A stretch of DNA of 24,798 bases, from contig SKID01000296.1 in assembly GCA_007116605.1 (NCBI GenBank), positions 1 through 24,798 on the forward strand. The letters run 5' to 3'. The DNA comes from Tissierellia bacterium (GTDB lineage: Bacteria; Bacillota; Clostridia; Tissierellales; Dethiosulfatibacteraceae). The position numbers and the translations under genes are program-made. Below, piece by piece: positions 1 through 24,798 of the stretch; positions within the stretch are counted from its first letter, which is position 1; each line of letters begins with the position of its first letter. The notes beneath the pieces were generated by a model, which saw only the letters and a program-made list of their open reading frames with translations, searched no databases and had not been told where the DNA came from.

Positions 1-1112
1 ACATTGACTGCCTTGATTTTATTTATTTTACCTTCCTGACCTAAAAATGATTTTGTTGCTACTTTCTACATATTTTCGCATCCCTCTTCATGAGCTGAAG
101 TCTGTTTGTATAATTTTTTGAAAGTAGGCTAGGGCATACTTTCATCTCTTTCTTTGGAAGGCTTTGGTAAAATCTCAAACTGGTAAACTTTTTTTGCTCC
201 CTGCCTGTTAGCTGTTCCAACACAGTCAGAGCCGGTATCTCCACCTCCAATCACTAAAACTGTTTGATCTTTGGCACTAATTTCAGATGCAATCATAGTG
301 CCCTCTAAGCTTTTTGTTTGTTGTCCTAAATAATCTACTGCATAATAAATTCCCTTTAATTCTCTTCCAGGAATTTTTAAATCCCTTGGCACCCAAGTGC
401 CACAACTTAATACTACTGCATCGTATTTTTTTTTGATCTCTTCTAGTTCCATTTCTTTTCCGACCCATTTATTAGTGACAAATACAATTCCTGCCATTTT
501 TAGCATGTCAATACGTCGATCGATAATTTTTTTGTCTAGTTTATAATTAGGTATACCGTAGCGCATGAGACCACCTAATTTTTTTTCTCTTTCAAAAACT
601 GTCACTCTATGACCTAATGCATTTAAATCATCTGCTAAGGTCAAGCCGGCAGGACCACTACCAACCACAGCTATCTTTTTTTCAGTTCTAACTTTTGGTA
701 TTCTTGGTTGAACCCATCCTTCAGAAAATGCACGTTCTACAATAGATTGCTCAATTTCTCTTACTGAAACAGCCTCTCTATTTATTCCTAAAACACAAGC
801 AGCTTCACATAGTGCTGGGCAAACTCTCCCAGTGAATTCAGGAAAATTAGCGGTCAAGGCGAGTTTTTCATAGGCTCCTTTCCAGTCACCCATATAAAGT
901 AAGTCATTCCATTCAGGGATTAAATTACCTAAGGGACAACCCCAGTTGCAAAAAGAAGTGCCACAGTCCATACATCTATTTGCCTGAGCCATCATTTCGC
1001 CCTCAGCTAAAGGCAGATAAATTTCATTAAAATCCTTAATTCTATCTTCAATCGGTCTTTTAGAATAATTTTTACGTTCAATTTTTATAAATCCTGTCAT
1101 TTTATCTGTCAT
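1..1112 (-). CDS. gltD: Glutamate synthase small (beta) subunit; runs off the left edge; interrupted by two in-frame TAG codons (129-131, 66-68), so intact versus pseudogene is unresolved
   Basis: N-terminal Fe-S motif RCMDCGTSFCNWGCP, FPEFTGRVCPALCE, FAD motif VVGSGPAG and NAD(P) motif VIGGGDTGSDC. The same frame continues past the ORF-track stop as ...RDESMP*PTFKKLYKQTSAHEEGCENM*KVATKSFLGQEGKINKIKAVN, which is still GltD-like. SD AGGAGGTG precedes ATG 1112. Confidence 0.93.
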
Positions 1113-1123
1113 CTTCTCACCTC

Positions 1124-4100
1124 CTACGATATTTTTATCTGATCTCCACCTTCAATGATTTCTTTGTACCTTTCTGGAATGACTCTTACAAAATATTGCT
1201 GATACATTTTCCAGTTGTTCAATATTTCTTTGCCGACCATACTATCTGTATACGCCACATGATTTTCTATCATCAATCTCACTTTTTTCATGTTTTCTTT
1301 TGTAGGTTTTTCAATTAAAACCATCTCTTGATTGGCTTTTTTATTGATTTGTTTTTCTATATCAAGAATAATTGCTATCCCACCACTCATTCCTGCAGCA
1401 AAATTTCGGCCTACTTCTCCTAAAATTACCACAAATCCGTCCGTCATATACTCGCATCCATGGTTTCCAACCCCTTCAACAACTGCTTCAGCTCCACTGT
1501 TTCTTACAGCAAACCGTTCACCCACAATACCATTTATATAGACTTGTCCACTGGTTGCACCATATAATAATGTATTGCCTGCAATCATGCTTTTCCCGTA
1601 TTCAGCTTCCTTTGGTTTTCTTACAATAATTTTACCTCCAGAAAGTCCCTTGCCTACATAATCGTTTGCGTCTCCTTCCAATGTTAAAGTAAGACCTTTG
1701 ATGCCAAATGCACCAAAACTCTGACCCGCTGAACCATAAAACTCAAAAGATAAGGTATCATCTTCTAAGGTTTCATGTGGATATGTCTTAGCGATTTGAC
1801 CACTCAACATAGTTCCTACAGCTCTGTGTACATTTTTGATTTCATAAGCACCAGAAACTTTTCGTTTATCCTTAAAAAAGCTTTGACTCTGCATCATTAG
1901 TTTTTGATCCATACTGCCATCTAAACCATGGTCTTGTGTCTGAGAACAATAAGGGGTAATTCTTTTGGGCATATCTGGCCTATACAAAATACTCGATAAA
2001 TCAAGATGTTTTGCTTTCCAATGTTGAATGTCTTGTCTTACTGTTAGTTTATCCACTCTACCTACCATTTCATTAATCGTTCTAAAACCTAACATTGCCA
2101 TATATTCTCTAACTTCTTTTGCAATATAACGCATAAAATTCATGACATATTCAGGCTTTCCACAAAAATTCTTTCTCAACTCATCACTTTGTGTTGCAAC
2201 GCCCATTTCACAATTATTATTTTGGCAATGCCTTAACATCACACAGCCTAAAGTAACTAGTAATGTGGTAGCAAAGCCAAATTCCTCTGCACCCAGTAGA
2301 CAGGCCATGACTACATCTCGACCCGTCTTAAGTTGTCCATCTGTTTGTAAGCGGACCCGGCTTCTTAAATTGTTGAGGAGCAATACTTGATGAGTCTCTG
2401 ACAATCCAATCTCCCAAGGAATACCTGCATGCATGATTGAAGATAATGGCGATGCCCCTGTACCTCCATCATGGCCACTAATAATAATTAAATCTGCATG
2501 TGCTTTTGTCACGCCTGCCGCTACTGTTCCAACACCATTTTCAGCTACTAACTTAACACTAATTCTTGCACTTGGGTTTGCATTTTTTAAATCAAAGATC
2601 AGTTGGGCTAAATCCTCTATCGAATAGATATCATGATGGGGTGGCGGTGAAATTAAGTCAATTCCAGGTACAGAATGTCTAATCATACCAATATATTCAT
2701 TAACCTTCTTTCCTGGTAGATGTCCTCCCTCTCCCGGTTTAGCCCCTTGTGCAACTTTTATTTGAAGTTCGTCTGCTGATGCTAAAAATTGTATCGTCAC
2801 ACCAAATCTAGCTGAGGCAACTTGTTTGATGCGGCTATTTTTATTATCCACATCATTAATCGTCTTTAGTCTCGCTGTATCTTCTCCACCTTCGCCAGAA
2901 TTACTTCGTGCTCCTAACCGATTCATAGCTATTGCAATTGTTTCATGAGCTTCTTTGCTTATCGACCCAATGGACATTGCTCCAGAGCAAAATCGTTTAA
3001 TAATTTCTGATTCCGGCTCTACTTCTTCAAGGGGAATGGATTGACTCTCTTTAAAGGTTAATAAACTTCTAATAGTCCCTAAGTTATCACTTTGCTCATC
3101 CACTCTTTTTGTGTATTCTTTAAACTTGTCATAACGACCCATTCTAACAGACTGCTGTAATCTGTAAATGGTATCTGGGTTAAAGGTATGAAACTCACCA
3201 TTTTTCCGCCACTTATAGAGTCCACCTACCTCTAGAGATTGGCGAGATTCTCTAATTCGATCAAATGCTACTTGATGTCTTACAAGGACTTCTTGGGCTA
3301 TTTCATCTATTCCGATGCCACCTAATCGAGTAGGTGTTCCTCCGAAATAGCGATTAACTGTTTCTTCATTAATACCTATCACTTCGAAAATTTGTGCTCC
3401 ATGGTAACTTTGTACTGTACATATGCCCATTTTTGATAGTATTTTAGCTAACCCTTTAGAACATGCTTTTAGGTAGGCTTTCTCACCTTCTTTTTCAGAA
3501 CATTGAATTTGTCCTGTTTTTTCCATCATTCTTATACTATGAATCGCTAAATACGGATTAATGGCACTGGCTCCATAAGCTGTTAATAGTGCAAAATGTG
3601 TTGTTTCTCTAGCATCTCCTGCTTCTACTAAAATAGACACTTTAGACCGCTGTTTTTTTCGAATTAAATAATGATGCACCGCAGATACAGCTAGCAGCGA
3701 AGGAATGGCCGCTTCATAACTATCTACTTTCACATCGGAAAGCACTAATATATTATAGCCTTCTTTCACTCTTTGCAAAGCACGCTCACAAATGAGTTCT
3801 AAGGCTTGTTTAAATCCTTCAACACCACTGTCTGCTTTAAAGGTAATGGGAATCACCGTAGACATTAAATCTTCTGTCATCAATCTTTTAATTTGATTCA
3901 TTTGCTCATTACTTATGATGGGAGTATCAATTCTTAAATATTTGTGATCTAAATGTTTCATGTTTAAAATATTTTCTTGGGTTCCTAAAAAATTCATCAA
4001 AGACATTACAATCCCTTCTCGTATGGGGTCTATTGGAGGATTGGTCACTTGAGCAAACAATTGTCTAAAGTAATTAAATAATAGTTGGGGTTTATTTGAT

Positions 4101-5635
4101 AATACCGCTAAAGGCGTATCATTACCCATGGATCCAATAGGCTCACTGCCATTTTCCGCCATAGGCTTTAAAATTAATCTTAAATCTTCCATGGTATAGC
4201 CAAATGCCTTTTGTTTATCAACCAGTTGATCCATTGATAAATTGACTTCTCCTGTGGGCAAATGAGGCAAAGATTCAAATTTTACACGACTATTCCTCAC
4301 AATATCGATATAGTCCATTTTATTAGAAACTCTAGACTTTATTTCCTCATCAAAAAATATTTGCTTTCTTTGTGTATCAACTAAGAGCATTTCTCCCGGT
4401 GCTAAGCGTCCCTTTTTAATGATATGTTGAGGCTTCATCTTAAGAACACCAAATTCAGAGGCCATAATCAGTGTATGATTGTCTGTAATAATGTATTTAG
4501 CAGGTCTTAATCCATTTCTATCTAATGTTCCACCTATTTGAACACCATCACAAAAAAACATTGCTGCTGGACCATCCCATGGTTCAATCATAGCTGCATG
4601 ATATTCATAAAAGGCCCGCTTTTCCTCAGGCATATTCATATCATTTTCCCATGCTTCTGGAATTAACATCATCAATGTATGTGCATTCGTACGACCATTT
4701 TGCTTGATAAACTCAAAAGCATTATCCACTGATGCAGAATCACTTTTTCCTGGTTGAATAATCGGATATAAATCATTGATTTTATCTTTGAAAACTCCTG
4801 ACTCTAAAACACCTTCTCTTGTTTCCATCCAATTTCGATTTCCTTTAATCGTATTGATTTCACCATTATGGGCTAAATAACGAAAAGGCTGAGCTAAGTC
4901 CCATGTAGGAAATGTATTGGTGCTAAATCTTTGATGCACTAATGCCATGGCACTTTTAAAGTGAATATCTGACAAATCCGGGAAGTAATATTCTATTTGA
5001 TCTGCTAACAGCAGCCCTTTGTACACAATTGTTTTGCATGATAAAGAGCAAATATAGAAGTATTCTCTATTTCTTTTCACCAATCGATTCACTTCCGACT
5101 CTACTCTTTTCCGTATCAAATAAAGGTTTCTTTCAAATGTTTCCTCATTGTGATCTTGGTCCGTCGACATCGCTATAAAAACTTGCCGGATGACCGGCTC
5201 AGATCCTTTAGCCGTTTCGCCTAAAGTCTTATTATCTGTTGGAACAAATCTCCATCCTAAAGTCTTATATCCTGAGTCTCTTACAACTCTCTCTACAATC
5301 CCTTCACATTGTAGTCTCAATGCTGTTTCTTTAGGTAAAAAAATCATTCCTATACCATATTGCCCTTGATCAGGCAAATCAATCCCATCATTAGCTGAAT
5401 AAATTCTAAAAAACTCATCTGGAATCTGAGTCATAATTCCTGCACCATCACCCGTCTTTGGATCTGAACCTACTGCTCCTCGATGCTCCATATTTTTTAA
5501 AATCTCTAATCCGTGTTTAACGATTCGATGACTGATTTCTCCTTTAACATTAACTATAAATCCAACACCACATGCATCTTTTTCGTTTTCAGGATGATAT
5601 AAACCTTGTTTTTTTGGCAATCCATATAAGTCCAT
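1124..5635 (-). CDS. gltB: Glutamate synthase large (alpha) subunit, ~1503 aa
   Basis: Propeptide plus catalytic Cys in ENEKDACGVGF, HQRFSTNTFP, EPWDGPA, QIKVAQGAKPGEGG, 3Fe-4S Cys triad GCVMLRHCQNNNC and the C-terminal GXGXG beta-helix. Start moved from 5692 to ATG 5635, which follows SD GGGAGG. Ends in TAG. Confidence 0.97.
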   Translation of the reverse strand: MDLYGLPKKQGLYHPENEKDACGVGFIVNVKGEISHRIVKHGLEILKNMEHRGAVGSDPKTGDGAGIMTQIPDEFFRIYSANDGIDLPDQGQYGIGMIFLPKETALRLQCEGIVERVVRDSGYKTLGWRFVPTDNKTLGETAKGSEPVIRQVFIAMSTDQDHNEETFERNLYLIRKRVESEVNRLVKRNREYFYICSLSCKTIVYKGLLLADQIEYYFPDLSDIHFKSAMALVHQRFSTNTFPTWDLAQPFRYLAHNGEINTIKGNRNWMETREGVLESGVFKDKINDLYPIIQPGKSDSASVDNAFEFIKQNGRTNAHTLMMLIPEAWENDMNMPEEKRAFYEYHAAMIEPWDGPAAMFFCDGVQIGGTLDRNGLRPAKYIITDNHTLIMASEFGVLKMKPQHIIKKGRLAPGEMLLVDTQRKQIFFDEEIKSRVSNKMDYIDIVRNSRVKFESLPHLPTGEVNLSMDQLVDKQKAFGYTMEDLRLILKPMAENGSEPIGSMGNDTPLAVLSNKPQLLFNYFRQLFAQVTNPPIDPIREGIVMSLMNFLGTQENILNMKHLDHKYLRIDTPIISNEQMNQIKRLMTEDLMSTVIPITFKADSGVEGFKQALELICERALQRVKEGYNILVLSDVKVDSYEAAIPSLLAVSAVHHYLIRKKQRSKVSILVEAGDARETTHFALLTAYGASAINPYLAIHSIRMMEKTGQIQCSEKEGEKAYLKACSKGLAKILSKMGICTVQSYHGAQIFEVIGINEETVNRYFGGTPTRLGGIGIDEIAQEVLVRHQVAFDRIRESRQSLEVGGLYKWRKNGEFHTFNPDTIYRLQQSVRMGRYDKFKEYTKRVDEQSDNLGTIRSLLTFKESQSIPLEEVEPESEIIKRFCSGAMSIGSISKEAHETIAIAMNRLGARSNSGEGGEDTARLKTINDVDNKNSRIKQVASARFGVTIQFLASADELQIKVAQGAKPGEGGHLPGKKVNEYIGMIRHSVPGIDLISPPPHHDIYSIEDLAQLIFDLKNANPSARISVKLVAENGVGTVAAGVTKAHADLIIISGHDGGTGASPLSSIMHAGIPWEIGLSETHQVLLLNNLRSRVRLQTDGQLKTGRDVVMACLLGAEEFGFATTLLVTLGCVMLRHCQNNNCEMGVATQSDELRKNFCGKPEYVMNFMRYIAKEVREYMAMLGFRTINEMVGRVDKLTVRQDIQHWKAKHLDLSSILYRPDMPKRITPYCSQTQDHGLDGSMDQKLMMQSQSFFKDKRKVSGAYEIKNVHRAVGTMLSGQIAKTYPHETLEDDTLSFEFYGSAGQSFGAFGIKGLTLTLEGDANDYVGKGLSGGKIIVRKPKEAEYGKSMIAGNTLLYGATSGQVYINGIVGERFAVRNSGAEAVVEGVGNHGCEYMTDGFVVILGEVGRNFAAGMSGGIAIILDIEKQINKKANQEMVLIEKPTKENMKKVRLMIENHVAYTDSMVGKEILNNWKMYQQYFVRVIPERYKEIIEGGDQIKIS

Positions 5636-5710
5636 AAGCGCCTCCCAATATTGCTTCATAAATGAATACATTTGTATTTCATATAAAAACATTTATTTCT
5701 ATTTTTTAAC

Positions 5711-5739
5711 ATTTTACACGAACTTATGATTGAATACAA
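5711..5739 (-). promoter_or_regulatory. Putative sigmaA promoter of gltBD
   Basis: Minus strand TTGTAT (5739-5734), 17-nt spacer, TAAAAT (5716-5711). Confidence 0.55.
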
Positions 5740-5877
5740 CTATTTTTTGCAATTATTGCATACAATAAACAATTTGTTGTTGGGAAAACCTTACAAATTT
5801 ATAGACGTCTATTATTCTAGTACATTTAACCTTTTATCTATGACTTAAGGTACTAGACTCTCATTTTTAAAGTGGGA

Positions 5878-5932
5878 GAATAAAGATTAAAAAAACTAGC
5901 CTCAGGAAAGACTAGTTTTTTAATCTTTATTC
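5878..5932 (-). terminator. Long inverted repeat, probable intrinsic (possibly bidirectional) terminator downstream of the mmd operon
   Basis: Arms GAATAAAGATTAAAAAAACTAG and CTAGTTTTTTAATCTTTATTC pair with a 1-nt bulge. On the minus strand an inner UCUU/GAGG stem closes a 4-nt loop. It lies 28 nt after the mmdB stop. Confidence 0.8.
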
Positions 5933-5960
5933 AGTTCTGTTTTAATTCATTTAGACAATG

Positions 5961-7073
5961 TTAACTAAAAAACATCAACAATACCCCTGCTGCTACAGCA
6001 GAACCAATTACTCCTGCCACATTAGGTCCCATAGCATGCATGAGCAAGAAATTTGATGGATTATTCTTTTGACCTTCTCTTTGAACCACTCGAGCAGCCA
6101 TAGGCACTGCAGATACCCCTGCGGCACCAATCATTGGATTGATTTTACCACCACTGAGTTTACACATGAGTTTACCAAACAATACGCCTGTAGCTGTACC
6201 AATAGCAAAAGCCACTAACCCTAGAGCAATAATCATTAAGGTTGAAGGGGTTAAAAACAAAGCTGCCTCTGATTTTCCACCTACAGTGATTCCAAGGAAA
6301 ATCGTCACAATATACATTAATGAATTGGTTGCTGTGTCCGCAAGTTTTGGTACCACACCTGACTCTCTGATGAGATTACCAAACATGAGCATGCCTATCA
6401 AGGCAGCTGCTGAAGGTAATAACAACACACAGAAGATAGTGACCACAATAGGAAAAACAATTTTTTCTGTCTTAGAGACAAAGCGCAATTGTTCCATCTT
6501 AATCTTTCTTTCTTCTGGTGTGGTAAGGGCACGAATAATGGGGGGCTGAATCACAGGGACTAAAGCCATATAAGAATAGGCTGCAATGGCAATGGGTCCT
6601 AGCAAATCAGATGCTAGCATGGATGTGATATACAAAGCTGTGGGTCCATCTGCGCCACCAATAATCCCAATAGAAGCTGCTTCTGGTCCTGTAAAGCCCA
6701 GTAATATGGCTCCTATAAAAGTAAAAAATATACCAAACTGTGCTGCGGCTCCTAATAGTATGCTTCTAGGATTGGCAATTAAGGGACCAAAATCTGTACT
6801 CGCACCAACACATAAAAATATGAGCGGGGGATAAATTCCTTTTTCGGTTCCTATGTATATCAATTTTAGTAGCCCATTATCTTGCATTAAACCCGACAAT
6901 GGCATGTTGACTAACAACATCCCAAAAGCGATGGGTATTAATAAATAGGGCTCGTAACCTTTGGCTACAGCAAGATATAAGAATATACACGCAATGGTTA
7001 TCATAATCAATTCTTGATAGGTGATTGCCGCATATCCTGTGCTTTGCCAAAAGTTTTGTAGTATTTCTACCAT
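5961..7073 (-). CDS. mmdB: Na+-translocating decarboxylase beta (membrane) subunit, OadB/MmdB family
   Basis: Hydrophobic 370 aa with signature motifs IGIIGGADGPT, IAIAAYSYMALVP and LMHAMGPNVAGVIGS. SD AAAGGAGG. Confidence 0.93.
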   Translation of the reverse strand: MVEILQNFWQSTGYAAITYQELIMITIACIFLYLAVAKGYEPYLLIPIAFGMLLVNMPLSGLMQDNGLLKLIYIGTEKGIYPPLIFLCVGASTDFGPLIANPRSILLGAAAQFGIFFTFIGAILLGFTGPEAASIGIIGGADGPTALYITSMLASDLLGPIAIAAYSYMALVPVIQPPIIRALTTPEERKIKMEQLRFVSKTEKIVFPIVVTIFCVLLLPSAAALIGMLMFGNLIRESGVVPKLADTATNSLMYIVTIFLGITVGGKSEAALFLTPSTLMIIALGLVAFAIGTATGVLFGKLMCKLSGGKINPMIGAAGVSAVPMAARVVQREGQKNNPSNFLLMHAMGPNVAGVIGSAVAAGVLLMFFS

Positions 7074-7086
7074 TTGGATGCCTCCT

Positions 7087-7479
7087 TTATCCTAATGTGA
7101 TTAATGCATCTCCACTACTCACACTGGCTCCTTTTGCAGCATGAATGGCACTGACCGTACCGTCCGATGGGGCTACGATTTCATTTTCCATTTTCATCGC
7201 TTCTAGGATTAATAGGATATCACCCGCTTTTACAGCTTGTCCAACAGTGACTTTCATATCAAAGACTGTTCCTGGCATCGGTGCAGATACAACTTCTCCT
7301 CCAGCAGGAGCTGGCGCAGCCTTTGATGCTGCTGGTGCAGCTTGAGGGGCTGTCTGGGCTGGTGCAGGCGCTGGGGTTTGTGTCACTGTTCTTTGGGCTG
7401 TAGGAGCGCTTTGCACACCTACTTCTTCTACTTCTACTTGATATGTTTTTCCGTTTACCGTTATATTGTATTGCTTCAT
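7087..7479 (-). CDS. mmdC: Biotin carrier (gamma) subunit of the decarboxylase, ~130 aa
   Basis: N-terminal YNITVNGKTYQVEVEE, Ala/Pro-rich linker and the biotinylation motif EAMKM. Start placed at ATG 7479, 7 nt after SD AGGAGG (ATG 7482 is possible), not at 7527. Confidence 0.9.
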   Translation of the reverse strand: MKQYNITVNGKTYQVEVEEVGVQSAPTAQRTVTQTPAPAPAQTAPQAAPAASKAAPAPAGGEVVSAPMPGTVFDMKVTVGQAVKAGDILLILEAMKMENEIVAPSDGTVSAIHAAKGASVSSGDALITLG

Positions 7480-7490
7480 CATTGATCCTC

Positions 7491-7841
7491 CTATCTCATT
7501 TGCTCTATTCTTCCCATGCGTGTCCATGACGATTCTGGATTATAGATGGGTGTAATGCTTCGAATGATTAATTTTTCTTTGGGTTTACCTGTTGCAGCCA
7601 CTATAGCGGCTGTAATGACAGCAATCAATGCTTCTTCATCTTCCTCGACTGTTGGTTTTGGTTCTATTTCAACTTTGCCTTGTGGTTCTGATTGGGCTAC
7701 CACTGGCTTTTTCTTTTCTACAAAAATAATTTTGAATAAATCGAGAATGAACGATATGGTTAATAGAGTAATAAACACTATGGCCATACTAAAGACTGTT
7801 ATGATGGCTGCCTCACCCATTTCTATGGTTGGTCCAAACAT
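7491..7841 (-). CDS. mmdD: Decarboxylase small membrane-anchored subunit (OadG/MmdD-like)
   Basis: Single N-terminal TM helix (ITVFSMAIVFITLLTISFIL), acidic linker, EALIAVITAAIVA and C-terminal WTRMGR. Position between the alpha and biotin-carrier genes matches mmdADCB order. Ends in TAG. Confidence 0.8.
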   Translation of the reverse strand: MFGPTIEMGEAAIITVFSMAIVFITLLTISFILDLFKIIFVEKKKPVVAQSEPQGKVEIEPKPTVEEDEEALIAVITAAIVAATGKPKEKLIIRSITPIYNPESSWTRMGRIEQMR

Positions 7842-7853
7842 ATAAGTCCCTCC

Positions 7854-9401
7854 TTATACAGGCATATTGCCGTGTTTTTTGGCTGGTCGAGTTTCTCTTT
7901 TGCCTGCTAGCATTTCAAAGGCACCGATGACTCGTTTTCTTGTTTCTTTGGGCTCGATCACATCGTCAATATAACCTCGTGATGCTGCAATGTAAGGATT
8001 GGCCACACGATCTGTATATTCTTGTATTTTTTCTTGCCGTTTTTCATCTGCATTTTCTGCATCGGCAATTTCTTTTCTAAAAATGATATTGGCTGCTCCC
8101 GAGGGTCCCATCACTGCTATTTCTGCTGTTGGCCATCCATATACCATGTCCGCTCCTAAGTGTCTGGAACACATAGCTATGTAGGCACCTCCATAGGCTT
8201 TTCGTGTTATCACCGTCACTTTTGGCACAGTGGCTTCTGAATAGGCATATAACATTTTGGCACCATGTCTGATGATGCCCCCATATTCTTGACCGGTTCC
8301 TGGTAAAAATCCTGGCACATCCACTAAGGTTAACAAGGGGATGTTAAAGGCATCACATGTTCTTATAAAATGAGCCCCTTTATCGGATGCATTGATATCT
8401 AAACAGCCTGCTAGTTTTGTTGGCTGACTGGCTATGACTCCGATGCTTTTGCCATTGAGGCGAGCAAAGCCTGTGATGATGTTTTCTGCATAATAGGGTT
8501 GATATTCTAAAAATTCTCCATTGTCTGACAAGGTGTGTATGACTGTCTTCATGTCATAGGCTTTGTTAGGGTTTAGGGGAACTAATTCATCTAATCCTTC
8601 ATCTATCCGGTTTAAATCATCTTCATTAGCCACCACAGGAGTTGTTTCCATATTGTTTTGTGGTATGAAGCTTAGTAAATATCGAATCTTATCAAAGCAT
8701 GCTTCTTCTGTCTCATCATAAAACTGAGCTACTCCACTCACTTTATTGTGGGTCATTGCTCCACCTAAGGCTTCGGCTGATACTTCTTCTCCTGTGACTG
8801 TCTTTATGACTTGTGGTCCTGTAATAAACATCTTTGAGGTGTTGTCTACCATAAAAATAAAGTCTGTTAATGCTGGTGAATACACTGCACCACCTGCACA
8901 TGGTCCTAGGATGACTGAAATTTGTGGGATGACTCCTGATGCAATGGTATTATTGTAAAAAATATCTCCATAGCCTTTTAACGCATCCACACCTTCTTGG
9001 ATTCTTGCACCTCCTGAGTCATTGATGCCTATGAGGGGCGCTCCCATTTTTAATGCCATTTGTTGCACTTTCACGATTTTTGCTGCATGCATCTCTCCTA
9101 ATGACCCACCAATCACCGTAAAGTCTTGGGCAAATAGGTACACTAATCTACCATTAATAGTACCATATCCCGTCACCACACCTTCTCCTGGTGCTTTTGT
9201 TTTTTCCATCCCAAAATTGACACATCGATGCTCTACAAAGGTGTCTAATTCAATAAAACTGCCTTCATCCAATAGTTTTTCTATACGCTCTCTTGCCGTA
9301 TACTTCCCATTGTCATGCTGTTTTTTGATGCCTTTTTCGCCTCCACCTAGAGCCAATACTTCTTTCTTTTCTATTAATTTGGCTATTTTTTCGTTTGGCA
9401 A
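7854..9401 (-). CDS. mmdA: Acyl-CoA carboxyltransferase, methylmalonyl-CoA decarboxylase alpha-type (TTG start)
   Basis: GKYTARERI, GDGVV-like GEGVVTGYG, DSGGARIQEGV, RKAYGGAY and C-terminal KKHGNMPV. SD AGGAGG. Clustered with Na+-pump subunits. The exact acyl-CoA substrate is inferred. Confidence 0.85.
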   Translation of the reverse strand: MPNEKIAKLIEKKEVLALGGGEKGIKKQHDNGKYTARERIEKLLDEGSFIELDTFVEHRCVNFGMEKTKAPGEGVVTGYGTINGRLVYLFAQDFTVIGGSLGEMHAAKIVKVQQMALKMGAPLIGINDSGGARIQEGVDALKGYGDIFYNNTIASGVIPQISVILGPCAGGAVYSPALTDFIFMVDNTSKMFITGPQVIKTVTGEEVSAEALGGAMTHNKVSGVAQFYDETEEACFDKIRYLLSFIPQNNMETTPVVANEDDLNRIDEGLDELVPLNPNKAYDMKTVIHTLSDNGEFLEYQPYYAENIITGFARLNGKSIGVIASQPTKLAGCLDINASDKGAHFIRTCDAFNIPLLTLVDVPGFLPGTGQEYGGIIRHGAKMLYAYSEATVPKVTVITRKAYGGAYIAMCSRHLGADMVYGWPTAEIAVMGPSGAANIIFRKEIADAENADEKRQEKIQEYTDRVANPYIAASRGYIDDVIEPKETRKRVIGAFEMLAGKRETRPAKKHGNMPV

Positions 9402-9440
9402 TGCAGTTACCTCCTATTCTTGTATTGAATATCACTTATT

Positions 9441-9469
9441 AAAATACTAATAATTTAAGAAAAAGTCAA
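9441..9469 (-). promoter_or_regulatory. Putative sigmaA promoter upstream of mmdA
   Basis: TTGACT (9469-9464), 17-nt spacer, TATTTT (9446-9441). Confidence 0.45.
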
Positions 9470-9527
9470 TATAATCTTGTTAATTGCAAGACCTTTTTTA
9501 AATCATTCGTATTAAATGAGTCTAAAC

Positions 9528-10715
9528 CTATATAATACCTTTTTTTATTAATTCTTCTATTTGCTTTTGATTAAAGTTTAAATAATCTTTCAAAACCGTA
9601 TTTGTGTCTTGTCCTAATTTGGGTGCCTTAACATTAATATCTAAGGGATCTTCTTTATATCTGATGGGTGTATTTGGAACTTTGAGGATGTTTGTGCCAT
9701 TCATGTAGGGTGTATCCACAATGGTTTTTCGATACTTCACTTGTTCATTGTCCAATAACTCATCAATACTATGAATTGGGCTGTTGGCAATCTTATTTTC
9801 GTCTAGCAAAATTTGCCATTCTCGTGTCGTGTTTTGAATAAAAACTTTATTGAGCAATGGTTTTAGTTCATGATAATAATGCAATCTTTTTTTGTTTGTA
9901 CTAAAGCGGTAATCGTTAATCCATTCATGCTTATTAATTAATTTGCAAAAAGATACCCACATACGATTGTTACCAATAGCCACCATAATTTCACCGTCTC
10001 TTGTCATAAAAGTCTCAAAGGGAGTAATGGATGGATGTTGATTTCCCATTTTTTCTGGCTTTTCTCCTGTTAAACTGTAACGCATGATTGGGTTTTCTAA
10101 TATCGAAACTTGACTATCCAAAATTGAGATGTCCACCATTTTACCTTGTTGTGTCTTTTCTCTTTGGTGCAAAGCGCCTAAAATCCCAATAACACCGTAC
10201 AAAGCTGCTGTCATATCCCCTATAGGAGCACCTACTCTAATTGGATTACCTGTGGCTTCTCCTGTCACACTCATCATACCACTCATGGCTTGAATCACTG
10301 CATCATAAGCCGGTTTCTTTTTATATGGACCTTCTTGGCCATAGCCCGTAATGCCACAGTAAATAATTTTTTCATTGATTAATTTCAAATGTTCATAACC
10401 CACTCCTAAGTGATTCAATACATCAGGCTTATAATTATCAATCACGATATCCGCTAATTTTACTAGTTTTTTTAAAACTTCTACACCTTCGTGTTGTCTT
10501 AAATCCAAAGTCACACTTTTTTTGTTTCTATTGACACTAATAAAGTAAGCGCTTTCTTCATTGATAAATGGACCAAAAGCTCTTGAATCATCACCCACTT
10601 CTGGTAATTCGATTTTTATTATTTCAGCACCCATGTCTCCTAGAATCATGCCACAATAAGGTCCTGATAAGCCTTGGGTAATCTCTATCACTCGTATATC
10701 TTTTAAAACAGCCAT
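9528..10715 (-). CDS. Family III CoA-transferase (CaiB/BaiF), ~395 aa
   Basis: LKDIRVIEI...GPYCGMILGDMGAEIIKIE, NRNKKSVTLDL, DIVIDNY, catalytic Asp in PIGDMTAA, APKLGQDT and terminal GII. Start moved from 10790 to ATG 10715, after SD GGGAGG. Ends in TAG. Confidence 0.93.
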   Translation of the reverse strand: MAVLKDIRVIEITQGLSGPYCGMILGDMGAEIIKIELPEVGDDSRAFGPFINEESAYFISVNRNKKSVTLDLRQHEGVEVLKKLVKLADIVIDNYKPDVLNHLGVGYEHLKLINEKIIYCGITGYGQEGPYKKKPAYDAVIQAMSGMMSVTGEATGNPIRVGAPIGDMTAALYGVIGILGALHQREKTQQGKMVDISILDSQVSILENPIMRYSLTGEKPEKMGNQHPSITPFETFMTRDGEIMVAIGNNRMWVSFCKLINKHEWINDYRFSTNKKRLHYYHELKPLLNKVFIQNTTREWQILLDENKIANSPIHSIDELLDNEQVKYRKTIVDTPYMNGTNILKVPNTPIRYKEDPLDINVKAPKLGQDTNTVLKDYLNFNQKQIEELIKKGII

Positions 10716-10727
10716 AAATATCCTCCC

Positions 10728-10771
10728 AAAAAACAAAAACAAGAAAACGGTTAACCATTCGCTTGTTTCTT
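10728..10771 (-). terminator. Intrinsic terminator/attenuator in the 5' leader of the CoA-transferase gene
   Basis: mRNA AAGAAACAAGCGAAUGG-UUAA-CCGUUUUCUUGUUUUU forms a ~16-bp stem with one mismatch and G-U pairs. It is followed by GUUUUUU and then directly by the SD GGGAGG. Confidence 0.75.
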
Positions 10772-10864
10772 CTCTCTTTATTCTATGCAAGCATCGTCAC
10801 ATTAAATTTCTATATCAACTAAAAATACGGGTGGTCCCTGTAAACTCTATTCTCTTTCTCTCTA
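10769..10864 (-). promoter_or_regulatory. Candidate HutP-type RNA binding sites (NAG arrays) in the leader
   Basis: UAG-AAUA-AAG-AGAG-AAG (10785-10769; 4-nt spacers, last triplet inside the terminator stem), UAG-AGAGA-AAG-AGAA-UAG (10864-10847) and UAG-UUGAUA-UAG between them. The hutP-like gene is immediately upstream. Confidence 0.55.
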
Positions 10865-10885
10865 TATGCACAGTTTCCACTTCTA

Positions 10886-10914
10886 AAACTAGCACATTGT
10901 TACTAAAATGTCAA
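10886..10914 (-). promoter_or_regulatory. Strong sigmaA promoter driving the attenuated leader
   Basis: Perfect TTGACA (10914-10909), 17-nt spacer, extended -10 TGc-TAGTTT (10891-10886). Confidence 0.7.
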
Positions 10915-10917
10915 TGG

Positions 10918-11364
10918 TTAAATGTTAACATATCCCATGCCTAGGCGGCTATGATTTGATAAAACATGAAATGCTGAATTACCATACATAGAAACCGCTA
11001 TCCAGTGTTGACTACTGACTATCGCCATTTTGATATGTAAATTAGCATCTAAAGGCATATCTAACATCAGTCCTCTTGCTGCTTCCTGAGCAGCATGGAT
11101 TAGACCATGTATTTGATGTGGAGTTTTATTGATGACTTCAAGATTTAGTGCAGCTCCTACGCATGAGTTAATAATCTTCTTTTTTAATTCACGCCCGGAG
11201 CCTGCAACTTCTGTAACAACCACTCTATGATTTGTTTCTTCCATAAATGCTTTTGCAATGGTTTCATTTGATTTACTTTCAAGCATAGAAATAAAAACTG
11301 CTGCTTTCCCAATATCTATTTGCCCATCTTTACTAATCATTTCTCTGATAAAGTCTTTATTCAT
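10918..11364 (-). CDS. hutP: HutP-family RNA-binding transcriptional antiterminator, 148 aa
   Basis: IHGLIHAAQEAARG and WIAVSMYG...NHSRLGMGYVNI align by eye to B. subtilis HutP (SHALYHATMEALHG; WIAVSLYG...EHETFGVGINHI). Same length. Family-level call only: no hut catabolic genes are in the window. Confidence 0.85.
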   Translation of the reverse strand: MNKDFIREMISKDGQIDIGKAAVFISMLESKSNETIAKAFMEETNHRVVVTEVAGSGRELKKKIINSCVGAALNLEVINKTPHQIHGLIHAAQEAARGLMLDMPLDANLHIKMAIVSSQHWIAVSMYGNSAFHVLSNHSRLGMGYVNI

Positions 11365-11398
11365 GCTTTTCTCCTGTTAATCCATAAACATTCTATCC

Positions 11399-11803
11399 TT
11401 AAAACTTAAGTAGTTTTGACAACCCATAACTGATACTTGCTACAGAACCTCCTAATAATGTTCCCCAAGCAATATCCATAATCGTCACTTTTAATGACCA
11501 ATCTTTCAAAGTCGCTAAATTTGTTAGATCGTATGTCATGTAAGTAAAAAAACCAAATATCAATCCCATTCTTAATGCATATAAAAAACCTTGACCTCTT
11601 AATGCAGGGTTGACTGCCAGATACACGATGCCTAAAATATATAACAAATAAAATAAACCTGCTGCTAACCAATTAACTTTATCCGCCATCAGATGACCAA
11701 TGTTTTGTCGATATATGTTTTTAGCAACCACTCCCAGCCACACAATATCAATCGCAAAAAAAACAACCAATGTTACCAGATAGACTTTACCAAACTGTAC
11801 CAT
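11399..11803 (-). CDS. DUF2177-family integral membrane protein
   Basis: Several hydrophobic helices with IDIVWLG, YMTYDLTNLATLKDW and DIAWGTLL motifs typical of this family. SD AGGAGG. Confidence 0.75.
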   Translation of the reverse strand: MVQFGKVYLVTLVVFFAIDIVWLGVVAKNIYRQNIGHLMADKVNWLAAGLFYLLYILGIVYLAVNPALRGQGFLYALRMGLIFGFFTYMTYDLTNLATLKDWSLKVTIMDIAWGTLLGGSVASISYGLSKLLKF

Positions 11804-11931
11804 AAATCCTCCTTTAATTTACCAAATATACGCCGAGCTTACTCAGGGTTAAAATCCCACCTGAACCTAAAAACATTGTCTTTCCCGAAAAAATTTGTAA
11901 ACAATCCAAGAAAGACTCATGCTAGAGAAGA

Positions 11932-12834
11932 TTAGCCTTGTATCATGTTTTTAATGATCTCTTTACACGATAAGATTGACTTAATGGGGTCTAAACTCTG
12001 ACCAATTTGAATAAAACCATTTTCCACATCACCATCACAAACTGCTTTCGCATATACCCCTTTCATTCTACCTGACAAACTACTTCTCGGAGCATCACTA
12101 AACTCAATCTTTAAATACTCATCTGTAAAACGACTACGAATGCCCCTGACATCATGCCTAATCGTATGCCCTAATACCACCGAATCTAAATCTGTAGCTT
12201 CTACTACCTTCAATTTAGCATTGACATGGGCTGGACACTCTTCAGATACAAAAAAGCGACTGCCCATTTGAACCCCTGAAGCTCCCATAGCTAGTGCTGC
12301 TTTAAGGCCTCTGTTATCTACTATACCACCGGCAGCTATCACTGGAATGGCTACATTAGGAATAATATTTGTCATCAACGCCATCAAGGTCACTCTGCCA
12401 ATATGTCCTCCCGCTTCTAGTCCTTCTATTACAATCCCATCTGCACCCGCTGCTTCTACTTTTTTGGCTTGTTTTAAATTTGCTACAACAGGGATGGCAA
12501 TAATTCCAGCTTTTTTTATTTTCTCTATATATGGAACAGGATTACCCGCTCCAAATGTTACAAATTTAGGCTTTAATTGGCAAACCGCATCGATGATTGC
12601 TTCTTTTTGCTCTGCCATCAAAACAATGTTAGCACCAAAAGGCTTTTTCGTCATGCTTTTAGCTTTTGTCACTTCATCTATAACCCATTGGACATCATGT
12701 CCTCCAGCACCGATAATACCTGCACCACCAGCTTCACTTACCGCTACTGCTAACGTACTATTTGAAACCACTGCCATTGCACCTTGTATAATTGGATACT
12801 CTATTCCTAGTAAATCTGTCAATTTTGTTTTCAT
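11932..12834 (-). CDS. fabK: FMN-dependent FabK / nitronate-monooxygenase family oxidoreductase (probable enoyl-ACP reductase II)
   Basis: TDLLGIEYPIIQGAM, EGLEAGGHIG and IAAGGI...GASGVQMGSRF. The family is clear but the exact function is not. Confidence 0.65.
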   Translation of the reverse strand: MKTKLTDLLGIEYPIIQGAMAVVSNSTLAVAVSEAGGAGIIGAGGHDVQWVIDEVTKAKSMTKKPFGANIVLMAEQKEAIIDAVCQLKPKFVTFGAGNPVPYIEKIKKAGIIAIPVVANLKQAKKVEAAGADGIVIEGLEAGGHIGRVTLMALMTNIIPNVAIPVIAAGGIVDNRGLKAALAMGASGVQMGSRFFVSEECPAHVNAKLKVVEATDLDSVVLGHTIRHDVRGIRSRFTDEYLKIEFSDAPRSSLSGRMKGVYAKAVCDGDVENGFIQIGQSLDPIKSILSCKEIIKNMIQG

Positions 12835-12861
12835 AATTTAAATGCCTCCCTTTAATCATTT

Positions 12862-14322
12862 TTATTGATGCATGCGATATTTATCAATTAAGTTTTGCTT
12901 CTCAACCCATAACTCATATGATAAGTTGACAAAATACCGGTCCGGACTCTCAAACCTTAATAGATCATCCCAAAGTTTTGCCATTTCAACTTTTAAATTC
13001 TCTCTGATTTCTTCTAAAGTTGGAAGCTTAGCAACGAGAACCCCATTTTCAACCATTTTCTTCTGAAGTTTTTTTGCTGTGAAATTCTTTGCTTCTTTTG
13101 ATTTCCATGGACTAATTGGATCAAACAACTTATAGGGCTCTTTAACCTCTTCATTTTTAAAAGTGATTAAATCTGCAAATGCGTTCCCATTATTATTGTC
13201 ATAAAGTCTCCACACTTCTTTAAAGCCCGGGTTTGTAATTTTATCTGCTTCTTCGCTCAATTTTATCCTTGACATTTTTTTGCCATTATTTTCTAAAGCT
13301 ACGAGTTTATACACACCACCAAAAACAGCTTCCGATCTAGCAGTAATCATTCTTTCTCCTACGCCATAAAAATTGATAGGCGCTTTCTGTATTTCAAGTT
13401 CCCGAATACGATACTCATCCAATGCATTGGATACTGTTATGGTCGTATCTTGAAAACCAGAATCATCAAGCATTTTGCGCGCCCGTCTTGACAAATAACC
13501 TAAATCTCCACTATCAATCCGTATACCTTTTTTGCTCCCTAGTTGCATGTTTTTAAAGACCTCTATTGCTTGAGGAACACCCGATTTTAATACATTGTAA
13601 GTATCTACTAATAAAGTGACTTGCTTTGGATAAGCTTTAACATAAGCATCAAATGCTAGTCGATCGCTATCAAAAAATTGAATCCAACTGTGGGCCATTG
13701 TACCGATAGCAGGTATATTAAACATTTTAGATGCTAACACATTAGATGTTCCAAAGCATCCACCAATATAGCAAGCTCTGGCACCAAAATTAGCTGCATC
13801 AGCACCATGGGCTCTTCTTGCTCCAAAATCCACTACAGGCTTTCCGTTAGCTGCTCTTACAATACGATTTGCTTTAGTCGCAATTAAACTTTGATGATTC
13901 AGTGTTAGCAAAAGCATCGTTTCGATTAATTGCGCTTCTAGCAAAGGAGCACGCACTGTTACTATAGGCGTATTCGGAAATACAGGAGTCCCCTCTGGTA
14001 TAGCCCAAATATCACCACTAAATCTAAAATCCTTTAAATATTCAATAAACTCACTTGTAAACAGATTCATACTTCGTATGAAATCCAAATCGTCTTTAGT
14101 AAATTGTAAATTTAAGACATAATCAAGAAATTGTTCTAAGCCTGCAGTAATGGCAAATCCTCCATGATCAGGTACTCTTCTAAAGAAATAATCAAAATAC
14201 ACCCAGTAGTGATCAACTTCATTAACTAAATAGCCATTTGTCATCGTTAACTCATATAAGTCAACCAACATACCCAAGTTCTTTTCATTTTTCCAGTTTA
14301 GTTTCATCCCATCATCCCTCAT
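12862..14322 (-). CDS. pncB: Nicotinate phosphoribosyltransferase (true start may be ATG 14307)
   Basis: DLYELTM, DFGARRAHG, phospho-His motif GTMAHSWI, LLVDTY, GIRIDSGD and GGVYKLV. Confidence 0.93.
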   Translation of the reverse strand: MRDDGMKLNWKNEKNLGMLVDLYELTMTNGYLVNEVDHYWVYFDYFFRRVPDHGGFAITAGLEQFLDYVLNLQFTKDDLDFIRSMNLFTSEFIEYLKDFRFSGDIWAIPEGTPVFPNTPIVTVRAPLLEAQLIETMLLLTLNHQSLIATKANRIVRAANGKPVVDFGARRAHGADAANFGARACYIGGCFGTSNVLASKMFNIPAIGTMAHSWIQFFDSDRLAFDAYVKAYPKQVTLLVDTYNVLKSGVPQAIEVFKNMQLGSKKGIRIDSGDLGYLSRRARKMLDDSGFQDTTITVSNALDEYRIRELEIQKAPINFYGVGERMITARSEAVFGGVYKLVALENNGKKMSRIKLSEEADKITNPGFKEVWRLYDNNNGNAFADLITFKNEEVKEPYKLFDPISPWKSKEAKNFTAKKLQKKMVENGVLVAKLPTLEEIRENLKVEMAKLWDDLLRFESPDRYFVNLSYELWVEKQNLIDKYRMHQ

Positions 14323-14336
14323 GATTACTTTTTATC

Positions 14337-14365
14337 ATTTTATCACATGCCCAACATCTCAACAA
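14337..14365 (-). promoter_or_regulatory. Putative sigmaA promoter of pncB-fabK
   Basis: TTGTTG (14365-14360), 17-nt spacer, extended -10 TGa-TAAAAT (14342-14337). Confidence 0.45.
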
Positions 14366-14514
14366 GTGAGTAATACTTATTTCCGACGATGTACTGATTG
14401 ATTAATCCTTTACTGAATTAAACTATCCAATACAATGAAAGAACTACCTTTATTTAATCTAATTCACTTGATAAATGAGTTTCAAACCTGATGACTGGCC
14501 ATTATCCTATCTTT

Positions 14515-14558
14515 AAAACAAAAAAGCGTTATCATTAATTGAATAATCACAACGCTTT
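14515..14558 (-). terminator. Intrinsic terminator downstream of hcp
   Basis: AAAGCGTT-GTGATTA-loop-TAATGAT-AACGCTTT followed by TTTGTTTT on the minus strand. Confidence 0.75.
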
Positions 14559-14577
14559 AAATGGGTTATAGTAGTTT

Positions 14578-16230
14578 TTATGCTCCTAAGAATTGTACTA
14601 AGTCTTCATCAACTGTTTGAATACCATTGATACCAAAGTTTTCTACTAAAACTTTTGCTACATTCGCAGATAAAAACGCTGGCAAAGTAGGTCCAAGCTT
14701 GATGTTTTTTACACCCAAGAACAGCAAGGCAAGCAAAACAATGACCGCTTTTTGCTCATACCATGCAATATTATATGATATAGGCAATTCGTTAATGTCA
14801 TTTAGCTCAAACACCTCTTTTAATTTGAGAGCGATAACAGCTAGTGAGTACGAGTCATTACATTGTCCTGCATCTAATACTCTCGGTATCCCTCCGATAT
14901 CTCCTAAATTTAACTTATTATATCGATACTTAGCACAGCCAGCTGTTAAAATAACTGTATCTTTAGGTAATGCTTCAGCAAACTCTGAATAATATTCTCT
15001 AGACTTCATCCGACCATCACATCCAGCCATAACAAAGAATTGGCCAATAGCACCGCTTTTCACTGCATCTACGACTTTATCTGCCAAAGCCATGACCTGA
15101 TTATGTGCAAAACCACCTACAATTTTTCCCGTCTCAATCTCGGTCGGTGAAGGTAATCGCTTAGCATGTTCAATCACTTTTGAAAAGTCTTTTGCCTTAC
15201 CCTCTTCTCTTGCTGGAATATGAGGAAACCCTTCATAGCCAGCAGCACCAGTGGTATAAACCCTATCTGAATAGCTTGCTTTAGGTGGCACAATACAATT
15301 TGTTGTAAATAACACTGGACCATTGAAGCTTTCAAACTCTTCTTTTTGCTTCCACCACGCATTTCCATAATTACCAACAAAGTGATCATATTGTTTAAAC
15401 TTTGGATAATAATTTGCTGGAAGCATTTCACTATGGGTATAGACATCCACGCCTGTTCCTTTAGTTTGCTCTAATAATTCTTCCATGTCTTTTAGATCAT
15501 GTCCACTGATTAAAATAGCCGGATTATTTCTGACACCAATATTAACCTCTGTTATTTCTGGATGTCCATAGGTATTCGTATTTGCCTGGTCCAATAATGC
15601 CATCACCTTAACGCCATACTCACCAGTTTTTAGTGTCCATGCAACTAATTCGTCCACACTAAGGGCATCATTTATTGTTGCAAGCAAGGCTTTTTCGATA
15701 AAATCAATAATGCCGTCATCATTAAAACCTAGATTCAAAGCATGCTCACCATATGCTGCCATTCCTTTTAAACCATAAGTGATTAATTGTCGTAAACTTC
15801 TTATATCTTCATTGTCAGTAGCCAAAACTCCCACATCAACAGCTTGAGATTTCTGCTCAAATTGAAATCGGGGCTCCATCCATGTAGCACTATCATGGTA
15901 TCCTTTAATTGTTAAAACATTTTTTGCTTCAAGTTTACCTTTAATGATTTCTCTTTGTTCAAGAGCTTTCTCAATTTTTTCTATAATTGCTTCAGCATCA
16001 AAATTAGCGTTTGTAATGGTTGTAAATAAACCATCTAATAATAATTGATCCGTCCTTGAGTCATTTAATCCTTCCTGACGTGCCTGCTGATTAAACTCTG
16101 CTACACCTTTTAATGTGTAAATTAATAAATCTTGCAAATTTGCAACATCATCTTTTTTCCCACAAACTCCTATTTTAGTACAGCCTTTACCACCCGCTGC
16201 CTCTTGACATTGATAACAAAACATACTCAT
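14578..16230 (-). CDS. hcp: Hybrid cluster protein (hydroxylamine / NO reductase)
   Basis: N-terminal MFCYQCQE...[46 protein letters not shown] and [11 protein letters not shown]. Confidence 0.97.
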
Positions 16231-16264
16231 TAAATAACCTCCTATAGACTAAGTTCTTATGTTC

Positions 16265-16307
16265 ATTATAGATCAGTCTATAGAAAATATTGTAACATTG
16301 GTTACCA
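16265..16307 (-). promoter_or_regulatory. hcp promoter: TATAAT with no usable -35, plus a Crp/Fnr-family (HcpR-type) palindrome centred near -41
   Basis: -10 TATAAT at 16270-16265. Palindrome tgGTAAC-caat-GTTACaa at 16307-16290, in the class II activator position. Confidence 0.65.
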
Positions 16308-16355
16308 TAATGCGGTTTTTTCTATTAACAGGTCTCTAACATTCGGATGGCATTT

Positions 16356-16387
16356 AAAAAGCCACTTGATAGGATAAATCAAGTGGC
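16356..16387 (-). terminator. Intrinsic terminator after the ferritin-like gene
   Basis: Perfect 10-bp stem GCCACTTGAT/ATCAAGTGGC, 7-nt loop, followed by TTTTT on the minus strand. Confidence 0.88.
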
Positions 16388-16400
16388 CTTGTTGTGTGCT

Positions 16401-16913
16401 TTATAGTCTTAGTTTTTTAATATCTTCTTTGAGTCGCTCTAAATCAGCTAAAAAGTCTTCAATATCATGTTCATGCTCCAACTCATCATTTAATATGGTA
16501 ATCGCCATTTGATAAGTGGCATGATCTTTGCCATCTGTGTAATCTGCTATTTCTTGATATCGCTCAATAGCACAACGTTCCCCATTAAGATTTTGTTTTA
16601 ATATTTCTTCTACATATGGATCTGTAGGCTCTTCATAATCACATCTAGCAAATTTTGTCCATTGATCAGGATTTAACAAAGGCGTTCCACCTAATTGTAT
16701 GATTCGATCAGCTACTAACTCAGCATGACCTAACTCTTCAGTTGCATGCAAAAGCAATTCTGGTTCAATTTCACTTCTCATAGGTCCTTCAAGCATTCTT
16801 GCACCTATCCAATATTGGTAATAGGCTAACCATTCTTCTGCTAAAGCCTCGTTTAACATTTGAATTAACTTATCCACATCTAATTTTGCAATATCTACTG
16901 CTTTTTGTCCCAT
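16401..16913 (-). CDS. Ferritin-like DPS-like (DpsL / bacterioferritin-related) protein, ~170 aa
   Basis: EEWLAYYQYW, EELGHA, ERCAI and DELEHE di-iron motifs. Start moved from 16943 to ATG 16913, after SD AGGAGG. Confidence 0.85.
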   Translation of the reverse strand: MGQKAVDIAKLDVDKLIQMLNEALAEEWLAYYQYWIGARMLEGPMRSEIEPELLLHATEELGHAELVADRIIQLGGTPLLNPDQWTKFARCDYEEPTDPYVEEILKQNLNGERCAIERYQEIADYTDGKDHATYQMAITILNDELEHEHDIEDFLADLERLKEDIKKLRL

Positions 16914-16947
16914 AAAAAACCTCCTATGCTTTATTTGTTGCATCTAT

Positions 16948-16976
16948 ATTATATACTTGTTCACCATTTAATTCAA
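16948..16976 (-). promoter_or_regulatory. Putative sigmaA promoter of the dpsL-like gene
   Basis: TTGAAT (16976-16971, inside the last codons of the regulator gene), 17-nt spacer, TATAAT (16953-16948). Confidence 0.6.
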
Positions 16977-18329
16977 GCCATATCGCTTTAATTTATACTG
17001 TAAGGTCCTTCTCGATATACCAAGTGCTTCTGCCGTCTTTTCCCTATGTCCATCATTTTTGCTTAATGCTTCTAATATAGCTTGATATTCTTGCTCTTCT
17101 AATGACAGTCCTCCTGTATTCGTTTTGTTATCGTATACAGGTCTCTGTCCATTGTGAGATGAATCTAAACTTAAATGATTAATGTCGATATGTTCGATGA
17201 CATCTCCTTTACTCATGGCCACTGCTCGTTCAATATAATTTTCAAGCTCCCTTACATTGCCTGGCCAATGATAAGCCATTAGTGTATCAATAGAATGTTT
17301 GCTCAATCCTTTCACTGACTTTCCATGTAGTTTATTGTATTTAGTTAAAAAATGACTCGTTAACAGTTCAATATCTTCTTTTCGATAGCGCAAAGCAGTA
17401 CAATGAATTGATATGACATTAATTCGATAAAACAAATCTTTTCTAAACCTTCCTTGATGCATCTCATATTCTAAATTTGCATTTGATGCCGCAATAATTC
17501 GTGCTTTTAAATCGATAGGTTTGGTACCACCAATGGGCTCAATTTTTCTTTCCTGTAACACTGTTAATAATTTGGCCTGTAATGTATGGTCGAGTAAACT
17601 AATTTCATCTAAGAAAACCGTTCCTTCACCTGCTAACTGTAGTTTGCCTTTTTTATCATTATAAGCTCCTGTAAAAGAACCTTTCATATGTCCGAACAAT
17701 TCACTCTCAATAAGATTTTCTGGCAGTGCCGCACAATTAATATGAATAAAGGGCTCTTTGGCTCGGTAACCTTTTCGATGGATTTCCCTTGCTACAACAC
17801 CTTTACCTGTACCACTTTCTCCCGTAATTAAGATTGTGGATTGAATGTTTTTCACTTTCTCAATGGTTTCTTTAATGCTCAAAAAAGCTTTACTCTTGCC
17901 TAAAAAAGGATTGGGAATCATTGTCTTGTTTTGCCAAAAATCTTGTTTTTCAGATTTTTCACTTAGAGCTGATTGTACTTTTTCTAACAATTCTTCAGAG
18001 TCAAAGGGTTTGGTGATATAATCATATGCACCTTTTTTCATTGCTTCTACTGCATGATTAATGGTGCCATAAGCAGTCATTAAAACGACAATAGGTTCTA
18101 ATTCTTTTGCCTCAATAAAGCCTAGTACCTCTAATCCATTTTTCTTAGGCATTTTATGATCTAATATCACCACATCATATGATTTTTTGCATAAAAAATC
18201 GATAGCTTCTTGTCCATGATTAGCTATATCCACCTGGAACCCAGCTTCTTGAAACTCTTCTGAAAGGACACGTAATATTATTTTCTCATCATCCGCAATC
18301 AATACTGTTCGTTTATCCATGACAATCAT
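16968..18329 (-). CDS. Sigma54-dependent response regulator (REC-AAA+-Fis HTH; AtoC/NtrC family); start may be ATG 18320
   Basis: IADDE, phospho-Asp in ILDHKMP, Walker A GESGTGKG, ESELFGH, GSFTGA, FLDEI, WPGNVREL and C-terminal HTH LGISRRTLQYKL. Confidence 0.93.
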   Translation of the reverse strand: MIVMDKRTVLIADDEKIILRVLSEEFQEAGFQVDIANHGQEAIDFLCKKSYDVVILDHKMPKKNGLEVLGFIEAKELEPIVVLMTAYGTINHAVEAMKKGAYDYITKPFDSEELLEKVQSALSEKSEKQDFWQNKTMIPNPFLGKSKAFLSIKETIEKVKNIQSTILITGESGTGKGVVAREIHRKGYRAKEPFIHINCAALPENLIESELFGHMKGSFTGAYNDKKGKLQLAGEGTVFLDEISLLDHTLQAKLLTVLQERKIEPIGGTKPIDLKARIIAASNANLEYEMHQGRFRKDLFYRINVISIHCTALRYRKEDIELLTSHFLTKYNKLHGKSVKGLSKHSIDTLMAYHWPGNVRELENYIERAVAMSKGDVIEHIDINHLSLDSSHNGQRPVYDNKTNTGGLSLEEQEYQAILEALSKNDGHREKTAEALGISRRTLQYKLKRYGLN

Positions 18330-19807
18330 CCCCTTTCAGTAATTTCATAGGGGATTTTTAATAAAACCTGGGTACCCATATTAGGTGTTGACTCAATAAA
18401 ATGCTGTCCTCCAAACTCATGAAGCACTTTTTTTACAATAGATAAACCTAATCCTGTTCCATGGGGTTTTGTAGTATAAAAAGGTTCAAAGATTCGGTCT
18501 TTTTCTTGCTCCTCTATTCCCACGCCATTGTCTTGAATAGCCACCCATATTTGCTTTTCTGTGTAATTGTTTTCAGTTTTAATGAATATAAAACCTTCTT
18601 CTTCAATGGCTTGGATAGAATTGAGCAAAATATTCATTAAAGCTTGTTGCAATCGAATATCACTGCCTTTTAAGTAGGGTAAATCATCTGCATATTGTTT
18701 TTTGATATCGATGTACTTAAATTGCTTATGAAAAGAGACCGCATCAATGCACTTGTCAAGCACATCGTGAATATCTAAATAATGAAAGCCATCATTGTGG
18801 GATAATCTAGAATAAGCTAACATTTGATCAATAATGGCATTAATTCGGTCTACTTCTTGAATTATAGGTTCTACATAGGTCCAGGAAGCATCCGTCCCTA
18901 TTTTTTTTTGAAGTAATTTAGCACATCCTTTAATACTCATTAAAGGATTTTTAATATCATGTGAAACCTCTGCACTAATTTCACCTAACAAAGCGTACTG
19001 TTTCAATTGTTCTATCTCTTTTTCATATATTTTTTGTTTAGTCACATCAAGCCCTAAAGCAACAACACCATTAACATCTCCATCCTTATCAATCATGGGA
19101 GATAATGTATAGTGGACATAGTATTTCTTACCATCTGCAAGTAAAAACTCCTCCTCACCACTAATGGGTATTCCTGTTTTCACCACATTCAAGTATAGAG
19201 GCTGTAATTGAGCGTATTGTTGAGCATTTAGTAATGCTGACATATCCTTGCCTATTAAACCCTCTTGTTCTCCAATGAGTTGGGCAATTTTTTTGTTCAC
19301 TGCAATCACTTTTTGATTAAGGTCTAATGTCAAAATAAATGATGTAGTGCTATCAAAAATGCTCTTTAAATAATTGCGTTCATTCACTATTTGATAATCA
19401 AGCATGACATTTTCATAAATGGCAGAAGTCAAGAATTCAGCAATTTTTACTTCTTTTTCAGTAAGACCTCTGCCTTTTTTTGCAAAAAGTGTAAACACAT
19501 AATAGTTTTTATAATAACGAATGGGTGTGACAATCAAATCATACCTATCATCTAAAATCAAAATCGCTTCTTTGACCTTATAAATACGATCCATCCATTT
19601 ACTGATTAAAGATACCATATCATCATCAGCAATACTACATACTATGGAATGATTTTGACTCCCATCAATTTGGATTTTTCCATAATCAGTCACTGTTACA
19701 ATTGCAGAGTAATCTATGCCAATCATCTTTGAAACTTCATATTGCTTGAGTTTTTCCAAGCTCTTTTCAACATTGCAACTGATTTTTGAATAATACATGT
19801 GCACCAC
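18326..19807 (-). CDS. Cytoplasmic PAS-containing sensor histidine kinase (AtoS-like); start may be ATG 19798
   Basis: PAS onset YLKSIFDS...LDLNQKVIAVN, H-box EVSHDIKNPL, N-box LMNILLNSIQA, G1 DNGVGI, F-box IFEPFYTTK and G2 GTGLGL. No TM segment seen. Ends in TGA. Confidence 0.92.
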   Translation of the reverse strand: MVHMYYSKISCNVEKSLEKLKQYEVSKMIGIDYSAIVTVTDYGKIQIDGSQNHSIVCSIADDDMVSLISKWMDRIYKVKEAILILDDRYDLIVTPIRYYKNYYVFTLFAKKGRGLTEKEVKIAEFLTSAIYENVMLDYQIVNERNYLKSIFDSTTSFILTLDLNQKVIAVNKKIAQLIGEQEGLIGKDMSALLNAQQYAQLQPLYLNVVKTGIPISGEEEFLLADGKKYYVHYTLSPMIDKDGDVNGVVALGLDVTKQKIYEKEIEQLKQYALLGEISAEVSHDIKNPLMSIKGCAKLLQKKIGTDASWTYVEPIIQEVDRINAIIDQMLAYSRLSHNDGFHYLDIHDVLDKCIDAVSFHKQFKYIDIKKQYADDLPYLKGSDIRLQQALMNILLNSIQAIEEEGFIFIKTENNYTEKQIWVAIQDNGVGIEEQEKDRIFEPFYTTKPHGTGLGLSIVKKVLHEFGGQHFIESTPNMGTQVLLKIPYEITERG

Positions 19808-19840
19808 CCATTCTAGACTTTTGATCTTTTATTCTTTTCT

Positions 19841-19869
19841 ATTATACCAATACTTTGTTTCTTTGACTA
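19841..19869 (-). promoter_or_regulatory. Internal sigmaA promoter for the two-component pair
   Basis: TAGTCA (19869-19864), 17-nt spacer, extended -10 TGg-TATAAT (19846-19841), in the thiolase-kinase gap. Confidence 0.6.
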
Positions 19870-19875
19870 GCATTC

Positions 19876-21054
19876 TCAATAGACTTCAAAAATACCCGCT
19901 GCTCCCATACCACCTCCAATGCACATGCTTACTAAACCAATTTTATCTTTACGTCTTTGCATTTCTTTAATTAACTTAATGCTTAGATAGGCACCTGTAC
20001 AACCTAAAGGATGTCCCAGGGCTATAGCGCCACCATTCACATTAATGATTTGCTTATTTAATCCTAACTCATTGATGCATGCAAGTGCCTGGGATGCAAA
20101 GGCTTCATTTAACTCAATTAAATCAATATCTTCCATCTCTAGACCACATACTTTCAGTGCTTTGGGAATAGCAGCTATTGGACCAATCCCCATGACTTCA
20201 GGAGGCACACCTGCCACTGAAAAACCTACAAACTTAGCAATGATTTTCATACCTAATTGCTCTGCCCGATCTTTTGACATTAATAAAAGAAATGCTGCGC
20301 CATCGCTCATTTGCGAGGCATTTCCTGCTGTCACAGTCCCTCCGTTGGCAAATACTGTTCTTAGACTTGATAGTACTTCTGTTGACATGTTTTTTCTAAC
20401 ACCTTCATCCATATTAAAAGTCTTAACAGAAATTCCTGGTTTCCCATCTGGGTTAACTTTAGGAACTAAAGCTTCTATAGGAATAATTTCATCCACAAAT
20501 TTGCCTTCTGCAATAGCTTTTTCTGCTTTTTGATGACTTTGTGTTGCAAATTCATCTTGCATTTCTCTAGTAATGCCATATTTTTTTGCTACATTTTCAG
20601 CTGTATGTCCCATCGAAATATAGACATTTGGATTGCTTTTCATTAGATCAGGATCTGGTAAATATGCATGTCCTCCCATAGGAACCATGCTCATGGACTC
20701 TACACCTCCTGCCAAAACAACATCTGCTTGTCCAGCCATAATTGCATTAGCTGCTAAAGCAATTGTCTGAAGTCCTGACGAGCAAAATCGATTAATTGTC
20801 TGGGCAGGAACGGTATCTGGCAATCCGGCTTTAAGTACAATGTTTCTTGCCATATTAAGACCTTGTTCTGCTTCAGGCATGGCACAACCAATAATCACAT
20901 CATCAATTATTTTTGGATCAAATCCTTCAAGCTTATCTAACATACCTTTAACTACTTGCGCGCCAATTGCCTCTGGTCTTGTATGCTTTAAGCTTCCTTT
21001 TGGTGCTTTTCCTATAGGCGATCTCGCCATTGCAACAATTACTGCATCTCTCAT
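19876..21054 (-). CDS. fadA: Acetyl-CoA C-acyltransferase (degradative thiolase, FadA-like)
   Basis: Catalytic motifs NRFCSSGLQ, NEAFA, GHPLG and SMCIGGGMG. Ends in TGA. Confidence 0.93.
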   Translation of the reverse strand: MRDAVIVAMARSPIGKAPKGSLKHTRPEAIGAQVVKGMLDKLEGFDPKIIDDVIIGCAMPEAEQGLNMARNIVLKAGLPDTVPAQTINRFCSSGLQTIALAANAIMAGQADVVLAGGVESMSMVPMGGHAYLPDPDLMKSNPNVYISMGHTAENVAKKYGITREMQDEFATQSHQKAEKAIAEGKFVDEIIPIEALVPKVNPDGKPGISVKTFNMDEGVRKNMSTEVLSSLRTVFANGGTVTAGNASQMSDGAAFLLLMSKDRAEQLGMKIIAKFVGFSVAGVPPEVMGIGPIAAIPKALKVCGLEMEDIDLIELNEAFASQALACINELGLNKQIINVNGGAIALGHPLGCTGAYLSIKLIKEMQRRKDKIGLVSMCIGGGMGAAGIFEVY

Positions 21055-21066
21055 TTATATCACCTC

Positions 21067-23421
21067 TTAATTTCTTAATGGTTTGCCTTTTTTAAGCATA
21101 TGTTCGATTCTGTCTTGGGTTTTCTTCTCACCGCATAAGCTTAAAAATATTTCTCTCTCTAACTCCAAAATTCTTTCTTCGCTAACAAACATTCCAGGCA
21201 ACACTTCTCCACCTGTCATGATAGAGGCTAACTTATCTGCTAGGAACCCATCGTATGCAGAAATAAATCGTCCTTCAATCATATACGCGATGACATTGTC
21301 TAACACGCCTTTTCCTGAGGTCCCTGTCACTTGAATGTCTTTTTTTATGAGTGGTCTAAATCCATTATCCGCTAGGTGGATGACTTCTTTTTTAGCTTCA
21401 TCTACAAGATAGTCATTGTTCATCACAATACGATCTGTCTTTCTGATATAATTTAAACGCTGACCATCATATGCACTGGATGAAACTTTGGCCATAGCAA
21501 TGGTTTCCCATGCTGTCCTTATACGATTGATCAGTTCTACCAATGAAGGTTTTGCCAAGTCTTCTGTAGATCGTATTAACGTCTCCTTAACGCCACCGCC
21601 ACCTGGCACAAGTCCTACGCCTAGTTCTACTAAACCCATATATGATTCAGCATGAGCAATTTGTCGATATCCTCCTAAAGAAACTTCTAATCCTCCTCCT
21701 AAAGTCATGCCAAATGGGCAAGTGACTACTGGTTTGCTAGCATATTTCATTTTCATGATGCCATGTTGAAGCTCATAAACTGTTTTTTCTAATTGATCCC
21801 AATTTTGACTCTTAGCCATCTCTGCAACCATCATCAAGTTTGCCCCTGGTGAAAAGTTTTTCCCTTGATTAGCCACAACCATGCCCCTGTAACTTCCTTC
21901 TTCTAATGTTTTCACCGACAGTGGGATAATTTCAATAATGTCTTGATCAATTGTGTTACTATGACTCTTAAACTCTAGACAAATCACATCATCACCAATG
22001 TCTACTATCCTAGCGCTTTTGTTTTCGTTGATAGTAGGATACATTTTTTGGTTTTTCAGAAGAATATAGGGGACACCAAGGTCAGATGCATCATAAAAGC
22101 AATCTTCTTTTCTATCTAATTTAGCTTTAACCCATTCAGGTAAAACATGACCTTCATTCAACATCCTTTGTGATGCACTTTGGAAGCCTAAAGCATCCCA
22201 AACTTCAAAAGGACCTAATTCCCAATTAAAACCCCATTTAATGGCTTGATCAATGCTTTTAAAGTCTTCTGCAATTTCCGGTACTTTGTTAGCTGCATAG
22301 AGTAATGTTTCTTTAAGCACTTGCCACACAAATTGATTTTCTTGTTCTTCTCCCCATGCCATGGCATGGATTTGTTGCTTTAGCTTCCCAGCTTTTTTTG
22401 CTTTCTTAACCGGCAGCAATTCCACTGGTCCTGTCTCATGATATTCTTTTTTTAGATAATCGAATACCATTCGTTTAACACCTGAGGTGGTTTTTTCTTT
22501 TTTGTAAAAACCTGCTCTGGTTTTGTCTCCTAACTGCTTATTTTTTACCATTTCTTTAACATAATCAGGAATTGTATTAGATGAAATCTCATAAGGATCT
22601 TCTGTTTTATCAAGGACATTTTGTGCCACATGCACGAGAATATCAATGCCAACCATATCTGCTAATCTAAAAGTTCCTGTTTTAGGTCGTCCAATAATTG
22701 TACCTGTTAATAAATCTGTGGTCGCAACATCATATCCAAAAATTTGCGACTGCTTCATCACCGTTGCCATCGCTTGGACACCGATTCGGTTAGCTATAAA
22801 ATTCGGAGTATCTTTTGCAATCACAACACCCTTACCTAGTCTTTTAGTCGCAAATTCTTTCATAAATTCAATATATTCTGGCTTAGTTTCTTTACATGGA
22901 ATCAGTTCAAAAAGTTTCATATATCTGGGTGGATTAAAAAAGTGAGTTCCCATAAAACATGATTTGAATTCCTCATCCATCTCTACAGCGATATCATTGA
23001 TAGATACTCCTGAAGTATTAGTGGCTACTAATGTGCCTTTACGCCTATACTTTGCCACTTCTTTGAAAAAAGATTGTTTGATCTTCAAGTTTTCTACTAT
23101 GACTTCAATGATTAAGTCACATTCAGAAATTTTGTGCATATCATCTTCAAAATTCCCAGTTTCAATGAGAGATCCAAATTCAGCATCATAAATGGCTCTG
23201 TTCTTAGGGTTCATAATATGTTCTTTCCCTAAACTAGCAAGTTTGTTTTTTACTTCTTTATCAGTTGCTTTTAAACCCTTTTTTTGTTCTATTTCCGTTA
23301 ATTCTGTGAATGCCCTATCTAACAACAATACCGGATAACCTGCTCCTGCAAAGTGAGCGGCGATACTAGCCCCCATTACACCCGCTCCTAAGACAGCAAC
23401 TTTTTTAACTTGTATATTCAT
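21067..23421 (-). CDS. fadN: 3-hydroxyacyl-CoA dehydrogenase / enoyl-CoA hydratase fusion (B. subtilis FadN-type)
   Basis: GAGVMG, NTSG, HFFNPPRYM and DTPNFIANRIG. C-terminal crotonase domain keeps both Glu (GGGLEV, VELGVGLVPGGGG). Ends LKKGKPLRN. 784 aa. Confidence 0.9.
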   Translation of the reverse strand: MNIQVKKVAVLGAGVMGASIAAHFAGAGYPVLLLDRAFTELTEIEQKKGLKATDKEVKNKLASLGKEHIMNPKNRAIYDAEFGSLIETGNFEDDMHKISECDLIIEVIVENLKIKQSFFKEVAKYRRKGTLVATNTSGVSINDIAVEMDEEFKSCFMGTHFFNPPRYMKLFELIPCKETKPEYIEFMKEFATKRLGKGVVIAKDTPNFIANRIGVQAMATVMKQSQIFGYDVATTDLLTGTIIGRPKTGTFRLADMVGIDILVHVAQNVLDKTEDPYEISSNTIPDYVKEMVKNKQLGDKTRAGFYKKEKTTSGVKRMVFDYLKKEYHETGPVELLPVKKAKKAGKLKQQIHAMAWGEEQENQFVWQVLKETLLYAANKVPEIAEDFKSIDQAIKWGFNWELGPFEVWDALGFQSASQRMLNEGHVLPEWVKAKLDRKEDCFYDASDLGVPYILLKNQKMYPTINENKSARIVDIGDDVICLEFKSHSNTIDQDIIEIIPLSVKTLEEGSYRGMVVANQGKNFSPGANLMMVAEMAKSQNWDQLEKTVYELQHGIMKMKYASKPVVTCPFGMTLGGGLEVSLGGYRQIAHAESYMGLVELGVGLVPGGGGVKETLIRSTEDLAKPSLVELINRIRTAWETIAMAKVSSSAYDGQRLNYIRKTDRIVMNNDYLVDEAKKEVIHLADNGFRPLIKKDIQVTGTSGKGVLDNVIAYMIEGRFISAYDGFLADKLASIMTGGEVLPGMFVSEERILELEREIFLSLCGEKKTQDRIEHMLKKGKPLRN

Positions 23422-23438
23422 TGTTTCCTCCAGTTCAT

Positions 23439-24230
23439 TTATTTTCCTTGAAAATCAGGTCTGCGTTTTTCTAAAAATGCTTGAATACCTTCTTTGAAAT
23501 CTTCTGTTCTTCCACAAAATCTTTGACGTTCATCTTCAAGATGGATATAGGCTTCAAAACCTTGATATTCAGACACATATATCAACTCTTTCATTATTCC
23601 AAAAGCAATACTGGGTCCTCGAGCCAGTTTAGATGCAAATTTAGCACCTTGTTGTTCTAGATTCTCATTTGCTACCACCATATGAACTAAACCCATTTCT
23701 TTTCCTTCAGTAGCTGAGACACTTCTACCCGTCATGATTAAGTCATTTGTTCGATTCACCCCTATGGCTCTAGTTAGCAAAAATACTCCTCCAGCATCTG
23801 GTACTAACCCTATATTGACAAAAGCTTGAACAAAATTCGAATCTTCTGCAGCCAAGATAAAATCACAAGCTAAAGCAATATTAAATCCTGCACCTACGAC
23901 AGCTCCATGAACTAAAGCTACTACAGGTTTTTTCATTTTTTTAATCGCTAAAGACACTAATCCTGCTCTCCGAATCCCTTCATCAAGAGCATCCAGTTGT
24001 TTGGTTTGAATGCTTTGAACCATCATTCTAATATCTCCACCAACACTAAAGTTTTTACCTGCACCACTAATTAATACCACTTTCACTTCATCTGAATCTT
24101 CACATTTTTTCAAAGCCTCTAATATTTCACCGGCAATTTCTGCATCAATGGCATTGTAGTTTTGAGGAGAGTTTAAAACGATTTTGCCAATTCCATCGGA
24201 CTGAGAATAAATTATTTTTTTATACTGCAT
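23439..24230 (-). CDS. Crotonase-superfamily protein of the PaaG-like (Asp-only, isomerase-type) class, ~263 aa
   Basis: FSVGGD, GAGFNIALACD and FVNIGLVPDAGG. Both classical hydratase Glu are absent and the Asp is present. Start moved from 24242 to ATG 24230, after SD GGAGG. Confidence 0.85.
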   Translation of the reverse strand: MQYKKIIYSQSDGIGKIVLNSPQNYNAIDAEIAGEILEALKKCEDSDEVKVVLISGAGKNFSVGGDIRMMVQSIQTKQLDALDEGIRRAGLVSLAIKKMKKPVVALVHGAVVGAGFNIALACDFILAAEDSNFVQAFVNIGLVPDAGGVFLLTRAIGVNRTNDLIMTGRSVSATEGKEMGLVHMVVANENLEQQGAKFASKLARGPSIAFGIMKELIYVSEYQGFEAYIHLEDERQRFCGRTEDFKEGIQAFLEKRRPDFQGK

Positions 24231-24266
24231 TTCTACCTCCATTAGCTATGATTTAATTTACTTAAT

Positions 24267-24282
24267 TGCAAATAACATACCA
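24267..24282 (-). promoter_or_regulatory. Sigma54 (-24/-12) promoter of the beta-oxidation operon
   Basis: TGGTATG-TTAT-TTGCA versus consensus TGGCACG-N4-TTGCW, with exact GG/GC spacing. A sigma54 activator is encoded downstream in the same cluster. Confidence 0.85.
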
Positions 24283-24459
24283 CTATATTATTCTGTAAAA
24301 TAATTGATACCTCTTTGTAAATATCAACAGGAATCGTGAAGTCAGATGTCACTTCAAACACCACCTAAATCTTAGGGTCTGTTATATAAGGACTCTAAAA
24401 TACTTATCTTACACTTAACTTAAGACTATTTATCATCGGATAAAATGGTCCTCTTAACG

Positions 24460-24515
24460 GTGCAAACATTGCACACTTTTGCACAACAAGTGCAGGATTT
24501 GCACAATGCCTTGCA
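24460..24515. promoter_or_regulatory. Array of six TGCA half-sites; probable enhancer (UAS) for the sigma54 activator
   Basis: TGCA at 24461, 24470, 24480, 24491, 24500 and 24512. These form GTGCA-N5-TGCAC twice and TGCAC-N5-GTGCA once, about 180-230 bp upstream of the -24 element. Confidence 0.7.
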
Positions 24516-24557
24516 TCTATTTTTCATTACTCATCGAATAGAAACTATGGTTCATGA

Positions 24558-24586
24558 TTGTTTTAGTTTTTGTCCTATGTTATAAT
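24558..24586 (+). promoter_or_regulatory. Putative sigmaA promoter of the divergent MscS-family gene
   Basis: TTGTTT (24558-24563), 17-nt spacer, extended -10 TGt-TATAAT (24581-24586). Confidence 0.6.
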
Positions 24587-24613
24587 ATGAACAGTATTTT
24601 TTCAGGAGGATAT

Positions 24614-24798
24614 ATGGATTATTTTAAAGATCTATTTATAGAATATCAAATTAACCCACTTTTTGCTGAAGCAGTAGCCTTTATTATCGTTTTTTCAATT
24701 GTACTTACCATTAGTATCAGTTCTTATTATATTGCCCGTAAATTCGTCATTCCTATATTAGAAAAATATATTCGTGGAAATAAATATAAATGGGATAA
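24614..24798 (+). CDS. 5' part of a membrane protein, probably an MscS-family (YbdG/MscM-like) mechanosensitive channel; runs off the right edge
   Basis: Not in the ORF track. SD AGGAGG, then an open frame MDYFKDLFIEYQINPLFAEAVAFIIVFSIVLTISISSYYIARKFVIPILEKYIRGNKYKWD. The TM helix followed by ..K(T/Y)KWD resembles this family's N-terminus. Confidence 0.6.
   Translation, partial: MDYFKDLFIEYQINPLFAEAVAFIIVFSIVLTISISSYYIARKFVIPILEKYIRGNKYKWD

Follow-up and report, generated by a model that had tools for sequence, protein, structure and literature searches.

Two in-frame TAG codons in gltD of a pyrrolysine-decoding soda-lake bacterium are probably contig-end errors

Two in-frame TAG codons interrupt the gltD gene of a soda-lake bacterium at positions where its homologues invariably carry tryptophan, and in our judgement both are likely to be errors within the final ∼131 bases of a metagenomic contig with low coverage. 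In the organism, gltD probably has TGG at each of these sites and specifies an ordinary GltD whose translation is coupled to that of gltB.

The gltD locus and its two TAG codons

The window (the whole stretch of DNA that was analysed, 24,798 bp) is one entire contig, C17, of a soda-lake MAG that consists of 378 contigs (1.88 Mb, 35.8% GC, 71% completeness). The gene for the glutamate synthase small subunit, gltD, lies at its edge (1-1112, minus strand), with codons 1-370 of ∼475 present before the contig end truncates it. A profile search matched the gene to TIGR01317 (GOGAT_sm_gam) at 491.5 bits, with a cut-off of 447.7, over profile positions 1-377 of 485, and its Pfam architecture is Fer4_20 followed by Pyr_redox_2. 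The gene for the large subunit, gltB (1124-5692, minus strand), is co-oriented with gltD, lies 11 nt upstream, and is intact, encoding 1522 aa (NF008730, 1760.8 bits versus a cut-off of 1047). It ends in TAG, and this terminator is overlapped by the gltD Shine-Dalgarno sequence AGGAGG (1120-1125), 7 nt before the gltD ATG. The nearest named GltD relatives in a protein search were those of 'Clostridiales bacterium 38_11' and Dethiosulfatibacter sp., and identity to a same-genus GltD was 72%. Within the sequences accessible to the searches, nothing closer than 72% identity was returned by an exact look-up of GltB, by two exact-word scans of metagenome contigs, or by protein searches that used either the full GltD or just its final 110 aa. 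When public runs were searched, the locus sequence was found in soda-lake and alkaline-sediment data sets.

Minus-strand translation of window 1-1112 gives a frame that is homologous to GltD as far as the contig edge, and is open except for two TAG codons in the assembly, where GltD should have an uninterrupted frame. The first TAG (129-131, minus strand; CTA within CTAGG on the plus strand) is codon 328 and occupies the invariant tryptophan of MPWP. The second (66-68, minus strand) is codon 349, occupies the invariant tryptophan of an E-W motif, and is outside every independent contig. Both lie within 131 nt of the contig end. A first-pass annotation, made from the sequence, had reported TAGs at codons 328 and 349, and we find its coordinates and the surrounding peptide to be correct. 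Its proposal that each TAG sits on a conserved tryptophan is borne out by alignment, in which both columns are W in 117/117 full-length homologues and TGG in 8/8 orthologues from the same genus or family (68-73% amino acid identity). None of these orthologues contains an internal stop, and the TAGs are not common to the GltD genes of close relatives. The upstream context was likewise described accurately as undamaged, with all six upstream tryptophans of gltD encoded by TGG, gltB intact, and the Shine-Dalgarno sequence in place.

A third deviation lies between the two TAGs, at codon 332 (117-119, minus strand), which is AAA (Lys) in a column that is Pro in 98% of the 117 homologues, and which is probably a miscalled CCA. 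Conserved columns were defined as those at least 95% identical among the 117 GltD homologues. By this measure, one of 87 conserved columns deviates in codons 1-310, versus three of 13 in codons 311-370 (hypergeometric p = 0.0065, with the TAGs themselves making up two of the three deviations). Codon 283 (264-266, minus strand), in the AK-G-K segment before the second GGGDTG, is Gln where all 117 homologues have Lys, and this substitution is real, because the DNA contig and the RNA contig described below both match the window there. The GltD call in the protein collection stops at the first TAG and is 327 aa long, and what is probably an artefact has thus already yielded a truncated GltD database entry.

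Independent sequence and other contig ends

Only one DNA run was found to hold the locus, a soda-lake run from sample S1 (X1) containing 86% of the words of window 1-1500. Its contig over the locus, at a depth of 5.4, covers only 181-1500, and the terminal stretch (1-180) has no independent DNA support; none of 13 31-mers sampled from bases 1-180 was found in any indexed DNA run. Logan assemblies drop k-mers seen only once per run (PMC12424806), so that, should X1 be the source run, the terminal 180 bases of the MAG contig would depend on k-mers that occurred a single time or had been pruned. The sole difference between the X1 contig and the window over 1320 nt is at base 828 (T in X1, C in the window), and this is either a polymorphic site or a sign that the MAG was not assembled from X1 alone. 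X1 is only a candidate source run of the MAG. A contig from another run (X3), labelled a 'wastewater metagenome' and dated 2021, is 100% identical to window 1220-1500, within gltB, an unexpected match for an organism of soda lakes.

From the same study came a metatranscriptome of sediment S2 (X2), which provided a 254-nt contig with a k-mer depth of 10.6 that covers 78-331 and differs from the window only at bases 118 (T>G), 119 (T>G) and 130 (T>C). Read on the coding strand, bases 118-119 change AAA (Lys332) to CCA, the Pro codon expected from 98% of homologues, and base 130 changes TAG328 to TGG, the Trp found in 100% of homologues. Bases 131-331 of this contig, together with a second X2 contig (933-1254), are identical to the window. 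All three differences fall within 13 nt, none is synonymous, and the window has the deviant state each time. Nonsynonymous differences clustered in this way mark local sequence error or very local damage rather than strain divergence. A-to-I RNA editing, with TAG in DNA and UGG in RNA, was ruled out, since that RNA contig has an AA>CC difference as well. The second TAG (66-68) is outside this coverage, as the X2 contig ends at base 78 and the X1 contig at base 181.

The remainder of gltD was located on the end of another contig, C293, which carries the last 42 codons and the stop with the frame intact, and ∼57 codons are unassembled between C17 and C293. With gltD broken across two contigs that leave part of it unassembled, coverage must have failed inside the gene. 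A similar situation was met on C349 (L019:2557-2568, plus strand), where an aldehyde:ferredoxin oxidoreductase gene contains a TAG 45 nt from the contig 3' end. In this column, four relatives from the same genus encode Leu (as TTG or CTA), and two codons past the TAG, C349 has TTT (Phe) versus a Cys that is conserved in the same four relatives; the AFOR_C domain match spans both anomalies. A second contig-end error is probable here, and since the TAG replaces Leu rather than Trp, it speaks against TAG being read as Trp, and for error-prone contig ends in this assembly.

Contig ends were also compared across the assembly, using frames that were open across the adjoining 150 codons. At least one stop was present in the terminal 66 codons at 35.8% of real contig ends versus 25.9% of internal pseudo-ends, an excess that is real but non-specific, because contigs also tend to break between genes. 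One or two terminal stops were found at 33 contig ends, 11 of the unclear cases among them were run against Pfam, and only C17 and C349 had a stop inside clear homology. The genes at the ends of C92, C255, C47 and C202 end or start naturally, and these contigs were rejected as damaged ends. On C286 (L039:1-150), a gene for a BCS1-like AAA ATPase loses its AAA-domain similarity just past Walker A, ∼30 codons before the end, and then meets a TGA; no other frame carries the AAA domain onward, and this is possibly a chimeric or erroneous contig end. The three in-frame stops met at contig ends are all TAG, with no TGA or TAA, in a genome with machinery for pyrrolysine (Pyl), which weighs against error as their cause.

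The first-pass annotation had remarked that two stops on Trp codons are odd for random decay. For unbiased changes this stands: the last 61 codons of gltD offer 41 single-base routes to a stop, and if hits were unbiased, a pair of them would strike exactly these Trp codons with p ∼0.005. It does not stand if changes are biased toward C>T, which produces the pattern automatically. Only four of the routes involve G>A on the coding strand, equivalent to C>T on the plus strand, and every one of these falls in the two Trp codons. The gltD stops are both plus-strand C>T changes, the first of them lying in CCAGG>CTAGG, and since a C>T-biased process on this strand can make stops only at TGG, it would place both TAGs on Trp without any recoding. 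For the two Trp codons alone, the chance of obtaining TAG at both is ∼1 in 4. Candidates for the process are deamination of template cytosines, a Dcm-type hotspot at the first site, or a biased miscall. Deamination, which had been suggested in the first-pass annotation, fits both stops and the sequence context of the first, yet the C>T pattern cannot separate mutation in vivo from damage in the library. The verified discrepancies at 118 and 119 are G>T on the plus strand, the change that typically results from oxidised guanine or from cross-talk between the G and T signals. Genome-wide damage in the style of ancient DNA was rejected, as neither C depletion nor T excess was seen with distance from all contig ends. 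When gltD was compared with relatives, G>A was the commonest substitution along the whole gene (18/53), without enrichment at the end, and at 72% identity these relatives are too distant for the substitution spectrum to help.

Genetic code and pyrrolysine machinery

Among 1373 ORFs of at least 150 codons, TAG ends 304 (22%), TAA 781, and TGA 288, and the prfA gene for RF1 is intact (547 bits, above cut-off, in an open frame). The 17 other genes in the window comprise 7293 codons, 52 of them TGG, with no in-frame stop, and three of these genes end in TAG. Elsewhere in the genome, the in-frame TAGs that were found are at Pyl sites (mttB and mtbB) or at the Leu position on C349. No tRNA with a CUA anticodon was present among the 9 tRNAs recovered, a set that is far from complete. 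The genetic code is not altered in this genome, and the amber readthrough put forward in the first-pass annotation is not supported as programmed recoding, given the frequent TAG terminators, the intact RF1, the 52 TGG codons, and the TGG codons of PylS-carrying relatives. Same-frame ORF pairs split by a single TGA were also seen, and 19 of 25 lack a Shine-Dalgarno sequence and start after the TGA (on C93, C132, C304, C178, C210, C319 and others). Some of these pairs may be selenoprotein genes, e.g., for glycine reductase or formate dehydrogenase, and others are probably antisense shadow frames.

This organism does decode pyrrolysine. Screening for ORF pairs in the same frame separated by one stop revealed mttB (TIGR02369, 643 bits) and mtbB (TIGR02368, 480 bits), each with one in-frame TAG, on the minus strand of contig C59. 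Here they are part of a cluster (L020:1-5916, minus strand) in the order MtaA/CmuA-like methyltransferase, MtbC-type corrinoid protein, mttB, mtbB and pylSc, and the mtbB TAG marks the start of a PYLIS_2 element, which scores 44.5 bits with a gathering score of 36. The pylSc gene, also on the minus strand, scores 275.8 bits with a cut-off of 178, and pylS runs into the contig end. A partial pylB and pylC (387.5 bits) are found on contig C90 (L021:3580-5231), with an NhaC antiporter gene after pylC, where pylD would be expected. Neither pylD nor pylT was found in the 71%-complete assembly, with its 9 assembled tRNAs. In the case of pylT, ARAGORN on C59 and C90 and blastn with the tRNA-Pyl of relatives found none, and relaxed ARAGORN settings gave only noise. 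Downstream of the mtbB stop, C59 also carries a CTCTAAA motif, which sits just upstream of an apparent terminator hairpin and was rejected as a tRNA.

PylS is present in 3/5 same-genus and 2/3 sister-genus genomes, and tRNA-Pyl is located ∼0.8 kb downstream of pylS in two sister-genus genomes. The PylS-carrying relatives G002, G004, G006 and G009 have TGG at both gltD sites. A PYLIS-like element was searched for in window 1-1300, and no match was obtained at E≤1 in a scan that does detect PYLIS_2 at the mtbB TAG, although such a structure after the TAG is not an absolute requirement for a Pyl gene. The first-pass annotation had held that a private pseudogene would be indicated if relatives have TGG, no other in-frame TAG occurs genome-wide, and the genome has no Pyl or suppressor machinery. 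The relatives do have TGG, but the machinery (pylS, pylB and pylC) is present, along with the TAG-containing mttB and mtbB. The presence of a pyl cluster with TAG-containing mttB and mtbB in a soda-lake lineage related to Dethiosulfatibacter extends the set of bacteria known to use Pyl, and implies that methylamines are used in soda-lake sediments.

Explanations for the gltD stops and comparison with known systems

Contig-end error had been one of four options listed without preference in the first-pass annotation, and it is the one we favour, because X2 reads TGG at the first TAG and Pro at codon 332, because the words sampled from bases 1-180 are absent from the indexed DNA runs and gltD is split across contigs, and because the end of C349 shows the same kind of damage. 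In such a scenario, coverage at ∼5x depth would have given out within gltD, the assembler would have lengthened the contig from one or very few reads, and miscalled or damaged read bases (C>T and G>T on the plus strand) would have entered the consensus uncorrected. We infer that the deviant bases stem from reads rather than from cells, and that the second TAG shares the origin of the first. Beyond the all-TAG stops at contig ends and the candidate status of X1 as source run, two considerations weigh on the other side. X2 and X1 derive from different samples (S2 and S1), so the RNA contig could be the intact allele of a polymorphic population, and strain variation can itself break contigs, which counts against an artefact. 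They belong to the idea, also raised in the first-pass annotation and kept here as a minority alternative, that the TAGs and Pro332Lys are real private mutations in the strain dominating the DNA sample, where gltD would be a very recent pseudogene, or a deleterious allele beside the intact one in the RNA sample. We think this unlikely, even though the assembler did produce the TAG sequence, C>T at CCAGG suits a Dcm-type deamination hotspot, polymorphism could account for both the contig break and the differing RNA contig, and deviation at 3/13 conserved columns in the last 60 codons is what starting decay would be expected to give. Against it are the three damaging changes packed into 13 nt, while neither the adjoining 200 nt nor another 322 nt shows a synonymous difference, and the fact that X1, the sole DNA run with the locus, has no contig over this stretch. 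Damage is moreover missing from codons 1-310, from gltB, from the Shine-Dalgarno sequence and from the 3' end on C293, and a second contig end, in an unrelated gene (C349), is damaged in a similar way.

The presence of pyrrolysine machinery raises the possibility of real TAGs that the cell's own pyrrolysyl-tRNA reads through, producing full-length GltD with Pyl at two Trp positions; GltD would then perhaps be completed only when Pyl-tRNA is expressed, on methylamines. PylSc, PylC, a partial PylB, TAG-containing mttB and mtbB, and PYLIS_2 at the mtbB TAG all point this way, as does the fact that both gltD stops are TAG and not TGA. We nevertheless regard read-through as very improbable, given W in 117/117 homologues, TGG in relatives that carry PylS, and TGG at the first site in the RNA contig from the same study. 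There is also no PYLIS-like element in window 1-1300, the 71%-complete assembly yielded neither pylD nor pylT, and TAG is a common stop in the genome. Pyl is known almost exclusively from the active sites of methylamine methyltransferases, and is not known to stand in for Trp. A genome-wide reassignment of TAG to Trp, or suppression by a tRNA-Trp with a CUA anticodon, would explain why both TAGs are exactly on Trp codons, and the recovery of only 9 tRNAs leaves room for a suppressor. Its probability is close to negligible, since TAG ends 304/1373 long ORFs, about as many as TGA, with RF1 intact; since the 17 neighbouring genes have 52 TGG codons, three TAG terminators and no in-frame TAG; and since the remaining in-frame TAGs are at Pyl sites or a Leu, with no CUA-anticodon tRNA among the 9 recovered.

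The likely origin of the gltD stops in a contig end has a practical consequence. In-frame stops at conserved residues less than ∼150 nt from the end of a MAG contig should be checked against reads before recoding is called, and this holds even in a genome that decodes TAG as pyrrolysine. If the TAGs were true, they would offer a rare view of how amber mutations in a housekeeping gene are dealt with by a bacterium that decodes Pyl. If Pyl read-through were true, an expanded code would be sheltering nonsense mutations, or making them conditional, in a core gene outside the methylamine methyltransferases.

Compared with known systems, the gltD anomalies resemble low-coverage errors at contig ends (tips) in MAGs, in that they lie in the last 131 nt, at a depth of ∼5 and next to an unassembled gap, are contradicted by independent, near-identical sequence, and have a counterpart in comparable damage at a second end. 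They differ in that both stops are C>T on one strand, which is more like template damage or deamination than random miscalling, and the error here is deduced. With the Pyl genes (mttB, mtbB and mtmB) of Firmicutes such as Desulfitobacterium and Acetohalobium, gltD shares an in-frame TAG in a genome that has pylS, pylB and pylC, but its TAGs are found in no orthologue, are on invariant Trp positions without a PYLIS-like element, and one is absent from sequence of the same study. A code in which TAG specifies Trp is known from the plastids of Balanophoraceae (NCBI table 32). The position of the TAGs at Trp is alike, although here TAG is a frequent stop, RF1 is present, and the other Trp codons examined are all TGG. 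With respect to TIGR01317 and the gltBD operon, the gene is a GltD that scores above the cut-off though truncated, and lies directly downstream of an intact gltB. It departs from the family by the two stops and the Pro>Lys change in the assembly, and by the last ∼105 codons, which are missing from C17.

Follow-up and report, generated by a model that had tools for sequence, protein, structure and literature searches.

HutP has been treated in the literature as the regulator of a single operon, and a 2025 review lists only the hut operons of Bacillus for this protein (PMC12591593). The RNA signals recognized by HutP are clusters of three NAG triplets separated by short spacers of 2-4 nt, with UAG-N4-UAG-N4-UAG being the optimum in vitro (PMC2425495, PMC12591593), and in the hut RNA such sites flank a G-C-rich terminator stem, with a linker of 12-20 nt (PMC2425495). 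Repeated (G/U)AG triplets are likewise read, in a choice between terminator and antiterminator, by TRAP (MtrB) in the trp leader of Bacillus subtilis, but this protein has a different fold (an 11-mer ring), recognizes 11 triplets with 2-3-nt spacers and, upon binding, leads to termination. Malonate decarboxylase operons are controlled by the DNA-binding regulators MdcR and MdcY, of the LysR and GntR types, which act at initiation rather than through RNA attenuation. In the literature searched, we found no paper linking HutP to decarboxylases or describing HutP paralogs, in line with the initial annotation of the locus presented here, which was not aware of a HutP regulon of this kind.

The locus lies in a 24,798-nt stretch of DNA (hereafter, the window) from a Tissierellia bacterium (assembly GCA_007116605.1, contig SKID01000296.1; Table 1). 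From the sequence, we consider it likely that a divergent HutP-family protein, denoted HutPx, switches an operon for a CoA-transferase and a decarboxylase, that is, a non-histidine pathway, via an NAG-bearing leader. An antitermination switch of the HutP type had already been proposed in the initial annotation, and this reading is supported by the in-phase conservation of the NAG triples, the co-occurrence of regulator, leader and operon, and the uniqueness of the motif-terminator combination in the genome; further support comes from the lack of a TRAP match in five genomes of the group and of an Rfam match in the window.

Table 1. Features of the HutPx locus, with coordinates in the window
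Feature	Coordinates	Strand	Details
HutP-family gene HutPx, 148 aa	10918..11364	-	Pfam PF09021; presumed trans-acting RNA-binding regulator
Operon promoter	10886..10914	-	Read from sequence, recurs in orthologous leaders; -35 TTGACA 10914-10909, 17-nt spacer, TG 10894-10893, -10 TAGTTT 10891-10886
Site I, upstream NAG array	10838..10864	-	UAG-N5-AAG-N4-UAG, overlapped by GAG-N4-GAG-N4-CAG
UAG-N6-UAG pair	10810..10821	-	Present in sequence
Conserved GCUUG	10788..10792	-	Complementary to CAAGC (10765-10761) in terminator 5' arm
Site II, terminator-proximal NAG array	10769..10785	-	UAG-N4-AAG-N4-AAG; 1 nt before terminator stem
Intrinsic terminator	10728..10768	-	13-bp hairpin and U-tract; 5' arm 10768-10755, loop 10754-10751, 3' arm 10750-10737
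RBS and CoA-transferase start codon	10713..10727	-	From sequence; GGGAGGA 10727-10721, ATG 10715-10713
Family III CoA-transferase, first gene of the operon	9528..10715	-	PF02515, E 8e-122
Na+-translocating acyl-CoA decarboxylase genes, four subunits	5961..9401	-	Pfam Carboxyl_trans, OAD_gamma, Biotin_lipoyl, OAD_beta
Carboxyltransferase, mmdA-like	7854-9401	-	
Gamma/delta-like decarboxylase subunit	7491-7841	-	
Biotin carrier	7087-7527	-	
Beta subunit of decarboxylase	5961-7073	-	
Operon-closing terminator	5890..5921	-	14-bp stem and T-run (terminator scan), 40 nt past beta-subunit stop

The operon and its presumed HutP-family regulator

Judging by protein family matches, the operon combines a family III CoA-transferase with a four-subunit Na+-pumping acyl-CoA decarboxylase. 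The nearest solved relatives of the CoA-transferase are dicarboxylate CoA-transferases, namely, SUGCT (9br6; E 6e-89) and YfdE, and the protein scores below the cut-offs of the NCBIfam models for succinate-glutarate, mesaconate and oxalate CoA-transferases. The carboxyltransferase reaches 926 bits against the mmdA model TIGR01117, which is under the cut-off of 999, and the beta subunit 493 bits against the Na_pump_decarbB model TIGR01109. The initial annotation regarded the CoA-transferase gene as the gated target and the decarboxylase genes as a possible one; the former is retained, whereas the latter is better replaced with the whole five-gene operon, which would extend up to the terminator at 5921-5890. 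No regulator of the MdcR/MdcY type is encoded beside the operon. Upstream of the leader, a FabK-like gene and a DUF2177 gene belong to the same unit as the regulator gene. Sequencing runs searched over the locus (the soda-lake DNA run of the source sample and two metatranscriptomes) yielded only one 21-nt piece and one 166-nt contig, the latter at 11295-11460.

HutPx matches the PF09021 profile over positions 1-127 of 128 (E 3.4e-32; 111.8 bits against a cut-off of 25). Its AlphaFold2 model (pLDDT 82, pTM 0.80) retrieved HutP structures as all six best matches in the PDB (probability 1.00, TM 0.57-0.65), with 21-23% sequence identity to these solved proteins, pointing to the same fold as that of B. 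subtilis HutP, the regulator of hutPHUIGM (PDB 1wmq, 1vea, 2gzt). Thus, the designation 'hutP-like gene' in the initial annotation holds for family and predicted fold, but not for orthology. Against the NCBIfam HutP equivalog model NF002838 (cut-off 155), HutPx obtained 26.6 bits, compared to 151.6 for the other paralog encoded in the genome, and in a phmmer search of PDB chains it had no match at E<0.01, whereas the other paralog was matched at E 1e-33 to 1e-34. By sequence, HutPx represents a separate branch of PF09021 rather than HutP proper. For genes of the HutPx type, 'hut operon positive regulator' is the wrong annotation name. HutPx is 30% identical to the canonical HutP of the same genome and lacks two loops (13 and 5 residues) that are found in the latter.

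In the profile alignment to 1vea/1wmq, residues H86, H90 and H138 of HutPx fall on His73, His77 and His138 of B. subtilis HutP, which we take to be the metal-binding residues; all three are invariant among 13 members of the branch, and E94, aligned to E81, is nearly so. As a point against the HutP-type reading, the HutPx branch is changed compared to HutP at the aligned positions R88 (to L), R98 (to I), T99 (to K) and E137 (to N), presumably residues that contact histidine or RNA. Similarly, the positions aligned to Tyr69, Arg88 and Arg98, which we assume to be part of the histidine pocket, are occupied by P/A/G, L and I, respectively, the alignment being uncertain in the loop. Unlike in the case of hut, histidine cannot be assumed to be the effector of HutPx.

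The leader RNA

About 165 nt of leader, close to the approximately 160 nt in the initial annotation, are found downstream of the regulator gene, in the interval 10716-10917 of the minus strand. The promoter had been described as a perfect TTGACA-17-TGnTAGTTT; the layout, the -35 hexamer and the extended -10 TG are as described, but the -10 element is weak, matching TATAAT at 3 of 6 positions, for which reason the promoter was not listed by a consensus scan. Transcription of the operon is expected to start near 10879. The layout TTGACA-N17-TGnTA..T recurs directly after the regulator stop codon in all orthologous leaders, with the exception of the one in genome G009, where it follows the terminator of an unrelated gene. 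At the other end of the leader, the terminator U-tract abuts the Shine-Dalgarno sequence of the CoA-transferase gene, as had been noticed (the former ends at 10728 and the latter starts at 10727), and this leaves no room for a further promoter. The abutment is specific to the source genus; leaders of the Dethiosulfatibacter group have a gap of about 55 nt between the terminator and the Shine-Dalgarno sequence.

The 151-nt leader contains three NAG triples with exact N4-N4 spacing, compared to 0.17 in dinucleotide shuffles (P = 0.003); the genome-wide density of such triples is 0.147 per kb per strand. The two arrays in the initial annotation, UAG-N5-AAG-N4-UAG at 10864-10847 and UAG-N4-AAG-N4-AAG at 10785-10769, occupy exactly these positions on the minus strand, and in site I the exact N4-N4 register is provided by GAG-N4-GAG-N4-CAG at 10854-10838. 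Site II, which was thought to overlap the 5' foot of the terminator stem, lies at that foot but ends 1 nt before the stem; its suggested pairing with the U-tract is seen with the distal part of the U-tract in the minimum free energy fold. The UAG-N6-UAG pair, included among the arrays in the initial annotation, does exist but is not conserved in relatives and probably lies outside the switch.

Alignment of the orthologous leaders showed that site II is preserved as an exact NAG-N4-NAG-N4-NAG in 11 of 11 cases (10 distinct leaders and that of G009), at a distance of 1-4 nt from the terminator that follows; the AG dinucleotides stay in phase, whereas the first base of each NAG and the spacers are variable. 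An exact N4-N4 triple is present at the place equivalent to site I in 7 of the 10 distinct leaders, and site I lacks exact spacing in the remaining three. In four leaders of one genus, site I is located in a loop closed by a 9-10-bp stem, the sequence of which differs among the leaders. Two more distant leaders contain no exact N4-N4 triple at all. The stretch between the two sites is variable in sequence and length among relatives, with a linker of approximately 52 nt here and 45-75 nt in the relatives. Both clusters lie 5' of the hairpin, and the 3' arm of the terminator and its tail are U-rich and free of AG.

That the leader ends in a terminator hairpin, as originally proposed, is borne out by the 13-bp hairpin at 10768-10737 and the U-tract reaching 10728. 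The fold of this segment (69 nt) has a free energy of -16.7 kcal/mol (z = -2.58), and a simple terminator scan missed the hairpin because it contains too few G-C pairs. Across 10 leaders, pairing is kept in all 130 cells of the stem, with four one-sided changes that preserve the pair and no compensatory double changes, given that the arms are almost invariant; the loop of the hairpin varies. Such strong conservation of the terminator sequence hints at a further constraint beyond the hairpin. In L052, L053 and L054, which are more distant leaders, the equivalent place is taken by a different hairpin with its U-tract.

Upstream of site II, all 11 leaders carry GCUUG. Its partner differs solely by a change from CAAGC to CAGGC in three leaders, which keeps U-G pairing, and no compensatory change was seen in the 11 leaders, so that a GCUUG/CAAGC helix is best regarded as hypothetical. 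If formed, it could be a weak antiterminator helix closing a loop of 22 nt with site II inside; the helix alone amounts to -3.4 to -4.6 kcal/mol, compared to -15 to -24 kcal/mol for the terminator segment.

The HutPx leader and the hut RNA share two clusters of three NAG triplets with 4-nt spacers, an intrinsic leader terminator, a regulator gene upstream of the targets and, presumably, default termination that is relieved by the liganded protein. However, the suggestion that the architecture is the same as that of hut does not hold. The HutPx leader comes with a promoter of its own, situated after the regulator gene, and the two clusters both precede the hairpin instead of flanking it, their linker measuring about 50 nt (45-75 nt across the leaders) compared to 12-20 nt in hut (PMC2425495); furthermore, the triplets are mostly embedded in a UAGAG unit. 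Given that both arrays are 5' of the hairpin and about 50 nt apart, the way in which the hairpin would be blocked is not covered by the known hut mechanism. The arrays also differ from the 9-11 repeats of TRAP in that each holds three triplets with 4-nt spacers.

Comparative evidence and alternative explanations

A scan of the 1.88-Mb assembly for an NAG triple abutting a hairpin and a T-run returned three matches, of which only two are intergenic sites, namely, the HutPx leader and the leader that follows the canonical hutP beside hutH on contig C25. The third match, on contig C85, is antisense inside a 747-aa open reading frame and was rejected. A hutH-like gene follows the other paralog on C25, not HutPx; the genome search for hut genes and similar leaders suggested with the initial annotation therefore recovered a separate hutP-hutH pair with an NAG-terminator leader of its own, whereas the targets of HutPx would be the CoA-transferase and the Na+-decarboxylase. 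A covariance model consisting of site II and the terminator gave one strong match per genome, exclusively in genomes carrying the regulator. Beyond the operon leader, all matches were weak (E>=8.7e-4); the one examined (E 8.7e-4, in G001) is an ordinary terminator.

Across the orthologous loci, the regulators are 76-80% identical. In G009, 8.7 kb separate the leader from the regulator gene, and the leader comes after a different gene with a terminator of its own, but it has the same promoter and is directly followed by the CoA-transferase gene; this assigns the leader to the operon and means that the protein is able to act in trans. In a sister genus that lacks the regulator, this type of leader is missing, and a sigma-54 activator and a -24/-12 promoter are found ahead of the CoA-transferase homologue. 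In loci with 59% regulator identity, the order gene-leader-CoA-transferase is kept, and the terminator is a different one, with NAGs in its 5' arm. Relatives that are more distant still, with 32-42% identity, are encoded in Na+-pumping malonate decarboxylase (mad) or mmd-type clusters of Bacillota, Fusobacteriota and Spirochaetota, with GA-rich arrays overlapping the 5' arms of terminators; in the leaders of these distant relatives, the density of AGAG is 1.21 per 100 nt in sense and 0.19 in antisense. The HutP-like genes of the mad clusters belong to the same PF09021 branch as HutPx, and their target is likewise a biotin-dependent Na+-translocating decarboxylase. However, this is the ACP-type malonate decarboxylase (MadA, ACP, MadC/D, MadB) rather than a CoA-transferase with an mmd-type enzyme, the repeats are mostly GAGAG-like and less regular than the clean period-7 UAGAG triples of the HutPx clade, and those clusters often carry two regulator paralogs, compared to one here. 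In the phylogenetic tree, the 45 decarboxylase-linked proteins all group on one side (support 82/91), with support of 100/100 for the CoA-transferase-linked clade. A metagenome scan for close relatives yielded one locus, and more were obtained by protein cluster search and contig look-ups.

These data bear on the possibility that something other than HutPx controls the leader, be it a riboswitch, a small RNA or a different RNA-binding protein, with the HutP-family neighbour being a coincidence of synteny. The binding of HutPx to the leader is predicted only, the regulator gene is not adjacent to the leader in G009, and the terminator, including its 3' arm, is conserved far past the needs of a hairpin, which could reflect another partner. 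However, a search of the whole window with Rfam 15 at the gathering threshold gave 0 matches, and apart from the NAG arrays and the terminator, no alignment of the leaders is possible and no conserved multi-helix fold is seen. TRAP (PF02081) was not matched in five genomes of the group, with B. subtilis being positive as a control. Moreover, within the family the regulator is found together with the leader and the operon, and the sister genus lacks all three, the pairing of a HutP-like gene with a GA-rich terminator leader recurs in distant phyla, and the only other such site in the genome follows the other HutP gene. Hence, control by an agent other than HutPx appears unlikely.

Less probable still is a TRAP-like action, in which HutPx does bind the NAG arrays but favours termination, so that the liganded protein switches the operon off. 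NAG repeats are indeed also used by the terminating protein TRAP in B. subtilis (PMC2425495), and, with site II inside the possible GCUUG/CAAGC loop, binding of HutPx could disturb that helix. Yet, the weakness of this helix relative to the terminator implies that termination is already the default, which would leave a negative factor with nothing to switch. The operon is also catabolic, and catabolic operons are typically induced, and HutP, the characterized member of the family, is an antiterminator (PMC2425495). Finally, we consider it highly improbable that the hairpin is merely the terminator of the upstream unit (the FabK-like, DUF2177 and regulator genes) and the AG-rich stretches are compositional noise: although it is the first terminator after the regulator gene, with none detected by the terminator scan from the stop codon to the promoter, the abutment of the U-tract and the Shine-Dalgarno sequence would then preclude any transcription of the operon, every leader has the conserved promoter upstream of the hairpin, the upstream gene in G009 has its own strong terminator followed by a promoter-leader-terminator unit, and the NAG triples keep their phase across 11 leaders and are more numerous than in shuffles.

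Proposed mechanism and significance

In antitermination of the HutP type, a hexamer binds the RNA in a manner that depends on ligand and Mg2+, and the terminator is read through. Under the preferred reading, antitermination by HutPx, transcription from the conserved promoter would by default halt at the leader terminator, just ahead of the RBS. HutPx together with its effector, and probably with a metal on the conserved histidine triad, would bind both arrays of three NAG triplets, in each of which the triplets have a 7-nt spacing. Binding at the proximal array, site II, at the foot of the terminator, would keep the hairpin from forming, possibly helped by the GCUUG/CAAGC helix, which would close site II into a loop, and RNA polymerase would then read through into the operon. 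The scheme builds on the observed sequence elements, on their conservation and joint occurrence with the regulator gene, and on the fold of HutPx; with regard to RNA binding, the direction of control and the oligomeric state of HutPx, it is one that we infer.

Our best guess for the effector, drawn solely from the gene neighbourhood, is malonate or a related short dicarboxylate. With malonate, the operon would represent a self-contained cycle, in which CoA is transferred to the acid and the acyl-CoA is then decarboxylated. In Sporomusa malonica, a Na+-pumping malonate-to-acetate cycle consisting of CoA transfer and malonyl-CoA decarboxylation has reportedly been deduced from biochemical evidence, and we know of no assignment of a cycle of this type to genes. 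If the malonate guess is right, a catabolic function related to that governed by MdcR/MdcY would be controlled here. However, each of the five genomes checked encodes methylmalonyl-CoA mutase, and the role of the operon may therefore be the conversion of succinate to propionate. As a speculative extension, to which we give only limited credence, the decarboxylase-linked HutP branch might sense malonate or a close dicarboxylate through chelation, by the acid, of the metal on the histidine triad and open the terminator by clamping a 21-nt NAG loop closed by a short helix, with the operon encoding a minimal two-enzyme Na+-pumping cycle from malonate to acetate; if true, the HutP fold would be paired with a class of ligands other than amino acids.

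Experiments are feasible, given that Dethiosulfatibacter aminovorans DSM 17477, a cultured type strain, is a member of the clade. The HutPx leader and its relatives indicate that the HutP fold has been put to use in at least one further pathway across several phyla, with an RNA code (NAG triplets with a 7-nt period) that looks similar to that of hut and a different geometry relative to the terminator. This bears on how far the HutP mechanism generalizes, on the small molecule that is sensed by a non-histidine member of the family, and on how anaerobes switch on Na+-pumping decarboxylases, the regulation of which is little known.

Operon, leader and regulator

A gap of 202 nt separates the gene for HutPx, a divergent HutP-family protein, from the first of five genes, all on the minus strand (see table). 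The initial annotation had placed in this gap a HutP-type antitermination switch gating a non-histidine operon, and all the leader elements that it named are present in the minus-strand sequence at the positions that it gave. The suggestion that gating may reach the Na+-decarboxylase genes is in line with the gene order, the CoA-transferase and four decarboxylase genes forming one unit with a terminator at its end. Calling the promoter perfect was too strong, because the -10 hexamer TAGTTT matches the consensus at only three of six positions, although TTGACA, the 17-nt spacer and the TG are in place. For the hairpin region, the computed fold has -16.7 kcal/mol (z = -2.58), and in it site II, the terminator-proximal NAG array, is paired to the distal part of the U-tract, as had been anticipated. 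Rfam gave no match anywhere in the window.

Features of the HutPx locus and its leader, in window coordinates
Feature	Position	Strand	Basis or remark
HutPx gene, PF09021 (HutP), 148 aa	10918-11364	-	Pfam E 3e-32
Promoter: TTGACA, 17-nt spacer, TGc-TAGTTT	10914-10909 (TTGACA); 10894-10886 (TGc-TAGTTT)	-	sequence
Site I, UAG-N5-AAG-N4-UAG	10864-10847	-	sequence
Site II, UAG-N4-AAG-N4-AAG	10785-10769	-	sequence
Terminator hairpin	10768-10737, U-tract to 10728	-	sequence and fold
SD, GGGAGGA	10727-10721	-	U-tract abuts SD
Family III CoA-transferase gene	9528-10715	-	domain annotation
mmdA-like carboxyltransferase gene	7854-9401	-	domain annotation
OAD_gamma-like subunit gene	7491-7841	-	domain annotation
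Biotin carrier gene	7087-7527	-	domain annotation
OAD_beta subunit gene	5961-7073	-	domain annotation
Operon-closing terminator, 14-bp	5921-5890	-	end of five-gene unit

The source assembly, a soda-lake MAG (71% complete, 378 contigs), contains two PF09021 genes, HutPx and a copy on contig C25 that directly precedes a hutH-like gene. The C25 protein matches solved HutPs with E-values of 1e-33 to 1e-34 and scores 151.6 bits against the NCBIfam HutP equivalog (cut-off 155). HutPx, which is 30% identical to this paralog and is devoid of two loops (13 and 5 residues), reaches 26.6 bits, below the same cut-off, and a phmmer search with it against the PDB produced no match. The six best PDB matches of its AlphaFold model (pLDDT 82) are all HutP (TM 0.57-0.65), and the equivalents by alignment of His73, His77 and His138 are invariant across the HutPx branch. 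Given the Pfam match, the HutP-like model and the invariant histidines, HutPx is a true member of PF09021, yet a paralog rather than HutP itself. At the C25 locus (L003:2876-4983, minus strand), a separate promoter-like site and the hutH-like gene lie downstream of canonical hutP (146 aa); the leader carries a strong hairpin (-23 kcal/mol) and a GAG-N4-UAG-N4-UAG triple, the first two triplets of which overlap a UAG-N6-UAG reading. With two putative HutP-type switches side by side in one genome, avoidance of cross-talk becomes a question.

Conservation and specificity of the leader

Orthologues of HutPx with 75-80% identity are encoded in 7 of the 16 other genomes of the family, including Dethiosulfatibacter aminovorans DSM 17477, and in assemblies of public runs. 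We compared ten distinct leaders preceding the CoA-transferase and one from the related genome G009. These are largely unalignable and display four recurrent features: the promoter TTGACA-N17-TGnTA..T directly past the regulator stop codon; a UAGAG-rich upstream array; GCUUG followed by NAG-N4-NAG-N4-NAG, with the final G 1-4 nt ahead of ACA(A/G)GC; and, behind site II, a terminator of nearly invariant sequence. The NAG spacing is conserved, as the initial annotation would predict: the AG dinucleotides of the exact N4-N4 triple at site II are in phase in 11 of 11 leaders, with all four bases occurring as N of the middle triplet and with spacers varying between leaders. At site I, the upstream array, 7 of 10 leaders have the exact N4-N4 triple and the rest have 3-5-nt spacers. 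Several leaders contain UAGAG-NN three times, so that the NAG motif is met in two registers. As to stem covariation, pairing is kept in 130 of 130 cells of 13 terminator pairs, and in the four pairs that vary the change is confined to one strand of the stem.

L053 and L054, whose regulators are 59% identical, keep the order regulator-promoter-leader-CoA-transferase, with a different terminator sequence and NAGs within its 5' arm. In L052 (62%), the contig reaches far enough past the gene to include a promoter, a leader with NAGs and, again, another terminator. At neither level of identity does the leader have an exact N4-N4 triple. Assemblies often break within about 75-375 nt past the HutP-like gene (L009, L013, L015, L016, L052, L062), and contigs of the source run break off at window 10685-10879; the leader, AT-rich and repetitive, seems to resist assembly, which hides it in several MAGs.

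Genome-wide, the density of N4-N4 NAG triples is 0.147 per kb per strand, whereas the 151-nt leader alone contains three. A whole-assembly scan for a triple abutting a stable hairpin and T-run returned three places: the window leader, the C25 leader past canonical hutP, and an antisense position within a 747-aa ORF, which was dropped as a leader. Thus, the only two intergenic triple-plus-terminator sites follow the only two HutP-family genes of the genome, and its hutH-like gene and second such leader both lie on C25. A covariance model of site II and the terminator yielded one strong match (75-100 bits) per genome, confined to regulator-bearing genomes; all other matches were weak (E at least 8.7e-4), the one inspected being an ordinary terminator.

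The regulator gene of G009 is followed by an unrelated gene for a large secreted protein, and the covariance model locates the leader 8.7 kb beyond the regulator, past that gene's own terminator and directly ahead of the CoA-transferase, with the same promoter and a threefold UAGAG-NN array. This arrangement indicates that the leader belongs to the operon and that HutPx can act in trans. Together with the conserved promoter and the SD abutment, it refutes the view of the hairpin as a plain terminator of the upstream unit. In the same lineage, an element of ~190 nt (L019:4448-4972; also L005, L063) is duplicated in tandem 3' of the regulator gene and ahead of the secreted-protein gene (>1150 aa); both copies have a G+C-rich terminator at their end, and together they resemble a tandem riboswitch or attenuator.

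Neither regulator nor leader was found in seven genomes of the sister genus. A CoA-transferase homologue of that genus (L129, G011:C161:1-2500; N-terminal part 57% identical) has upstream of it the gene for a sigma-54-dependent activator, a terminator and a -24/-12 promoter (TGGCAT-N6-TGCAT); here a related gene comes under another type of control.

Putative mechanism and alternatives

Because the U-tract abuts the SD, every operon-bound transcript must pass the terminator, and the default state is therefore 'off'. TRAP-like negative control of the leader is unlikely, as termination is already the default; TRAP itself was not found in five genomes of the group. The activated HutP hexamer of B. 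subtilis binds three NAGs per face, and its two sites flank a G-C stem (PMC2425495). The window leader shares the NAG triples and the terminator, but both sites precede the hairpin, so that the initially claimed identity of architecture is only partial. We infer that a bulky protein bound at site II, which ends at the stem foot, would strip the lower stem and hinder hairpin folding. The conserved GCUUG might pair with CAAGC of the 5' arm, so that the 22-nt array would form a closed loop; by itself, such a helix is too weak, at -3.4 to -4.6 kcal/mol versus -15 to -24 for the terminator segment, and RNA running round one oligomer face, as in the HutP complex, could stabilise it. In four leaders of one genus, a stem of 9-10 bp, differing in sequence from leader to leader, closes a loop that contains site I.

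Control by a riboswitch or another factor finds no support: there is no conserved fold among the leaders and no Rfam match in the window, and the co-occurrence with the regulator would be left unexplained. Overall, the comparative evidence supports a HutP-type antitermination switch on the CoA-transferase/decarboxylase operon, with architecture and promoter amended. The literature searched contained no description of such a switch or of a HutP regulon of this kind, in agreement with the initial annotation; within that literature, the leader appears to be a previously undescribed variant of the HutP kind.

The wider PF09021 branch and the candidate effector

Scanning with the branch alignment, one genome per species, yielded 32 loci; hutH was found at none of them, and Na+-decarboxylase genes at about two thirds. 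Complete Malonomonas-type malonate decarboxylase (mad) clusters (OAD_beta-like MadB, biotin ligase, MadA, ACP, MadC, MadD) are present in Acidaminococcaceae, Clostridium, Neobacillus, Tepidibacillus and Selenomonadales; mad-type genes also occur in Ilyobacter and one Spirochaetota genome, and other loci carry M42-peptidase and mmd-type sets. Branch leaders have terminators with a GAG/UAG-rich 5' arm or flank, and the density of AGAG on the sense strand is six times that on the antisense strand. In a maximum-likelihood tree, 45 decarboxylase-linked proteins stand apart from the canonical paralog (support 82/91), and the CoA-transferase-linked clade has support of 100/100. This clade differs from the mad-linked relatives in its target operon and in a repeat that is cleaner and more HutP-like.

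Several distant loci (L026:1023-4399, L036:988-4447, L044:3887-4909, L047:3971-5096) encode two HutP-like proteins each, the genes being arranged in tandem or with madB and a biotin ligase gene between them; the Spirochaetota copies are mutually closest relatives in the tree, and mixed oligomers are conceivable. In Proteiniborus-like and other Tissierellales/Oscillospiraceae (L033-L035, L045, L038, L046, L042-L043), an M42 (glutamyl-aminopeptidase family) gene accompanies the HutP-like gene, which in most of these genomes also adjoins mmd-type decarboxylase genes; the Proteiniborus group has a 315-nt leader with a long-range terminator ahead of mmdA. In one Neobacillus genome (L032:1918-2522), two successive similar terminator elements (GGGAUAA..UUAUCCC and U-run), each preceded by GAG-rich sequence, lie 5' of madB and may form a tandem attenuator. 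Across the phylum, PF09021 matches occur in 256 of 401 genomes sampled. The best 30 genes by score (L087-L116; ~140 aa, E ~1e-50) have neither hut nor decarboxylase neighbours; at the two loci scanned (L103:1468-2308, L104:1480-3379), the gene that comes next encodes chorismate mutase type I and the one beyond it cytidylate kinase or anthranilate synthase, so that this may be a third, very common branch, associated with genes for aromatic amino acids.

The nearest relatives of the CoA-transferase are dicarboxylate CoA-transferases (SUGCT, YfdE, mesaconate and oxalate enzymes), with scores that all stay under the curated cut-offs, and the operon contains only this gene and the decarboxylase. 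These contents fit a closed cycle in which acid and acyl-CoA would give a dicarboxylyl-CoA that is decarboxylated to acyl-CoA with Na+ export. A role in succinate-to-propionate conversion is a viable alternative, methylmalonyl-CoA mutase genes being present in five of five genomes checked. Considering the operon content and the mad-linked relatives, our best guess for the effector of the HutP-type switch is malonate or methylmalonate.
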